From: an uncultured virus (IMG/VR IMGVR_UViG_3300027832_000007)
Lineage: Duplodnaviria; Heunggongvirae; Uroviricota; Caudoviricetes
Virus record (IMG/VR): IMGVR_UViG_3300027832_000007
Direction: 5' to 3' (one strand)
DNA length: 64,000 nt
Positions 1 to 64,000 of this stretch are shown in pieces. How positions within the stretch are numbered: position 1 is the first letter of the stretch; each line of letters starts with the position of its first letter. The position numbers and the translations under genes were made by a program. The notes under the pieces are model-generated. The model saw nothing but the letters and a program-made list of their open reading frames with translations. It did no database searches and was not told where the DNA came from.

Positions 1-768
1 ACCACCTATAAGCCCTAATTTGGTATCATTTATTACTCCAGTAGCTCCAAGTACTCTTCCAGCTAAAGTAGTTCTTATATCGAAGCTTGTAACTAGACCA
101 CCTTTTGCTAAACCTAATCCTTGACCGCCAACAATGCTTCCAATTACATTAGCTGCCTTGATAGATTCTGAACCACCTAAATTTAATTTACCATAAGTAT
201 CTAAATAACCTTTTATTTGTTGAGTCCAGCCTGGTGGTGAATAAACAAATAAAGCAGAAGAATCAATTTGTTTATCAACATCTAAATATAAATTTTTAAT
301 AACATTGTCTGTCTTGAATGAAGCATTATTTGTTTTAGTTAATATACCATAATTTTTTATGTATTCATCTCCAGCAGCGGTTGGATAATCATATGCACCT
401 ATAGCTACTGTGGCACCCACGAAGTCAACATTACTAATAGTATTTACAAAATTAACTGACTTTAAAGCATTATTTGTTGGTAATAGATTTTTAAATGTAT
501 TCGTTGAAATATTTATTTCTTTCCATAATATACCATTAATCTCTAAGGGTAAACCATTAGGTTTTACAACACTTTGGTTAGGCAACATTGTATCTAATAC
601 TGGTTCTCCTACTTTTGGACTACCATTTATAGTTGTTGCTATTTGTGGGTATAAATTATTAATATTTAACTTCAATAAAAAATCTCTAATTCCATAACCA
701 ACTGTAACACTATTGATAGTATTTTTAGTTGATGGTGATGGTATTGCTGTGTTATAATAAATTGGCAT
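1..768 (-). CDS. Probable virion structural protein downstream of the tape measure gene (partial, runs off the window)
   Basis: Not in the ORF track because it has no stop in the window. ATG at 768 (MPIYYNTAIPSPSTKNTINS...), frame open to position 1, and a GTATTTAT late-type motif at 788-795. Confidence 0.7.
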   Translation of the reverse strand, partial: MPIYYNTAIPSPSTKNTINSVTVGYGIRDFLLKLNINNLYPQIATTINGSPKVGEPVLDTMLPNQSVVKPNGLPLEINGILWKEINISTNTFKNLLPTNNALKSVNFVNTISNVDFVGATVAIGAYDYPTAAGDEYIKNYGILTKTNNASFKTDNVIKNLYLDVDKQIDSSALFVYSPPGWTQQIKGYLDTYGKLNLGGSESIKAANVIGSIVGGQGLGLAKGGLVTSFDIRTTLAGRVLGATGVINDTKLGLIGG

Positions 769-880
769 ATTATTTTAGTATTTATATATAAATACTAAAA
801 TAATATAAATTTTATTAAAATAAATGTTTATATATTAAAAAAAGGTTATATCTAACTCCTTAATTAAAAAAAAAAGTAAA

Positions 881-933
881 TATATTATTTATATATTATT
901 TATATATTATTTATATATTATTTATATATTATA
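881..933. repeat. Tandem 11-bp repeat (TATATTATTTA) x4 plus a partial copy, in an AT-rich intergenic region
   Basis: Copies at 881, 892, 903 and 914, with a partial copy at 925. Confidence 0.9.
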
Positions 934-947
934 AGCAATTCAACATG

Positions 948-978
948 CAAAAGTACTATTTTAATTGCGCATTGTCAA
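948..978 (-). promoter_or_regulatory. Host-type promoter TTGACA-N17-TACTTTTG
   Basis: Minus strand has TTGACA (978-973), a 17-nt spacer, then TACTTTTG (955-948), which also fits the Bacteroidota -7 consensus TAnnTTTG. Confidence 0.6.
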
Positions 979-1033
979 TAAATAAATCGTTTATTTTTAA
1001 ATTAATTTATAAACTACTGATAATCAACTAATT

Positions 1034-3607
1034 TTATCCTCTTGGCTTTCCTTGATTCATATTTTTTATTGTTTCTTCTTGAACTAACCTGGTAATTTTT
1101 CTTCTAGCAGACTCATCTAATTCAATTTTTTGAACACCACTTCCAGTATCTAACTTAATAGTACCGTTTATAGTTATGTTACCAAATTCAATCTTCATAG
1201 TTCCATTATTCGTAGACCCACCCTTACTTTTAGTATCTTTACTATAAGGAACACCTACGCTAGACTCACTCATATTACCATACCTACTTAAACTAGACGA
1301 TATGCTACCACTTGGTTTAAGTTCCCTACTCATATTTTTAGTATCTATATTAGGTGAAACAGCCACACCATCACCAGCATGTGTTATAGCCATATTACCA
1401 TATTTATCTGAAATAGTAAAAGGTCCATTACCTGGGCTAGCTATACCATCTTCAACCTTCTGAACACCTTTCTTATCAGTACCCACCCAATCACCAATAG
1501 CCTTACCAGCCATAGAACCCAACGCAGCACCTATCGCTGTTCCTACGCCAGGTATTGGAATAAAACTTCCCAATATACCACCCAATATACCACCAGCAGT
1601 TGAACCTATATCTCCAGCAATAGTATCATCATTACCAAGAGCTGAAGATATTTTACCACCAGCATAATCACCAAGCATACCAGCACCTAAAGTTGCGGCA
1701 CCAGTAGCCATTTTAGCAGCACCAAACGCTAACTTAGTCCCAGTTCGACCCACTTTAGGTAACATTTTCTTAGCAAAACTAGTCTTACCACCTTTACCAA
1801 AAGTTGCCTTATCCATCATTGAATCTCCACCAACACCTAATCCACCTGCACTTGCACCAGCATTAAAACCCTTAGATAATAAAATACCATTCTTAAACCA
1901 TTTAACACTATCCCACATTCCACCAAGTACACTAAAAATTGTTGGTGCTAATTTTGCTGTTAAATATGTTAAACCAGCAGTGATAGGGTTATCAATTATC
2001 CAACCACCTAAAGCTGTAACTAAAGTACCAATTTTTGATGCAAAATATTCAATTTTTTCACCAAACCCACCCTTAGCTGAAAATGTATCACCAAAATGTT
2101 GAAGTTTAGGTACTAATTTATCATTTATCATCTGAACAAGAGGTAATATAGATACTTTAATTTGATTAATTAAATTAGTAACTGTCTCATCAAATGTTTG
2201 AGCTTGAATAGCCATCTCTTTATTTGTTTCTGTCTGTTTAATCTGTGCGTTAATAGCATCACCATCTTGTTTAGATAATTGATTCAAAAATTTAGGTTCA
2301 CCGCCAATTAAAATTTTACCCTTACCATTTTTATCTAAGGTAGCTGTATTTGTTAAGAACTCTTCTTGTTCTGGTGTCATTTCAAATGACACTTGCGTTT
2401 TAAGTTTTGCAAATTTAGCTGCATTCTTACCAGCAACAACCAAATCATCATAAGCTAAACCAGTCTGTTCAGCAATTATCTTCAACCTATGCATCTCTTT
2501 AGCTTGTAAATCAAACTCTCCAGTCTTATTGTTAAATTGTGCTGAAGCAGAAGCGGCATTAGCTATCTCTTTAGTTAAACCCTCCATATCATTACGAGCT
2601 TGATACATTAATTTGAATGGGTCAGCCATGTTAGCCCATTGACCACCCATAACAGATAATTGAGCCGACATATCGATAGCACCTTCAACATCCCAAAGTT
2701 TATCTGAAAAACTAGAAGCAAATTCCATATCAACACCCAATTTAGCTACTGTACTAGCCATACTAGCTAAACCTTTAACACCATCTTTGAAATTATACTT
2801 GTTAAGCATTTTCATATTATTGGTAATATTCTTAACAACCTTAGAAGCATTTAAACCCATTCTATGAGCATCATTCATAGTATCATTAATAAAACTAGAT
2901 GTTCGTTCAGCAGATAACCCTTGATTCTCCATAGAAGCAGCTAGTCTAGCAGCACCTTCAGCACCTAAACCAGTTGCAGCTGCCATTTCACCCATAGCAA
3001 CTAAACCTTTCTCACCCAATAATACACTCCTACCTAATTCATCACTATAAACACCTTGCATTTGAGCTAATTCTTCAACACCAACACCAATCATATTGGT
3101 CTGTTTACCAGCACTAACAATAGAACTTCTAAACGAATCAGCTTGTTTACTAAAAATACCCATGGATAAAGCAGTAGACTTTATTGATTTCTCCATTTGG
3201 AATAATCCAGAACCTTTAATATCGTTAAAACCCTTTTTAAAAAATTCAACACCCTTAACCAAACCCTTAGCTGAAGAAGCGAAAGCTTTTGCACTAACAA
3301 TATTTAATTTATTAACTGTTTTTAAAGCATCACCATATAACTTAACTTGTTCAGTTAATTTTTTATTTTGATGGACTATTATATCTAACTTATCTTGTGC
3401 TAATTTTTTTTCATTAGCTGATTTTGAAGGGTTATTAATAATGGCATTAAGTTCTTTTTGAATAGCTAAATTACTATTTATAGTATCTTGTAATACTTTA
3501 TATTTTTTAACATTTTCAATATAAGATTCATAATTTGAGTTAACTTCTGCCTGTAACTGTGCTTGTTTTTCCAACAATCTAACAGCTGCTTCTAATTTTT
3601 TTGACAT
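1034..3607 (-). CDS. Tail tape measure protein
   Basis: 857 aa, Ala/Met/Gly-rich and helical, with coiled-coil N-terminus and Gly-rich hydrophobic C-terminal segment (GILGGILGSFIPIPGVGTAIGAALG). Lies downstream of tube and chaperone genes. Confidence 0.8.
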   Translation of the reverse strand: MSKKLEAAVRLLEKQAQLQAEVNSNYESYIENVKKYKVLQDTINSNLAIQKELNAIINNPSKSANEKKLAQDKLDIIVHQNKKLTEQVKLYGDALKTVNKLNIVSAKAFASSAKGLVKGVEFFKKGFNDIKGSGLFQMEKSIKSTALSMGIFSKQADSFRSSIVSAGKQTNMIGVGVEELAQMQGVYSDELGRSVLLGEKGLVAMGEMAAATGLGAEGAARLAASMENQGLSAERTSSFINDTMNDAHRMGLNASKVVKNITNNMKMLNKYNFKDGVKGLASMASTVAKLGVDMEFASSFSDKLWDVEGAIDMSAQLSVMGGQWANMADPFKLMYQARNDMEGLTKEIANAASASAQFNNKTGEFDLQAKEMHRLKIIAEQTGLAYDDLVVAGKNAAKFAKLKTQVSFEMTPEQEEFLTNTATLDKNGKGKILIGGEPKFLNQLSKQDGDAINAQIKQTETNKEMAIQAQTFDETVTNLINQIKVSILPLVQMINDKLVPKLQHFGDTFSAKGGFGEKIEYFASKIGTLVTALGGWIIDNPITAGLTYLTAKLAPTIFSVLGGMWDSVKWFKNGILLSKGFNAGASAGGLGVGGDSMMDKATFGKGGKTSFAKKMLPKVGRTGTKLAFGAAKMATGAATLGAGMLGDYAGGKISSALGNDDTIAGDIGSTAGGILGGILGSFIPIPGVGTAIGAALGSMAGKAIGDWVGTDKKGVQKVEDGIASPGNGPFTISDKYGNMAITHAGDGVAVSPNIDTKNMSRELKPSGSISSSLSRYGNMSESSVGVPYSKDTKSKGGSTNNGTMKIEFGNITINGTIKLDTGSGVQKIELDESARRKITRLVQEETIKNMNQGKPRG

Positions 3608-3612
3608 AATTT

Positions 3613-5082
3613 TTATTTATTTTCTTTTGTGTTATAACCTTGTGAATCTAAAAATCTAATATAAACATTTTCTTCTGTAGACGTTTTACTTGTATTTTCT
3701 AGATAATATATTTTAATTATATCACACAAAAATATATTCTTTTGGTCGGTTGGTTCCTTTACTACTATTTTAAAACCCATAGAACCATTTTGTAAGACTT
3801 TATTTTTTTGAGTTAAATCATCATCAAAACTAAATCTTTTAACCGTTACAGCATAATCACCTTCGTATATTTCACCAGATTTAAGTGTAAAATCTGTTGG
3901 TTCACCTTTTTTGTTATAATATCTTATAGATACTGATTCTTGAGGTTCAAATGAAACTTTACCACCAACACTAAAATTATTACCCACCCTATCAGATACT
4001 GATTTATCAGCATACCTACCAATTAAATTTAATGTTGGCACAATTCCAGTACCAGTAGCTTTACCACCTTCAAGTTCAGCTTTTAATAGTTTCCAAAAAT
4101 TTGGTCGAGTATAAAATGCTGCTTGTAATGTTTTATCTTTAGCTAACATCTCAACAGTCACATCAACAGCTTTCTTACGTTTTTCCTCATCATTAGTATA
4201 ATCTTTTTCTGATTCCTCCTCTTCTGGTTCATTAACATCTTCACATGTTTTAATATATTCAATGTCTTTAATATTTGTTAAATTAATAATATTAATTTTT
4301 TGTGAAGTCCTAACTTCCACATTTACTGTTAAAAATTTATTATCTGAACTATACCAGTTTCTCTTATTTAATTCATATAAAGAATCTTCACCTTCATTAT
4401 CATTTAAATCACCATTAATTTTAAATACAAATGTATCACCCTTAAGATTATTAGTATTATCCGAAATTATCTGAGTTACATAAACACCATTTGATACATT
4501 ATAACAACAAAAATCTATATCACCTTCAGTTGTTATAAATTTAATACCATTACCAGTTTTAACTTTTGATAAAAGCATATATAAAACTTCGTCAATACTT
4601 GTAATTAAATTTTCTGAAGTTTCATATTCTTTATCGTCTTGGTTATCTTTATCGTCTTGGTTATCTTTATTATCTTTAAGATTACCAGTCGAATCTACTT
4701 CTTTATTATTTCTAAATAATTCGATAGAATTAACATCCCAAGTTTGTTTTTTACCATCCTTAATAATCTCACCAATATCCATTTTATTGGTATCTGAAAT
4801 CTTATTTTTATGTAAAAATGAAATGTTTAATTTATCAGAAACTAGAGATGTTGACGTAATAGCAAATCTATAATTTTTATAAACTCCAGTATCAATATTA
4901 TCCATTAGTATTTGACCACCTATAGAGTCTAACACATTAAAATTTAACACATTATTCTTCCAATCTATCTTTATCGTATCACCTTTTATTGCATCATTAA
5001 TAACCTCAACGAAAGAACCTTCTAATAAAAGTCCTCTTAGATTACTATATTGTGCTTCTGTTATTATTAGTTTTTTACTCAT
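3613..5082 (-). CDS. Hypothetical late protein with KKLIITE-type N-terminal leader
   Basis: 489 aa ORF with own ATATTTAT motif (5101-5108). Its leader resembles that of ORF 10247-10615. Confidence 0.7.
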   Translation of the reverse strand: MSKKLIITEAQYSNLRGLLLEGSFVEVINDAIKGDTIKIDWKNNVLNFNVLDSIGGQILMDNIDTGVYKNYRFAITSTSLVSDKLNISFLHKNKISDTNKMDIGEIIKDGKKQTWDVNSIELFRNNKEVDSTGNLKDNKDNQDDKDNQDDKEYETSENLITSIDEVLYMLLSKVKTGNGIKFITTEGDIDFCCYNVSNGVYVTQIISDNTNNLKGDTFVFKINGDLNDNEGEDSLYELNKRNWYSSDNKFLTVNVEVRTSQKINIINLTNIKDIEYIKTCEDVNEPEEEESEKDYTNDEEKRKKAVDVTVEMLAKDKTLQAAFYTRPNFWKLLKAELEGGKATGTGIVPTLNLIGRYADKSVSDRVGNNFSVGGKVSFEPQESVSIRYYNKKGEPTDFTLKSGEIYEGDYAVTVKRFSFDDDLTQKNKVLQNGSMGFKIVVKEPTDQKNIFLCDIIKIYYLENTSKTSTEENVYIRFLDSQGYNTKENK

Positions 5083-5118
5083 CTCTCAAAAATCTTTATT
5101 ATAAATATAGGATAAAAC

Positions 5119-5148
5119 AAAAATACCTACAATAAAGTAGGCATTTTT
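5119..5148 (-). terminator. Intrinsic terminator after the chaperone genes
   Basis: Hairpin ata-cctac/gtagg-cat flanked by A and T runs. Confidence 0.6.
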
Positions 5149-5149
5149 A

Positions 5150-5434
5150 TTATGATAACGGTAAGTCACCTCTATTAATTCTAGATTTAAGTGCGTCACC
5201 ACTAACGGTTGTTGTTCTATTTCCTTTAGAACCATTAGTTTTTGTCTGCTCTTTATTTCTTTCTACTTTCTCTTCTCTTTCACCAGCTTCTCTAGTTAAC
5301 ATACCTATAAAGAATCTTCTCTCATAAGTAGGCATACTAAGAACATCATTATATGTGAATCCCTTTAAGTACTGAGTACAAATATAAATCTCCTCAAGTA
5401 AGGGAACTTTATAGGCTATAGTTAGGCCAAAAAA
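5150..5434 (-). CDS. gp51/gpT-like tail assembly chaperone segment, probably reached by frameshift from the upstream ORF
   Basis: Frame is open from the T7 run at 5435-5429: FFGLTIAYKVPLLEEIYICTQYLKGFTYNDVLSMPTYERRFFIGML. The conserved-looking part lies upstream of the first ATG (5335). Confidence 0.65.
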   Translation of the reverse strand, partial: FFGLTIAYKVPLLEEIYICTQYLKGFTYNDVLSMPTYERRFFIGMLTREAGEREEKVERNKEQTKTNGSKGNRTTTVSGDALKSRINRGDLPLS

Positions 5435-6686
5435 AGTTGAAGTTAAGTGGAAGAAACGTACTAATGGACCCTCCCCCTGGAGTCCCGATATTGATATTCA
5501 AATCAATACCACTTTCAACATTAGCATAATAAGTATTGAATGCTTTAGCATCACCAACCCTCATAGAATTAACGAATTCCCTAATATTACTCTTATTTCC
5601 ATCACCATTAACTTCAACAACCATACGCTCTAATCTATAAGTTGTTGCATTATTAACTATCTTATTTTTAAGCGTATCATCTTCAACCATAGAGTCAATA
5701 TTATCAACATCACCACACGTTAATAATTTGAATTTAAGTCGGGTCTTAGTTATAGGTAAAATAAAGTCAAAATATCCATTCTCGTCTGGTTCAGCACCCA
5801 ATTTTTTTGTTTTTAAATCATTAAGATTAACTTCTGTTTCAAAAGGCTCACTCAACTCATCTAAAAGAGTTACTGGATACATCTCACCATAACCAGTAGC
5901 TCTCAACCAAATCATTATAGCATTTCTATCACCAATTGTTAAATCTTTATATCTTAACTCTGGTTCCAAAATTTTTCGATTAATAAGAATTTCTAAAAAT
6001 TCACCACTCTCTAATAAATTTGGGGAAGTAAGTATATTTTCATCAGCAGTGGTCATATAAGCCACTCTAATGTTAGCTTTTCTATTTCTGTACACTTTAC
6101 CTTCAGAAGGTAATGGGATAACGTCAAACGGTGCATTATAGTTTGGTTGACTTATCTCCAATATGTATGGGTCCACACTAGAAGGACTCTTACTATGATT
6201 ATCACCATTATTAACTGTAGGTGGTGTCACTGTCGGTGATGTCACTGGTACTTGATTAGTATTATCCATATTTTTAATTGGGTTATTTAATTGAGACATT
6301 GATGCCTCACTTTGTTCATGATATATTCTTGTAGCCTCTTGATTTTTACGTAATTGTTCATCACGCAATCTCATCTGTTCCTCAATTACATCAGGTGAAG
6401 GTTGTTTAAATACTTTTGAACCACCTTTTTCAGCTAATTCTGGATGTATAACAACACCTTTAGTATCACGATTTAATAGTTGTTCCGCTGTTCTTTTTTG
6501 CATTTGCTCAACAGCCGTCATATGTTCTTGTGGTGTATCATCTAATGATGATGCACTAACATATATCTCTTTCGTAGCAGCTTCTTTTTCAGCATTGAAT
6601 GCAGCTATTTTTTGTTGCTCCGTTAAATTAACTTCATTCGAACCTACATTTACGCTAGTAGGGAATACTTTTGGTTTTTCACTCAT
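5409..6686 (-). CDS. T4 gp26-like baseplate hub/tail assembly chaperone with long N-terminal extension
   Basis: PFDVIPLPSEGKVY...MTTADENIL...DRNAIMIWLRATGYG...FFWP motifs, positioned between tube and tape measure genes. Confidence 0.75.
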   Translation of the reverse strand: MSEKPKVFPTSVNVGSNEVNLTEQQKIAAFNAEKEAATKEIYVSASSLDDTPQEHMTAVEQMQKRTAEQLLNRDTKGVVIHPELAEKGGSKVFKQPSPDVIEEQMRLRDEQLRKNQEATRIYHEQSEASMSQLNNPIKNMDNTNQVPVTSPTVTPPTVNNGDNHSKSPSSVDPYILEISQPNYNAPFDVIPLPSEGKVYRNRKANIRVAYMTTADENILTSPNLLESGEFLEILINRKILEPELRYKDLTIGDRNAIMIWLRATGYGEMYPVTLLDELSEPFETEVNLNDLKTKKLGAEPDENGYFDFILPITKTRLKFKLLTCGDVDNIDSMVEDDTLKNKIVNNATTYRLERMVVEVNGDGNKSNIREFVNSMRVGDAKAFNTYYANVESGIDLNINIGTPGGGSISTFLPLNFNFFWPNYSL

Positions 6687-6743
6687 ATAAAACTGATTTT
6701 AATTAAATATATGACTAAAAATTTTTTTAGTAAATAATACAAT

Positions 6744-6772
6744 AAAAAAAACCACCCATAAGAGTGGTTTTT
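6744..6772 (-). terminator. Intrinsic terminator
   Basis: aaaaaccac-ccataaga-gtggttttt hairpin with A8 run, just after ORF 6794-7150. Confidence 0.7.
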
Positions 6773-6793
6773 AAATTTTATATAGATTATTTA

Positions 6794-7150
6794 CTAATAG
6801 TCAGCTCCAGTTCCATCCTTAAATTTAGAATTTACAGAAAATCTTTGATTAAAAGCCTTTAATATTTCGCCCAAATTACGATTAGCGATAGCCTTATCTA
6901 AAACACCTAAACCTATATAAGGGTCAACTATATCAGCAATATTTTTAATTATAGCTTTTAACGCATCTTCATTCTTGTTCAAATCCTTTTCATTATTTTC
7001 TTTTATTGACATATGATTGTCACCAAAACCAATTTGTGTTTCATCAACTCCATCTAACGATTCATTGACAATACCTTTTGATTCTAAGTATCTATTCTCA
7101 ATTATTAAGTTAATTTTCCTAAGGTTTTTTAATTTATCTGATTTTCTCAT
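6794..7150 (-). CDS. Small late protein, leader-paralog A (118 aa)
   Basis: Start moved to 7150 (MRKSDKLKNLRKINLIIENRYLESKG) because the ATATTTAT motif at 7164-7171 lies inside the longer track ORF and the N-terminus aligns with ORF 7220-7846. Confidence 0.7.
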   Translation of the reverse strand: MRKSDKLKNLRKINLIIENRYLESKGIVNESLDGVDETQIGFGDNHMSIKENNEKDLNKNEDALKAIIKNIADIVDPYIGLGVLDKAIANRNLGEILKAFNQRFSVNSKFKDGTGADY

Positions 7151-7219
7151 ATTAATTTTTATTATAAATATTTTAAACATAAAAAAACACTCGTTAAAGT
7201 AGTTTTTTTATCTTTTATT

Positions 7220-7846
7220 TTAATTTTCATTTTTACCAGAAGGATTATGTTCAATGAATTCACTCATTTTTTTAAATACTTCCTCTCCGTTGTCTACTCC
7301 CGTTCTAACATCTATCATATCATGATAATCATTAATAAACATCTTATTTTTTTGTGGGCCGTCTTTATCTAAATAATAAATAACTTGACCACCAACAGCC
7401 TTCCTATTCTCACCCTCACGCTTATCCAATCCAAAAAAATACTTAATAGAATTTTTAGATTCGTCTATATTTTTTAATTCACCAACATTATACGCACCAT
7501 CCTTAAGAAGAAATGTTATAAATTCTAAATCAGTAAATTTATATTCTTCATTTAAATGTTCAAAATTTTTATAATCTTCATATAATCTTACAAGTTCGGA
7601 ATATTTTTCAATCATTTTTGCATGTCTATCTGGGTAATCATTTTTCAACCTAGCTAACAAGTCTCCAACACCACTTTTATTATACGGTGTACCGTTTTTT
7701 ATTTTTTCAAATGCGTCATTTATCAATCCAATCAAAACATCTTCAGTTGTTTGGTTTTCAGTAACAAAACCTTTAGATTTAAGGTACCTTTGTTCCGTTA
7801 ATAAATTAACCCTAGCTAAATTCTTTTGTTTATCAAATCTTCTCAT
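7220..7846 (-). CDS. Late protein, leader-paralog B (208 aa)
   Basis: N-terminus MRRFDKQKNLARVNLLTEQRYLKSKG. The 27 bp around the start is identical to paralog A. Confidence 0.75.
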   Translation of the reverse strand: MRRFDKQKNLARVNLLTEQRYLKSKGFVTENQTTEDVLIGLINDAFEKIKNGTPYNKSGVGDLLARLKNDYPDRHAKMIEKYSELVRLYEDYKNFEHLNEEYKFTDLEFITFLLKDGAYNVGELKNIDESKNSIKYFFGLDKREGENRKAVGGQVIYYLDKDGPQKNKMFINDYHDMIDVRTGVDNGEEVFKKMSEFIEHNPSGKNEN

Positions 7847-7879
7847 ATTAATTTTTATTATAAATATCTTTATTAAATG

Positions 7880-7906
7880 AAAAAACCACTCTCTAGAGTG
7901 GTTTTT
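7880..7906 (-). terminator. Intrinsic terminator
   Basis: aaaaaccactc-tcta-gagtggttttt perfect hairpin, same stem family as 6744-6772. Confidence 0.75.
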
Positions 7907-7921
7907 ATATTTAATATTTTA

Positions 7922-8089
7922 TTATATACCTAATTCATGTTTCAATCTACTAATAACTTCATCTGGATTATTATTTATATCTGTTTTCCAAAATCTTAAT
8001 AATTTAATATTGTTATCACTAGCAATTTTATTTTTTATAATATCATTATTAACTGTTTTAATTTAAATTGGATATATTGGTGCGTCGTC
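7922..8089 (-). pseudogene. Remnant C-terminus of a Vsr/DUF559-type endonuclease
   Basis: Translates DDAPIYPI*IKTVNNDIIKNKIASDNNIKLLRFWKTDINNNPDEVISRLKHELGI*. The ND..K...A...LLRFW..DI pattern is typical of this family. In-frame TAA at 8063-8065 and no start codon. Confidence 0.65.
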
Positions 8090-8197
8090 TAACTGAATAT
8101 AACGTTTCGAATTATATATCACATTCTTCACAAACTACCATTAAATACACTAAATAAATCTTTATAAGCCAAGCTTTTGATAAAGCTTTTTAATAAA

Positions 8198-8686
8198 TTA
8201 AAATAATAATATAGCTCTATCGAATCTCATAGTAGCTGTTATTTCAGCAATACCATCATCATCCATAGATAAGTCACCGAATCCAACATTTGTTAACATT
8301 GTACCATCTAATAACCATTTTTCAATAACAACTCCAGTAGGGTCAAGCATTTCTAATTCAACTGGACGTTTATAACCAGCAGCATAACCTTGACGACCTG
8401 TAATTGATTCTGAATGTAAACGAACCCACTCCATTATAGCTTGTGCAGCAGAAGGACCAATAGGGTCTCTAAAGGTTACATCGATAGTTTCCCAAGTAAA
8501 CCTACCTATTACCCATGTAGAAGTGTTTAAGAAAGGAATCTCAACTTCATTTTGTGTTATTGAAGGTCTAGATGCGGAAGACAACCACCATTGTTGGATA
8601 CCTAAATCTGCTGGAAAAGTAATTAGCCAACGATTCTTCTTCTTAGGTTCGTATGGTAAGGGCATTTTCATTAATAAATCTGACAT
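8198..8686 (-). CDS. Tail tube protein (T4 gp19-like)
   Basis: 162 aa with YEPKKKNRW, RPS, GRFTWETIDVTFRDPI, MEWVRL and LDPTGVVIEKWLL motifs. Lies downstream of the sheath gene. Confidence 0.9.
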   Translation of the reverse strand: MSDLLMKMPLPYEPKKKNRWLITFPADLGIQQWWLSSASRPSITQNEVEIPFLNTSTWVIGRFTWETIDVTFRDPIGPSAAQAIMEWVRLHSESITGRQGYAAGYKRPVELEMLDPTGVVIEKWLLDGTMLTNVGFGDLSMDDDGIAEITATMRFDRAILLF

Positions 8687-8784
8687 ATCTTATTGTTTTT
8701 TAAAAATTAATTAGTACCTTAGCACTAATTATTGTTATGTGTTTATTATAAATATCACAATATATAAAAAAATAAGAATTTATT

Positions 8785-10260
8785 ATGAAAATAACTAAAA
8801 ATAAATATAATACTGAATCATTTATTAAAATTTGTGAAGAAATTCATAATAAAGAATATAATTACGATAAGTTAATATATTTAGATATTAATACAAAAAT
8901 AATTATAACATGTGTTAAACATGGTGATTTTAAACAATCACCTAATAATCATATACATGGCCAAGGTTGTCCTATTTGTGGTAAATCAAAAAGTAAAAAA
9001 AATTCAACAACTGATGAATTTATAAATAAAGCTAAAATTATTCACGGTAATAAATATGATTATTCCAAAGTTAAGTATTCCGACAGTAAAACAAAAGTTA
9101 AAATAATATGTTTAGAACATGGTGAGTTTGAGCAAATACCCAGCGGTCACCTTAGAGGTAAGGGTTGTGTAAAATGTGGTAAAAAATCAGCTAAAGAAAA
9201 ACTAAGTAATAGTGTTGGATTTTTAGTTGAAAAAGCTGGTGAGGTTCATAATAATAAATATGATTATTCATCAGTAAATTACGTTAATGCACACACCAAA
9301 ATAATAATAAAATGTCCTACACATGGTGAATTTACACAATTACCTTACGACCATTTAAGTGGTCATGGGTGTAATAAATGTGCATCATCTATATCTAGTT
9401 ATGAGGTTGAGATTAATGAATTCATAAACTCACTAGACGTTTCAACTATTACTTCATCAATGTCTATAATAAAACCACAACAATTAGATATTTTCATACC
9501 TTTACATAAAATAGCAATTGAATTCAATGGATTATATTGGCATTCTGAGAATTTTATTGATAAAAATTATCATTTAAATAAAACTAAAGCATGTGAAGAT
9601 ATAGGAATTCAATTGATACATATATTTGAAGATGAATGGGTAAATAAAAAAGATGTTGTTAAATCTAGATTGAGAAACTTACTAGGTGTGACCGAATATA
9701 AAATATATGGTCGTAAGTGTTCGATAAAGGAGATAACTAATAATATCTCTAGAATTTTTTTAGATAAAAACCATTTACAAGGATTCACCAATTCAACAGT
9801 TAAATTAGGTCTATTCCACGAGGAAGAGTTAGTTAGTGTTATGTTATTTAATAAACCTAGAATCGGTATAGGACAAGACTATGATGGGTATGAATTAACT
9901 AGATTTGCTAGTAAATTAAACACTAGCGTTATTGGTGGTGCCGATAAATTACTTAAATATTTCGTTAAAAATACTAAACCAAAAAAAATAGTTAGTTATG
10001 CTGATAAAAGATGGTCAAATGGTGATTTATATGAAAAATTAGGTTTTAAATTAACACATGAGAATAAACCTAATTATTGGTATGTTTTAGGTAAAACTAG
10101 AAAACATAGATTCAATTATCGAAAAAATGCATTAAAAGAAAAAGGTATTGATATAACAAATAAAACTGAACATGAAATAATGTTAAATCTTGGCATATAC
10201 CGTATATATGATTGTGGAACCCTATCATATACTTTAGACTTAAGATTTACTTATCCTTAA
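8785..10260 (+). CDS. Homing-endonuclease-like protein: 3x DUF723-like Zn repeats + Vsr/DUF559-like nuclease + Mom-like GNAT domain
   Basis: Repeats of YDYS.V.Y...K..I.C..HG.F.Q.P..H..G.GC..C, then LDIFIP...AIEFNGLYWH...IHIFEDEW, then NHLQG...YELTRF...IVSYADKRWSNGDLYEKLGF. Antisense to the surrounding operon. Confidence 0.8.
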   Translation: MKITKNKYNTESFIKICEEIHNKEYNYDKLIYLDINTKIIITCVKHGDFKQSPNNHIHGQGCPICGKSKSKKNSTTDEFINKAKIIHGNKYDYSKVKYSDSKTKVKIICLEHGEFEQIPSGHLRGKGCVKCGKKSAKEKLSNSVGFLVEKAGEVHNNKYDYSSVNYVNAHTKIIIKCPTHGEFTQLPYDHLSGHGCNKCASSISSYEVEINEFINSLDVSTITSSMSIIKPQQLDIFIPLHKIAIEFNGLYWHSENFIDKNYHLNKTKACEDIGIQLIHIFEDEWVNKKDVVKSRLRNLLGVTEYKIYGRKCSIKEITNNISRIFLDKNHLQGFTNSTVKLGLFHEEELVSVMLFNKPRIGIGQDYDGYELTRFASKLNTSVIGGADKLLKYFVKNTKPKKIVSYADKRWSNGDLYEKLGFKLTHENKPNYWYVLGKTRKHRFNYRKNALKEKGIDITNKTEHEIMLNLGIYRIYDCGTLSYTLDLRFTYP

Positions 10261-10615
10261 GTATTTTATTAGCTATATCTAACATATCTAAACTATAACC
10301 TAAATTATTTTCTTTTGAATATCTATTGAAATTATCAGCTATAATATCAGTTTTATATAATAATTTATTAGACGCATCATCCATACCTTTATTAGTTAAA
10401 GACTCAATAAACTCTTTTATTTTTTCAGAATCCTCCAACGCATTCTTGATTGCACCCATAGTAGATTTACTCTTAACTGCATTGTTTGCTATATTCTCAT
10501 TTTGACCAGTCAACTTTATATCCATTACTTTTGCGAGACCTAATAAAATATCATCTGAGTTTTCAAATAATAATATAGACTTATATTGATTTTCCGTTAT
10601 AATTAACTTTATCAT
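10247..10615 (-). CDS. Small late protein with KLIITE-type leader
   Basis: 122 aa, begins MIKLIITENQY. ATATTTAT motif at 10628-10635. Confidence 0.65.
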   Translation of the reverse strand: MIKLIITENQYKSILLFENSDDILLGLAKVMDIKLTGQNENIANNAVKSKSTMGAIKNALEDSEKIKEFIESLTNKGMDDASNKLLYKTDIIADNFNRYSKENNLGYSLDMLDIANKILKDK

Positions 10616-10645
10616 TTTCTTTTACTAATAAATATCTATTAAAAC

Positions 10646-10675
10646 AAAAAAAAAACCTCGAAAATTCGAAGGTTT
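10646..10675 (-). terminator. Intrinsic terminator
   Basis: aaacc-tcgaa/ttcga-aggttt hairpin with A10 run, downstream of ORF 10698-12251. Confidence 0.65.
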
Positions 10676-10692
10676 AATTTTTTAAGTTTATA

Positions 10693-10733
10693 TTTTTTTA
10701 GACATTATCAAATGAAGCACCAGTATTCATTAT
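10693..10733. repeat. 41-bp direct repeat, copy 1 (duplicate of the sheath 3' end)
   Basis: tttttttagacattatcaaatgaagcaccagtattcattat is identical to 12371-12411. Confidence 0.95.
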
Positions 10734-12251
10734 TATAAGCTCGAATCTCATAGAACCACAATCCCAAATTCTATCATAACCTTTTAACTCCATTATCTCC
10801 TTTTCACTTAATCTAACATCATAACCATCTTTAACCAAAACATCTTTTCTATAATTAAATCTATGATATCTATTATTAAACTCACCCACCTTAAGGTACC
10901 AATAATTTGGTAAGGTATTACCAATGTACTTAAAACCATTTTTATTATACACAGTATTCATTGGGTCTATACCAGACCATCTTATGTCAGCATACGTTGT
11001 TATTTTATATGGTTTATAATCAGTGATGAAATTCTTTAATAACTTAGAAAACCCACCAATAACGGTAGTATTAATTTTATTAACGAACCTAATTAATTCA
11101 AAAACATTCTCAGTCGTCTTATTATGACCTAAAACTTTACGTTCTTTACCAAAAGTCATTAAACTAACTAATTCCCCATCATAATATAAACCTAATCTTA
11201 TTTTATCAACGCAATTACCTTGAATATGATTATCATCTAAAAATTTAGAGCTATCAACCTTATTAACTAATCTAATAATACATTTCCTACCATATATCTT
11301 ATTAGTATTTAATTTCAATAAATTACCTAATCTAGATAAAACTATATCCTTTTTATATAGTATTTCATCTTCAAATATATGAATAAGTTTAATACCCTTA
11401 GAATTAGCTAAATTAGTCTTGTTTAAATGATATTTCTTATCTTTCTGACCATATTTTTCACTATGATAATAATTACCATTAATCTCTAAACCTAAACCAT
11501 TATCACTTAATAATAAATCAATTTCTTTACCATCTAATACAGTTCTATCATTATCTATATGTTTGATATTATTTTCATTAATGAAATCCCTAATACCTTC
11601 TTCTAATTTTGAATTTTTAACTAATGGGTTACATTTACGACATATAGGTATCTTTCCAGAACCTAAAACTGTACTTGTAAATATATTATCACACTTTAAA
11701 CACTTGAAATTATACGGTAATGATGTAGAACCATTCTTATTAACAGAATACTCATCCAATAATTCTAAAAAATTAAGATTAAGTTTAGGTAATAGATTAT
11801 TAATCTGTTTAATTCTTAATGTCTCTTTAAGATTATCAACAAATTCAGTTTTAAACATAGGGTTAGTAACACCATGTACATCTAATAATAAATTTTTAAC
11901 ATTACCCTTAAACTCATCAGTCTTGAATATTGAGTCAACACCATAATTGTCAATCAATTTATTTTTACTAGCAAGTATTCTAGTGTGTTTATTTTCATCA
12001 AGTGAGTTCCACTTTTTCCGACAAATATCAGAACATAACAGTTTATTATGTTTTTTCCTTTCCGTAAATTCAGTCTCACAAATTAAACACTTTCTAACTT
12101 CCCTCAATTCTGAATCAAATTTCCTACCTATTGTTTTATTTTTCCTAGCATGTTCAAAATAACACGTCCTATTACAAAATTTCTTATCTCGGTGCTTAAA
12201 CTCAACCTCAAAATCACCACCACAATTAGTACATATCAATTCTATCTTCAT
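10698..12251 (-). CDS. Homing-endonuclease-like protein: Zn fingers + Vsr/DUF559-like nuclease + Mom-like GNAT, ending in sheath-derived IMNTGASFDNV
   Basis: CxxC...FCxxxC twice, EIDLLL...LEINGNYYH...IHIFEDE, NHIQG...FELIRF...TTYADIRWSG...YNKNGF, and RIWDCG. Confidence 0.8.
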   Translation of the reverse strand: MKIELICTNCGGDFEVEFKHRDKKFCNRTCYFEHARKNKTIGRKFDSELREVRKCLICETEFTERKKHNKLLCSDICRKKWNSLDENKHTRILASKNKLIDNYGVDSIFKTDEFKGNVKNLLLDVHGVTNPMFKTEFVDNLKETLRIKQINNLLPKLNLNFLELLDEYSVNKNGSTSLPYNFKCLKCDNIFTSTVLGSGKIPICRKCNPLVKNSKLEEGIRDFINENNIKHIDNDRTVLDGKEIDLLLSDNGLGLEINGNYYHSEKYGQKDKKYHLNKTNLANSKGIKLIHIFEDEILYKKDIVLSRLGNLLKLNTNKIYGRKCIIRLVNKVDSSKFLDDNHIQGNCVDKIRLGLYYDGELVSLMTFGKERKVLGHNKTTENVFELIRFVNKINTTVIGGFSKLLKNFITDYKPYKITTYADIRWSGIDPMNTVYNKNGFKYIGNTLPNYWYLKVGEFNNRYHRFNYRKDVLVKDGYDVRLSEKEIMELKGYDRIWDCGSMRFELIIMNTGASFDNV

Positions 12252-12289
12252 AAAGTATTATCTTTTTTTAAGTAACTAACGCTACACAC

Positions 12290-12308
12290 ATAAATATATA
12301 CAAATGTA
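12290..12308 (-). promoter_or_regulatory. Adjacent TACATTTG (host-type) and ATATTTAT (late-type) boxes upstream of the nuclease gene
   Basis: caaatgta at 12301-12308 and ataaatat at 12290-12297. Confidence 0.5.
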
Positions 12309-12312
12309 CTAA

Positions 12313-12353
12313 AAAAGAAAAAGGATGCAAATAAATTACATCCTTTTTTCTTT
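12313..12353 (-). terminator. Intrinsic terminator of the sheath gene
   Basis: aaaaaggatg-caaataaatta-catccttttt hairpin just downstream of the sheath stop. Confidence 0.75.
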
Positions 12354-12370
12354 AAAAATTAATTACTTAT

Positions 12371-12411
12371 TTTTTTTAGACATTATCAAATGAAGCACCA
12401 GTATTCATTAT
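12371..12411. repeat. 41-bp direct repeat, copy 2 (sheath 3' end)
   Basis: Identical to 10693-10733. Confidence 0.95.
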
Positions 12412-15192
12412 CACAAATTCTAATTGAATAAATTCTAATGCTCTTGTTGGTTTCAAGAAGATTTGACCAGTTAATTGGTTTCTATCTAAATCTTCTGGGT
12501 CGCTTGAAAGAACCACACGGAAATCTGTTAAACCTCTTTGACTTCTAATGTTATCTAATATTGGGTTTACAAGTGCTAAAAATTGATTTCTCACTGCCGA
12601 ATCATTTTGTTCAAATAATAATCTGATTGAAACTGCAGAAATTAATTTTCTTGCTTGTAATAGTAAACGTCTAACGTTAATTCTATTAAGAGCAGTACCT
12701 TTAACTTGAAGTGTTTTATTACCCCAAATCTTAACACCATCCGTTGTGAATGTAGCGATTGGATTGATTCTAGCTTCATATAAAGTATCTCTCTCACCTA
12801 AAGTAAGTACCTTTCTTGCTTGAATCGCATCAACATCACCTCTCTGTATACCAGCTACTGCGAACCAAGGGAATGAAATATTATCTGTTAATGCTATATT
12901 TCTAACTACGTCACGTGTAGGTGGCATGTATATATATACATTATTTTCAGTATCATTTACTTGAATCCATGGCCAGTAAGTACAAGAGTAATTACTATCA
13001 TATAATCCATCTAAAGCATCAGAGATATCTTCAGCTGTTCTTAAATCACCACCACCATCAGTATCTGGGGTAGTCATTATATATAATGAATCTGCTCTAT
13101 CTTGTTCAATCATTTCGATAGCAGCTTCAATTAAGTTAGAGTTATCGACATTATCAATACCTGGTGTTGCAAATATATTAATATTTGTAGCTTCTGGATT
13201 TCTAAATGTCCAAATAGCTTCTAAATAAGCGTAGTAATCAGAATTAATACCTATATCACCGTTTGTTAAAGTTTTATTTGAGAACGCACCACTTAATAAA
13301 CCATCAGCACCACTAGCACCATTTATTAAAAATGAATCTAAATTACTTCTTCTGCTTCTATAAATATCCCATCCATCAAATCCACCATAAGGTGCGAATG
13401 TAAATTTACGTGCATATACTTTTTCATATGGTCCACCAACAACACCAGCTTCAGTTCTGAAAGTATCATTACCAACGTCAAATGAATAATTTTGGGAACC
13501 AGATACACCATCAATAGTTGCACCAAAAGCATCGATATCCATGTGGAATCCACTTGTCATTCCAGTCCAGAAATCAGACGCACCATCAGAAGGTTTACCT
13601 TTATAATCAAAGAAATCAGAATCAATTCCTACACTGTCAGACAAACCTAAATATACTTTACGTTTATTTTCAAAAGTACTATATTCTGTTTTGTATGTTA
13701 ATTTAGGGTCAACAACATTAGTGTTATTATTTGCTTGATAATCTCTTACTGGAACTCCAAGGAACCCAGATGGGAAAGCATCAGAAATATTAGAAGTATC
13801 GTCTAATTCAATTAATACGAATGAAGATTTTGATGGATATTCACCATCTAAAGTACCAATACGTCTAGAGATAAAATTATTTGATGTTGGGTTTAAATTA
13901 CATTTAGAGAATGACTCCAACACTACTGGTTGTACATCTGTATCTGAGTAAGACCTAACTACTACATCAAATTCTTTAGTATCTAATTTAATATTTCTGA
14001 TTGATATTTTGAATTGCTCATTTGCAGTATTACCATCAGATATTGTCCAAAATCTAAATAATTTCAACACTTTAGTACCACGTAATTCAGAAATAACATA
14101 AGGTGTTACCGCTGGTTGATATTGTGTTAAATAATCATCGTATTTTTCACCATAATTAACAGTTGCTTGATTAATACCTCTAACTTTGTTATCAGAGACA
14201 AATGATTCAAACATTTTACGATAGAATTCCTCAACATATAATGTAGTGCTACCATCTTGCGCTCCTCTACCTAACGCTCTTGGTAAATAATTTTGTTTTG
14301 TTTTATCTAAAGATAATTGGTAATTAAAATTACCCTGAGTTCTTGAAGCACCAGTTAATCCAAAGTTACCATTAACATCACTTATAGAACCAGTTAAAGA
14401 TGGGTCAAATACAACACCAGTTGTACCAGTTACTTCAAATAAAGGTAATTGTGATGCCGTATCTACAGAAGCTCTAGAACGTAATAAAGCAACTACTTTA
14501 TTTTCTACATCTGAATAACCAGAACCAGAACAATTAATTGACGTACCAGAAGTTGTACCAGTAATAAAGTTACCAGTTACATCATTACCAGTAGCCGTTA
14601 CATATAAATTAGCTGATAAACCACTAAATACATCACCAGACTTACGGAATGTTAAAGATATAGCTAAAGTAGCGCCAGTTGGTAAAGTTGATAATATAGC
14701 TAAAGAGCCAGTTAAAGCTCCGTCATTAATTAATGCTTGCATAAGCGCATCACTACTAACAAGAGTAACGTTTGTGTTTGTAGATGTTGCAGTATATGAA
14801 ATTAATTGATTAATATTAGTTGTTGATGTAACACCAGTTGTTGAAGAATCCAAAGCAGCGTCCAAAGTAAGTGCCCACCCTTTACCAGCATGGAACCCAG
14901 AAAAACCTAATACCCTTGTTACGAATAATTGGTTAGATTGTGATAAATATGAATTAGCAATATATGGTAACTCATATTTTGGCGCTCCATTATCCTTTAT
15001 TTTAGTGGCATTTTGACCACCAAAGAAAGACTTAAATTCACCGTAGTTACCTACGAATATTGGCTGGAACGCTGGTCCCATAGTTGTTTCACCAACTAAC
15101 CCCAATGTTGTAACGCCAATTTGACGTGTTATGAACGATAAGTCTCTTTCTGAAGTAAACACTCCTGGACTTACAAATACTCTATTCGGCAT
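12376..15192 (-). CDS. Tail sheath protein (T4 gp18-like), 938 aa
   Basis: Start moved to MPNRVFVSPGVFTSERD (ATG 15192, late motif 15244-15251). C-terminal YWPW, PWFAVAG, RINPI, IWGNKT, RINVRRL and IFLKPTRALEFIQLEF motifs. Confidence 0.95.
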   Translation of the reverse strand: MPNRVFVSPGVFTSERDLSFITRQIGVTTLGLVGETTMGPAFQPIFVGNYGEFKSFFGGQNATKIKDNGAPKYELPYIANSYLSQSNQLFVTRVLGFSGFHAGKGWALTLDAALDSSTTGVTSTTNINQLISYTATSTNTNVTLVSSDALMQALINDGALTGSLAILSTLPTGATLAISLTFRKSGDVFSGLSANLYVTATGNDVTGNFITGTTSGTSINCSGSGYSDVENKVVALLRSRASVDTASQLPLFEVTGTTGVVFDPSLTGSISDVNGNFGLTGASRTQGNFNYQLSLDKTKQNYLPRALGRGAQDGSTTLYVEEFYRKMFESFVSDNKVRGINQATVNYGEKYDDYLTQYQPAVTPYVISELRGTKVLKLFRFWTISDGNTANEQFKISIRNIKLDTKEFDVVVRSYSDTDVQPVVLESFSKCNLNPTSNNFISRRIGTLDGEYPSKSSFVLIELDDTSNISDAFPSGFLGVPVRDYQANNNTNVVDPKLTYKTEYSTFENKRKVYLGLSDSVGIDSDFFDYKGKPSDGASDFWTGMTSGFHMDIDAFGATIDGVSGSQNYSFDVGNDTFRTEAGVVGGPYEKVYARKFTFAPYGGFDGWDIYRSRRSNLDSFLINGASGADGLLSGAFSNKTLTNGDIGINSDYYAYLEAIWTFRNPEATNINIFATPGIDNVDNSNLIEAAIEMIEQDRADSLYIMTTPDTDGGGDLRTAEDISDALDGLYDSNYSCTYWPWIQVNDTENNVYIYMPPTRDVVRNIALTDNISFPWFAVAGIQRGDVDAIQARKVLTLGERDTLYEARINPIATFTTDGVKIWGNKTLQVKGTALNRINVRRLLLQARKLISAVSIRLLFEQNDSAVRNQFLALVNPILDNIRSQRGLTDFRVVLSSDPEDLDRNQLTGQIFLKPTRALEFIQLEFVIMNTGASFDNV

Positions 15193-15297
15193 AGTTTTCT
15201 CTTTTTTTTGTTTTATGTTATTTACTTTATAGTTTTCTTTATTATAAATATTAACAATAATCCAAAAGTAATGTCTTAAAACAAAATATATCTTTTT

Positions 15298-15330
15298 AAG
15301 TATGAATTTAATCATACTTTTATCATACTT
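15298..15330. promoter_or_regulatory. Three TCATACTT boxes (one inverted, two direct), candidate operator
   Basis: aagtatga at 15298-15305; tcatactt at 15312-15319 and 15323-15330. Confidence 0.5.
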
Positions 15331-15345
15331 ATAATAAAAACAGAT

Positions 15346-15498
15346 ATGAAACGTGATAAAAACTTAAAAATTACCCCACAATCACACACATTACTAAAAG
15401 AGTATTGTGAAAAAAATGGCCTTAAAATGTTTGCTTATGTTGAAAAATTAATTAGAGAGTCGTGTACACCAAAAAAAGACTTATATGGTGAAGACTAA
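15346..15498 (+). CDS. Small ribbon-helix-helix-like DNA-binding protein (50 aa)
   Basis: Below the track cutoff: MKRDKNLKITPQSHTLLKEYCEKNGLKMFAYVEKLIRESCTPKKDLYGED. Beta-strand KNLKI followed by a helix-G-helix pattern. Confidence 0.7.
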   Translation: MKRDKNLKITPQSHTLLKEYCEKNGLKMFAYVEKLIRESCTPKKDLYGED

Positions 15499-15975
15499 TT
15501 ATTTTCTTTTTTTGAAGTAAATTTTATCTAATTTTATTTTTGCTTCATAATAATGAAAAGCATCCACAGCGTGTGATTTTTGATTAAATACGAAGTTAAG
15601 AAACCGACTAAACTTTATACCAAACTTATTTAAATCTCCAGATAATTCTAATTTACCCACAGTAGCGGAAACTGTTATATTTTTTTCACTAAACATAGTA
15701 TCCTCTTTAGCAGTTACAATATCTTCTATTATCTCACCATTCACGTTCCAACTCATATCTAAACCCACAGCTGATTCAAATAGAATGTGACCTACACTAG
15801 CTGCAAAACCATCTATTAATCGCCACCAAAAAATAAAGAAAGCGCTAAATTTTTTTAAGGTTACTGTTAACCATATTGAATAAATTAACGAAAATAACAC
15901 ACCTAATGTCCACATAAGGACGGTAACCAAAATAGCCATAATTAAGGTTATTAACCCATTTAATAATTCTTTCAT
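15499..15975 (-). CDS. Hypothetical membrane protein
   Basis: 158 aa with hydrophobic N-terminal helices, then D..WNV...TVSATVGK...HA. Confidence 0.65.
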   Translation of the reverse strand: MKELLNGLITLIMAILVTVLMWTLGVLFSLIYSIWLTVTLKKFSAFFIFWWRLIDGFAASVGHILFESAVGLDMSWNVNGEIIEDIVTAKEDTMFSEKNITVSATVGKLELSGDLNKFGIKFSRFLNFVFNQKSHAVDAFHYYEAKIKLDKIYFKKRK

Positions 15976-15998
15976 AATTCTTTTATAATTAATTTTTA

Positions 15999-16916
15999 TT
16001 AACTGTTTGGATTGGATAATATTGTAATACTTCCTAAATCCTCAACTTTTATTTTTAGAGATTGTGGCAAATCTGAAACTGAAAACACCCCAGCTTGTTG
16101 AGAAGAGGCACGAATAAACGCAGAAGCAAAATCCGAACACGCAACAAAATAACGAGTATGTGTATTTCCAGCCGTTAAGCCAGTTAAAATAAATTCTGCA
16201 GAATATCCGTTACTCGCCCCATCATCATCACCATTCACTCTGAACCAACCGTTAGTTGGTGTTGTTGTTGCTGTTGATAAGTTATGCAAACCAATTCTTA
16301 AATTAGTAGCTGAATTCGTCAGTATAGCGTCGAAATCCATTTTAATAGATACTTTACCACTCTCTGGTGCGATAAATACTACCTTAGCAAATCTATTTGT
16401 TCCATCGCTATTTAAGTTAATCGACGTTGCTGTTAAAGACGTTACAACTGTATGTGTTACCAAAGTTGTCGCTCTTAATTCAGTCATTGCAATTAACGCA
16501 GAACTACCAGCACCATTACTAGAACTAAATCCAGACACACTAAATGTACCACCAGTATTATTGGTAAATGTCGCAGTAGTTGTACCACTTGAATACGTAC
16601 CACCAGTCAATATAATATCTATAGGTAAATTTAAATATGTTGTAGCTGATATTGTTGTTGCTGTTAACCCATTAGTAAAATTAGTTGGACCATTTACAGT
16701 TCCGCCAGTAAACGAACCACCACCACCACCACTACCAAACCCAGACACACTAAATGTACCACCAGTATTATTCGTGAAAATTGCTGTCCCAGCATTATAT
16801 GTACCACCAGTTATAGTCACATCGATAGGTAAACCTAAATAAGTTGTTGCTGAAACACTCATAATAGCTAGGTTACCTTGAATCTTTTCTGCGTTTATAT
16901 TTTTATTTTCTGACAT
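15999..16916 (-). CDS. Thr/Gly-rich virion fibre-like protein with TGGT modules
   Basis: 305 aa, two TGGTY...FTNNTGGTFSVSGF modules. Confidence 0.7.
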   Translation of the reverse strand: MSENKNINAEKIQGNLAIMSVSATTYLGLPIDVTITGGTYNAGTAIFTNNTGGTFSVSGFGSGGGGGSFTGGTVNGPTNFTNGLTATTISATTYLNLPIDIILTGGTYSSGTTTATFTNNTGGTFSVSGFSSSNGAGSSALIAMTELRATTLVTHTVVTSLTATSINLNSDGTNRFAKVVFIAPESGKVSIKMDFDAILTNSATNLRIGLHNLSTATTTPTNGWFRVNGDDDGASNGYSAEFILTGLTAGNTHTRYFVACSDFASAFIRASSQQAGVFSVSDLPQSLKIKVEDLGSITILSNPNS

Positions 16917-16917
16917 T

Positions 16918-17109
16918 TTATATTATTGGTGTGTTAGTGTTGTTATTATTGTCATTATAACCTATTGGTTCGGCTTCGTAAAAATTCCACCCATCAATCG
17001 GAAATGTTAAATCATTTAAATTGTTTAAATTTATATCATATGTTGGCGATGATACACCTAACGGGGCATATAACCAACCTTCTTCTGTGTTTTTATAAAA
17101 TCCGACCAT
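16918..17109 (-). CDS. Small hypothetical tail-associated protein
   Basis: 63 aa, tightly packed in the operon (GFYK...WLYAP...PIDGWNF). Confidence 0.6.
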   Translation of the reverse strand: MVGFYKNTEEGWLYAPLGVSSPTYDINLNNLNDLTFPIDGWNFYEAEPIGYNDNNNNTNTPII

Positions 17110-17120
17110 AATTTATAGTT

Positions 17121-19142
17121 TTAAAATAGTAAAGTGTAACCCTTATTAGTACAAATAAGTCTATCACTAGGTGATAAACTTATACTACCTGGTGTTAGAG
17201 TTACGTTTATTGTTTGTGCACCACTCGCTGTGCTTAGATTATTGAATACGTTTATTATTTCATTATACCCCATATTTGAATTAGCGAAATTAAATCCTCT
17301 AGTTGAATTTATTGGTTCGAATTTATTTAAAAAAATATTAGAAACTAACATAGATGTTGTAATTGTTACTGCTGACATTTGAAGTGCTGGGACTTTTTGT
17401 AACTCAGTACAATCTTGAAACATAAACCCCATATTAATCACCTTAGAAGTATTTAATAATGGTATTTCTTGTAACTTAAAACATCCACTGAACATATGCT
17501 CCATATTAGTTGCTTGAATTGTGTTATATACAGGTACAGTAAGTAATTCTCTATTTTGGTGATGCATAGCACTAAAATTAGTGCAGGCACTTGTCGTTAT
17601 TATTGAACCAATATTCTTTAGTTTAAATGCAAAAATAAATAACCAAAGCACACTAGGTGTCGAAGATAAATTTAAGCTACCTATAGTTTCTAAATTATTA
17701 CAAGATTGAAACATATGTGTAGTTGATGTTGCCGCTGAAAAACTCATTGAAGGAAACGAGGTGAGGTTAGTGCAACCATTAAACATATGACTACAGTTAG
17801 TTACTTTATTAAAGTTTAAATCAAAATCTATAGTCTGTAAATTAGTACAATTTTGAAACATATATGTAGAATTAGTAACATTACTAAAATTTAAAACGGG
17901 CACCTTCACTAACGAGGCAGCACCAGTAAACATGTAACTCATATTAGTCACGTTAGACGTGTTTATTTGTGGTATATCTGTTAGTGACGAACATAAACCA
18001 AATGCATAATCTAAAGTAGTCACGCCACTCATGTTAAATAAAGGTATCGTTTTTAATTTAGTCGCACCATAGAACGCATAATTAAAGTTAATACCAGTAA
18101 CTTTACTCGTATCAAATAGTGGTATTGTAGTTATTTTAGACTCCCTAAACATACCTCCAGCATTTAACAATTTAGGTGTGTTAAATGCTGGGACTGTATC
18201 CAATCTAGTTGTTAGATAAAACATATTAGTCATATTTGTGACATTACTTGTATCAAATAATTCTAATTTTTTAATTCCACTAGATTGGAATGTTGATACC
18301 ATAGAAGTAACATTAGATGTGTTAATTGATGGAATTACAACTAAATTAGTTGTTAATGCAAAAACACTACTAAATAGTATTGTATTAGTAAAATTGATAT
18401 ATGGTATAGTTTTAATCTTAGTACAACCATTAAACATTAAATCCATATTAGTACACAATGGGCCAAAATTCCAAGTAGATGCGTCGGGTATTTCTCTTAA
18501 TTCAGTACAATTTTGAAACATAGCATGAAGACCAAGCGATGTATTCACAAATGAAGAAACATCTAAAGATGTTATTTTTTGTAATGATGTCGCCCAAACG
18601 CTAAAAAAACTTTGAAAGGATGGAAATCTATTTGTACCTACCCATTCAAACCTACCCAACAATGGTGCTGAAGATGTGGTAAATGTCGTTAATAATGGTG
18701 CTGACAATTTTATCTCCAACCAATGTTTTCTATAGCTAGTATTTCTTACAGAAGTATGATTAACGTTCATATTAAAAGTAGTAAACGTTGCACCACTTTG
18801 AGGGTAAACTTTAACAATCGCTTGACGATATCCAGCAGTTGAAAAGCTTGACGAGGAAACCCCAGACCAATGAATTATAGTTTCAGCTTTTGTATTAGCG
18901 CTATAATTAACTGGAATACCATCACCCCACTCTACAGTATAGTTACCAGAACAATTAAGCGCTAAATGATTATTTGTATTTTCATATATTGCGGCCAATA
19001 AATATACGACAGTATCACCACTACTAATACTAGGTAATTCCAACCAATCAGTAGGTAACGTTAAAGGTAATGGTGTTGTATCATAATCAACAATTGTTTG
19101 TGCTGTTACTAACCTATTTTTATGTAATAATAATCGTCCCAT
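17121..19142 (-). CDS. BspA/DUF285-like repeat protein (putative receptor-binding or surface protein)
   Basis: Many ~23-aa repeats of type IPLFNTSNVTNMSYMFxxCTxL. Confidence 0.8.
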   Translation of the reverse strand: MGRLLLHKNRLVTAQTIVDYDTTPLPLTLPTDWLELPSISSGDTVVYLLAAIYENTNNHLALNCSGNYTVEWGDGIPVNYSANTKAETIIHWSGVSSSSFSTAGYRQAIVKVYPQSGATFTTFNMNVNHTSVRNTSYRKHWLEIKLSAPLLTTFTTSSAPLLGRFEWVGTNRFPSFQSFFSVWATSLQKITSLDVSSFVNTSLGLHAMFQNCTELREIPDASTWNFGPLCTNMDLMFNGCTKIKTIPYINFTNTILFSSVFALTTNLVVIPSINTSNVTSMVSTFQSSGIKKLELFDTSNVTNMTNMFYLTTRLDTVPAFNTPKLLNAGGMFRESKITTIPLFDTSKVTGINFNYAFYGATKLKTIPLFNMSGVTTLDYAFGLCSSLTDIPQINTSNVTNMSYMFTGAASLVKVPVLNFSNVTNSTYMFQNCTNLQTIDFDLNFNKVTNCSHMFNGCTNLTSFPSMSFSAATSTTHMFQSCNNLETIGSLNLSSTPSVLWLFIFAFKLKNIGSIITTSACTNFSAMHHQNRELLTVPVYNTIQATNMEHMFSGCFKLQEIPLLNTSKVINMGFMFQDCTELQKVPALQMSAVTITTSMLVSNIFLNKFEPINSTRGFNFANSNMGYNEIINVFNNLSTASGAQTINVTLTPGSISLSPSDRLICTNKGYTLLF

Positions 19143-19145
19143 GTT

Positions 19146-21635
19146 TTATCCTCTAATTAATCTTATCCAAACGTTATCGTCAACAGCTGTAAAAAAATAG
19201 TTTGAGTTATAATAGCTTTGACCTTGATATGTATTGGTTATTGATGCTCCAGTATATTGTCCATTAATATCCCAATTAGTTGCACCACTTAACAATATAA
19301 CAGCTGTACCACCAGTTATAAATGACTCAATCATTGGGATTTCACTTATCATACCACCAGATAATGATGATGAACCCAAAAGAGCTGCTTGAGTCATTTG
19401 CTGCATTTTATCATACGAAACAACATTCGGTTGAATTGTTGTTGACCCTAGATTATTTATTGTGATATCACCAGTCATCGCTCTTGATACCGCAGTCGTT
19501 CCAGAGCCAACAAATATTTGTCCATTAGCCAACGGTTTTTCAGTTAAAAAACCACTTACACTAAATGTACCACCAGTATTATTTGTAAATATAGTCGTAC
19601 CAGCGTTATATGTACCACCAGTCACCCTAGTATCTATACTTATAGGTAAGTTTTGATATGTAGTAGCTGATATAGTAGTACTTGTGATTAATCCATTAAC
19701 CGTTAATCCAGTCATTGTATTAAATAACGTATTTATTGTACCACCAGTACTATTTGTTAAAGTGATAACATTGTTACCATTAGTCACTCCAGTAATAACA
19801 ACTGTTGATGGTAAGTTTTGATATGTAGTGGCTGACATCGTAGTACTTCTAACCAACCCATTAACTGTCAAGCCAGTCATTGTATTAAACAAAGTATTTA
19901 TTGTACCACCAGTACTATTTGTTAACGTAATGTTATTATTACCATTAGTTACCCCAGTAATAACAACTGTGGATTGTAATGGTAAATTTTGGTACGTTGT
20001 AGCGGATATCGTAGTGCTTGTGATTAACCCATTAACTGTCAAACCAGTCATTGTATTAAATAAAGTATTTATTGTACCACCAGTACTATTTGTTAACGTA
20101 ATGTTGTTATTAATATTCGTTACTCCAGTGACAACAACTGTAGATGGTAAGTTTTGATATGTAGTGGCTGACATTGTAGCACTTCTAATCAGTCCATTAA
20201 CTGTTAACCCAGTCATTGTATTAAATAAGGTATTTATGGTTCCACCAGTACTATTTGTTAAAGTAATGTTGTTATTACCATTAGTAATACCAGTAATAAC
20301 AACTATAGGTGGTAAATTTTGATATGTAGTTGCTGATATCGTAGCACTTCTAATCAGTCCATTAACTGTTAACCCAGTCATTGTATTAAATAAGGTATTT
20401 ATGGTTCCACCAGTACTATTTGTTAACGTAATGTTGTTATTACTATTAGTTACCCCAGTAACAACAACTGTAGATGGTAAATTTTGATATGTAGTTGCTG
20501 ATATCGTAGCACTTGCTATTAATCCGTTAACTGTTAACCCAGTCATTGTATTAAACAAAGTATTTATTGTACCACCAGCACTATTTGTTAATGTTAAAAC
20601 ATTATTAGCATAGGTTAATCCAGTAACATAAGTATCAGTCATTCCAGTCAAGAAACCACTCACATTAAATGTACCACCACTATTATTTGTAAACGAAGCA
20701 ATACCAGTCGATTGGTTATATGTGCCGCCAGTAACATTCATATCACTAGCTAAAATACTTAAATTAGCGATGAAATTAGTACCGTCATTTCTACCACCTA
20801 TTAAATTATATGTGCTATTATTAAATGTTAACCCAGTCATATAGATATCATCAGAAGGTTTGAAAAACCCAGACACACTAAATGTACCACCAGTATTATT
20901 TGTGAATATAGTTGTACCGCTTGAATACGTACCACCAGTCACCCTAGTATCTATACTTATAGGTAAGTTTTGATATGTAGTAGCTGATATAGTAGCACTT
21001 CTAATCAATCCATTAACTGTCAAGCCAGTCATTGTATTAAATAAAGTGGTTATTGTACCACCAGTAACATTTGTTAAAGTAATATTATTATCACTATTTG
21101 TAATCCCAGTTATTGATGGGATAGTTTGTGGTAAATTTAAATATGTTGTTGCCGATATTGTTGTTGATGATATCGATGGGGCAATTACACCACCAGTAAA
21201 TGTTGCGCCAGAAAGTGTTGCTAAACCATTTTGTTTTATGATTAACGTTTCATTACTTCCAGAATTAAAAATAGAAACATCTATATTTGTACTCCCACTT
21301 ATTTTAGAATTAAGAAACCCACTAGTAGTATCTGAAGCTGATATTTTAACTTCTTTAGTATCACCAGAACCAGCAATTAAATCATTAATAGTTGCAAAAA
21401 CATTAAGTGTTGAAGGTGAAGTTGAACCAGTTATCGCATTATATTCATCTTGGGAAATGTTTAAACCACCAGTCGAATTAACAACCCATTGGCCGCCACC
21501 ATCCTTATTTATATATTGTACTGGTACATCTAAATCTATAAAAATAGAACCTTTACTAGAAACATGTGTCGGAACACCATTACCAGTTTGTATAAGTATT
21601 ATCCCTACCGATATTGACCTAATATTATTTGCCAT
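19146..21635 (-). CDS. Thr/Asn-rich repeat fibre protein
   Basis: 829 aa with about seven ~55-aa repeats (TGVTN.NNNITLTNSTGGTINTLFNTMTGLTVNGLI.S.TISATTYQNLP). Confidence 0.8.
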   Translation of the reverse strand: MANNIRSISVGIILIQTGNGVPTHVSSKGSIFIDLDVPVQYINKDGGGQWVVNSTGGLNISQDEYNAITGSTSPSTLNVFATINDLIAGSGDTKEVKISASDTTSGFLNSKISGSTNIDVSIFNSGSNETLIIKQNGLATLSGATFTGGVIAPSISSTTISATTYLNLPQTIPSITGITNSDNNITLTNVTGGTITTLFNTMTGLTVNGLIRSATISATTYQNLPISIDTRVTGGTYSSGTTIFTNNTGGTFSVSGFFKPSDDIYMTGLTFNNSTYNLIGGRNDGTNFIANLSILASDMNVTGGTYNQSTGIASFTNNSGGTFNVSGFLTGMTDTYVTGLTYANNVLTLTNSAGGTINTLFNTMTGLTVNGLIASATISATTYQNLPSTVVVTGVTNSNNNITLTNSTGGTINTLFNTMTGLTVNGLIRSATISATTYQNLPPIVVITGITNGNNNITLTNSTGGTINTLFNTMTGLTVNGLIRSATMSATTYQNLPSTVVVTGVTNINNNITLTNSTGGTINTLFNTMTGLTVNGLITSTTISATTYQNLPLQSTVVITGVTNGNNNITLTNSTGGTINTLFNTMTGLTVNGLVRSTTMSATTYQNLPSTVVITGVTNGNNVITLTNSTGGTINTLFNTMTGLTVNGLITSTTISATTYQNLPISIDTRVTGGTYNAGTTIFTNNTGGTFSVSGFLTEKPLANGQIFVGSGTTAVSRAMTGDITINNLGSTTIQPNVVSYDKMQQMTQAALLGSSSLSGGMISEIPMIESFITGGTAVILLSGATNWDINGQYTGASITNTYQGQSYYNSNYFFTAVDDNVWIRLIRG
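19640..20630. repeat. Tandem ~165-171-bp coding repeats
   Basis: ccagtcattgtattaaa and tttgatatgtagt recur at about 165-bp spacing. Confidence 0.85.
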
Positions 21636-21665
21636 TACTTTTAAATTTATTTATAAATATCATTT

Positions 21666-22829
21666 TTATTTTATAATCTCCCAATTTGAAGACCAATTAT
21701 AATTTTTTGATGTTTCACCACTTATTATTATAGATACATTACCACTATTAGCTGAATAAACAACTGAATTAGAAGTTATACCACTTGAAACCCTATCAAA
21801 ATCAGAATTCTCACCAATAACAGTCACCGTTCCATTTACCTTACTTATAGCTAACGTTCTTTTCCAAAATCCAAAATCAGTATTATCTTTATATGCATTA
21901 ACATATGAGACAATAAAACTATTTGAATCATCTGTAAAACCAGAAATAGTATCAATTATCAATGTTTCATTTGAAACAGTCTGAGCAGTTGTTGGAATTA
22001 AAATTCTAGACTGAATCGAAATCTCAACACCTTGACTATCATTTCTATTTAAAGTTAAAATTTTACTATTTTTATTAAATGTTCCACCAGTTACGAAATA
22101 ATCAGTTAAACCAGTTACACTAAACGTTCCACCAGTACTATTTGTAAATAAAGCATCACTATTAGAATACGTCCCACCAGTTACATAAGGCATACCAGTT
22201 ATCTTACTACCATCCCCAATAAATTCAAGTGACGTTATAGTTGTAGCACTAACACTAGAAGATGATAATAGACCATTCACAGTTAAAGCAGTAAATGTAT
22301 TAATAAACGTATTTAAATTTAAACCATCATTTCTAAGGATAACTAATTGATTATCACTAAATGTAACACCAGTTACGTATATATCAGCAGTAAATAAATC
22401 TAGATTTAAAGTATATGCTGATAAACTATCATTTCTATCGAAATAAGCTGTTGTACCAATAATTGTTGAACCAGTAGTATAATAATCTGTTAATCCAGTT
22501 ACATTTACTTGATTACCATTATCCTTAAATAATGTCAAAGTATCTGAAATATTATCAAATGTCCCCCCAGTTATATTATTATAATTAATAATATCAATTA
22601 TATTTGTACCTCCACTATAATATGTTGAAGCGTTAATAGTTGATGCTGAAATTTGACTATTAGTATATAAATTACCATCAAATGTTATAACTCCAGTTTT
22701 TAAAAATATTTGTGTATCTCCACTACAAGAAATAATGTTATTTGTAAATAAAGATGTGCAAGCACTAATAATTGGTGAACCAAAAGGTTCAATTACGAAT
22801 GTTTGATTTATGTTTGACCAATTACTCAT
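21666..22829 (-). CDS. Thr/Ser-rich virion protein with TGGT modules
   Basis: 387 aa with ITGGTF, VTGGTY and TGGTFSVTGLTDY repeats. Confidence 0.7.
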   Translation of the reverse strand: MSNWSNINQTFVIEPFGSPIISACTSLFTNNIISCSGDTQIFLKTGVITFDGNLYTNSQISASTINASTYYSGGTNIIDIINYNNITGGTFDNISDTLTLFKDNGNQVNVTGLTDYYTTGSTIIGTTAYFDRNDSLSAYTLNLDLFTADIYVTGVTFSDNQLVILRNDGLNLNTFINTFTALTVNGLLSSSSVSATTITSLEFIGDGSKITGMPYVTGGTYSNSDALFTNSTGGTFSVTGLTDYFVTGGTFNKNSKILTLNRNDSQGVEISIQSRILIPTTAQTVSNETLIIDTISGFTDDSNSFIVSYVNAYKDNTDFGFWKRTLAISKVNGTVTVIGENSDFDRVSSGITSNSVVYSANSGNVSIIISGETSKNYNWSSNWEIIK

Positions 22830-23887
22830 TATGATGTAGTTCCAATTAATTTAAACGACCCAAGTGATAGGACGTTTTTATATACTCTAATAGTAACGAT
22901 ATCGTTAGCATCTATCATTATGGGTGAAACTAATATAGTTCCATCAAATACGCCAACACCGTTTATACTAATAACTATCCTAGTAATATCTAAAATACCT
23001 AATAATTGTGTTATATTCATATTATATTGAGCTGTAAATGAAAATTGTGTGTCTGATTGGGGTTTAAAGATAAAACTTAAGTTAACAATATTACCCCTAA
23101 CCAACGGTTCAAACACTATATCCTCAAAAACTCTACCTTGTTCAACCTCCAATGTTATAATACTCCTATTCAACGTAGGGACCACCTCAAAATCTTCTTC
23201 ATCTAGTATATACCCTAACATTTTAATATCAAACATTTGAACATAGAACCTTCTATTTTCAAAATCCTCAATATTACTTTCATCACCGATACTCTCAATA
23301 TGCAGAGGAATTGGGTGTCCATTTATATTTATATAGCACTGTCTAGATTGAAAAGCTCTTTGTATTTTTCTATTAAATCGATTTAAATCCTTCATTTTAT
23401 TAGTAAACAATCTAACTTCATACGTTAAATCAACGGATGTTGGTTGCGGAATTTTATATAAATCAAAACCACGCCTTGCACCATCCCATGTTGGAACTTT
23501 TACGAAAGTATATGTTCTATTACCTGGTATATTCCACAATCCAGCTTGATTTTGACCTTGCTGAATATCTGGCTTCCTAACAATAGTGATAAAAGGTAAC
23601 TCAATATCTTTATATTTATCCGAAAATTGCCATGTTTTAGAAAATTCTGTCCATCTTTGTATCGTTAAGAAAATAATTGGAACAACATCACCATCTATAG
23701 TCAATTTTACCCTTTCATCATCCTTAAAGAACTCCATAAAACCTTGGTCCATATCTTCTTCTAGAATCCCTTTAGGTAAAAAGGTTCCATTATCGGTAAT
23801 ACCATCTTGAATCTCTAATCTTCTTTCTGGTCCAACTTTTTGATTTACTATATTTATATCACTTCTCCAACCCTTTGGTACTGCCAT
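22829..23887 (-). CDS. Tail completion/sheath stabiliser (T4 gp15-like)
   Basis: VPIIF...QRW, LPFITIVR, PTSVDLTYEVRLFT and F...MLGYI motifs; adjacent to the neck gene. Confidence 0.55.
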   Translation of the reverse strand: MAVPKGWRSDINIVNQKVGPERRLEIQDGITDNGTFLPKGILEEDMDQGFMEFFKDDERVKLTIDGDVVPIIFLTIQRWTEFSKTWQFSDKYKDIELPFITIVRKPDIQQGQNQAGLWNIPGNRTYTFVKVPTWDGARRGFDLYKIPQPTSVDLTYEVRLFTNKMKDLNRFNRKIQRAFQSRQCYININGHPIPLHIESIGDESNIEDFENRRFYVQMFDIKMLGYILDEEDFEVVPTLNRSIITLEVEQGRVFEDIVFEPLVRGNIVNLSFIFKPQSDTQFSFTAQYNMNITQLLGILDITRIVISINGVGVFDGTILVSPIMIDANDIVTIRVYKNVLSLGSFKLIGTTS

Positions 23888-23902
23888 AATTTTTAACTAT
23901 TT

Positions 23903-24432
23903 TTAAACTCCACGAAATTCACTAGCATCAACAGCAGCACAAGCCACACTTCTAAATGCACCTTTATATCCCATAATAGTATGTTTGTTATCATAATTCT
24001 TAACACCATCATTAGTAACACTAAAATAACGTATTTCAGTCTCAGTTACTGGATAACCAATATAATCACCATAGCTAATATTGGTCTCTAACTCAAGTAG
24101 TTGTGCCTCATATATACCAAAAGTTAGATTACCATCTTGTAAAAATCTTAACGAACCATTTGGGTTGTACGCTGCATTTTTCGCCTCCTCTAATATCGGA
24201 ATAACCTTCAACTCAACTGGCGGAAAATACCTAATACCATCCTTAGACGCTTCTCCGTACACATTATCAGATTCAGACATCTCTCTATTTACACGATATA
24301 AAATTATCGTGAAATTTCCATCTCCCTCAATCGCCTCTCTACCCATTTCAACCTCTAAAAAAAAAAATCTTCTTCAGAGAAAAAGCGATTTATACGAGTT
24401 ATTGGTGTAATTTTCTTATTTTTATTATCCAT
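23903..24432 (-). CDS. Neck/head-closure protein (T4 gp14-like), frameshifted at a T11 tract
   Basis: ATG 24432 gives MDNKNKKITPITRINRFFSEED, then T11 (24357-24367), continuing LEVEMGREAIEGD... in another frame. VYGEA...YFPPVEL and GDYIGY motifs. Confidence 0.6.
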
Positions 24433-24595
24433 TTTGTTTTATTTTTTTTTATTGATTCTAGTCATAGGTGTTATCTTGTTTTACATCGTTTTATTTATAA
24501 ATATTTATCTTTTGATTAATATGTAATAAAGTATTGATTTTTATTAAATTTTTTATTATATTTAGTAATAATAAAATGATATAAATAAAACTATT

Positions 24596-27517
24596 TTGAT
24601 TAATTTAGACGATTTAAGAGGGCATTCAGCTATTACACTATTAGGAAACTACGAAGGTGTAAACCCGTACTTAGTTAAACTTAGAAATGAATATTTAAAA
24701 AATAAAAAATTGGGGTTAACTGAAAACCAATCTAAATACATTTTGGATAATCACGATAAAGAACCATTATATATCAATAGAGTTATTGGTATTACCAAAT
24801 ATTTAGGTGAAGAATTGAAAAAAACTAGTGATTTGTCTTTCACACCAGAAAAATTATTGGTTGAGTTCATATTAGCTGAAACAGAAAAAACTTATCACGT
24901 ATACGGAAAACTTAAACAGAATCAAAAAGAATCCATGATGTACTGGTTACCAAAAACACAAGTTACTGATGACCCATATTTTGAAAATATCGATATTGAT
25001 ATCGATTTCTCAAAGTATAACGATGTATTAGCATTAGACGGTAAAACCCTTTATCAACATCAAAAAGATGGTATTAAATTTTTATTAACTAGAAATGGAT
25101 GCATTTTAGCTGATGATATGGGTCTAGGTAAAAGTATGCAAGCGATTATAGCAGCACTAGAAAGTGGCGCTAAAAATATATTAATTGTTTGCCCCTCATC
25201 AACAAAAATAAACTGGGAACGTGAAATAAACGTTTTTTGTGATGATACATTTATTATTGATGGTCAAAAATGGGGTAGCGCTAAATTTACTATAATAAAT
25301 TTTGATATTCTTAAGAATTTTCACGGATTAGGACCAGATAAAAAACCAAAAAAAGATGAGCCACAACCAATATTAGCTAGGAACCTAGTAGAGGCTAAAT
25401 ATGACCTATGTATTATTGATGAAGCGCACAACTTAAAGAATAGTGATAGTAAAAGAGGTAAAATAATGGTTGAGCTATGTGTTAAACATGGTATAGAGAA
25501 GACTTGGCTACTCACTGGTACACCAGTTGCAAACAGACCAATGGATTTCTTTAATCTATTATCTATTATTAAGTCTCCAGTCGCAAATAACTGGAAACAC
25601 TATGCTCTTAGATATTGTGATGGTAAAAGGTTCTTTAAAACACTTAAAAATGGTGTTAAAAAGCAAATATGGATTACAAACGGTGCTAGTAATTTAGAGG
25701 AACTATCATCTAAAACAAAAAACATACTATTAAGGAGATTAAAGACTGAGGCTTTAGATATGCCAGATAAAGTTATCACAACTATGTATCATAATATGGA
25801 TAATAAAGGTTGGAAGATGTATGATGATTTATGGGATGAGTACTTAATTGCAAGGAAAGCGCAAGGTAAGAAAACTGGTAATTTACAAAAAGACTTAGTT
25901 GAACTTATTTTATTAAGACAATTTATCGCAATTCAAGCAATACCTTATACAATAGAAATGGTTGAAAATGCTATAGAAATGGGACGTAAAGTAATTATAT
26001 TTACTTCTTTTACTGAAGAATTAGATATTTTATCTAATCACTTTGGTAAATTAGCTGTTACTCACAACGGACTAATGACAATGAATCAAAAACAAAAATC
26101 TGTAGATTCTTTTCAAAATGATGATAAGATAAAAGTATTTATTGGTAATATAAAAAGTGCTGGTGTTGGTATTACATTAACAAAAGCTACTGTTGTGGTA
26201 TTTAATTCTTTTGATTGGGTAACTGGTAACAATGAACAAGCTGAAGACAGATGTGTTTTTGGTGGACAATTAGTTATGACAAATAATGGTTATAAATTAA
26301 TTGAAGATATTGAAATAAATGATTATGTTTATACACATAATGGTAATTTTAAAAAAGTAGTTGATACGCACACACATTTAGAACATAAAAAAACTAGAGT
26401 CGATATTAATGCGTTAGGTTATAATTCTCCTTTAAGTTTAACTAATGACCATAAAGTTTATGTTTACAATAACACAACAGAAAACTTCGAATGGATTGAA
26501 TGTGGCTTGTTAGATATAAATAAACATAGTTTAACATTAAAATCAGATAAGCAACCTAAAAAAAGAAAAAAAACTTTAGAAGTAATTAATTATTATAATA
26601 ATAATAATTTTGGATTTAAACAAAAAAATTCTAAGTTAAAGTTATTACCAGAAAATGTGGAATTAACTAATGATTTATTATATGCCTTTGGTTTTTTTAT
26701 TGCTGAGGGTTGGGTTAATGATATGTCCGAAACAAAATCTAGTATAGTTAGTGTTTGTCAAAAAATAGATAATAAAAAAATGTATGATTCTGCTAAATAC
26801 ATTATTGATATTTTAAAAGAAAGTTTTAACCTTAATAAACATTCAGAGTATATTGATAAAAATAATATTAAAACATGTACTATACGCTCTAAAAATCTAG
26901 CGAAAAATTTTATAAATTGGTTTGGTAAAGATGTTCATAATAAACAATTACCAAGTTGGGTTGATGAGTTAAATAATGAACAATTAACATATTTATTAGA
27001 AGGGTATTATCATGGTGATGGGCAAAAAATAAAAACCACGCAAGCAGCCGTAACAGCATCAAATAAATTAGGTTCACAATTAATTAGATATAACGCTAAT
27101 TTAGGTAGAGGTGTATCATTTTGTTTTAAAGATAACCTATATTATAATATTGAATATACCACTGATTTAACACTTAATATAAATAAAATTATAAAAATAG
27201 ATGATTACATTATCTATCCTATAAAAAGTTTACATATAAGCAAACCAAAAAGAGGTGAAGAAAGAGTTTATGATTTATCAGTTGAAGATGACCATTCGTT
27301 TGTTGTTGGAAATTATAACGTACATAACTGTTTTCGTATAGGTCAAAAAAACGATGTAAATGTATATTATCAATTATTCAATAATACCATATCAACTAGA
27401 ATGTGGGCCATGTTAAAAAACAAGAAGAAAATAATTAACACCATCATGGGTGAAAAAAAATTAAGTGATGAAGAAATAACTAACTTATTGATGGATAATT
27501 TAGATGAAATAATATAA
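24596..27517 (+). CDS. SNF2-family (SWI2/SNF2, HARP-like) helicase with intein
   Basis: LADDMGLGKS, DEAH, LLTGTP, GVGITLT, and motif VI QAEDR|C-FRIGQ split by the intein. Confidence 0.92.
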   Translation: MINLDDLRGHSAITLLGNYEGVNPYLVKLRNEYLKNKKLGLTENQSKYILDNHDKEPLYINRVIGITKYLGEELKKTSDLSFTPEKLLVEFILAETEKTYHVYGKLKQNQKESMMYWLPKTQVTDDPYFENIDIDIDFSKYNDVLALDGKTLYQHQKDGIKFLLTRNGCILADDMGLGKSMQAIIAALESGAKNILIVCPSSTKINWEREINVFCDDTFIIDGQKWGSAKFTIINFDILKNFHGLGPDKKPKKDEPQPILARNLVEAKYDLCIIDEAHNLKNSDSKRGKIMVELCVKHGIEKTWLLTGTPVANRPMDFFNLLSIIKSPVANNWKHYALRYCDGKRFFKTLKNGVKKQIWITNGASNLEELSSKTKNILLRRLKTEALDMPDKVITTMYHNMDNKGWKMYDDLWDEYLIARKAQGKKTGNLQKDLVELILLRQFIAIQAIPYTIEMVENAIEMGRKVIIFTSFTEELDILSNHFGKLAVTHNGLMTMNQKQKSVDSFQNDDKIKVFIGNIKSAGVGITLTKATVVVFNSFDWVTGNNEQAEDRCVFGGQLVMTNNGYKLIEDIEINDYVYTHNGNFKKVVDTHTHLEHKKTRVDINALGYNSPLSLTNDHKVYVYNNTTENFEWIECGLLDINKHSLTLKSDKQPKKRKKTLEVINYYNNNNFGFKQKNSKLKLLPENVELTNDLLYAFGFFIAEGWVNDMSETKSSIVSVCQKIDNKKMYDSAKYIIDILKESFNLNKHSEYIDKNNIKTCTIRSKNLAKNFINWFGKDVHNKQLPSWVDELNNEQLTYLLEGYYHGDGQKIKTTQAAVTASNKLGSQLIRYNANLGRGVSFCFKDNLYYNIEYTTDLTLNINKIIKIDDYIIYPIKSLHISKPKRGEERVYDLSVEDDHSFVVGNYNVHNCFRIGQKNDVNVYYQLFNNTISTRMWAMLKNKKKIINTIMGEKKLSDEEITNLLMDNLDEII
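26252..27328 (+). mobile_element. Intein with LAGLIDADG endonuclease in helicase motif VI (359 aa)
   Basis: Starts CVFGGQLVMT, block B LTNDHKV, FGFFIAEG and LEGYYHGDG, ends VYDLSVEDDHSFVVGNYNVHN followed by Cys. Confidence 0.92.
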
Positions 27518-27525
27518 AGAATAAT

Positions 27526-27780
27526 ATGATAAAAGTTTATGGTTTTGAAGGTTGCCCTTACTGTAATGATTTAAGAAATCTATTAAAAGAAGAAGGCATA
27601 GAATTTAATTACGTGGATATCAATCTACAAGAGAATAACGAAGATTTTGATAATATAATTAAAATATCGAATTCTGAAGAAGTCCCCATAATTTTAGTGG
27701 GAAAACAGATATTAATTCCTAACGTATCATTTAAGACAATTAAAGAAGGTGTTAAGATTATAAAGAAGTTTTTAATTTAA
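27526..27780 (+). CDS. Glutaredoxin/NrdH-like redoxin
   Basis: 84 aa with CPYC active site and VP motif. Confidence 0.85.
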   Translation: MIKVYGFEGCPYCNDLRNLLKEEGIEFNYVDINLQENNEDFDNIIKISNSEEVPIILVGKQILIPNVSFKTIKEGVKIIKKFLI

Positions 27781-27813
27781 TTATTTTTCTTTATATTTAT
27801 AATAAAAGGAAAT

Positions 27814-28944
27814 ATGTCAGTAAGTGCAGATGAAAGAGAAAAGTTATATAGACAATTTAGACACTCTATGGGTGCTCCTACACGTCAAATTGAATTAACC
27901 GATGAACAATTATGTACTTTTCTAGAAATATCTATTGAAGATTATGCTCAATATGTTCAAGAATGGTTAATTGAACATCAATGGCAATCAGTATTGGGTC
28001 AAAATTTAGACTCTATTGATATGGCCTTTGCTTTAAGTGTTCGTAATTTTGATTTTATGACACAATATACCTACGCATACTCAAAGCAGGTAGGTCTACA
28101 AACTAATGGTCCTTGGGAACTTAAAAAAGATTTTGTTCGATTAGAATCTGGTAAACAAGTTTATCAATTACCAGCTGGTCGTGAGGTAAACGAGGTACTT
28201 TGGATTACACCTCCAGCAACTAGTCAAGCCTTATTAGCCAACTATGGTGGAATGGATATTGGTTTTGGTGGTGGATTCTCACAAGTAGGTGGTACTGGTG
28301 TGAGAGGTGGAAATGGTGGTCACTATATCGCACCAGCATTTGATATATTGTTAACTGCTGCTGATATGAATTTAAAAAATCGTATTATTAGAAGTGAGTT
28401 AGTTTATAAAATAACTGCTGGACCAAATGGAACTAAATTATTACATTTATTAAGCACACCAGGTTCTAAAATGTCTTTTGGTGGTGCAATAGGTGGTATT
28501 GGAAGTTCAATAAACCTTACTGGTTGTCAAGTATGGTATCATTATTATGATACAACACCAGAAAATGAAGATGACTGTAGAGCTGACAATCCAGATATTA
28601 TAAAAATGCCAAATCAAGTTCCATTGTCTAAATTAGATTATGCTGATTTTAATGAACCAACAAAAACACTTGTTCGTCAATTATTTATTGCTGAAGCTAA
28701 AAAAGCGTTAGGTAGAACTAGAGGTAAGTTTGGAGGAACAGTTGGACCACCAGAAGCTGAAAGAACAATGGACTACGAGAGTCTTATATCTGAAGGTAAT
28801 GAAGAGAAAAGAGCTGTACTAGAAAGATTAGACACTAGACTTCTAAGACTAAGCTCAACTTCACAGCTTGAAAGGGGAGCCAAAGAAGCTACTGATTTAA
28901 ATACTGCAATGAAATACAGACCTTTAGGTTTTTGGGTTTATTAA
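27814..28944 (+). CDS. Neck/head-tail adaptor protein (T4 gp13-like)
   Basis: MGAP...IELTDEQL N-terminus and AEAKKALGRTRGKF...L.SEG.EE C-terminus. ATATTTAT motif at 27793-27800. Confidence 0.7.
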   Translation: MSVSADEREKLYRQFRHSMGAPTRQIELTDEQLCTFLEISIEDYAQYVQEWLIEHQWQSVLGQNLDSIDMAFALSVRNFDFMTQYTYAYSKQVGLQTNGPWELKKDFVRLESGKQVYQLPAGREVNEVLWITPPATSQALLANYGGMDIGFGGGFSQVGGTGVRGGNGGHYIAPAFDILLTAADMNLKNRIIRSELVYKITAGPNGTKLLHLLSTPGSKMSFGGAIGGIGSSINLTGCQVWYHYYDTTPENEDDCRADNPDIIKMPNQVPLSKLDYADFNEPTKTLVRQLFIAEAKKALGRTRGKFGGTVGPPEAERTMDYESLISEGNEEKRAVLERLDTRLLRLSSTSQLERGAKEATDLNTAMKYRPLGFWVY

Positions 28945-28947
28945 AAC

Positions 28948-28977
28948 AAAAAAAAGGGGCTTTAACCCCTTTTTTTT
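28948..28977. terminator. Bidirectional intrinsic terminator
   Basis: A8-gggg-ctttaa-cccc-T8 between convergent genes. Confidence 0.85.
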
Positions 28978-28978
28978 A

Positions 28979-31900
28979 TTAATACCCCCATTCATCATCT
29001 TCATCGAATTTAATACCCTCTTCATTAGGGTCATAATCTTCTGGTATACCATAATACGTATCATCCACACCATCATCAAATTTTAACACTTCATCTTTAC
29101 GAATTAAATTACCATCCACATCCGAGATAAAAACTTCTTCCTCATTATCATCATCACCTCCCTCTTCATCTTCTTTACCCTGCTTAACCTTTTCTACTTT
29201 AACTAATTTAAAAGTAGACATATTATCTTTTATTTTATCTAAACTAACAACACCAATTGGTAATATAGTTGAAATATCTACTTTTTCTACTTTAAATAAA
29301 TCCATATTAATAGTCTTACCAGTCATTATCTCACGTTCAGCAACATAATCTAACCATTGTTCATAACGATTATCATTGTTATGGTTTTTAGCTAATTTAT
29401 AGTATTCATCTCTATCTTTAGCTTCTTTTTTGTATTTAAATAAGTCATCATACCTACATAGTTCACCACCCCATTTCCTAGAGAATAAATAAACACCGTT
29501 ATCATCAGCTGCAACATCAGCAATTTTTATAATATCTATTGGTAATTTATTATTATTAACTATTTCAAGTAAATCAACTAACTCCATATGCTTTATTATA
29601 TCCACCATAACCTCTTTATGAAATTCATTACCTTCAATAACTGCCAAACTCATACGTTCATGGTAATTAGCTCTCACCTCAACCCATTCATCTAATTCCA
29701 TATTATTTGGTTGTTTATCGACAGAATCCCAAAACCTAATCTCTTTATCCTCCATCCTCATAAGGTCTTCATAAGAATCTTGGTCAGAATCTTTATACGG
29801 TAAACCACAAGCCAATTCACATTCTTGATTGGTGAATATCGTTCTTTCTTTTAATTTCTCACTATTCTTCTTAGTTACTTTATCTTTTGTTTTAATAATA
29901 TCTAACAAAACTTGACCCCTAACTTCCTCACTAAAACAAACCAATAGTGGTTTAATCTTTTTATTGAAAGCATTTAAGTAGCGAGAAACATTAAACTCTT
30001 CAGTATATAAATTATCATTTATTTCTTTAATTCTCACCTCAATTTCTTGATATGCAGAATCAGTCTTATCTAATTTTAATAAAGCTTTATTTAAAATATC
30101 CATCTCTTTCAAGTTTTCAAAATCATTCTCAACTATCTTAGGGTCAATTAATTTACAATTCAATTCAACCATCTTATCAATAACTAATTTTTTACCATGC
30201 TCTTTAAAATAATCATCTTTTTCTTTTTTAGTTGTTCTAATCTTATCCATACTTTTTAAATCACCATGAGACTTAGAAGTACCAGTATTTATATAATATA
30301 AGGTGTCACCTAAATTAACATCTAGTTCAGCTCTCATAGCTAATTCCATATGTGCTTGTTTAGGTAAAGGATTTCCAACCTTATTTAATTTTTTACTCTT
30401 ATCTTTATAACCTTGAATAGAAAGTTTAACCTTAGCCTTAGATGCCATTTTAACTACTGGTATCTGATAATTATAAATCTTATCAACATACTCATAATAA
30501 TAGTTAATAAATGAATGTCCATCACCATCTAGTAACATCCTAATACTCTTACCTAAAAATTCCTCAATAAATACTGACATTTTTTTAGATTTAACTGAAT
30601 TACCAACTAATTTAATTTTACCATCTATATCATTAGCGTAATTCTTACGAGCAAAATTGATAGTACTTCTACAAATATCATCAATATCCAACCCCATACG
30701 ACCCTCCATATAAACTTCATTAAATTCAGCTAATATTGCTTCTAAACCAATTAGCTCTTTACCAGCATCATCAATTGTTTTCCAATGAGAACCCTTAGCC
30801 ATGTATTTAACATCATCAACATTATCTGGGAAAGCAAAATTGAAACCATCCGTATTGTGCGCTATAATACCATTAATACCACAAACAAAAGTCCCATCCT
30901 CAGTTGAAATATCATAAACGTAATTATTTTTATCTTTATTAGAAATTATTTCATTTTTCCAAACTTCATTTGTTTTCTTTTTTGTTTTATTAGTAAAACT
31001 TGAATTATTTCTATTACTATTTTTAAGGTTAAAAGAAATAAAATTATCCTTATCAAACCTAGTTTTTATTTTAAAATCAATATTTAACTCTTTTAATAAC
31101 ATGGAAATTCCAGCCATAGCTACTTGAGATTTCATACCTATATCCGAGCAATCTTCAATTGTATCACCATAACCATCTGAAGCAAATACACCCTCAATAA
31201 ATGATTTTTTAATATCGTAGTTTGAATTTAAAATTATAGATGGTATTTTCTTTTCTCTATATGATGTATAAAAATTTTCACAATACTCTTTTGTGAAAAT
31301 AGAATTATTAACAATTAAATTATAAACACCACTAGATTTTCTATGGTCTTTAATTGAGTTATTAATGTTAAATTCGTTTTTTAATATCCCACTTAATTTT
31401 TCTAATAAATCTAACCTAGAATTTGAAATTTTCCAATCACTTATTTTACCCTTATTGATATGTGTTTTACCAGTTTTCTTTGAAACGTATTTTTGTGACC
31501 TAGCTGAATTATTAGCCGAACCATCACCTAAGAAAAACCCCATTAAATAAGCTTTATCTAAAGTTAACATCGTTGAAAGATTATTTAACGGTATTTCATA
31601 CGTATCAATTACGTCAAATCTTTTCAAATCAGATGGTTTAACTTCCACTCCATTTTTAAATAACGAATGGTCTTCAGTAACATTTAACAACCTATCTTTG
31701 GTTGTTATTCTATGTATATTCTTATCAGTCCCATGTCTATAAACATATTTTAAATCCTTCCAACCATTACGTGTTAACACCTCAAATGGTTTTTCTTCAA
31801 AATCTCTAAGGGATTCTGAATCTAAAAATTCTGATTTCTCATTAAACAAATCACAAATAGGTAACACATCGATATATTTTTCATCTGTTTTATATCTAAT

Positions 31901-33835
31901 ATATACTGGTGTATCATACGTTACTGAGTCTCCAACCAAAGGTCTAAAACCATATTTCTCAGTAAAATGTCTAACCATAAGTCTTAGATACTGTCTACCA
32001 CGACACGTTGTTTCTTCAGCTGAATTAGAATCACCCCAATTAAAAATATATGGGGCACCATACGAACCAAACCATGAATTAGCTAATATTTTAAGGGGTA
32101 ATTGTTTCTTATCATAAAGATTTGCTAATGCTTTAAATTTTGAAATCTCAGCAACATGTTCATCTATAACTTCTTTAGTCATATTTTCTCTATTTTCAGA
32201 TAAATAAGACTCTAACTTTTTATATTTTTTCTTTTCTATACCAGTTTTAAATTTAAACTCATCTCTCGTATCAACAATATATGTCAATGTTCCTTCCATC
32301 ATTCCAGAAATATCTAAATCTGGAAAAATTAAATGTGTTAATTGAATCTTAGGGTATAATGCCGCAAAATCTAACTTAACAACATTCTTAGCATATCCAA
32401 CTTCCAATAGACGTGATAAACCACCAGTAAAATCTCTTTTTCTTTGTCCTTCTGGTATAGCTAAACCATTCTCATAAGACCACGCAGCCATAATTAACTT
32501 CCATTGCCCAGCAGTACCCATAGTAGAACTACGCATATATGTCGTTGGTAACATTTTAGAAATAAGGAATGAAGCTTGATTAAATATATTATCAATCTGT
32601 TCTGTCTCCCAAAGGTCATCACACAGATAACGCTGAACGATATAATCCCCCTTCTTAACAACATAACCCTCTCTAATCGGCTTATCTTCCGTTATCTTAT
32701 ACCAATCACCGTCAGTGTCGTTAAAAGCATACGTATTAACTTTATCTGCCCATGTTGTATTTATTTTATCACCTTGAACATAAACTCTATTAGGTTTAGC
32801 TATCTCTGAATATTGGGTAATATACTTCAATCCCCAACCTTTAATCTCAGAATTAATAGCCATCGCTCTACGTACAGCGTGAGAAATATCGATAATATTA
32901 TAACCCCACATATTTGTTTGGTCATAATGTTCAGTATCACTACCTAACTTAAGTGTAGATGGTCTTCTTTTAATTTTAGCAATTCTATTTAATGTAATTG
33001 ATAAATCCTCAACTTTCATTCCCAATCTTGAAGCACGTTCAAATATAAAAGGCCAATCAAAATTCTCAGAATTATAACCAGCGATTATATCTGGCTGAAC
33101 CGCATCTATTACTTTAAAGAATTTCGCTATATTCTCTCTCTCACTTTCTCTTTTAGATATACCATCATCACCAATTGTTTCAAGTACCGCCTCAAAACCT
33201 TTATTATCACGCATACCTATTTGAAATATACCACTTTTATTAGCATATAAACCCTCAGTCTCAAGGTCAAATTGAAATCTATGTAAATCATCATAATCGT
33301 CAAAACCTCTAAATAAACGTTTACCAGTTTGAATTAAAAATTGTTCAACTGGGCTAAACGCAACAAACAAAGACCTCTGTTTAGGTGTTAAACTGTCTTC
33401 TGGGTCATCTTCTGGGTTAATAGGGTTATTACTAAATATATCGATACCGCCATCCTTAAAGAAATTAATTAAATTTTTGTAAGGACCAGTACATGTTGCT
33501 ATAAACTTAAAACCATTCTCTAAACGTGATGGTGAATAACCAGTATCATCACTAGTCCTTAATTTCGTTATCTTAACACCATAGTGTTTGGCGGCAGCCA
33601 TACGTTTCAACCTCTTACCACCATATATTAGTTTACCAGCATCTTCTTTAAACCATAAAAATGGCTTATAAGTATGTTCCTCTAATCTTTTTTCTGAATC
33701 TGGTTCATTTATAACCAACGTAACCACTGGTTTACTATAGTCGGCTTCAATAGCTACAATATATTTTTGAGGGTCAGAACCTTGCAAGAAATTCTCAATT
33801 ACTGCGCTATCTACTTTTGTTTTTTCGTCACTCAT
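28979..33835 (-). CDS. polB: Family B DNA polymerase with intein and long acidic C-terminal extension
   Basis: ExoI FDLETEG, ExoII GYNSENFD, motif A DFAALYP, motif B KILANSWFG, motif C GD|TDG split by the intein, and KNYA. Confidence 0.93.
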   Translation of the reverse strand: MSDEKTKVDSAVIENFLQGSDPQKYIVAIEADYSKPVVTLVINEPDSEKRLEEHTYKPFLWFKEDAGKLIYGGKRLKRMAAAKHYGVKITKLRTSDDTGYSPSRLENGFKFIATCTGPYKNLINFFKDGGIDIFSNNPINPEDDPEDSLTPKQRSLFVAFSPVEQFLIQTGKRLFRGFDDYDDLHRFQFDLETEGLYANKSGIFQIGMRDNKGFEAVLETIGDDGISKRESERENIAKFFKVIDAVQPDIIAGYNSENFDWPFIFERASRLGMKVEDLSITLNRIAKIKRRPSTLKLGSDTEHYDQTNMWGYNIIDISHAVRRAMAINSEIKGWGLKYITQYSEIAKPNRVYVQGDKINTTWADKVNTYAFNDTDGDWYKITEDKPIREGYVVKKGDYIVQRYLCDDLWETEQIDNIFNQASFLISKMLPTTYMRSSTMGTAGQWKLIMAAWSYENGLAIPEGQRKRDFTGGLSRLLEVGYAKNVVKLDFAALYPKIQLTHLIFPDLDISGMMEGTLTYIVDTRDEFKFKTGIEKKKYKKLESYLSENRENMTKEVIDEHVAEISKFKALANLYDKKQLPLKILANSWFGSYGAPYIFNWGDSNSAEETTCRGRQYLRLMVRHFTEKYGFRPLVGDSVTYDTPVYIRYKTDEKYIDVLPICDLFNEKSEFLDSESLRDFEEKPFEVLTRNGWKDLKYVYRHGTDKNIHRITTKDRLLNVTEDHSLFKNGVEVKPSDLKRFDVIDTYEIPLNNLSTMLTLDKAYLMGFFLGDGSANNSARSQKYVSKKTGKTHINKGKISDWKISNSRLDLLEKLSGILKNEFNINNSIKDHRKSSGVYNLIVNNSIFTKEYCENFYTSYREKKIPSIILNSNYDIKKSFIEGVFASDGYGDTIEDCSDIGMKSQVAMAGISMLLKELNIDFKIKTRFDKDNFISFNLKNSNRNNSSFTNKTKKKTNEVWKNEIISNKDKNNYVYDISTEDGTFVCGINGIIAHNTDGFNFAFPDNVDDVKYMAKGSHWKTIDDAGKELIGLEAILAEFNEVYMEGRMGLDIDDICRSTINFARKNYANDIDGKIKLVGNSVKSKKMSVFIEEFLGKSIRMLLDGDGHSFINYYYEYVDKIYNYQIPVVKMASKAKVKLSIQGYKDKSKKLNKVGNPLPKQAHMELAMRAELDVNLGDTLYYINTGTSKSHGDLKSMDKIRTTKKEKDDYFKEHGKKLVIDKMVELNCKLIDPKIVENDFENLKEMDILNKALLKLDKTDSAYQEIEVRIKEINDNLYTEEFNVSRYLNAFNKKIKPLLVCFSEEVRGQVLLDIIKTKDKVTKKNSEKLKERTIFTNQECELACGLPYKDSDQDSYEDLMRMEDKEIRFWDSVDKQPNNMELDEWVEVRANYHERMSLAVIEGNEFHKEVMVDIIKHMELVDLLEIVNNNKLPIDIIKIADVAADDNGVYLFSRKWGGELCRYDDLFKYKKEAKDRDEYYKLAKNHNNDNRYEQWLDYVAEREIMTGKTINMDLFKVEKVDISTILPIGVVSLDKIKDNMSTFKLVKVEKVKQGKEDEEGGDDDNEEEVFISDVDGNLIRKDEVLKFDDGVDDTYYGIPEDYDPNEEGIKFDEDDEWGY
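30854..31927 (-). mobile_element. Intein with LAGLIDADG endonuclease in polymerase motif C (358 aa)
   Basis: Starts SVTYDTPV, block B VTEDHSL, MGFFLGDG and IEGVFASDG, ends VYDISTEDGTFVCGINGIIAHN followed by Thr. Confidence 0.92.
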
Positions 33836-33851
33836 AAAATATTATTTTAAA

Positions 33852-33859
33852 CAAATGTA
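33852..33859 (-). promoter_or_regulatory. Bacteroidota-type -7 box (TACATTTG) upstream of polB
   Basis: caaatgta lies 16 nt upstream of the ATG, with a TTG about 20 nt further upstream. Confidence 0.6.
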
Positions 33860-33904
33860 CAACAAGAATAAATATAAAACAAGGAATAAGTTGAATTTTT
33901 GTTT

Positions 33905-33928
33905 TATCTTTGTAATATTACAAAGATA
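33905..33928. repeat. Perfect 24-bp palindrome TATCTTTGTAAT|ATTACAAAGATA
   Basis: Seen directly in the intergenic region upstream of polB. Confidence 0.85.
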
Positions 33929-33957
33929 CTTTTTTAATTTTAGTCTATCAATATAAA

Positions 33958-34332
33958 TTATTTTTTTATTGAACCATCAAGAACATTAATAAATAATTCT
34001 TCTCTAATTGGTGCTATAAGTGTTCCAGTGCCATCTAAAAATTCTATTTCAAAATTACCAACATACCTTCCGCTAAGTCCAGTTTGTTTAGAGGAAAATT
34101 GAAATGTAATGTAAAATTCTTCATCATTACAACCTAAACTAGGTAATACTTGCTGTATTGTAGCCTGCTTCTTAGCTATTCGTTTAATACCAGTAACGAC
34201 ATCTGTCATAGTAAAATATATATTCGCATTTTGAATCTTTTCGTAAAATGATTTAAAATCATTTCTACCATCTTGAATCAATTCAAGTTTAAGGACTGGC
34301 AATGTTGAGTTTTTGTTAATAAAAAATTCCAT
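33958..34332 (-). CDS. BppU-N-like small Ig-fold virion protein
   Basis: 124 aa; F.I.K.STLP.L..EL...F.M...Y.F....T...GRY.G.F.I.F.DG pattern. Confidence 0.5.
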   Translation of the reverse strand: MEFFINKNSTLPVLKLELIQDGRNDFKSFYEKIQNANIYFTMTDVVTGIKRIAKKQATIQQVLPSLGCNDEEFYITFQFSSKQTGLSGRYVGNFEIEFLDGTGTLIAPIREELFINVLDGSIKK

Positions 34333-34492
34333 GTTTCGTTTAATATAAATATGTGATTATTTGTAAGGTGTTAGTATTTTTAAACATATCCCACGCCCCC
34401 GATGTTATACATTAGATATGTTGTACTAGCGTGTTTCATTTTAAAAATTACATCGTAATCAAATAAGATGTAATTGCCTTTTTTGTAGATTT

Positions 34493-34702
34493 TCATATTC
34501 CAAACGGATTAATTTCTATTTTTGGTTCATATTCTATTAATGGTAAATCTTTCAACCATTGAATATCGCATTGATTAATTTCAACTTCATCAATAAAATA
34601 GTTGTCGTTAATATCTTTAACGTCTAAATTGAAAAATGTTTGTGGCATAAATTCAACTCCGACTAATGAATCTCGCTGTTCTTGTGTTATTATCGCTATC
34701 AT
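34493..34702 (-). CDS. Small tail-fibre-associated protein
   Basis: 69 aa overlapping the upstream stop; FFN...DIND.YFI...E...W.K.LPLIEY.PK. Confidence 0.6.
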   Translation of the reverse strand: MIAIITQEQRDSLVGVEFMPQTFFNLDVKDINDNYFIDEVEINQCDIQWLKDLPLIEYEPKIEINPFGI

Positions 34703-36414
34703 ACTTGCCTGCTTAATGCTGTTTGTAAATCTTGAACTAAATTGTAAAATGTAAGCATTTCTGCTTGTGTGAAATCATAACCAATGAAAGAAAAAGCACA
34801 TTCTTTCGCACTAAAATGAGAGGTTCCAACGCTGTCATTTCTTGCAAATAAATACATGTTAATTGAAATATTAATGGGAGCTACTATTTTATTGGCTACG
34901 GATACCCCATTTTTATACAAATCTACTCTACTTGAAGTTGTTCGGCAATTGACGTAAAAACCTCTGCCATCGGCGTTTGACACTATCAAAAAACCGCCCC
35001 CTCCATCACCACCAGCAAAAACTCCGTTATATCTTGCTTCAATATCAAGAACTACTCCTCCTGCTGAATAATAACCCATATCTACACCTGTGTTGGTGTT
35101 CGTTCTTGAATAAAATCCTATCGAATATTTATTAATATCTGGAAAATTAGACATCTTATAACCAGTGTTCGCAAATCCTGTCGTTCCGTTAGGAAGAACA
35201 CCTGTAGCCGAGTGTGTTAACCCCCCCGTAAATGTAAGAGGATAAGTAGCAGTGTTCATAAAATTTAAAGCGTGTTTTGTGGAATTTCCACCAACAAATG
35301 GGTAAATTACAGGTAATCGACTTACAAAACTATTTGCAATTAAACCCTCTTCAAAAGTTCTCAAAGCGCCTATTATTGTACCATCACTCTCACCCGTTGC
35401 AACTATCCACGCATCTGTTAATGGCGTTGCGATTGCACTTGTGTATCTATAATCGAAATAATCCCATATTTTAGCAATACATGAATTAGATAAATATCGG
35501 TCATATAGTATATATTCAGCTATATCCCAAGAACCATTTAAGATTGTTGTGTCATTACCAATATTTGGAAAACTAGGACCTTTTTGTCCTGCAATAAACC
35601 AATTTGGGTTAGTTGGATAATTCACACCGTACTTAACACCACTACCAGAACCATTATTACAACCATTGGCAAAAGTAAACCCACTATTACCAGCAAACTC
35701 ATTTTCATTATATATATTTGCTTGAATAGTGTTACCGCTTACTCTAACAGTTAATCTCAACCACTTAGTCCAATCCGAAACAGCTAAACTTAATGAATTA
35801 CCAGAACCAAGACCTGGGTCACAATTCGGACCAGTAGCTAAATTATCGTAATACCAAATCCTTAAAGAATTGGAGCTCGTTCTAAAATCAATACCCCAAC
35901 CATCTCTTCTATTACCACTGGTATCATTCCCATTTTGGAATAAAACAACATTAGCTCCTTGGTCATTGTCTGGATAAGTTGTTGAATTTGGATTAATTTG
36001 TCTACTTCTAAAAATTGTTGAAAATGAAAACTCCGTTAATTTTGAGTAGGATGCATCATATGGAATATTTAAAAAATTAGCAGTATTATTACCAAAACTT
36101 TTCCTATCAAAACTAATAAATGGATGTAAATTTGAAGTTGTGTCACCAGTCCAATAATCAGGCCAATACTCAGGGTTGTTAACCGCTTCAGCACTATTTT
36201 CAAGTGTCGCTTGATTACCAAATCGGGATTGCCCACCCCAAGTTGTTAAACAGCTTAAACATGGCGCTTGGGATGCGGTTGCACCACTTGATAAAACACC
36301 TCGCCTAGCCGTCATCCAAATTACTTGTTCAACACCGCATATTTTGGCTGGTAATTCAGTTTGACGAGTGGCACCAGTTTCACCACTCCGATATACATAG
36401 GGTGTATTAATCAT
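34699..36414 (-). CDS. Two-domain lectin/LamG-like tail protein
   Basis: 571 aa. First half ends DIAEYILYDRYLS...YF..RY. Second half IYPFVGG...HALN...GV.PNGT.G.ANTG...FYNLVQ.LQTALSRQV. Confidence 0.6.
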   Translation of the reverse strand: MINTPYVYRSGETGATRQTELPAKICGVEQVIWMTARRGVLSSGATASQAPCLSCLTTWGGQSRFGNQATLENSAEAVNNPEYWPDYWTGDTTSNLHPFISFDRKSFGNNTANFLNIPYDASYSKLTEFSFSTIFRSRQINPNSTTYPDNDQGANVVLFQNGNDTSGNRRDGWGIDFRTSSNSLRIWYYDNLATGPNCDPGLGSGNSLSLAVSDWTKWLRLTVRVSGNTIQANIYNENEFAGNSGFTFANGCNNGSGSGVKYGVNYPTNPNWFIAGQKGPSFPNIGNDTTILNGSWDIAEYILYDRYLSNSCIAKIWDYFDYRYTSAIATPLTDAWIVATGESDGTIIGALRTFEEGLIANSFVSRLPVIYPFVGGNSTKHALNFMNTATYPLTFTGGLTHSATGVLPNGTTGFANTGYKMSNFPDINKYSIGFYSRTNTNTGVDMGYYSAGGVVLDIEARYNGVFAGGDGGGGFLIVSNADGRGFYVNCRTTSSRVDLYKNGVSVANKIVAPINISINMYLFARNDSVGTSHFSAKECAFSFIGYDFTQAEMLTFYNLVQDLQTALSRQV

Positions 36415-36420
36415 AATATT

Positions 36421-38499
36421 TTATTTAAAATCATAAGCTGCTAATCCGTAAAGAATTCCGTTATTATCTGATATGAAAGTCATAATATCCACAGCTCCAG
36501 TGTTAGTTGTTAATACTGGTGTTGTGCCACCCTCAAATTTAAAATTAGAACCCCAAGAATTTATTAAACCATTGTTTGAACCTTGTTTCACAATAATAGT
36601 ATACGATGAACCATCTTTAACATTTATTGGGTTTGATAATGTGGTATTACCAGTTAATGTTATTGTTTGTATATTACTATTATCAAAATTTAGTGTAAAC
36701 GTGCTTCCAGTACCATTATTATATATTGGGTTATTTGATTGACCCATAATCGTTATATTTGGTACATATACAGTATCGTCAGTTGCACCAGTTATATTTT
36801 GACCACCTAACACAACACTTCTGTGACCAGTTACTAATGAATTAGTTGAATGTATAAATGATGTTGTACCACTAGCAATTGAGCCAAAACCACCAGCGTG
36901 TGATGTAGAACCACTCGCTATTGTTAAAAAACCCTCAGCATGTGAACGATTACCACTAGCTATTGTACTTTGACCTTCAGCATGTGAATTATCACCACTA
37001 GCTATTGTACCATACCCCTCAGCATGTGAAAAATCACCACTAGCTCTTGTACTACCACCTTCAGCATGTGATGTTTGACCACTTGCTATTGTATTTTCAC
37101 CCTCAGCATGTGATGCATAACCACTTGATATTGTTAAAAAACCTTCAGCGTGTGAAAAATCACCACTAGCTATTGTCTGACTACCTTCAGCGTGTGACGT
37201 ATGACCACTAGCTCTTGTACTTTGACCCTCAGCATGTGAATAATCACCACTAGCTCTTGTACCAAAACCCTCAGCATGTGATGCATAACCACTAGCTATT
37301 GCTTCACTACCCTCAGCATGTGAATAATCACCACTAGCTCTTGTACTACCACCTTCAGCATGTGACGTATCACCACTAGCTATTGTACTATCACCCTCAG
37401 CATGTGATGCATAACCACTAGCTATTGCTTCACTACCCTCAGCATGTGAATAATCACCACTAGCTCTTGTACTAATACCTTCAGCATGCGATACGAAACC
37501 ACCAGCTATTGTACCATTACCCTCAGCATGTGATGTATGACCACTAGCTATTGTACTTTGACCCTCAGCATGTGATGCTGAACCACTTGCTCTTGTATTA
37601 ACACCTTCAGCATGGGAATAATCACCACTAGCTCTTGTACTACCACCTTCAGCATGTGATACGAAACCACCAGCTATTGTATTACTACCTTCAGCATGTG
37701 ATGTATGACCACTAGCTATTGTACCATTACCCTCAGCATGCGAATTAAGATTACTAGCTATCGTCTGTTGACCTTCAGCATGTGAATATTGACCACCAGC
37801 TATTGTTAAAAAACCTTCAGCATGTGACGTATCACCACTAGCTACAGATAACCAACCCTCAACATGTGAATATTGACCACTAGCTATTGTCTGACTACCT
37901 TCAGCATGGGAATAATCACCACTAGCTCTTGTACTACCACCTTCAGCATGTGATACGAAACCACCAGCTATTGTATTACTACCTTCAGCATGTGATGTTT
38001 GACCACTAGCTATTGTCTGACTACCTTCAGCATGTGAACGACTACCACTAGCTATTGTACTTTGACCTTCAGCATGTGAACGACTACCACTAGCTATCGT
38101 CAGTTGACCTTCAGCGTGTGATGTAGCACCACTTGCTATTGTCTGCAGACCCTCAGCATGTGAATTAAGACCACTAGCTAAAGTATTAAAACCTTGAGCA
38201 TATGAATAATTCCCAGTAGCATTTGTTGTTGAATCATTAATTACTTTAACTGAAAAATTACCAGTAGAACCACTAGTAAAATAGTTTGGAATAATAGGTA
38301 ATTCTGGTAAATCCACATTAAATGTTTGACCATTTATTTTAGTTAAAATTAAACTACTACCAACAGTCGTACCAGTAGATATACTTAAACCCTTTAAATA
38401 TAAAAAATTATTATCAACATCATCTTGACTCAAAACACTACCTTTAGTTAAATCACCATATGGGCTATTAACAGTTCTTAAATTTAAAAAATTATTCAT
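36421..38499 (-). CDS. Tail fibre with YadA-head-like (SHAEG) beta-helix repeats
   Basis: About 31 14-aa repeats T(I/R)ASGxxSHAEGxx; N-terminal KGS.LS..DVDNNF; C-terminal fibre domain. Confidence 0.85.
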   Translation of the reverse strand: MNNFLNLRTVNSPYGDLTKGSVLSQDDVDNNFLYLKGLSISTGTTVGSSLILTKINGQTFNVDLPELPIIPNYFTSGSTGNFSVKVINDSTTNATGNYSYAQGFNTLASGLNSHAEGLQTIASGATSHAEGQLTIASGSRSHAEGQSTIASGSRSHAEGSQTIASGQTSHAEGSNTIAGGFVSHAEGGSTRASGDYSHAEGSQTIASGQYSHVEGWLSVASGDTSHAEGFLTIAGGQYSHAEGQQTIASNLNSHAEGNGTIASGHTSHAEGSNTIAGGFVSHAEGGSTRASGDYSHAEGVNTRASGSASHAEGQSTIASGHTSHAEGNGTIAGGFVSHAEGISTRASGDYSHAEGSEAIASGYASHAEGDSTIASGDTSHAEGGSTRASGDYSHAEGSEAIASGYASHAEGFGTRASGDYSHAEGQSTRASGHTSHAEGSQTIASGDFSHAEGFLTISSGYASHAEGENTIASGQTSHAEGGSTRASGDFSHAEGYGTIASGDNSHAEGQSTIASGNRSHAEGFLTIASGSTSHAGGFGSIASGTTSFIHSTNSLVTGHRSVVLGGQNITGATDDTVYVPNITIMGQSNNPIYNNGTGSTFTLNFDNSNIQTITLTGNTTLSNPINVKDGSSYTIIVKQGSNNGLINSWGSNFKFEGGTTPVLTTNTGAVDIMTFISDNNGILYGLAAYDFK
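36870..38220. repeat. Tandem 42-bp coding repeat array
   Basis: acc(c/t)tcagcatgtga...accactagct recurs every 42 bp. Confidence 0.9.
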
Positions 38500-38534
38500 A
38501 TTTGTTTTCTTTATTATAAATATGTCATATTATG

Positions 38535-40274
38535 TTAACAGTGATTATAATTTGAAATATTAATCCCATATCTTAAAGAATCAGAATTAAAATTATTCTC
38601 AATATCACAAAAATTTAAATCACAAATATTAAATTTGAATTGTGAAATGCCACCTATAAATGTTCCAGCAAAGTTTTCCTCAATAGGTAAACCTCTATCA
38701 TCCATATCCAACCCATCAAATGTTTGACTTTCTAATAAACCTTGAGAACCACCACCCAAACTTAAATTAAATGGTACACCAACTTGCTTCATATGATTAT
38801 CGTTAAGTCTTCTAGCAACTAATTCATCTACATCATAAAATACTGCTTTTAGTTTAGCGTTTACATAAAACATTAATTTACCTTTTCTACGTTCACTATT
38901 TTTTAATTCACAATTATCATAATATTCCGTTACAAATCTAACTACGACATATTGCCATTCATCTTTAGATATAATATTTGTTGATGAATACTGTTCCTCT
39001 ATCGTGGTACCACTAATATATTTTCTCTCACCAGTTACAGCTGTATAGCAATGACCAGTTACGGTTAAAAGTCTATAACCAATACTACCATCATCTTTAA
39101 TTCTAAACGCCAATGCATTATCAATTATGTCTAAATTATAATCCAAAGTATCTTGGTCTTTAGTAAAACCAGTAAAATTTCTAACAGTTTTATTACTAGT
39201 ATTAGTACTAGAACCACCACAACTAGAACCAGACACTACCCTTCCATAAATTAAAAATGGGTTGGTTGTATTTGTCACCTCTTGAGAATGTGTTACAATA
39301 ACTTTAGGTTTTCCATCCCAAGAATTAGCAGTTTCGTTACTAGTATTAGTACTAGAACCACCACAACTAGAACCAGATACCGCCCTTCCATAAATTAAAA
39401 ATGGGTTTGTGATTAAGTCAATATTAATAAGAGGCGGATTTAATGGTATTCCAACACCATAAGCACCAGCTAAAATAACGTCAGTCTCTTTAGGTAATGT
39501 ACACCACGGACTCAAATTATCAGTACAACCAGAAGGCACGGTACAATCAATTGTACATCCACTATCTACCCCATCAAATGTATTCCAAAATTTATTTTCA
39601 GCCCTAGTACCCATATAAAAGAATATTCCTTTATTATTTGGGTAAGTATCATTTAATGTTGTTGCTGTATAACCAACACAACCAGCACTTGAAGGATTTA
39701 ACCAAAACTCAGCACTCCATGCTTGCTGAACTCTAGTCGGTAAAACTTCATAAGAATTACCATCTAATTTGTAAAATCCTTGATAAAAACCACCACATAA
39801 TTGTGCATAAGCACCAGTGAAACCAGTCATTATATCTATTGGGTAAATATATTCTCCAGTAGTTCCAGTGACCCTATTCAACATTAATCTAGTATCACCA
39901 GATGATATAAGCATAGTAGTACCAGTCAATACTGATAATAACGCTAAATTTGATGTATCACCAGTTGTTTTATTAAAAGTATATAACCCATTATCAATTC
40001 CAGTAAGACCTATTGTTGTACCAGTATAACCAGTATTAATTGCACCATTCCAACTAACTAAACTATGAATAGAAGTAGCTGAAAATGGTTGTGTATTATC
40101 GTAAATATTTGAATTATTAAAATCATAAAAAGTAACGAAACAATCACCAGATGTAACACCAGCACAAGATAACGTTTTACCACCATCATCTGCTGCTAAA
40201 TAAAAATCCCAATAATCGTTATTTGATAATCTTAAATCTACTCTACTATAATTATAATTTTTAATATTTCCCAT
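38535..40274 (-). CDS. LamG/ConA-like virion protein
   Basis: 579 aa with WSAEFWL, WQYVVVRF, MFYVNAKL and FIGGISQFKF. Internal duplication NPFLIYGR.VSGSSCGGSSTNTSN. Confidence 0.6.
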   Translation of the reverse strand: MGNIKNYNYSRVDLRLSNNDYWDFYLAADDGGKTLSCAGVTSGDCFVTFYDFNNSNIYDNTQPFSATSIHSLVSWNGAINTGYTGTTIGLTGIDNGLYTFNKTTGDTSNLALLSVLTGTTMLISSGDTRLMLNRVTGTTGEYIYPIDIMTGFTGAYAQLCGGFYQGFYKLDGNSYEVLPTRVQQAWSAEFWLNPSSAGCVGYTATTLNDTYPNNKGIFFYMGTRAENKFWNTFDGVDSGCTIDCTVPSGCTDNLSPWCTLPKETDVILAGAYGVGIPLNPPLINIDLITNPFLIYGRAVSGSSCGGSSTNTSNETANSWDGKPKVIVTHSQEVTNTTNPFLIYGRVVSGSSCGGSSTNTSNKTVRNFTGFTKDQDTLDYNLDIIDNALAFRIKDDGSIGYRLLTVTGHCYTAVTGERKYISGTTIEEQYSSTNIISKDEWQYVVVRFVTEYYDNCELKNSERRKGKLMFYVNAKLKAVFYDVDELVARRLNDNHMKQVGVPFNLSLGGGSQGLLESQTFDGLDMDDRGLPIEENFAGTFIGGISQFKFNICDLNFCDIENNFNSDSLRYGINISNYNHC

Positions 40275-43200
40275 TAGAAGTTCTCTAAATTAGTTCTTTT
40301 CCAACCACTTGTAGTTTTAATATACATGTAATCTTCATCTCTCGTTATATTACCTTCACTACCATTTGAATCATTACTTGAAGTTGGTGTATATAAAGGA
40401 ATTGTTAATGATTTAGCTTTAAAATCGTTATTGGTTACCCAATCACCGTTTTCATCCGTTGTTAATTCAGAAGATTCACCATCACCCTTAGCATTAAGTA
40501 CAGTAAGACCACCACCCAATGCTGATTCTTTTGTACCATTGTAATTTAAATCAATATTATTATCTTCAGCTAATATTGTTTGAGTTTTCAAATGAGTGTT
40601 GGTATTCGTTGTAAGACCACTAGATAATTCTTTAATAGCTTCAACTAAAAGTGCTGTAACATTATCATAATGAACACCCATAAATCTTTCTTCACTATTT
40701 TTATTAGTGAAAGTTAATTCTGGCACTACACTCTCAACTTCTTGAGCAATAAAACCAATACGTGTATCACCACTTGGAGATTCCAACCAATTATATTTAA
40801 CGCCCCTTAACTGATTAACCTTATCCAAAGCACCCGTTAATGATGTTATGTTAGTTTTTAACCTTTCATCCGATGTACTTGTTGTCAATGTACCATCTGA
40901 AGTATAATGCAAAGCACCAGCCGAAGCCGCAGAACCAACCACCCTAAATCTACCGTTACCAGCAACATCTAACCTAACACTTGGTGTTTCAGTACCAAAA
41001 CCAATAAAACCTTTAGTCGAACCAGTTCCTTGAATATGAAAATCAGCAGGAGAACCCGTATTAGCAGCTCTACCAGCGTACATTCTAATATAGTCAGCGC
41101 CACTACCTAATCCACCATTAGGTGAAATTAAATTTAGTCCATTAGAAACAATCCCAGCATAAATAAACATATCACCTTGATTACCATACCCAGGAAAAGA
41201 TAAATCATCGTAAGCCCTAAGACCAATACTACCACCAGCCAAACCAGCTACAATATTAAGCATATTCAAACCACTCGCACCAGATAATTGCAATAACGCA
41301 TTACTAGAAGCACTATTGTCAAAAGTTAATCCGCAATTAACACCTTTAACATCTAAAACATATTGTGGATTACTAGTATTAATACCTAACCTACTGGTGG
41401 TTCCACCAGTATTAATAACTAAATTTGGTACGTATACTGTATCGTCAGTTGCGCCAGTTATATTTTGACCACCTAACACAACACTTCTATCACCAGTAAC
41501 TAACGAATTAGTTGAATGTATAAATGATGTAAAACCACTAGCAATTGAACCAAAACCAGCAGCGTGTGAATAATCACCACCAGCTATAGATAACCAACCT
41601 TCAGCATGTGATATATAACCACTAGCTCTTGTACTTCTACCTTCAGCGTGAGAAAAATTACCACTAGCAACTGTACTACCACCCTCAGCATGTGAATAAT
41701 CACTACTAGCTATTGTATTATGACCCTCAGCGTGTGATACGAAACCACTAGCTCTTGTACTTAAACCTTCAGCATGTGATGTATTACCACTAGCTCTTGT
41801 ACTTTGACCCTCAGCGTGAGAAAAATTTCCAATAGCTCTTGTATTTTGACCCTCAGCGTGTGATGATATACCATCAATTGTGTTTAATTGACCAACAACA
41901 AATCCAAGTGTTGAACCAGCATTAATTATATTTCCACCTACTTTAGATTTAATTGAATTACCAGCAGTACCACCAGTTGTGAATAAGATATTAGATGTTG
42001 TTCCAGTTATTTGGTTATCAACATATTGTTTATCAACAAGTGAACGATTAACAAAATTAGCACTATAATCTTCAAAGTATTCAACTCCTTTAAATCCTGT
42101 ATAACCTCTAATAACATAATCAGCATTACTACCACTACCATCTTGTAAAGTATGATAGAATCCATTACTTGAATACAATGTAATAGCACCATTATTATTA
42201 ATTTCAATTTCACCATATCCAATATCGTCTGTTGCTGAAATTTTTATTGCATCTGGATTAAACGTAAATCTTCTATCATCTAGACCATTTACACTTCTCA
42301 TACCATACATACTAGAACTTTCTATCCAATTGTTACCAGTTGTATTGCCATTTACTAATACCTCTGCTAAATTAGAATTACCAGTTGCATTATCAACATA
42401 TTGTTTGTCAACTAAACTTCTATTTGTGTAATTAGCACTATAATCTGCAAAGTATTCAGCTCCAGTAAATGTACCAAGCTCACCAGAAATACCAAAACCA
42501 CCCGTTACAAAATTAATAGCACCATCAGTATTTTGAAAAGAAATATTAGTTGGAGTTATATCTATATAAGATTCTTCATCATCAGTTTCATTTCTATTCA
42601 ATAATCTTATGTAACCTGGGATTTGATTGAATAGTATTCTTTCATTTATTGTTTTACCACCTATTACTGATGTGTTAAATAATCCGTAACCATCATTTGG
42701 TGTAATAAAATTTGGACCAGTTGTATTGCCAGCGACTAATGTTTGTTCCAGTGTTGTACCACCAGAAGATGAACCGTTATAAATCCAAGCACCTTGACCT
42801 TCAGTATCTAAACACGTCCAAACATAATCCTTAGTCGCACCACTAGTAATTATAAGATTATTTGTTCTAGTTATACCAGAAACGTCTACCCATATTGTCC
42901 TACCAGTAAAATCTAACGTTGAAGCGGATAAAATATCCAAATTACTCGTAGACACTGTACCACTATAGGTACCACCACCTAAATCGACCATATTAACTAA
43001 TTCTAATTCAAAACTAACACCACTATATGTTAAATTAACTATATTACCATCAATGATTGTTGAAGATGAACCAATAAACCCTGTTGTTGATTGTGTTGAT
43101 GCAGATGTTGTAGGTGTTATTGCTGATAAACTAGAAGCACCTAACTCCATTCTATTGTCGTACCAGTCATATACAGTCGTTGTACTATTACCAGAAAAAG

Positions 43201-43375
43201 TACTAGCTATTAATGTATAGTTTTCAGTAACGGCAGTAGTGGTTAAGTCTGGCCCCGTTGTTAATGCACTAAAAACAACACCAAATGATGTTGCACCAGA
43301 TAAAACTGTTACAGTTTCTGGATATTGTTTTATTTGCCTATTACTTGAATAGTCTAGTTTTGTCTTAAAAGCCAT
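40274..43375 (-). CDS. Tail fibre with SHAEG repeats and peptidase S74 intramolecular chaperone domain
   Basis: 1033 aa with 8 SHAEG-type repeats and SDERLKTNI...L.GV.YNW...GFIAQEVE.VVPELT...V.Y......LVEAIKEL. Confidence 0.88.
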   Translation of the reverse strand: MAFKTKLDYSSNRQIKQYPETVTVLSGATSFGVVFSALTTGPDLTTTAVTENYTLIASTFSGNSTTTVYDWYDNRMELGASSLSAITPTTSASTQSTTGFIGSSSTIIDGNIVNLTYSGVSFELELVNMVDLGGGTYSGTVSTSNLDILSASTLDFTGRTIWVDVSGITRTNNLIITSGATKDYVWTCLDTEGQGAWIYNGSSSGGTTLEQTLVAGNTTGPNFITPNDGYGLFNTSVIGGKTINERILFNQIPGYIRLLNRNETDDEESYIDITPTNISFQNTDGAINFVTGGFGISGELGTFTGAEYFADYSANYTNRSLVDKQYVDNATGNSNLAEVLVNGNTTGNNWIESSSMYGMRSVNGLDDRRFTFNPDAIKISATDDIGYGEIEINNNGAITLYSSNGFYHTLQDGSGSNADYVIRGYTGFKGVEYFEDYSANFVNRSLVDKQYVDNQITGTTSNILFTTGGTAGNSIKSKVGGNIINAGSTLGFVVGQLNTIDGISSHAEGQNTRAIGNFSHAEGQSTRASGNTSHAEGLSTRASGFVSHAEGHNTIASSDYSHAEGGSTVASGNFSHAEGRSTRASGYISHAEGWLSIAGGDYSHAAGFGSIASGFTSFIHSTNSLVTGDRSVVLGGQNITGATDDTVYVPNLVINTGGTTSRLGINTSNPQYVLDVKGVNCGLTFDNSASSNALLQLSGASGLNMLNIVAGLAGGSIGLRAYDDLSFPGYGNQGDMFIYAGIVSNGLNLISPNGGLGSGADYIRMYAGRAANTGSPADFHIQGTGSTKGFIGFGTETPSVRLDVAGNGRFRVVGSAASAGALHYTSDGTLTTSTSDERLKTNITSLTGALDKVNQLRGVKYNWLESPSGDTRIGFIAQEVESVVPELTFTNKNSEERFMGVHYDNVTALLVEAIKELSSGLTTNTNTHLKTQTILAEDNNIDLNYNGTKESALGGGLTVLNAKGDGESSELTTDENGDWVTNNDFKAKSLTIPLYTPTSSNDSNGSEGNITRDEDYMYIKTTSGWKRTNLENF

Positions 43376-43392
43376 AATTTATAGATTTTATT

Positions 43393-43422
43393 ATAAATAT
43401 TCTACAATTGCGTTATATTTAT
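43393..43422. promoter_or_regulatory. Back-to-back late-type ATATTTATAATAAA motifs at the strand switch
   Basis: ataaatat at 43393-43400 serves the minus-strand gene; atatttat at 43415-43422 serves the plus-strand gene. Confidence 0.65.
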
Positions 43423-43437
43423 AATAAAACACAATTT

Positions 43438-43884
43438 ATGCAAATAAATAAAAAACAATTAGATGAATTAGTTGGAGGTGATATCAATAGTAGTGGTAAT
43501 CAAAGAAACGTCACTAATAATAGTGAAATAGAAACGGGTCCAGTAGACAAACCTTACAACAATTATTCAAACTACAAAAAAGGTGTTTCAACTACTACCG
43601 ATAAAGTATTTGGTCGATATGCACAAGATATTCCATGGTTTGCTAATTATTTTGGTGGTTCCAGTGGTCATTTTTATGAAAATAAAATTATCACAAAAAG
43701 AAGTGTTGAAGAGAAGGTTGATGATTTAGTTAGAAGAAGTGATACGTTTGATGTTATAAATAATCCTGAATACCCAGCGAACAGTCTTAAAAAATTAATC
43801 AAAAATCTAAATTTATCTAAAAAGGATATTGATACGTTAAGAACATATTTAGATGATAAAGAAGAGCAGATAAAAAATATTTAA
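43438..43884 (+). CDS. Hypothetical late protein
   Basis: Start moved to MQINKKQLDE (43438), downstream of the late motif. Confidence 0.65.
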   Translation: MQINKKQLDELVGGDINSSGNQRNVTNNSEIETGPVDKPYNNYSNYKKGVSTTTDKVFGRYAQDIPWFANYFGGSSGHFYENKIITKRSVEEKVDDLVRRSDTFDVINNPEYPANSLKKLIKNLNLSKKDIDTLRTYLDDKEEQIKNI

Positions 43885-44331
43885 ATGAATAACAATATAT
43901 ATAAAAAAGGAATAACAACACCATCTGATATCGGTAATAAATCTCATCAAGCTTATGCTATGGAATTATCTAGATTATCCAAAGCTAAAAATAAATGTGA
44001 TGAAAATAATGATTGTGTTGAATTTAATGAAAAAGGTGGTCAAAAAAGACTTACTGAACTTTTAAATGTTGTTGAACAAGAAAGGGCTAACGATAAATTA
44101 AGACGTAAAACAGAAGCCGTCACTGCCACAAACAGTAAATTTAGAGATGATGAAGACCCTACATCTGTTAGTGGTATACCTAGATTAGATAAAAAAAGTA
44201 ACCACGAGGGTAGTAATAAAAATAAAATTATGTCAAATGAACAATCTATATCTGAAAATATTAATAAAGAAATTTCAGATATTAGATATTTAATAGAATA
44301 CATGAATAACGATAAAAAACAAAAACTATAA
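43885..44331 (+). CDS. Hypothetical protein
   Basis: 148 aa, abuts the upstream stop. Confidence 0.65.
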   Translation: MNNNIYKKGITTPSDIGNKSHQAYAMELSRLSKAKNKCDENNDCVEFNEKGGQKRLTELLNVVEQERANDKLRRKTEAVTATNSKFRDDEDPTSVSGIPRLDKKSNHEGSNKNKIMSNEQSISENINKEISDIRYLIEYMNNDKKQKL

Positions 44332-44334
44332 ATT

Positions 44335-44793
44335 ATGCCAACTCCTTATAACGGTACTCAGTCACCACTAGAATTTTATGCAATAAATGGTAATACATTA
44401 TACCCCAACACTGGAAGAATATCAATTATCCAACAAACTAAAATTGGTACCACCAAATATAACTTCAACGGACCTTATAGGAATCCAGCAATAACTGGTA
44501 ACCCAAATGACGCATACGGAGTAACAAATTCCAAAGCATTAGCTGATTCAGTTACACCTTTCAATGGTAGAGGAACTGGAGATGGTATATCAAATGGTAT
44601 ATATGCTGCAATTAATAATTATACTGGTGGTAATACTGAGGATATCAATGGTGCAGCATCCATGCCTGGTTCTGGACGTGACCCACAAGTTATTCTAAAT
44701 GCTGGTTTATGGGGATATGGACCAACACCAATAGCTGGTACTGATTATACAAAACCTAACACTTCTGCTAATATAGGTCAAGTAATTATTTAA
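44335..44793 (+). CDS. Gly/Asn/Pro-rich hypothetical (possibly structural) protein
   Basis: 152 aa, in the operon. Confidence 0.65.
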   Translation: MPTPYNGTQSPLEFYAINGNTLYPNTGRISIIQQTKIGTTKYNFNGPYRNPAITGNPNDAYGVTNSKALADSVTPFNGRGTGDGISNGIYAAINNYTGGNTEDINGAASMPGSGRDPQVILNAGLWGYGPTPIAGTDYTKPNTSANIGQVII

Positions 44794-44802
44794 AAATAAC
44801 AA

Positions 44803-45327
44803 ATGAAGCTTTACAATATATATCAAGAAGTTATATTAGAAGAGTCTAACAAGAAACTTCTGTTAACTGAAGACGTTACTGATAGTCAAATAATCGATGT
44901 TATTAAACAAAAAGTTAATGTTAATATCAGATATTTAGATGATGGTGAAAACACCCCAAGTAAAAGGTATATTCAAATATATGTTTTTGGTATGTTAGAA
45001 AATGGTTTTAACGCTGTTAGAGCTTACCAAATAAATGGTGGGTCTAAAACTGGTAAAAACTACGGTGAGTGGAAGATATTTAGATTGGATAGAATTATTA
45101 GTTTTTTACCTACAAAAATGAGGTGGTATAGACCAGTATCAGATTATTCTAGTGATATTGATGTTTATAATCCAAATGGAGATATGAAAGGTAATTTTAT
45201 AAAAGGTCAAAAAGTTAATACTTTTAAAAATATAAAAGCTAGAGTTAGTTTTGATGATAAACAACCTCAAGCAAATGATGCTGGTGAAGAACCAATTGAT
45301 AATAAAGGAATAAATAACGAATTATAA
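44803..45327 (+). CDS. Stand-alone WYL-domain-like protein
   Basis: V.IRY...KRYIQIYVFG...VRAYQ...WKIFRLDRI matches the WYL SH3-like pattern. Confidence 0.7.
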   Translation: MKLYNIYQEVILEESNKKLLLTEDVTDSQIIDVIKQKVNVNIRYLDDGENTPSKRYIQIYVFGMLENGFNAVRAYQINGGSKTGKNYGEWKIFRLDRIISFLPTKMRWYRPVSDYSSDIDVYNPNGDMKGNFIKGQKVNTFKNIKARVSFDDKQPQANDAGEEPIDNKGINNEL

Positions 45328-45899
45328 TGACACAACCAGCTCCAGTTAATTTAGAATCACTTAAAGGAATTCTTGCAAAGTCAAAAGCTGTAATGAATAA
45401 AATAAGTGGTTTAGAACCAAAACAAAATTCATCTAGACAACTAAGTGAGGATTATTCTAATAACTATAGTGAGTCACCATATTATGACGAGAGAGATGAA
45501 AGGGAATCAAATTATGACGAGAAACCACAAGTAACTCCATCTATGGCACCAAAAATTTATACTGACGAACAAGTGATGAATTCAAAACTACCTCAAGCAA
45601 TTAAAGAAGCCATGATGAAACGTCCTATACCTATGCTACAAGGACCACCATCTAGTTTTACTCTTGATGATGTATCTGAATTAGTTGATAAACCTAAACC
45701 TACTCAATTAAGAGAAAGTCGTAGAGAGTCTAATTCTGATATGATTACAGTTAGTAAAAAAGAACTACAAGAAATGATTAAAGAAGGTGTTGGTCAGTAT
45801 TTTAAAGATGATTATGAAAAAAGAATCACGGAAACAGCGATTAAAAGAACCATTAATGTTTTAATTAAAGAAGGTAAACTAAACATGAAAACAAAATAA
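45327..45899 (+). CDS. Hypothetical protein
   Basis: 190 aa with NSKLPQAIKEAMM..PI motif. Confidence 0.65.
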   Translation: MTQPAPVNLESLKGILAKSKAVMNKISGLEPKQNSSRQLSEDYSNNYSESPYYDERDERESNYDEKPQVTPSMAPKIYTDEQVMNSKLPQAIKEAMMKRPIPMLQGPPSSFTLDDVSELVDKPKPTQLRESRRESNSDMITVSKKELQEMIKEGVGQYFKDDYEKRITETAIKRTINVLIKEGKLNMKTK

Positions 45900-45914
45900 A
45901 TAATTTAAAATAAA

Positions 45915-45946
45915 AATAAAAGGTCTTAATTGACCTTTTTTTATTT
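45915..45946 (+). terminator. Intrinsic terminator
   Basis: aaaaggtc-ttaatt-gacctttt followed by a T run. Confidence 0.8.
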
Positions 45947-46005
45947 ACTAATGTTTTTTATATGCTATATTTATGATATTAACAAAAGTTTTTAATAGAA
46001 AATAT

Positions 46006-47274
46006 ATGAGAAAATTAAAAGTATTAGTAGTTCCTAGTGATAGAACTGGAGTAGGTTATTTCCGTTCAACAAGCCCACATCTAGCGTTAGAAGCTAACTA
46101 CCCTAACGAATTCCACGTTGATATAGACCATGAACCAAATTTAGATGATGAAGAATGGTTAAGACAATACGATATTGTTCATTACCACAGAACTCTAGGT
46201 CATTACGATAACATGCAATTAGTTATTGATAAACTTAACCGTCTAGGTATTGTTTCTATTATGGATTTGGACGATTATTGGTCACCAGGCGAACACCATC
46301 CAGTATACCATTTAATTAAACAAGCTGGCATCGATAAAATGATATTAAATAATATTAAGATAGCTGAAAATGTTACAACAACTACATCTATATTTGCTGA
46401 AGAAATTGCTAAATTTAACAAGAATGTTTTTGTTCTTGCAAACGCAATAGACCCAAAAGAAAAACAATATATACCTAATTTAGAACCTTCAAATAGAGTT
46501 CGTATTGGATGGCTAGGTGGTTCTTCACATTTACATGATTTAAAAATATTAAACGGTGTAGTTGGTAAATTAAGAATTGAAGGCTTACTGGATAAAGTAC
46601 AATTTGTTTTATGTGGTTTTGATATTAGAGGTTCGCATACTGAAATTGATAATGTAACTGGTGAACAGAAAACTAGGACCATTAAACCAACCGAAAGCGT
46701 TTGGTTTCAATATGAAAAGATATTTACAGATGATTATAAAACTGTAAGTCCAGAATATAAAGATTTTTTAATGAGATTTTCACCTAATGAAGAATATAAA
46801 GATATTGCTAATGAAGCTTATAGGCGTGTTTGGACAAAACCAATATCATCATATGCTACAAACTATAATTTGTTTGATATCTGTTTAGCACCGATTGAAG
46901 ATAATATCTTCAATAAAGTTAAATCACAATTAAAAGTAATTGAGGCTGGTTTTCACCGTAAAGCTATTATTGCTCAAGATTCTGGACCATATCAAATTGA
47001 TATTAAAAATGCCATTCAATATGGTGGTGGTTTTGATTTAACGGCTAATGGGATTCTCATAGATTCAAATAAAAATAAAAAAGATTGGTATACTGCTATT
47101 AAGAAATTAATTCAAAATCCAGATGTTGTTAAAACATTACAAGATAATCTTCACGAAACAATTAAAGATACGTATTCTATGGATAAAGTTACTGAAGAAA
47201 GAAGAAAACTATATTTAGATTTAATTGTTTCGAAAAAAAACAAAGTAGATATTTTAGAACAAAACACGATTTAA
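46006..47274 (+). CDS. GT-B (family 4-like) glycosyltransferase
   Basis: GVGYFR, MDLDDYW, RIGWLGGSSH..DL and FDICLAPI...FN..KSQLKVIEAG. Start likely MRKLKVLV. Confidence 0.85.
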   Translation: MRKLKVLVVPSDRTGVGYFRSTSPHLALEANYPNEFHVDIDHEPNLDDEEWLRQYDIVHYHRTLGHYDNMQLVIDKLNRLGIVSIMDLDDYWSPGEHHPVYHLIKQAGIDKMILNNIKIAENVTTTTSIFAEEIAKFNKNVFVLANAIDPKEKQYIPNLEPSNRVRIGWLGGSSHLHDLKILNGVVGKLRIEGLLDKVQFVLCGFDIRGSHTEIDNVTGEQKTRTIKPTESVWFQYEKIFTDDYKTVSPEYKDFLMRFSPNEEYKDIANEAYRRVWTKPISSYATNYNLFDICLAPIEDNIFNKVKSQLKVIEAGFHRKAIIAQDSGPYQIDIKNAIQYGGGFDLTANGILIDSNKNKKDWYTAIKKLIQNPDVVKTLQDNLHETIKDTYSMDKVTEERRKLYLDLIVSKKNKVDILEQNTI

Positions 47275-47310
47275 TTTTATAAAAATATTGTTTTTATAGT
47301 TTATAGTTAG

Positions 47311-47318
47311 TATATTTG
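47311..47318 (+). promoter_or_regulatory. Bacteroidota-type -7 box TATATTTG
   Basis: Upstream of the HD and dUTPase genes; a second copy at 48517-48524 precedes the GT2/GT4 gene. Confidence 0.55.
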
Positions 47319-47349
47319 TATGAATAACAAAATTATAAATTATAATATT

Positions 47350-47907
47350 ATGTCTTTAGAAAGAGTAAAAATAGTGTCTAACTCAAAAAAGTATTTTGAC
47401 ACTGCAAATAAGTTAGGTTTTATGACCGAAGAATTAATAACGTTCTTAGGTGAACCATTTATTACGGCACCAGCCTCGACAATGACAGACTTACACAACG
47501 CATTTGAAGGTGGTCTAATCGACCATCTTCTAAGAGTTGGTTCTTATGCTGTTAAATTTAATAACGCATTACCAGAAGAAGAACAAGTTAACCAAACTTC
47601 ATTACTTAAAGTTTGTCTTTTACACCAAATCGGTAAAGCTCATCTTTACATACCTTGCATGTCTGAATGGCATAGAAAAAACCAAGGTAAAATGTATGAA
47701 TTTAATTCTAATATTTCTTCTATGAGAGTAGGTGAAAGAAGTGTATACTATGCATTATCTAATGGGATTAAATTAAATGATGAGGAATTCACAGCTATTT
47801 TAAATCATGACAAACTAGATGATAAAATGTCTACTTTCCACAATTCAACTATTGGTGATTTGTTAAAAAGTGCCATTGTATTTTCAATAAAAAATGAAAA
47901 AAAATAA
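47350..47907 (+). CDS. YhaM-like HD-domain protein with HD changed to HQ
   Basis: APAS...HNAFEGGLIDHLLRV...CLLHQIGK...AILNHD. Start likely MSLERVK. Confidence 0.7.
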   Translation: MSLERVKIVSNSKKYFDTANKLGFMTEELITFLGEPFITAPASTMTDLHNAFEGGLIDHLLRVGSYAVKFNNALPEEEQVNQTSLLKVCLLHQIGKAHLYIPCMSEWHRKNQGKMYEFNSNISSMRVGERSVYYALSNGIKLNDEEFTAILNHDKLDDKMSTFHNSTIGDLLKSAIVFSIKNEKK

Positions 47908-47913
47908 GAAATA

Positions 47914-48492
47914 ATGGATATATACGAAAGAATGAAATCTAGGATTTTAGATGTTGCTGATTTATCACATCCTTACACACAAGAAGATTTTGATACGGAG
48001 TTTAATAATATAAATGAAATTACAACTGATTTAGATTATTATAAAAGTAAAATTAATTTTAAAAATGATTCAACAAATGAAGACCCTAAGTACGCAACAA
48101 ATGGTTCTTCTGGTTTTGATTTAAGAGCTAATTTAGAATCAGATATTTTAATCGAATCTGGACACCGATGTATCATACCTACTGGTTTATATTTTGAGAT
48201 TCCACAAAATACTGAGATTCAAATTAGGTCTAGAAGTGGTTTAGCTGCAAAAAATGGTGTTGTTGTGTTAAATTCACCTGGCACAATCGACGCAGATTAT
48301 CGTGGTGAGATTAAAGTAATTTTAATAAACCATAATAATAGCGATTTTGTAGTCAAACATGGTGATAGAATAGCTCAAGCTGTTGTCGCTTCAGTTATTG
48401 CTAATAATCATGTAAAATTAAATAAAGTAGATACTATAGATGAAAACACCGAGCGTGGTTCTGGAGGTTTTGGTTCAACTGGTATATTATAA
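47914..48492 (+). CDS. dut: Trimeric dUTPase with N-terminal extension
   Basis: SGFDL, RSRSGLA, GTIDADYRGE, GDRIAQ and RGSGGFGSTG. Confidence 0.95.
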   Translation: MDIYERMKSRILDVADLSHPYTQEDFDTEFNNINEITTDLDYYKSKINFKNDSTNEDPKYATNGSSGFDLRANLESDILIESGHRCIIPTGLYFEIPQNTEIQIRSRSGLAAKNGVVVLNSPGTIDADYRGEIKVILINHNNSDFVVKHGDRIAQAVVASVIANNHVKLNKVDTIDENTERGSGGFGSTGIL

Positions 48493-48528
48493 CTTTATTA
48501 TTTATTTATTTAAGAGTATATTTGTATC

Positions 48529-50202
48529 ATGGAAAGAAATATAATAAACGGTATAACTGTTGTTTGTTCATCACAACACGATTTAAAATCACATGAAGAA
48601 CACATTAAAAAAACTTCTGGTCTACATAATAAAATAGAATTTTTAGGGTATAAAAATAATGGTGAATTTTCATTAACTGAAATATACAATAAGGGACTAT
48701 CTAAAGCTTCTAATGATATTGTTGTTTTTTTACATCATGACTTAACTATTGAGACTAAACAATGGGGTAAAAAACTATTAAAAACATTTGAGAAGAATCC
48801 TCAATATGGTATTTTAGGTGTTGCTGGTACTAAATACATGTCAGAAAATGGTCAATGGTGGTCTAAAACTAAGAAAATGTATGGGCGTGTTGCGCATACA
48901 CACGAAGGTAAAACTTGGTTATCTACTTATTCAGATGATTTAGGGCAATCTATTGAAGAAACTGTGGTTGTTGATGGACTTTTCTTTGCTGTTGATAAAA
49001 CTAAAATTAAGAGTGATTTCAATAAAGATGTTAAAGGTTTTCATTTCTATGATGTAACATTTTGTTTTGAAAACTATATTAAAGGTGTTAAAATAGGTGT
49101 TATTACCTCCATTAGAATAAATCATAAATCTATTGGTATTACAAATGAGCAATGGGAGACTAATAGAATTCAATTTTCTGAAACATTTAAAGATAAATTA
49201 CCAGTATCTATAAAAAGAGAATTACGTAAAGGTGAAAAATTAAATATACTTATTGGATGTTTAAGTTTTGCTAATTATACTGGTTCTGAACTATATGTAT
49301 TCGAATTAGCTAAACAATTAATTAAAGATAATTGTAATGTTAGTATATGTTCAAATATTGGTGAACCATTACTATCAGCTGCAAATAAATTAGGTGTTAA
49401 AATGTATTCACTACAAGAACCACCTAGTTATAAATTAGGTGATGGTAAGACTAGCATCAACACTCCTAACGGTCCAGTAGTTACTCAAGAAGGTTCACTA
49501 TATAAAATAAATAATATAGATTTCGATGTGATACATGTAAATCACAAACCAGTTACTGAGCATCTTTTAAGAATGTTTCCAGACACACCAATGATTTCTT
49601 CTATTCATTCTGAAGTTATTAGTTTAGAAGAGCCAGTCTTATCAACACAAATAAAGAAATATATAGCAATACGTCCAGAAATAAAGGAATATATTGTCAA
49701 TAAATTCGGTGTGGAATCAGATGATGTTTCAGTTATTTATAATCCAATAGACGATGAAAAATTTAAACCAGTTATTACACCACCTAGAAAAGGCGGTAAA
49801 CGCATCTTATTTGTGGGTACTATAGATTACCTAAGAAAACAAACGATTCAAGAACTAATAACCGTTACTAAAACAGAAGGTAATGAATTATGGATTGTTG
49901 GTAGTAAAAATGAAACTTATTTAGATGAAATGATTGAAGGTCAACAACATGTTAAATACTATGAACCAACTCCAAATGTTGAGAAGTATATTCAACAATG
50001 TGATGAGACTGCTGGGATATTATTGGGTAGAACAACAATAGAAGGATGGATGTGTGGTAAAAAAGGATGGATATATGATATTGATTCTTATGGTAATATT
50101 TTATCTAAAGATTTACATGATATACCTTCTGACATTGATAAATTTAAAAGTGGTAATATTGCTAAAGAGATAATTGATGAATATAAATTAATAATTGAAT
50201 AA
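48529..50202 (+). CDS. Fused GT2-like + GT4-like glycosyltransferase
   Basis: N-terminal YNKG...VFLHHD...VDGLF...FHFYD. C-terminal TGSELY..ELA...VIYNPID...LFVGT...GRTTIEG. Confidence 0.8.
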   Translation: MERNIINGITVVCSSQHDLKSHEEHIKKTSGLHNKIEFLGYKNNGEFSLTEIYNKGLSKASNDIVVFLHHDLTIETKQWGKKLLKTFEKNPQYGILGVAGTKYMSENGQWWSKTKKMYGRVAHTHEGKTWLSTYSDDLGQSIEETVVVDGLFFAVDKTKIKSDFNKDVKGFHFYDVTFCFENYIKGVKIGVITSIRINHKSIGITNEQWETNRIQFSETFKDKLPVSIKRELRKGEKLNILIGCLSFANYTGSELYVFELAKQLIKDNCNVSICSNIGEPLLSAANKLGVKMYSLQEPPSYKLGDGKTSINTPNGPVVTQEGSLYKINNIDFDVIHVNHKPVTEHLLRMFPDTPMISSIHSEVISLEEPVLSTQIKKYIAIRPEIKEYIVNKFGVESDDVSVIYNPIDDEKFKPVITPPRKGGKRILFVGTIDYLRKQTIQELITVTKTEGNELWIVGSKNETYLDEMIEGQQHVKYYEPTPNVEKYIQQCDETAGILLGRTTIEGWMCGKKGWIYDIDSYGNILSKDLHDIPSDIDKFKSGNIAKEIIDEYKLIIE

Positions 50203-51152
50203 TGAATTTACTTAAATGGTTTAATAAAAAGATGGCTATTTTAACGTTAGCTATGGCTAGTGTTGAAAAAAACACATTATCACAATTAGGTGATACAACT
50301 CAAGCTACTACTAATAAAATACAAAGAAATAATCAAGGTACTTTGGCCGATTCACTTAAACAAGGTGAGATTACTCAAGAGGTTTTAGATATGCGTTGGA
50401 GAACATATAAAGTTCTTAGAGAAGGTGATAATTTATCTTCAAAAATTGTTGGTTACGATGAAAATGGTATGCCAATAGTTAAAACAATTAAAAAGGATAA
50501 AAAATCTGGGTTAACTAAAGTTAAAATGGATAGTGAAGATTCATACCCTTTAGAGATGCTTTTAGATAATACTGAAATAGTTACAAGTGGTAATAATGCT
50601 ATGGATAATGAATATATTAGTATATTTGATGAAATAGAGAAAAAACAAAACGAAGAAGGTGATGATGTAGCTAGTCATGGTAAGATTAGTTCAAGCGAAT
50701 TCTTCGCAACAAATAAAACTGAAAAACCAATCATTATCCAACGAGATTTTATACCAAAATTCGAAATAGAAAACTATACCAAAAAATTAAATATACGTAA
50801 AATAGATGACTCTAAAAGACTTTTAGAGTTTTATGTTAGTGTTTATCCAGATGAGTATAATAGAACGTCTAGACTCTTTATTAGTGAGGTTAAGAAAGCT
50901 ATTGTTGACCCAAGTAAAATAGATATGTTAACATTTTCTAAAGTTAATTTTGTTACGTATAAGACTATGGGTGCTAATGATTTCTTAGAGTATCAATATG
51001 GAAATATTGAATTTGATAAGATTGTAGAATTTAATGGTCATTATGTTATTAAATTCATTTCTAATATTGTTATAGATGGTGAAGATACTTTGGAGAAGTT
51101 TCGTCAAAATGGTTTAGATAAAAAATATGTGAATAAAGAAGAAAAAAAATGA
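50202..51152 (+). CDS. Hypothetical protein
   Basis: 316 aa, translationally coupled to neighbours, no recognisable motif. Confidence 0.65.
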   Translation: MNLLKWFNKKMAILTLAMASVEKNTLSQLGDTTQATTNKIQRNNQGTLADSLKQGEITQEVLDMRWRTYKVLREGDNLSSKIVGYDENGMPIVKTIKKDKKSGLTKVKMDSEDSYPLEMLLDNTEIVTSGNNAMDNEYISIFDEIEKKQNEEGDDVASHGKISSSEFFATNKTEKPIIIQRDFIPKFEIENYTKKLNIRKIDDSKRLLEFYVSVYPDEYNRTSRLFISEVKKAIVDPSKIDMLTFSKVNFVTYKTMGANDFLEYQYGNIEFDKIVEFNGHYVIKFISNIVIDGEDTLEKFRQNGLDKKYVNKEEKK

Positions 51153-51808
51153 ATTTAGTAATTAAATTTCCAACTAGGAATAGACCACATAAATTTTTAA
51201 CAGTATTAAATAAGTATATTTCTAAACTAGATGATAAAAATACTAGAATAATTGTTAGTTGTGATATTGATGATGAGACAATGAATAATGATAATATGAA
51301 AGAAATCATATCAGAATATCATACTGTCACATTAAATTTCACGGATAATAAATCAAAAATTGCTGCTATAAATGCGGATTTAGAAGGTGTAGATTTTGAT
51401 ATATTATTATTAGCTTCTGATGATATGATTCCACAAGTTAAAGGTTATGACTCTATCATCAAAGAAAAGATGGTGACGTTATATCCAGACACAGATGGTG
51501 TATTGTGGTTCAACGATGGTTACCAAGGAAATAAATTAAACACTTTATCAATTTTAGGTAAAAAATATTATGATAGGTTCAATTATATTTATAACCCAGA
51601 ATATATTTCAGTTTGGTGTGATAACGAATTTATGGATGTTGCGAATATATTGGGAAAACAAACTTATATTAATGATGTAATAATTAAACACGAACACCCA
51701 GATTGGGGTCATGGTGATAGAGATGTTATTCACGGACTTAATTCAAAACATGAAACACACGATAGAACTCTTTACAATAATAGAAAACTTATTAAATTTG
51801 AAATATGA
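51149..51808 (+). CDS. GT2-like glycosyltransferase
   Basis: FPTRNRP, ASDDMIP and YISVWCDNE. Confidence 0.75.
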   Translation: MNLVIKFPTRNRPHKFLTVLNKYISKLDDKNTRIIVSCDIDDETMNNDNMKEIISEYHTVTLNFTDNKSKIAAINADLEGVDFDILLLASDDMIPQVKGYDSIIKEKMVTLYPDTDGVLWFNDGYQGNKLNTLSILGKKYYDRFNYIYNPEYISVWCDNEFMDVANILGKQTYINDVIIKHEHPDWGHGDRDVIHGLNSKHETHDRTLYNNRKLIKFEI

Positions 51809-52635
51809 AAGTAGCCTTTAATACAATGTTTAAAAATGAATCTAGATTATTAGATGTAGTTTTACCAATATGGTCCAAATATAAAGTTGATTTATTTGTT
51901 TTTTACGATGATAATTCAACTGATAATTCTATTGAAATAATAGCAAAACATTTAGATAAAAGTAGATATGTCATTTTTAATGATAAATTAGAATCTTTTA
52001 ATGAAGGGTACCAAAGACAAAAAATGATTGATGAAAGTATTCAATTAGATATGGATATATTACTATGTATTGATGTCGATGAATTACTTACATCAACAAT
52101 TGTAAACGACTGGGACAACTTCTTAGAAGTTTATAAAACACATGATATGGAATTATTTTGGTATAATAGTGTTAATGATTCGTTAGAAAATTATAGAAAT
52201 GACCCAGCATATAATAGTAATTATAGAACATTTGTTTTACCAGTGACAGATATTGGTAGATTGAACACTTCAAACTATAAATATCACTCACCCAGAACAC
52301 CTTTTGTTAATTTACCTAAAACACGAAGTAAACATTATGGAGTTATTCACTTACAAGCTATTAGTACTAGATATTATGTAATAAAACAATTATGGTATAA
52401 ACACCATGAATTTGTTAATTATGGTCATAGTGTTGAATTTATTAATGAAAGATATGACCCAGTTATTAATGGGTTAAATTTCAATCAAGCTAAAATTAGT
52501 GAAGAAATGATTGATGGGATAACTATCGATTTATCTGTTTTTGATAAATTAGAAGAAGAAAAAGGTTATTTAACATTCATTAAAGAAAATTATAATGAGG
52601 AGCTTATTACGTTTGGTAATGAATTTTTATTATGA
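51805..52635 (+). CDS. GT2-like glycosyltransferase
   Basis: MFKNE, DDNSTDNS and IDVDE. Confidence 0.75.
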   Translation: MKVAFNTMFKNESRLLDVVLPIWSKYKVDLFVFYDDNSTDNSIEIIAKHLDKSRYVIFNDKLESFNEGYQRQKMIDESIQLDMDILLCIDVDELLTSTIVNDWDNFLEVYKTHDMELFWYNSVNDSLENYRNDPAYNSNYRTFVLPVTDIGRLNTSNYKYHSPRTPFVNLPKTRSKHYGVIHLQAISTRYYVIKQLWYKHHEFVNYGHSVEFINERYDPVINGLNFNQAKISEEMIDGITIDLSVFDKLEEEKGYLTFIKENYNEELITFGNEFLL

Positions 52636-53375
52636 GCTTAACTATTGGAATAACGACCTTTTCGAAAAGATTTGATTTAGTTAGTAAACTAATTAACCAA
52701 ATTAGGGAAATTAATAAAACTGATAAAATTTTACTATGTATAAATGGTGAGAAAGATGGTAATTTTAATGAAGAATATAGAGAAAATATATTAAATCTAT
52801 GTGTTAAGTATAATGATGTTTTCCCAATATTTTTTATTGAAATGAGAGGATTAAGTAAAATGTGGAATACACTAGTAGTAAACTCAGATAAAGAAAATAT
52901 TTTATTATTAAATGATGACTTAGAGATATATGAACCTACAATTTTTGAGCAAATAAAAACTCACATGAACTCTGCTGATTATAATGGGTTTACTAGAATA
53001 AATAATTCTTTTTCTCATTTTTTAATTGATAAAAATGTTATTGATGATTTAGGTTATTTTGATGAGAGATTATTAGGTTTTGGTGAAGAAGATGGGGATA
53101 TATATTATAGATGTATAAAAAAAAATGTTAAAATAACTGATACAAACATTATAGGTTTTAATAACTTAATATCAAATATACGACATGATGAAGTTAAAAA
53201 TGGTATTGGTAAATATTCTAAATTTAACAGAGATTTTATTTATGAATACAAATACTTACCAGACCAAACAAGCCCATTTAAAGGTATGTTCGATAGTCCA
53301 ATGAAACAATTAATTGAAGACGTTAAATTATACCCATATGAAACGTTCTTTAAAGAAAATAAAAATAATCTATAA
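52632..53375 (+). CDS. GT2-like glycosyltransferase
   Basis: GLSKMWN, LLNDD and GYFDERL.G.GEEDGD. Confidence 0.8.
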   Translation: MSLTIGITTFSKRFDLVSKLINQIREINKTDKILLCINGEKDGNFNEEYRENILNLCVKYNDVFPIFFIEMRGLSKMWNTLVVNSDKENILLLNDDLEIYEPTIFEQIKTHMNSADYNGFTRINNSFSHFLIDKNVIDDLGYFDERLLGFGEEDGDIYYRCIKKNVKITDTNIIGFNNLISNIRHDEVKNGIGKYSKFNRDFIYEYKYLPDQTSPFKGMFDSPMKQLIEDVKLYPYETFFKENKNNL

Positions 53376-54601
53376 TGTATATTAATGGGTTAAGTGGTGA
53401 TATAACAATTAATTTATTTAAAACTGATGAAAATAAACGTGAAATAAATGTTCACGTATTAAAAAGCGTAAGACCAATTGGTGATTCTTTATTCTACCCA
53501 AATATACTTTTTATAAAATATAATTCAACACCAAAGTTAATAATTAACCCTCTAGATGAAAAAATAATGTCGTTAGAAAAAACAACTAAAAAAACAACTT
53601 TTAGTGACGACAAAATACTTAATTTATCAGAAATTAAACATCACGAAAGTAATCCAGTATTTTTCTTTGTATATAACACTGAAAATTATTTCCATTTTAT
53701 TTATGACACACTACCATACTTAATCTCATATTTTGAAGTTAAAAAGGATAATCCAAAGCTTAAGTTGTTAATGAATTTTCCTAATAAAAATAATGAATTT
53801 TATAAATTTGTTAGTGAGTTATTATTAATTATAGGTATTAAACATGAAGATATTTTAATCATTGATAATAATACAACTTATGAAACTGTGTTTATATCAG
53901 ACTCTTATACACATGGAATCGACTCCAATCTACCACCAAGAGCTGAATTAAAAACTCTATATAAAAATATTGTTAATAAAGTAAAAAATAATACTGATTA
54001 CCCTAAAAATATCTATGTATCTAGAAGAAGTTGGGTACATGGTGATATGTCTAACATAGGTACAAACTACACTACTAGACGTAAACTAGTAAATGAAGAT
54101 GAATTAGTTTTATTATTAAAAAAACACGATTTTGTTGAGGTTTTCACTGAAAATATGAGTATGGTTGATAAGATAAATTTATTCGCTAATGCTGAAAATA
54201 TAATAGGACCAATTGGTGGTGGTTTAGTTAATTCAGTTTTTTCTAAAAAAGATTGTAATCTAATTTCAATAATGTCACCAGAATTCATTAATGTAAATAA
54301 AAGGTTTATTTTTTCAATTAATGGTGTAAATTTAAAAACGTTCGAAGATACTAAACATACTGAAAAAACTGATTTTAAATTATATATGCGAGTTGAAGTT
54401 GATAATATTGTGGGTGAGATAATCGATATAACTGGTAATAAATGTAAAATATCGTATAGTGACACTTCTGTTTCTGGTTGGAATAGTGAAAGCAAATACA
54501 AACAAAAAGAATGTTACCTCTCAGATTGTATAAAATTAGATAACGGGTTAAATTCATCATGGGAAATTAATTTAACTAAATTTAAAGAAAAATATTTATG
54601 A
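53375..54601 (+). CDS. GT61/DUF563 glycosyltransferase
   Basis: NYFHFIYD.LP, IYVSRR, RKLVNE and INLFANAE.IIGPIGGGL.N.VF. Confidence 0.8.
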   Translation: MYINGLSGDITINLFKTDENKREINVHVLKSVRPIGDSLFYPNILFIKYNSTPKLIINPLDEKIMSLEKTTKKTTFSDDKILNLSEIKHHESNPVFFFVYNTENYFHFIYDTLPYLISYFEVKKDNPKLKLLMNFPNKNNEFYKFVSELLLIIGIKHEDILIIDNNTTYETVFISDSYTHGIDSNLPPRAELKTLYKNIVNKVKNNTDYPKNIYVSRRSWVHGDMSNIGTNYTTRRKLVNEDELVLLLKKHDFVEVFTENMSMVDKINLFANAENIIGPIGGGLVNSVFSKKDCNLISIMSPEFINVNKRFIFSINGVNLKTFEDTKHTEKTDFKLYMRVEVDNIVGEIIDITGNKCKISYSDTSVSGWNSESKYKQKECYLSDCIKLDNGLNSSWEINLTKFKEKYL

Positions 54602-55407
54602 TTAATTATATAATTTACAGTCACACATCATATTTAGATGTGTTAAATATTCAAAGTGACCATATAGAAAAATATGAAAACACTACATTATTTATTAACA
54701 CTAATAACGATGATAATATTACCCAAATTTATGATAAGTTCAAGCGAGTTATATTTTATAATGATTCACAACCATACGCAAAACGTTTAATTGAATGTAT
54801 TGAACAAATTGATGATAAATATTTTTTACTTATTCACGATATTGATATTTTATTGTCTGTTGATGAAGAAATAATATTGAAATTGTATAATTTCATGGAA
54901 ACTAAATGTGTTGATAGGGTTGATTTAAAACAAGCACCTAATTTGAATACAAATGAAGTAATTAAATTTGGTCACGATACACCAAACGATAAGATGATAC
55001 CAACACTACCTTCTGAGATTATCGATGGTTTATATCTAATTAAACAAGAAATACCAGAGGATTACATTTACAATGTTAACCCATCAATATGGTATAGAGA
55101 ATCTTTTTTAACATTACTTAATATTTTCCCAAATAAAACTTATCGTGATATTGAAGGTATGGATGTTCAAAGATTCTCAACTAATTTATTAATATATAAA
55201 TTATTTACATTAAAACCAATTAAATGTGGTTATTTTGAGTGTTTAGATATATTTAAATTTTTACATATAAGTCATAGCGGAAAATTATTATTACTTAATG
55301 AAAAATATGAAACAGAATATGGTCAATCATATGTAGATGTTAGTGATGAATATATAAATATTATCAATAAGTATAATCTTAAGGTATCAGATAAATGGGT
55401 AAATTAA
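54598..55407 (+). CDS. Putative GT-A-fold glycosyltransferase (paralog of 56320-57108)
   Basis: IYSH, HDIDIL and YIYNVNPSIW. Confidence 0.55.
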   Translation: MINYIIYSHTSYLDVLNIQSDHIEKYENTTLFINTNNDDNITQIYDKFKRVIFYNDSQPYAKRLIECIEQIDDKYFLLIHDIDILLSVDEEIILKLYNFMETKCVDRVDLKQAPNLNTNEVIKFGHDTPNDKMIPTLPSEIIDGLYLIKQEIPEDYIYNVNPSIWYRESFLTLLNIFPNKTYRDIEGMDVQRFSTNLLIYKLFTLKPIKCGYFECLDIFKFLHISHSGKLLLLNEKYETEYGQSYVDVSDEYINIINKYNLKVSDKWVN

Positions 55408-55408
55408 T

Positions 55409-56323
55409 ATGAGTTTAGAAGAAATAAAAAACTGTAAATACATTTCAAGTGTTGGAATGTTAAAAAGATTGGATGAAAATGAAATAATAACATACGATGC
55501 TGCACCAGATAAAATAACCCACAACTTCAATAAGTTATTAAACGGTAAAAACGGTTCAATTATATATGTTAAATTTGCATTTATTAGACAATTTATATAT
55601 CAAGTACTACCAAGTATAAATTATAATTTTATATTAGTAACTGGTGATGGTGATGAATCAATGCCAAATGATATATTTGACCAAAACACGTTTAATTCTA
55701 TAATTAACGATACTAGGGTGATACACTGGTATTCTGTTAATTGTAATGAAGAATTACATATAAAATTTTCGTTAATACCTATTGGTGTTAATTTTCATTC
55801 GTTATCTTATGGTGAATTTTGTGGGTGGAATGAAACAGCTATAACTCCGTTAGAACAAGAAAATATAATTGAAAATATAAAAAATAATTCGTTACCGTTC
55901 TATGAACGCAAAGTAATGTGTTATTCTAATTTTCATTTTTTAATACATAATGAATTTGGAAACCCTAGACAATCAGCTATTGATAATGTACCTAAAGATT
56001 TAGTTTATTATGAGCCAGTATTTAAACCAAGGCTAGAATCTTGGGAAACACAATCAGAATACGCATTTGTACTTTCACCTATGGGTCATGGGATGGATTG
56101 TCACAGAACTTGGGAAGCATTAATTTTAGGTTGTATACCAGTTGTTAAAAAGTCACAATTGGATAGTTTATATGAAGGATTACCAGTATTAATTGTTAAT
56201 GAATGGAGTGATATAACTGAAAAACTTTTATTTGAAACTATCGATAAATTCAAAAATATGGTTTTTGAATATGATAGAATAACTGCCGAATATTGGGTGG
56301 ATAAAATAAAAAATCTTAAATGA
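55409..56323 (+). CDS. Exostosin/GT47-like glycosyltransferase
   Basis: FVLSPMGHGMDCHRTWEALILGCIPVV...LPVLIV.EW. Confidence 0.75.
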   Translation: MSLEEIKNCKYISSVGMLKRLDENEIITYDAAPDKITHNFNKLLNGKNGSIIYVKFAFIRQFIYQVLPSINYNFILVTGDGDESMPNDIFDQNTFNSIINDTRVIHWYSVNCNEELHIKFSLIPIGVNFHSLSYGEFCGWNETAITPLEQENIIENIKNNSLPFYERKVMCYSNFHFLIHNEFGNPRQSAIDNVPKDLVYYEPVFKPRLESWETQSEYAFVLSPMGHGMDCHRTWEALILGCIPVVKKSQLDSLYEGLPVLIVNEWSDITEKLLFETIDKFKNMVFEYDRITAEYWVDKIKNLK

Positions 56324-57108
56324 TAGAATATAAAGTACATAAACACACAACTAAAAATAGTGATGGTATAATAAATTACATGATTTACAGTCATAGTTCA
56401 TTCATAGACATATTGAAAATTCAAATTAATTATATTTCTGGAAATGGTCATTTAACACTATGTATTGATAAAAATAATTTAGATTTAGAATATATATATG
56501 ATAAGTTTGATAATGTAGTGTTTTATGATAGTAACCAAACCTACGGACAAAAATTACTAAGCTGTATAAAACAAGTTGATTATGAATACATTTTGTTAAT
56601 GCATGATATCGATATATTATATGATATTGATAAAACAAAGGTCCTAGAACTTCAGAACTTTTTAATAGAAAATAAATATGATAGAGTTGATTTTCAATTA
56701 GCTTATGATTTTGATAGTACACATTATAACACTATAAATGATGATGAATTATACCTAATCAAATCATCAAATACAGACACTAGAAATAAAGGTTATATCT
56801 ATAACGTAAACCCATCAATATGGAAAAGAAAAACGTTAGAAACGATATTAGATAAGTTTAGTCATTTAGACTATAGAACTATAGAACAAGATAGTGTCCA
56901 AGAATTTTCATCTCAATTCAATATTTTTAAATTATTTTCTAAAGTCAGATATAATTGTGGGTATTTTACATGTTTAGAACCTTTTAAATATTTACATATA
57001 ACACACAGTAGAACATTATTTAATCCTAACACTTTACCACCAGAAGATAGTAAAGATGTTATTGATGAATATAATAAAATAATTAAAAAATATAATTTAG
57101 AAAAATAA
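56320..57108 (+). CDS. Putative GT-A-fold glycosyltransferase (paralog of 54598-55407)
   Basis: IYSH, HDIDIL and YIYNVNPSIW. Confidence 0.55.
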   Translation: MIEYKVHKHTTKNSDGIINYMIYSHSSFIDILKIQINYISGNGHLTLCIDKNNLDLEYIYDKFDNVVFYDSNQTYGQKLLSCIKQVDYEYILLMHDIDILYDIDKTKVLELQNFLIENKYDRVDFQLAYDFDSTHYNTINDDELYLIKSSNTDTRNKGYIYNVNPSIWKRKTLETILDKFSHLDYRTIEQDSVQEFSSQFNIFKLFSKVRYNCGYFTCLEPFKYLHITHSRTLFNPNTLPPEDSKDVIDEYNKIIKKYNLEK

Positions 57109-57884
57109 TGGATAATAATAAACCAGTGTTCATAATTGCACACAAATATTTTAGAGGATATGATAGTTATGTTGAATATTACATAAACAACATTAGAGAG
57201 TTCTATGAGGATTCATTAATTATTGTTGTTGATAACAATTCAATATATAAAGACGATATTTTTAATAACTTAAAGAAATATGATAATGTCATATTACTAG
57301 ATAATAACATTGAGTGTAAATTTGAATTAGGTGCCTACCAAGTAGGTACTAAATATTTGATTGATAATGACTTATTAGATAAATACGCTTATGTTGTTAT
57401 GACGCAAGATAATTTTATTATTAAAAATAAATTAGATTTTAATCAATTATCTGAAGCTAACGTAAAAGCTTGCCCATTAAATGGATGTGACCAAAATGTT
57501 GATTCACCAGAATATTTTAACATACAACAAAGTTGTACTGATATTTCAATACCAGTGCTAGATAAAATAGGGTTAAACGATAATTGGGATAAAATTTCGT
57601 TTTGTTGGTGTAATAGCTTCATTTTATCAACAGATAAGTTATTACAGATGTATGGGTATATGCAACAAATAGTAATTAAAATTAGATGGGAAAGTTGTGC
57701 ATCTGAAAGATATTTAGCTAGATTACTTTGGGAATTAAATGATAAAGTAAATTATGATATTGATGGTGATATTAGAAACTTAAAAAATAAATACGACTGT
57801 TGGAATGTAGATTTAAATGTACCTCAAGTAACATTTTTCGTTAAAAAATTACAACAAAAAGATGAAAGGACCGTAGATAAATGA
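57108..57884 (+). CDS. Putative glycosyltransferase (GT-A-like)
   Basis: IIVVDNNS, FELGAY, TQD and SER. Confidence 0.55.
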   Translation: MDNNKPVFIIAHKYFRGYDSYVEYYINNIREFYEDSLIIVVDNNSIYKDDIFNNLKKYDNVILLDNNIECKFELGAYQVGTKYLIDNDLLDKYAYVVMTQDNFIIKNKLDFNQLSEANVKACPLNGCDQNVDSPEYFNIQQSCTDISIPVLDKIGLNDNWDKISFCWCNSFILSTDKLLQMYGYMQQIVIKIRWESCASERYLARLLWELNDKVNYDIDGDIRNLKNKYDCWNVDLNVPQVTFFVKKLQQKDERTVDK

Positions 57885-58777
57885 TAATTAAAAAAGTAAA
57901 TAAAGGTGTTATTTATTATAATAATGACGAATCAATACATATTAAAGATTATTATAATTATTGTGTTAATTTATTAATTAATTGGTTAACAGATAACGAT
58001 AAAGAAATAAATATAATATTTGGTGATTACAAAGTAGATTTTAATAATAATTTTGAGACGATAAAAATCGATATTCAAATTGAACATACATTAGTTAAAA
58101 GTGGTGGTAGAAGTGTTAACGATAAAATATATGGAACTACTAAAACTGATAATGGTGAAGTTTACTTAGTTAGAATAGATAAGTTTAATTATTATAATTC
58201 GCTAGATTATATATTTGAATATAGTTACCCTAATACTCACAATATAAAATCTTCTGGGTATTTTAATGAATTCTCCGATAAAATAATTAATATTACCCCA
58301 TCAATGTACTCACCTAATTTTGATAAAACTAATAAAATTGATTCAATAACTTTATTTAGTAGTAACTCTAGTCAAAGAAGAGATGATATAACAAAAGAAT
58401 TAAAAGAAAAAAACATTAATTGTATAAATATTGATAACTGTTTTTCATCAGATGATTTAATTAATCAATATAATAAGACTAAAATAATGTTAAATGTACA
58501 TCAAACTGAACATCATCATACTTTTGAGGAATTAAGGGTGTTACCAGCACTAAGTAACGGTGTTATTATAATAAGTGAAAATGTTCCATTAAAAGAACTA
58601 ATACCTTATAGTAACCATGTCGTGTGGTGTGAATATAGTGAATTATCCAACACGCTTAAATATGTTCAAGAAAATTATGAGGAATTTTATGAAAAACTAT
58701 TTAATAATGAATTAAAAGAATTATTATTAACCTTAAAAGAAACTAATAATAAAAAACTAAATATTCTAAATAAATGA
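57881..58777 (+). CDS. Putative GT-B-like glycosyltransferase
   Basis: KIMLNVH...FEELR...LSNGVIIISE. Confidence 0.6.
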   Translation: MIIKKVNKGVIYYNNDESIHIKDYYNYCVNLLINWLTDNDKEINIIFGDYKVDFNNNFETIKIDIQIEHTLVKSGGRSVNDKIYGTTKTDNGEVYLVRIDKFNYYNSLDYIFEYSYPNTHNIKSSGYFNEFSDKIINITPSMYSPNFDKTNKIDSITLFSSNSSQRRDDITKELKEKNINCINIDNCFSSDDLINQYNKTKIMLNVHQTEHHHTFEELRVLPALSNGVIIISENVPLKELIPYSNHVVWCEYSELSNTLKYVQENYEEFYEKLFNNELKELLLTLKETNNKKLNILNK

Positions 58778-60231
58778 AAGTTGCACTATTAATATCTGGA
58801 TACTTAAGAAGTTACGATATAAATCTTAAATATATTGAAGCCGAGATATTAAATAAATTTGACCATGTTGATGTTTTCCTACATATAACCAGTAATGAAA
58901 AAAATGAAGATAAGTATATAAATTCAGTTAGTGATGAAGAAGCTATTAATAGTTTTACTGCTGCTTTAAACCCATTAAGTACGATTATTGAAAGTAACAT
59001 ACACTACTATAATGATAGTAATCTTAACAGCCTAATAAATCAATGGCATAAACTTTTTAAATTAAATGATTTGAAAAAAAAACATGAAGAAATTAATGGT
59101 AAAAAATATGATTTGGTTATTAGATTTAGACCAGATTTAACCATCAACGGTAAGGGTGTATTTAGTGATTTAATTGAAGGGGTAATAACGATACCAAGTG
59201 ATAGTAAAATCGATAATTCTAAATTGCGTAACCCAAATGATTTACATATATGTGACGCTTTAGCTTTTGGTGATTCTACATCCATGGATAAATATTTTGG
59301 TATCTATGAGCACATATTAGATTTGGTTCACGAATATGGTTATGTCTCAGAAACAATACTATATTGGTATTTAAATAAAAATAAAATAAATTATAAAGTT
59401 GCTGATATTGATTACGGTTTCACATTATCTAAATGTAATGTATTTGCTATTGCTGGTGACTCTGGCTCTGGGAAAAGTACACTAGGTGAATTACTTAAGG
59501 GGGTTTTTACTAATTCTTTTATGTTAGAGTGTGATAGGTACCACAAATGGGAACGTGGTGATAAAAATTGGGATAATGTAACCCATTTAAACCCAAGTGC
59601 TAATTATATCACAAAAATGGTTGGTGATATATTTAATTTAAAATTAGGTAATGATATTTACCAAGTTGATTATAATCATCACAGTGGTAAATTTACTGAT
59701 AAACAAATTATTAATTCATCTGATAATATAATTGTTTGTGGTCTTCATAGTTTATATACTGATTCGATTTACGATTTAAAGATATTTATCGACACCGAAG
59801 AATCACTCAAAAAAAAATGGAAGATAAAACGTGACGTTAGAGACAGAGGATACTCAGTTCAAAAAGTGTTAGATAGTATTGCAAAACGTGAAAGCGATTT
59901 TAATGAATTTATTTTACCGCAAAAAGATAACGCAGACTTGATAATTAAATTTTTTACACTAGACAAAATTGACTTCAACGACTACAATAAACCAGAGCGT
60001 TTAAGTCTTGAGTTGACAATTAATAATAATTTTAACCTTACTGAAATATTAAGTAGATTAGATGAAATTGGGGTTGAATATTTCATTAAAAAGGATAATT
60101 ATTTTAATAAAATAATTTTTAATGAATATAATAACTTGGTTTTATTTAAAGATGATAAAATTCCAAGAACTAATACATTTTATGATTATATTATGTATGT
60201 TATTTTTAATTTAGTATTTACAAATAAATAA
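58774..60231 (+). CDS. Fusion of GT-like domain and phosphoribulokinase/uridine-kinase-family P-loop kinase
   Basis: N-terminal KVALLISG.LR...YDLVIRFRPDL...D.LAFG. C-terminal AIAGDSGSGKST, DRYH, ANY, YNH..G and KIKRDV.DRG. Confidence 0.8.
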   Translation: MKVALLISGYLRSYDINLKYIEAEILNKFDHVDVFLHITSNEKNEDKYINSVSDEEAINSFTAALNPLSTIIESNIHYYNDSNLNSLINQWHKLFKLNDLKKKHEEINGKKYDLVIRFRPDLTINGKGVFSDLIEGVITIPSDSKIDNSKLRNPNDLHICDALAFGDSTSMDKYFGIYEHILDLVHEYGYVSETILYWYLNKNKINYKVADIDYGFTLSKCNVFAIAGDSGSGKSTLGELLKGVFTNSFMLECDRYHKWERGDKNWDNVTHLNPSANYITKMVGDIFNLKLGNDIYQVDYNHHSGKFTDKQIINSSDNIIVCGLHSLYTDSIYDLKIFIDTEESLKKKWKIKRDVRDRGYSVQKVLDSIAKRESDFNEFILPQKDNADLIIKFFTLDKIDFNDYNKPERLSLELTINNNFNLTEILSRLDEIGVEYFIKKDNYFNKIIFNEYNNLVLFKDDKIPRTNTFYDYIMYVIFNLVFTNK

Positions 60232-60254
60232 ATATTTTTTATTTTTAAATAAAA

Positions 60255-60932
60255 ATGGATAAAATCTCATCAAATTTATTAAAATTAGCTTCAAATGTTT
60301 CGAAATATTGTGTTGGTATGGAGGGAAACATATCTGGACTTGATGAAGATGGGTCTATTCTAATAAAGGCTAGTGGTTCAAATCTGTCTAAATTAACCGA
60401 GAATGATTTAATACCATTTGATATAGATGGAAATCAAACGGGTAAAATGGATAAACGTGGTAGTATTGAATTAAGTTTTCATTTATTTCTTTTAGGGTTT
60501 GAGGATATAAATTATATCTCACACACACATCCTATTAGTAGTTTAAAAATTTTATGTGGTAATCAAATAACCAAACACTTATTTAGTACCCGTAGGTTAT
60601 TTCCAGACCAAGTAATCTTTAATGGTAAAGAATCTTGTTTGGTTCCATATTCAAAACCTGGTGAAGAATTAACCGATAAAATTAAAGAAAAAGTTAATGG
60701 TTTTATTAATAAAAATGGGTATTTCCCAAAATTAATATTATTAGAAAATCACGGTATAATTAGCTGCGGTAAAACAATTGAGGAATGTATAATAATTAAT
60801 GATATATGTGAAAAATCAGCAGATATTTTTAATGGTAATGAAATAAATAATTTAACTTTTTTAACAATTGAAAATATTAATGAGTTAATTATAGATAAAG
60901 GTGAAGAATATAGACAAAGTTTAGTAAAATGA
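60255..60932 (+). CDS. Class II aldolase/adducin-family protein (AraD/FucA-like)
   Basis: EGNIS, IKASG, SIELSFH, HTH and LLENHG Zn-ligand pattern. Confidence 0.85.
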   Translation: MDKISSNLLKLASNVSKYCVGMEGNISGLDEDGSILIKASGSNLSKLTENDLIPFDIDGNQTGKMDKRGSIELSFHLFLLGFEDINYISHTHPISSLKILCGNQITKHLFSTRRLFPDQVIFNGKESCLVPYSKPGEELTDKIKEKVNGFINKNGYFPKLILLENHGIISCGKTIEECIIINDICEKSADIFNGNEINNLTFLTIENINELIIDKGEEYRQSLVK

Positions 60933-61699
60933 AATCAACGGGTATAAGTTTAGGTTGGAACTGTTCAGCAGCACAAGACGGGTTAAGAATGGGGTTAAGA
61001 GGTGTAAAATCAGATGGTTATAAAACATGTCCATTTGATATGATGATAAGTAACTATTTTGGTATGTGTGAATGCATTAAAGATGATTTTAAATATTTTT
61101 GTGACCCTAAATACTTAGTGTTAAGGGATGCACCAGACATGTCAATGCATTTCCCAAATCAAAAGGATGGTGAGAAATGGATATATAATACTTATTATAA
61201 TTTTACGTTTAATCATGAATCACCATATCATGGAAATTTATATCTTAATGAACAATGGAGCAGCCCACACCATTTTGTTAATAACAATTATGAAAACTTT
61301 ATTAAAAGATATGAAGCTAGAATAAAGGCGTTTAGAGATTATATTAATTCTGGTGAGTTTATTAATTTTGTGTTATGGAGGTATAACGCAATTCCTAATG
61401 AGTTAGAAACAATAATTAAAGATAAATACCCTAATTTAAAATTTAATATCAATTCAATAATTGATTTTGGACCACACACACTTAATGCGTTGATAAAAAA
61501 CAACCCAGAAGCTGCAAAGTTACAAGAAATCGATTATTTAAAATATATGAATGTGACAAATTCAGAATATGATAGATATTATTCTGAAAATATAAATAAA
61601 TTTGATGAAACAAATAAAGATATTAAGGTTACTGATAATATAACGTTAATTGAACCAAAAAATAATAAATTTCTAAATGACCCGAATTATTTACGTTGA
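60929..61699 (+). CDS. DUF1796-like (putative papain-fold) protein
   Basis: ISLGWNC...PFD...F.H...RY.AR..AFR. Confidence 0.6.
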   Translation: MKSTGISLGWNCSAAQDGLRMGLRGVKSDGYKTCPFDMMISNYFGMCECIKDDFKYFCDPKYLVLRDAPDMSMHFPNQKDGEKWIYNTYYNFTFNHESPYHGNLYLNEQWSSPHHFVNNNYENFIKRYEARIKAFRDYINSGEFINFVLWRYNAIPNELETIIKDKYPNLKFNINSIIDFGPHTLNALIKNNPEAAKLQEIDYLKYMNVTNSEYDRYYSENINKFDETNKDIKVTDNITLIEPKNNKFLNDPNYLR

Positions 61700-61973
61700 T
61701 ATAGACGAAACAATATGTGAAACTCCTTCACCAAGGAATTACCATAACGCTAAACCATTAATTGAAAATATTGCAAAAATAAATAAATTATATGATGAAG
61801 GTAATACTATTGTTTATTGGACTGCTCGTGGGAGTCGAACACAAATTGATTGGTATAAACTAACTAAATTACAATTAGATGAATGGGGTGCTAAACATCA
61901 TGAATTAAACGTAAATAAACCATATTATGATTTATTTATAGACGATAAAACACTTAGAATTGAAGAAATTTAA
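61677..61973 (+). CDS. HAD-superfamily phosphatase (capsule biosynthesis type)
   Basis: YVDIDETIC, WTARG and KPYYDLFIDDK. Confidence 0.85.
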   Translation: MTRIIYVDIDETICETPSPRNYHNAKPLIENIAKINKLYDEGNTIVYWTARGSRTQIDWYKLTKLQLDEWGAKHHELNVNKPYYDLFIDDKTLRIEEI

Positions 61974-62157
61974 CAAAACTATATTATTACCACCAAATAT
62001 TTCTTTTGGAGATTCTATGTCTGTTATTGGGTTGGTTTATTATTTATTAGAATATTACGAGGCAGTATATTTTTATATCGACCCAACTATGAACCTAAAT
62101 TATGTTTGAACCATGATGAATACTCCAAAATTAAATAACTGGATTTTTAAATTTTAA
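61960..62157 (+). pseudogene. Probable internally deleted gene remnant
   Basis: TTG start overlapping the upstream gene: LKKFNKTILLPPNISFGDSMSVIGLVYYLLEYY...NYV*, then in the same frame TMMNTPKLNNWIFKF*. Confidence 0.35.
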
Positions 62158-62162
62158 ATATA

Positions 62163-62645
62163 ATGAAATTAATATCACACAGAGGAAATATTGTTGGGCC
62201 AAATCCAAGCCGTGAAAACAAACCATCTTACATTGATACAGCAATCTCAGCTGGTTTTGATGTGGAAGTAGACATCATATTCAATGATGGTAAATTCTAT
62301 CTCGGTCATGACACACCAGACTATGAGGTCACAGAAAAATGGATATCACTTAGAAAATATAAGTTATGGTTACACTGTAAAAATTTGGAAGCTGCAACTA
62401 GGTTGTGTGAATTAGGGGACTCCCACCAATTTTTCTGTCATTCTTCAGATTCTTATGTCTTATGTAGTAATGGTAAAACATGGGTTCATGATTTAAAACT
62501 TAATGTTTCTAAAACAACAACAATAATACCTCTTCTGAGTGATAACGATATCATTAACTATAATGGGGCTATACCATATGCTATATGTACTGATTACATA
62601 TCACTTGCTGAATATAGTTTAAAACAAAAAGGAATTTATAAATGA
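62163..62645 (+). CDS. Glycerophosphodiester phosphodiesterase-like protein
   Basis: ISHRG, EN, VEVD, LGHD, WLHCKN and ICTD. Confidence 0.8.
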   Translation: MKLISHRGNIVGPNPSRENKPSYIDTAISAGFDVEVDIIFNDGKFYLGHDTPDYEVTEKWISLRKYKLWLHCKNLEAATRLCELGDSHQFFCHSSDSYVLCSNGKTWVHDLKLNVSKTTTIIPLLSDNDIINYNGAIPYAICTDYISLAEYSLKQKGIYK

Positions 62646-64000
62646 ATAACAAACCACAATTAATAATACCAATGTCTGGAATCGGTAAAAGATTTATTGA
62701 TGCTGGGTATGATACACCAAAACCACTAATAGTTGTTGATGGGAAACCAATAATTGAACACGTCGTAAATCTTTTCGGGAGACCTAATGATGTTATATTC
62801 GTTTGTAATGAAATTCACCTTAAAGAAACAAATATGATTGATATACTTAAAAGAATATCACCTAATTGTAAAATTTATTCAGTTCCAAATGAAAATAGAT
62901 GTGGACCAGTAGATGCAATTTCACAAATATTTGATAAAATAAATGATGATAGAGAAGTAATTATTAGTTACTGTGATTACGGTACTGTTTGGGATTATGA
63001 ATTATTCATAACAGAAACTAGAAATTCTAAATCTTACGGTGCTATAGCATGTTACACTGGTTTTCACCCTCACATGTTAGGTTCTGACAATTATGCCTTT
63101 GTTAAAGTCGAAGGAAATGTAGCTTCCGATATTCAAGAGAAAAAACCATTCACTGATAATAAAATGAATGAACTTGCTTCTAACGGTACTTATTATTTTA
63201 AAAGCGGTAGTTTAGTTAAAAAGTATTTTAAATTATTAATAGATAACAAAATGGACCTTAACGGTGAATACTATGTTAGTCTAGTTTATAAATTATTATT
63301 AAAAGATAAACTTTTAGTAACAACCTTCTTAATTGATAAGATGTTACAATGGGGAACTCCGTATGATTTAGAAATATATAATGGCTGGTCTAGATATTTT
63401 ACAAATATAAAAACTAAACAAGTAAAGGTAAGTAATCCAAAAGGCACTACGTTAGTATTACCAATGGCTGGCAAGGGTAGTAGGTTTGAATCTGAAGGTT
63501 ATAATCTACCAAAACCGATGTTAAATGTTGACGGGAAACCAATGATAATCCAAGCGGTTAATTGTTTACCCTCATGTGATAATAACACCTTTATATGTTT
63601 AAATGACCACATAGAAAAATTTAAAATAGATGAGACGATAATTAAATCATTTCCTAATGCTAAAATAGTTAGTATTGATAAAACGACTGAAGGTCAAGCT
63701 TGCACTTGTGAAATTGGAATTGAATCTAATAATATAGATTTAGATAACCCAATATTAATATCTGCATGTGATAATGGCGTGTATTATGATTCAAAAAAAT
63801 ATTTAGAAATGGTAAATGATGAGAGTATAGATATCATAGTCTGGTCCTTTAGAAACAATCAAGCTAGTAAGACAAATCCGAATGCATATGCTTGGTTAAA
63901 TGTTGATAAAGATGGTTTTATTAAACACGTTTCATGTAAAAAGTTTATATATAACGACCCATTAACTACCCATGCAATAATTGGTACTATGTTTTTTAGA
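62642..64000 (+). CDS. Sugar-phosphate nucleotidyltransferase with two tandem NTP-transferase domains (partial)
   Basis: Not in the track. ATG 62642 (ATGA overlap) gives IIPMSGIGKRF...PKPLI, and a second in-frame VLPMAGKGSRF...PKPML occurs near 63455. Confidence 0.85.
   Translation, partial: MNNKPQLIIPMSGIGKRFIDAGYDTPKPLIVVDGKPIIEHVVNLFGRPNDVIFVCNEIHLKETNMIDILKRISPNCKIYSVPNENRCGPVDAISQIFDKINDDREVIISYCDYGTVWDYELFITETRNSKSYGAIACYTGFHPHMLGSDNYAFVKVEGNVASDIQEKKPFTDNKMNELASNGTYYFKSGSLVKKYFKLLIDNKMDLNGEYYVSLVYKLLLKDKLLVTTFLIDKMLQWGTPYDLEIYNGWSRYFTNIKTKQVKVSNPKGTTLVLPMAGKGSRFESEGYNLPKPMLNVDGKPMIIQAVNCLPSCDNNTFICLNDHIEKFKIDETIIKSFPNAKIVSIDKTTEGQACTCEIGIESNNIDLDNPILISACDNGVYYDSKKYLEMVNDESIDIIVWSFRNNQASKTNPNAYAWLNVDKDGFIKHVSCKKFIYNDPLTTHAIIGTMFFR

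Follow-up and report, generated by a model that had tools for sequence, protein, structure and literature searches.

A predicted Hef-like homing endonuclease gene between two copies of the tail sheath gene 3' end in an uncultured jumbo myovirus

Layout of the sheath-tube interval

The window, i.e. the whole 64,000-nt stretch of DNA that was analysed (IMG/VR record IMGVR_UViG_3300027832_000007), belongs to an uncultured AT-rich freshwater jumbo myovirus. Its tail sheath and tail tube genes and the interval between them are laid out as follows (positions are those of the window).

8198..8686, minus strand: tail tube gene (PHROG 4542 'tail tube protein', E 2.2e-26)
8785..10260, plus strand: Hef2, second Hef-like gene, 491 aa, antisense between orf122 and the tube gene (PHROG 559, E 1.5e-136; PHROG 3339, E 9.6e-118)
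10247..10615, minus strand: orf122, small hypervariable gene of the sheath-tube interval; no family match
10656..10671, minus strand: predicted terminator T2, hairpin CCTTCGAATTTTCGAGG, identical to one behind the sheath stop codon in the empty site L006
10693..10733, minus strand: repeat copy c2, comprising Hef1 aa 507-517, the stop codon and 5 nt
10698..12251, minus strand: Hef1, Hef-like homing endonuclease gene, 517 aa (PHROG 3339 'homing endonuclease', E 4.4e-105 over aa 6-505)
10734..11315, minus strand: Mom/GNAT-like C-terminal domain of Hef1, about aa 313-506, last strand MRFELII
11355..11603, minus strand: predicted nuclease core of Hef1, aa 217-299, Vsr/PD-(D/E)XK-like (profile of 62 homologues matched to PDB 3r3p)
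12318..12348, minus strand: predicted terminator T1, behind the sheath gene, a 13-pair hairpin followed by a T run (centroid fold)
12371..12411, minus strand: repeat copy c1, comprising the sheath gene's last 11 codons, TAA and 5 nt
12376..15192, minus strand: tail sheath gene (PHROG 23 'tail sheath', E 2.5e-59; weak matches to Pfam Phage_sheath_1 and Phage_sheath_1C)

The sequence self-comparison revealed that c1 and c2 are identical at 41/41 positions and lie 1678 nt apart, with a weaker similarity that extends the repeat by 13 nt (54 nt at 91%). With up to 3 mismatches allowed, the repeat was found in these 2 places only, and in none of 100 dinucleotide-preserving shuffles. Both genes that end in the repeat lie on the minus strand, and in each the repeat provides the final 11 codons and the stop codon, plus the 5 nucleotides behind it: the sheath ORF (12376-15315) ends in ..LEFVIMNTGASFDNV and the 517-aa ORF (10698-12251) in ..RFELIIMNTGASFDNV. 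The exact duplication of the sheath 3' end, its in-frame use by both genes, with the nuclease ORF drawing its end and stop codon from the second copy, and a separate terminator behind each copy (hairpins at 12348-12318 and 10671-10656), all asserted in the preliminary description, were reproduced. Terminator-like sites in the region number 4, against 0.4 expected. The promoter boxes that the same description placed between the copies did not stand out from the background (22 sigma-70-like matches versus 18.6 +/- 4.0 in shuffles). Its remark that the element carries no integrase agrees with the finding that the nuclease ORF is the one coding ORF of substantial size between the repeats; the other ORFs (41-127 aa) all lie inside it or antisense to it.

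The likely start of the sheath gene is MPNRVFVSPGVF.. at 15192, with the ORF staying open to an ATG at 15315; the sheath N-terminus in relatives reads MA.KVFVSPGVYTSE. The window sheath is 28-34% identical to the sheaths of T4-type and Microcystis phages. At the far side of the interval, the tail tube gene is 83-99% identical in relatives, and orf122, located behind the sheath gene in most relatives with identities of 29-78%, matched neither Pfam nor PHROG families. The last 14 nt of Hef2 overlap the end of orf122; Hef2 shares 44% identity with Hef1 over 303 aa, and no flanking repeat was found around it in the window.

Domain composition of Hef1

Hef1 belongs, by sequence, to the Hef-like free-standing homing endonucleases and is predicted to comprise zinc ribbons, a Vsr/I-Bth0305I-like core and a Mom/GNAT-like end domain. 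The tblastn search matched genes annotated as Hef-like in 419 phage records, with Tenacibaculum, Bacillus, Campylobacter, Vibrio and Proteus phages among them, and the PHROG scan identified families of the Hef type as well as families labelled 'HNH endonuclease'. The Pfam scan gave matches below the curated cut-off only, with none to GIY-YIG or LAGLIDADG, and the NCBIfam scan of Hef1 gave no match. A scan with the single Hef1 protein matched only the window's own two records, and an alignment had to be used. The profile built from 62 homologues matched PDB 3r3p ('Mobile intron protein') over aa 217-299 with a weak score (E 7.3e-4). This structure, which we take to be that of I-Bth0305I, is the only solved relative of the Hef1 core by sequence profile; the nuclease core is related, but I-Bth0305I is intron-encoded and has a different overall architecture. 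Residues E243, D245, E256, H263, E294, D295 and E296 are invariant in the 62 homologues and may have catalytic roles. The paralogue Hef2 shows a weak match to Pfam REase_MTES_1575.

For the end domain, Foldseek identified the Mom protein of phage Mu (8bv8) as the best match (E 2.4e-6), followed by GNAT acetyltransferases, and Pfam Mom was matched with E 1.2e-4, below the curated cut-off. In the AlphaFold model of Hef1 (mean pLDDT 89.6) a strand occupies residues 500-506, and pLDDT falls below 50 at residues 510-517, which make up all but the first three residues of the 11-residue tail (507-517).

Occupied and empty alleles

One further assembly, L002, is identical to the window over 11,229 nt, another from a different sample, L003, is 99.9% identical (9 mismatches, 1 gap), and L290, a 106-kb contig among the matches listed in the metagenome scan, encodes the identical 517-aa protein; the element is also present in contigs of four further runs. 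Since the insert recurs in these three assemblies, it is not a chimera. An assembly artefact, i.e. a chimeric join or a collapsed repeat that made the second copy, might be suspected from the behaviour of the short-read de Bruijn contigs (the run data are k=31 contigs), which break at the 41-nt repeat and one of which loops through it. This explanation is vanishingly improbable, given the structure shared by the window, L002, L003 and L290, the diverged versions with mismatched copies in many other assemblies, and the depth of the repeat unitig in run X4 (10.5 versus 5.4-6.6 for the flanks), as expected for two copies per genome. As the words of the linear genome suffice to build the looping contig of run X5, which 'goes back 1678' with 41 shared letters, this contig is evidence for neither a circle nor a tandem copy. 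A product of precise excision would be equally invisible in k=31 contigs. The nearest genome record, G001, matches the sheath region over 27 nt only.

Empty sites, which the preliminary description proposed to seek in the sheath-tube interval of related phages, were found in L006 and L007, where one copy of the repeat region is followed by T2, orf122 and the tube gene, with neither Hef gene present. L006 is the nearest sheath relative that lacks the insert (about 90% nucleotide identity in the sheath, as for L007), and recombination between c1 and c2 would, as suggested earlier, regenerate an allele like this real one. T1 is missing from L006, and T1-like hairpins occur 3' of the sheath stop codon in other loci bearing Hef1 (L212, L213, L214, L217 and L218); T1 is part of the cassette and T2 the ancestral terminator of the sheath gene. 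These alleles support the idea of a 1678-bp mobile unit at the end of a sheath gene that is left intact.

Recurrence of the second copy among relatives

The comparison covered 132 distinct sheath-end loci, 65 with and 67 without a Hef gene behind the sheath. In 13 of the former a second copy of the sheath 3' end was detected, and in 0 of the latter (Fisher p 5e-5); the remaining 52/65 have a Hef gene but no recognisable second copy. A second copy was scored in 5/78 sheath loci (scores 61-85 versus 29 or less for the rest), and in 14/77 Hef1 loci it stands exactly at the Hef 3' end. A distance of about 120 nt separates the sheath stop codon from the Hef1 orthologues that follow it, in loci whose sheaths are 50-100% identical to that of the window; the identities of Hef and sheath are correlated (Spearman 0.68, 300 pairs), and the patchy presence of Hef corresponds to at least 13 changes on the sheath tree. 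Hef1 is a free-standing gene whose site is fixed, and relatives have this site either occupied or empty (empty in L006/L007 and L108). The matches listed in the metagenome scan for Hef were mostly distant Hef genes.

The edges of the repeat relative to the stop codon range between lineages from -50 to -10 on the left and from 0 to about +100 on the right, and its length from 18 to about 130 nt, so that several events or later trimming must be assumed. In three cultured phages with Hef-like genes adjoining sheath, tube or capsid genes (PP35, Mutine and PTm5), flank repeats did not exceed those in shuffles (3/3), unlike in the window; together with the 52/65 loci this indicates that the duplication is not required for the mobility of Hef genes. 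'Repeat Unit 5' of Campylobacter phage NCTC12673, considered as a target duplication, was rejected, since it represents the 5' end that tandem Hef genes have in common. The preliminary description had allowed for an assembly chimera, or for a one-off duplication with neither an empty-site allele nor similar cases; neither was found, and relatives show similar cases.

States of the second copy and the shared peptide

The second copy occurs in various states. It is out of frame in L214-216 and L291, stands behind the nuclease's own stop codon in L217 and L230-232, lies in non-coding DNA beside a reversed Hef gene in L029, L058 and L093, and is decayed in L212/L238, L093 and L230, with replacements from GASFT to GESLT in L212/L238. 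Of the 120 best homologues of Hef1, 12 end in a sheath-like tail; 107 stop 2-6 residues past WDCGxMKFEL without a sheath-derived tail, and one (P0020) reads the copy out of frame.

The preliminary description speculated that the shared peptide docks the nuclease onto the sheath lattice. According to this explanation the borrowed C-terminus would place the nuclease in the lattice (virion packaging or localisation) and selection would keep its frame and identity, as might be argued from the strong conservation of the sheath C-terminal peptide across relatives, from the 12 tailed homologues, and from the fused copy being in frame in 5/6 lineages (binomial p 0.018, with lineages that are non-independent, two of them sharing one joint). 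The out-of-frame, post-stop and non-coding copies speak against it, the last of these being nonetheless 29-38 nt identical to c1, as do the accumulating replacements, the 107 untailed homologues together with P0020, and the low pLDDT of residues 510-517; a functional tail is thus very unlikely, and the docking idea found no support. The varied states (out of frame, behind a stop codon, reversed, decaying) show instead that the sheath-like C-terminus of the nuclease is a by-product of the position of the right-hand joint.

Conservation of the copy at the level of nucleic acid would follow if the last ~40 nt of the sheath gene held a cis-acting signal (an RNA end, a processing site or a promoter element) needed both behind the sheath and before T2/orf122, with only duplicating insertions surviving. 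The second copy is nearly unchanged even where it is non-coding (L029, L058, L217), and it always retains its native link to T2. On the other hand, 52/65 Hef loci have no recognisable second copy, the copy decays in L093, L212 and L230, and the centroid fold of repeat plus terminator contains the terminator hairpin only; such a signal is, in our estimate, a highly improbable cause of the duplication.

Co-conversion and the origin of the copies

The best sister pair is that of L029, with the cassette, and L108, with an empty site. Within the final 85 nt of the sheath gene the two differ at 15 positions, against 1 in the 219 nt before (Fisher p 2e-8). The interior of c2 in L029 matches c1 and not L108, and from the stop codon onward the DNA matches L108; both copies differ from the resident sequence of L108 at 4/30 positions. 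Over its final 90 nt, the L029 sheath gene most resembles that of L093 (95.6% identity), although upstream the two share only 84.8%; L093 likewise combines a reversed Hef gene with a second copy. This comparison of sisters argues that the last ~85 nt of the sheath and both copies came in with the cassette by homologous recombination, and a foreign 3' end with both copies is what homing with co-conversion predicts. In the window the corresponding signal (87.8% identity to the L006 sheath in the last 90 nt versus 95.3% upstream) is weak because L006 is 5-12% diverged throughout. The earlier statement that the element entered the sheath end while regenerating it thus stands in part: the gene is intact and the unit mobile, but in L029, compared with L108, both copies were imported and not made on the spot.

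A true target-site duplication at each insertion, in which a staggered cut of roughly 30-45 nt is filled in as in transposition, would explain why the copies are identical within a genome and carry its own codon choices (the window; L029 versus L058), and why the second copy accompanies a nuclease gene in either orientation. We nevertheless regard it as improbable. Length and edges of the repeat vary widely, no inverted repeat is listed at the element ends, most Hef insertions are without a repeat, and the L029 copies, like the 85-nt flank, are foreign to the sister sequence, so that they arrived with the cassette and not from the target. Homing with co-conversion does not by itself account for everything: c1 equals c2 in the window (41/41), L029 (38/38) and L058 (29/29), and 5 differences separate L029 from L058, so that simple co-transfer fails to explain the identity, and either gene conversion or element-level selection has to be invoked.

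Proposed mechanism

In the reading that we favour, with a probability of about 0.8, a free-standing Hef-like homing-endonuclease cassette of 1678 bp lies behind the sheath gene, founded by one-sided repair and spread by homing, with the shared peptide as a by-product. The cassette would consist of T1, a short leader and the Hef1 ORF, placed directly behind the sheath gene. Judging from the layout, the sheath gene may have been cut near its 3' end and repaired on the left through homology within the conserved sheath gene, and on the right by an illegitimate joint where the nuclease ORF ends, since orf122 on the downstream side varies too much for pairing; this would have left the nuclease followed by a second copy of the final sheath codons. 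The block c1-T1-Hef-c2 would then move between related phages by homologous recombination, as seen in L029, accompanied by co-conversion of the sheath gene's final ~85-90 nt. The second copy may act as a conserved right-hand homology arm, decaying where the element is long resident.

That the second copy is such a portable arm, kept by selection on a selfish element and not a mere scar, is a tentative suggestion that we hold to be rather doubtful. If true, conserved coding DNA would flank a free-standing nuclease gene on both sides, making homing into any related phage possible despite the hypervariable orf122 and giving, without splicing, the advantage that introns and inteins draw from their position. 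The spreading cassettes would be those in which the copy is intact (window, L029, L058, L217), the copy would decay where the element is fixed and empty sites are absent, and cutting of the repeat by the nuclease could drive homogenisation of c1 and c2 within a genome.

Under the favoured reading, the locus represents a phage example, sampled many times, of a free-standing homing endonuclease gene at the very end of an essential structural gene with neither intron nor intein, and duplication of the gene's last codons would be its means of settling without breaking the gene. It would also account for mosaic 3' ends of sheath genes and for odd chimeric C-termini of nucleases, either of which could mislead annotation. 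The occupied, empty and decaying alleles form a test set for the life cycle of homing endonucleases and for the homology-arm idea.

Comparison with known systems

Hef1 resembles Hef and the Hef-like free-standing enzymes in family (by profile and tblastn), in the location of its gene between conserved genes and in its patchy presence. Hef of the T-even phage U5 reportedly cuts nrdB (PMC2988022), and F-LimVIII of Dickeya phage LIMEstone1 is described as a Hef-like gene adjoining the tail tube gene in the sheath-tube interval (PMC3296691); a Hef-like gene occupies the same interval in the Ackermannviridae phages PP35 and Mutine. The passages that describe Hef of U5 and F-LimVIII contain, unlike the case of the window, neither a flanking duplication nor a borrowed C-terminus (PMC2988022, PMC3296691), and the review of T4-related mobile DNA holds no word beginning with 'duplicat' (PMC2988022).

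One-sided homing in T4, as summarised there, uses homology on one side and a microhomology joint on the other, and one-sided double-strand-break repair is proposed as the route of mobile elements to new sites (PMC2988022). This fits the conserved sheath on the left and the hypervariable orf122 on the right, although the T4 case is, unlike the window, an experimental intron system (PMC2988022). Islands borne by integrases at the 3' ends of tRNA and other genes (attL/attR) are likewise flanked by direct repeats of the target 3' end and leave the gene intact. The cassette differs from them in the absence of an integrase, in a repeat length that varies by lineage, and in movement with co-conversion of flanking DNA, which site-specific recombination does not give. 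Two candidate classes were rejected: an integrase-mediated island, as no integrase gene lies between the repeats, and a transposon or insertion sequence with target-site duplication, as the Pfam and PHROG scans matched no transposase family in the element, no terminal inverted repeat is among the repeats listed for the region, and the duplication length is inconstant (18 to about 130 nt).

One of the two closest parallels, next to one-sided repair in T4, is found in fungal mitochondria, where endonuclease ORFs with a C-terminal duplication of the host gene are described in atp6 of Allomyces macrogynus, atp6 and cox2 of Phlebia radiata, and atp6 and cob of Endoconidiophora resinifera (PMC4019555, PMC6279837). 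As far as these accounts go, there too the endonuclease gene is located where an essential gene ends, with one copy of the end keeping the gene whole and the displaced copy behind the endonuclease; in the window, likewise, copies of the host gene's 3' end flank the endonuclease ORF and the host gene is undamaged. The fungal enzymes are described as GIY-YIG or LAGLIDADG, organellar and often fused to the host ORF or intronic (PMC4019555, PMC6279837), whereas that of the window is a predicted Vsr-like Hef of a phage. Hef1 differs from them further in that a terminator precedes it, in having a start codon of its own, and in that the nuclease, not the host gene, reads the displaced copy. The element works like the fungal mitochondrial type but is not a member of it, and it ties phage Hef-like elements to a layout described, within the literature searched, for fungal mitochondria. 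The same arrangement was found at a different target in L298: there the duplicated 45 nt on either side of a Hef gene span a stop codon, a spacer and a start codon, and the gene uses the duplicated start and stop.

Duplication of the sheath 3' end

The duplication of the sheath end that accompanies the Hef cassette (the 1678-bp unit of terminator T1, leader and Hef1 ORF) is a real and recurrent feature. In the window, the 41 nt at 10693–10733 are identical to those at 12371–12411, and with up to 3 mismatches allowed the repeat occurs at these 2 places and in none of 100 shuffles. Both the sheath ORF, which ends in ..LEFVIMNTGASFDNV, and the 517-aa ORF at 10698–12251, which ends in ..RFELIIMNTGASFDNV, use the repeat as their last 11 codons, TAA and the 5 nt beyond, which bears out the exact in-frame duplication claimed in the preliminary description. 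Its claim of a separate terminator behind each copy (c1 at the end of the sheath gene, c2 at the end of the nuclease gene) also stands, with 4 terminator-like sites in the region versus 0.4 expected, while the promoter boxes placed between the copies do not stand out (22 matches vs 18.6 in shuffles). All genes around the repeat are on the minus strand, with the exception of Hef2.

Features of the sheath–Hef region
12376–15315, minus strand: tail sheath gene, likely start 15192 (PHROG 23, E 2.5e-59)
12348–12318, minus strand: terminator-like hairpin T1, behind c1
10671–10656, minus strand: terminator-like hairpin T2, behind c2
8785–10260, plus strand: Hef2, second Hef-like gene, 44% identical to Hef1 over 303 aa, antisense, between orf122 and the tube gene

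The sheath protein exhibits 28–34% identity to T4-type and Microcystis phage sheaths.

The Hef-like proteins

The 517-aa ORF (Hef1) is, judged from its sequence, a putative Hef-like homing endonuclease; it matches PHROG 3339 'homing endonuclease' (E 4.4e-105), and tblastn matched 419 phage records, many of which carry a Hef-like annotation. The structure model built from 62 homologues (mean pLDDT 89.6) comprises three parts: an N-terminus with zinc-ribbon-type elements, a nuclease core (aa 217–299) whose profile matches the solved 'Mobile intron protein' (3r3p, E 7.3e-4), and a C-terminal domain (aa ~313–506, window 10734–11315) with a predicted Mom/GNAT-like fold, for which phage Mu Mom is the best structural match (8bv8, E 2.4e-6), with GNAT acetyltransferases ranking next. 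MRFELII (aa 500–506) forms the final strand of this fold in the model, and the borrowed tail corresponds to aa 507–517, with pLDDT <50 at its last 8 residues (510–517). Nuclease ORFs of this family typically end ~8 residues past WDCG, and the second-copy joints are located at that point. Hef2 ends in ..TLDL-RFTYP*, ~5 residues beyond the usual family end, with a stop codon provided by the antisense orf122, a hypervariable small gene of the sheath–tube interval; Hef2 (plus strand) converges with orf122 (minus strand), and their 3' ends share 14 nt (10247–10260). Since Hef1 extends beyond the family end as well, both Hef genes of the window read into the flanking DNA, and no further Hef-like genes were found in the window, whose G+C content is 29.6%.

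The empty site and other assemblies

The possibility that the structure is an assembly chimera is countered by its repeated recovery: L002 matches the window exactly over 11,229 nt, L003, from a different sample, shows the same structure at 99.9% identity (9 mismatches and 1 gap), L290 (a 106-kb metagenome contig) encodes the same Hef1 protein at the same position, and four more runs, belonging to four studies, yielded contigs that contain the element. An empty site was sought in the sheath–tube interval of relatives and found in L006/L007 (sheath ~90% identical at the nucleotide level, tube 99% at the protein level), where one copy of the repeat region is followed by T2, orf122 and the tube gene, and both Hef genes are absent. 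Compared with L006, the ancestral sheath gene of the window ends in c1 and the ancestral terminator follows c2, with T1 and the nuclease gene between the copies. T1-like hairpins follow the sheath stop also in other Hef1-bearing loci, which indicates that T1 belongs to the cassette. A single contig from a lake metagenome (run X5, k=31) leads from the 3' part of Hef through the repeat into T1, i.e. goes back 1678 with 41 letters shared; over 10693–12370 it fits an excised circle or a tandem copy, and equally a low-depth graph loop.

Recurrence in relatives

Most of the loci fetched through the sheath (the best 80 of 380 relatives) read sheath–orf122–tube. In 5 of the 78 testable ones the sheath 3' end recurs, the second copy scoring 61–85 versus at most 29 elsewhere: the window type (L002, L003 and the window's own stretch, added by the script as a locus), L029 and L058. 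L029 and L058 carry a reversed Hef2-like nuclease gene between the copies, the second of which is non-coding; one more case of the L029 type, on a 362-kb contig, came from a pattern scan. Whether homologous nucleases end in the C-terminus of a neighboring gene was examined in the 120 best Hef1 homologues: 12 possess a sheath-like tail, 107 end 2–6 residues past the conserved WDCGxMKFEL, and in P0020 the copy is out of frame. Among Hef1-type loci, retrieved with an alignment of the tail-bearing proteins, the Hef1 orthologues lie ~120 nt behind the stop codon of sheaths 50–100% identical to that of the window, and 14 of 77 loci exhibit a second sheath-end copy exactly at the Hef 3' end.

Second copy relative to the nuclease reading frame
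In frame: window type; L212/L238; L287/L288; L255
Out of frame: L214–216
Behind the nuclease's own stop codon: L217; L230–232; L274

L223 has a shorter in-frame remnant (SFENI, 18 nt), whose score is within the shuffle range. For 132 distinct sheath-end loci pooled together, the second copy accompanies 11/47 forward Hef genes, 2/18 reversed ones and 0/67 sites with no Hef (Fisher p 5e-5 for second copy versus Hef presence, in a sample biased by the many loci fetched through Hef and by some near-duplicate rows).

The same layout exists at a different target in L298 (4150–5880), where a 525-aa Hef-like gene separates two unrelated small genes and has on either side a copy of a ~45-nt segment with a stop codon, a 28-nt spacer and an ATG. 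The duplicated ATG serves as the start codon of the nuclease, whose C-terminus (..VASF*) is encoded in the repeated end of the upstream gene (..LASF*).

L091, counted as 'empty', contains at ~3170–3260 (reverse strand) a truncated Hef remnant (antisense ..SYADRRW..) beside the orf122 promoter region, which exemplifies decay through deletion. Such remnants may be present in a few of the rows scored as 'empty'. L010 exhibits at 11765–12100 the orphan last 44 codons of a tube gene, 86% identical to the window's tube, with a Hef C-terminus fragment 22 nt later and a perfect 47-nt direct repeat nearby (11726–11772/12934–12980); this arrangement resembles the decayed remains of a Hef gene that had inserted after the tube gene.

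The shared peptide

It had been speculated that the shared C-terminal peptide docks the nuclease onto the sheath lattice. An in-frame copy does occur in 5 of the 6 lineages with a fused copy, but two of these share one joint and the numbers are too small to weigh. Against docking, the copy is retained in loci that offer no possibility of translating it as a tail (L217, L029, L058), is out of frame in L214–216 and carries replacements in the tail of L212/L238, and residues 510–517 of Hef1 are modeled with low confidence. Thus, the frame and position of the copies, the replacements and the model do not support this idea.

Movement and proposed origin of the duplication

The presence of Hef on the sheath tree is patchy and requires at least 13 changes; two empty loci, L006 and L108, are the sisters of the window and of L029, respectively. 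The identity values of Hef and sheath are correlated, with a Spearman coefficient of 0.68 (300 pairs). Over the final 85 nt of the sheath gene, L029 and L108 differ at 15 positions, compared with only 1 from -304 to -86 relative to the stop (Fisher p 2e-8); this one is among the 7 sparse mismatches found between -391 and -217. The two loci match again from the stop codon onward. The inside of c2 in L029 equals c1, and 4/30 positions differ from L108. For the final 90 nt of its sheath gene, L029 has its nearest match in L093 (95.6%, versus only 84.8% upstream), where the Hef gene is likewise reversed and a second copy is likewise present. This pattern indicates that the sheath end, the cassette and both repeat copies moved together, which we interpret as probable homing with co-conversion, a process described for T4-type elements (PMC2988022). 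The window exhibits a weaker trend of this kind: its identity to L006 is 87.8% over the final 90 nt of the sheath and 95.3% upstream.

The left flank of the cassette (sheath) is conserved, and the right one (orf122) shows only 29–78% identity among relatives. The duplication could have arisen by one-sided repair through sheath homology with an illegitimate right-hand joint, which would leave the resident sheath 3' end behind the incoming cassette; such repair is experimentally known in T4, according to the same review (PMC2988022). Duplication by a fixed staggered cut is argued against by the repeat edges, which vary among lineages.

In many cases c1 and c2 of one genome resemble each other more closely than either resembles its counterpart in another genome: they agree at 38/38 positions in L029 and 29/29 in L058, while 5 synonymous differences separate these two loci, whose sheath-plus-Hef regions are only 72% identical. 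The tendency is seen also in L287, L288 and L300, but not in L302, and the second copy is decaying in L093 (43/49), L212 and L230. Sporadic gene conversion would fit the within-genome likeness, as would element-level selection for a usable homology arm.

Comparison with known systems

The Hef-like family and its sheath–tube position are already known; F-LimVIII of LIMEstone1 is listed there (PMC3296691). As in the window, a Hef-like gene lies antisense between sheath and tube in the Dickeya phage PP35 (L368, 2398–4188) and the Salmonella phage Mutine (L369, 2656–4431), which belong to Ackermannviridae, are unrelated to the window's jumbo phage group and, unlike the window, lack flank repeats (0/3 in the cultured phages examined). 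Fungal mitochondrial endonuclease ORFs with C-terminal duplications have the same layout as the window (PMC4019555 and PMC6279837). No description of the sheath-end layout was found in the accessible parts of the phage literature (including PMC10448857 and PMC3706429; subscription papers may differ), and the available text of the T4 mobile-DNA review (PMC2988022) contains no word beginning with 'duplicat'.

Other repeats in the window

Two paralogous small genes (6794–7180 and 7220–7846), both starting with M..DK.KNL..NL..E.RYL.SKG, share a perfect 28-nt repeat (7144–7171/7840–7867) that spans their start and the DNA upstream of it; further copies of this gene family lie behind the tube gene in relatives (L010, 10438–11672; a 72-nt repeat in L064/L066). 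Between 16537 and 21166, several 33–42-nt repeats (92–98% identity) connect genes that lie downstream of the sheath operon and encode a repeated ..FTNNTGGTFSVSGF.. motif, e.g. in the ORF at 15999–16916; these genes probably encode paralogous fibre-like proteins.
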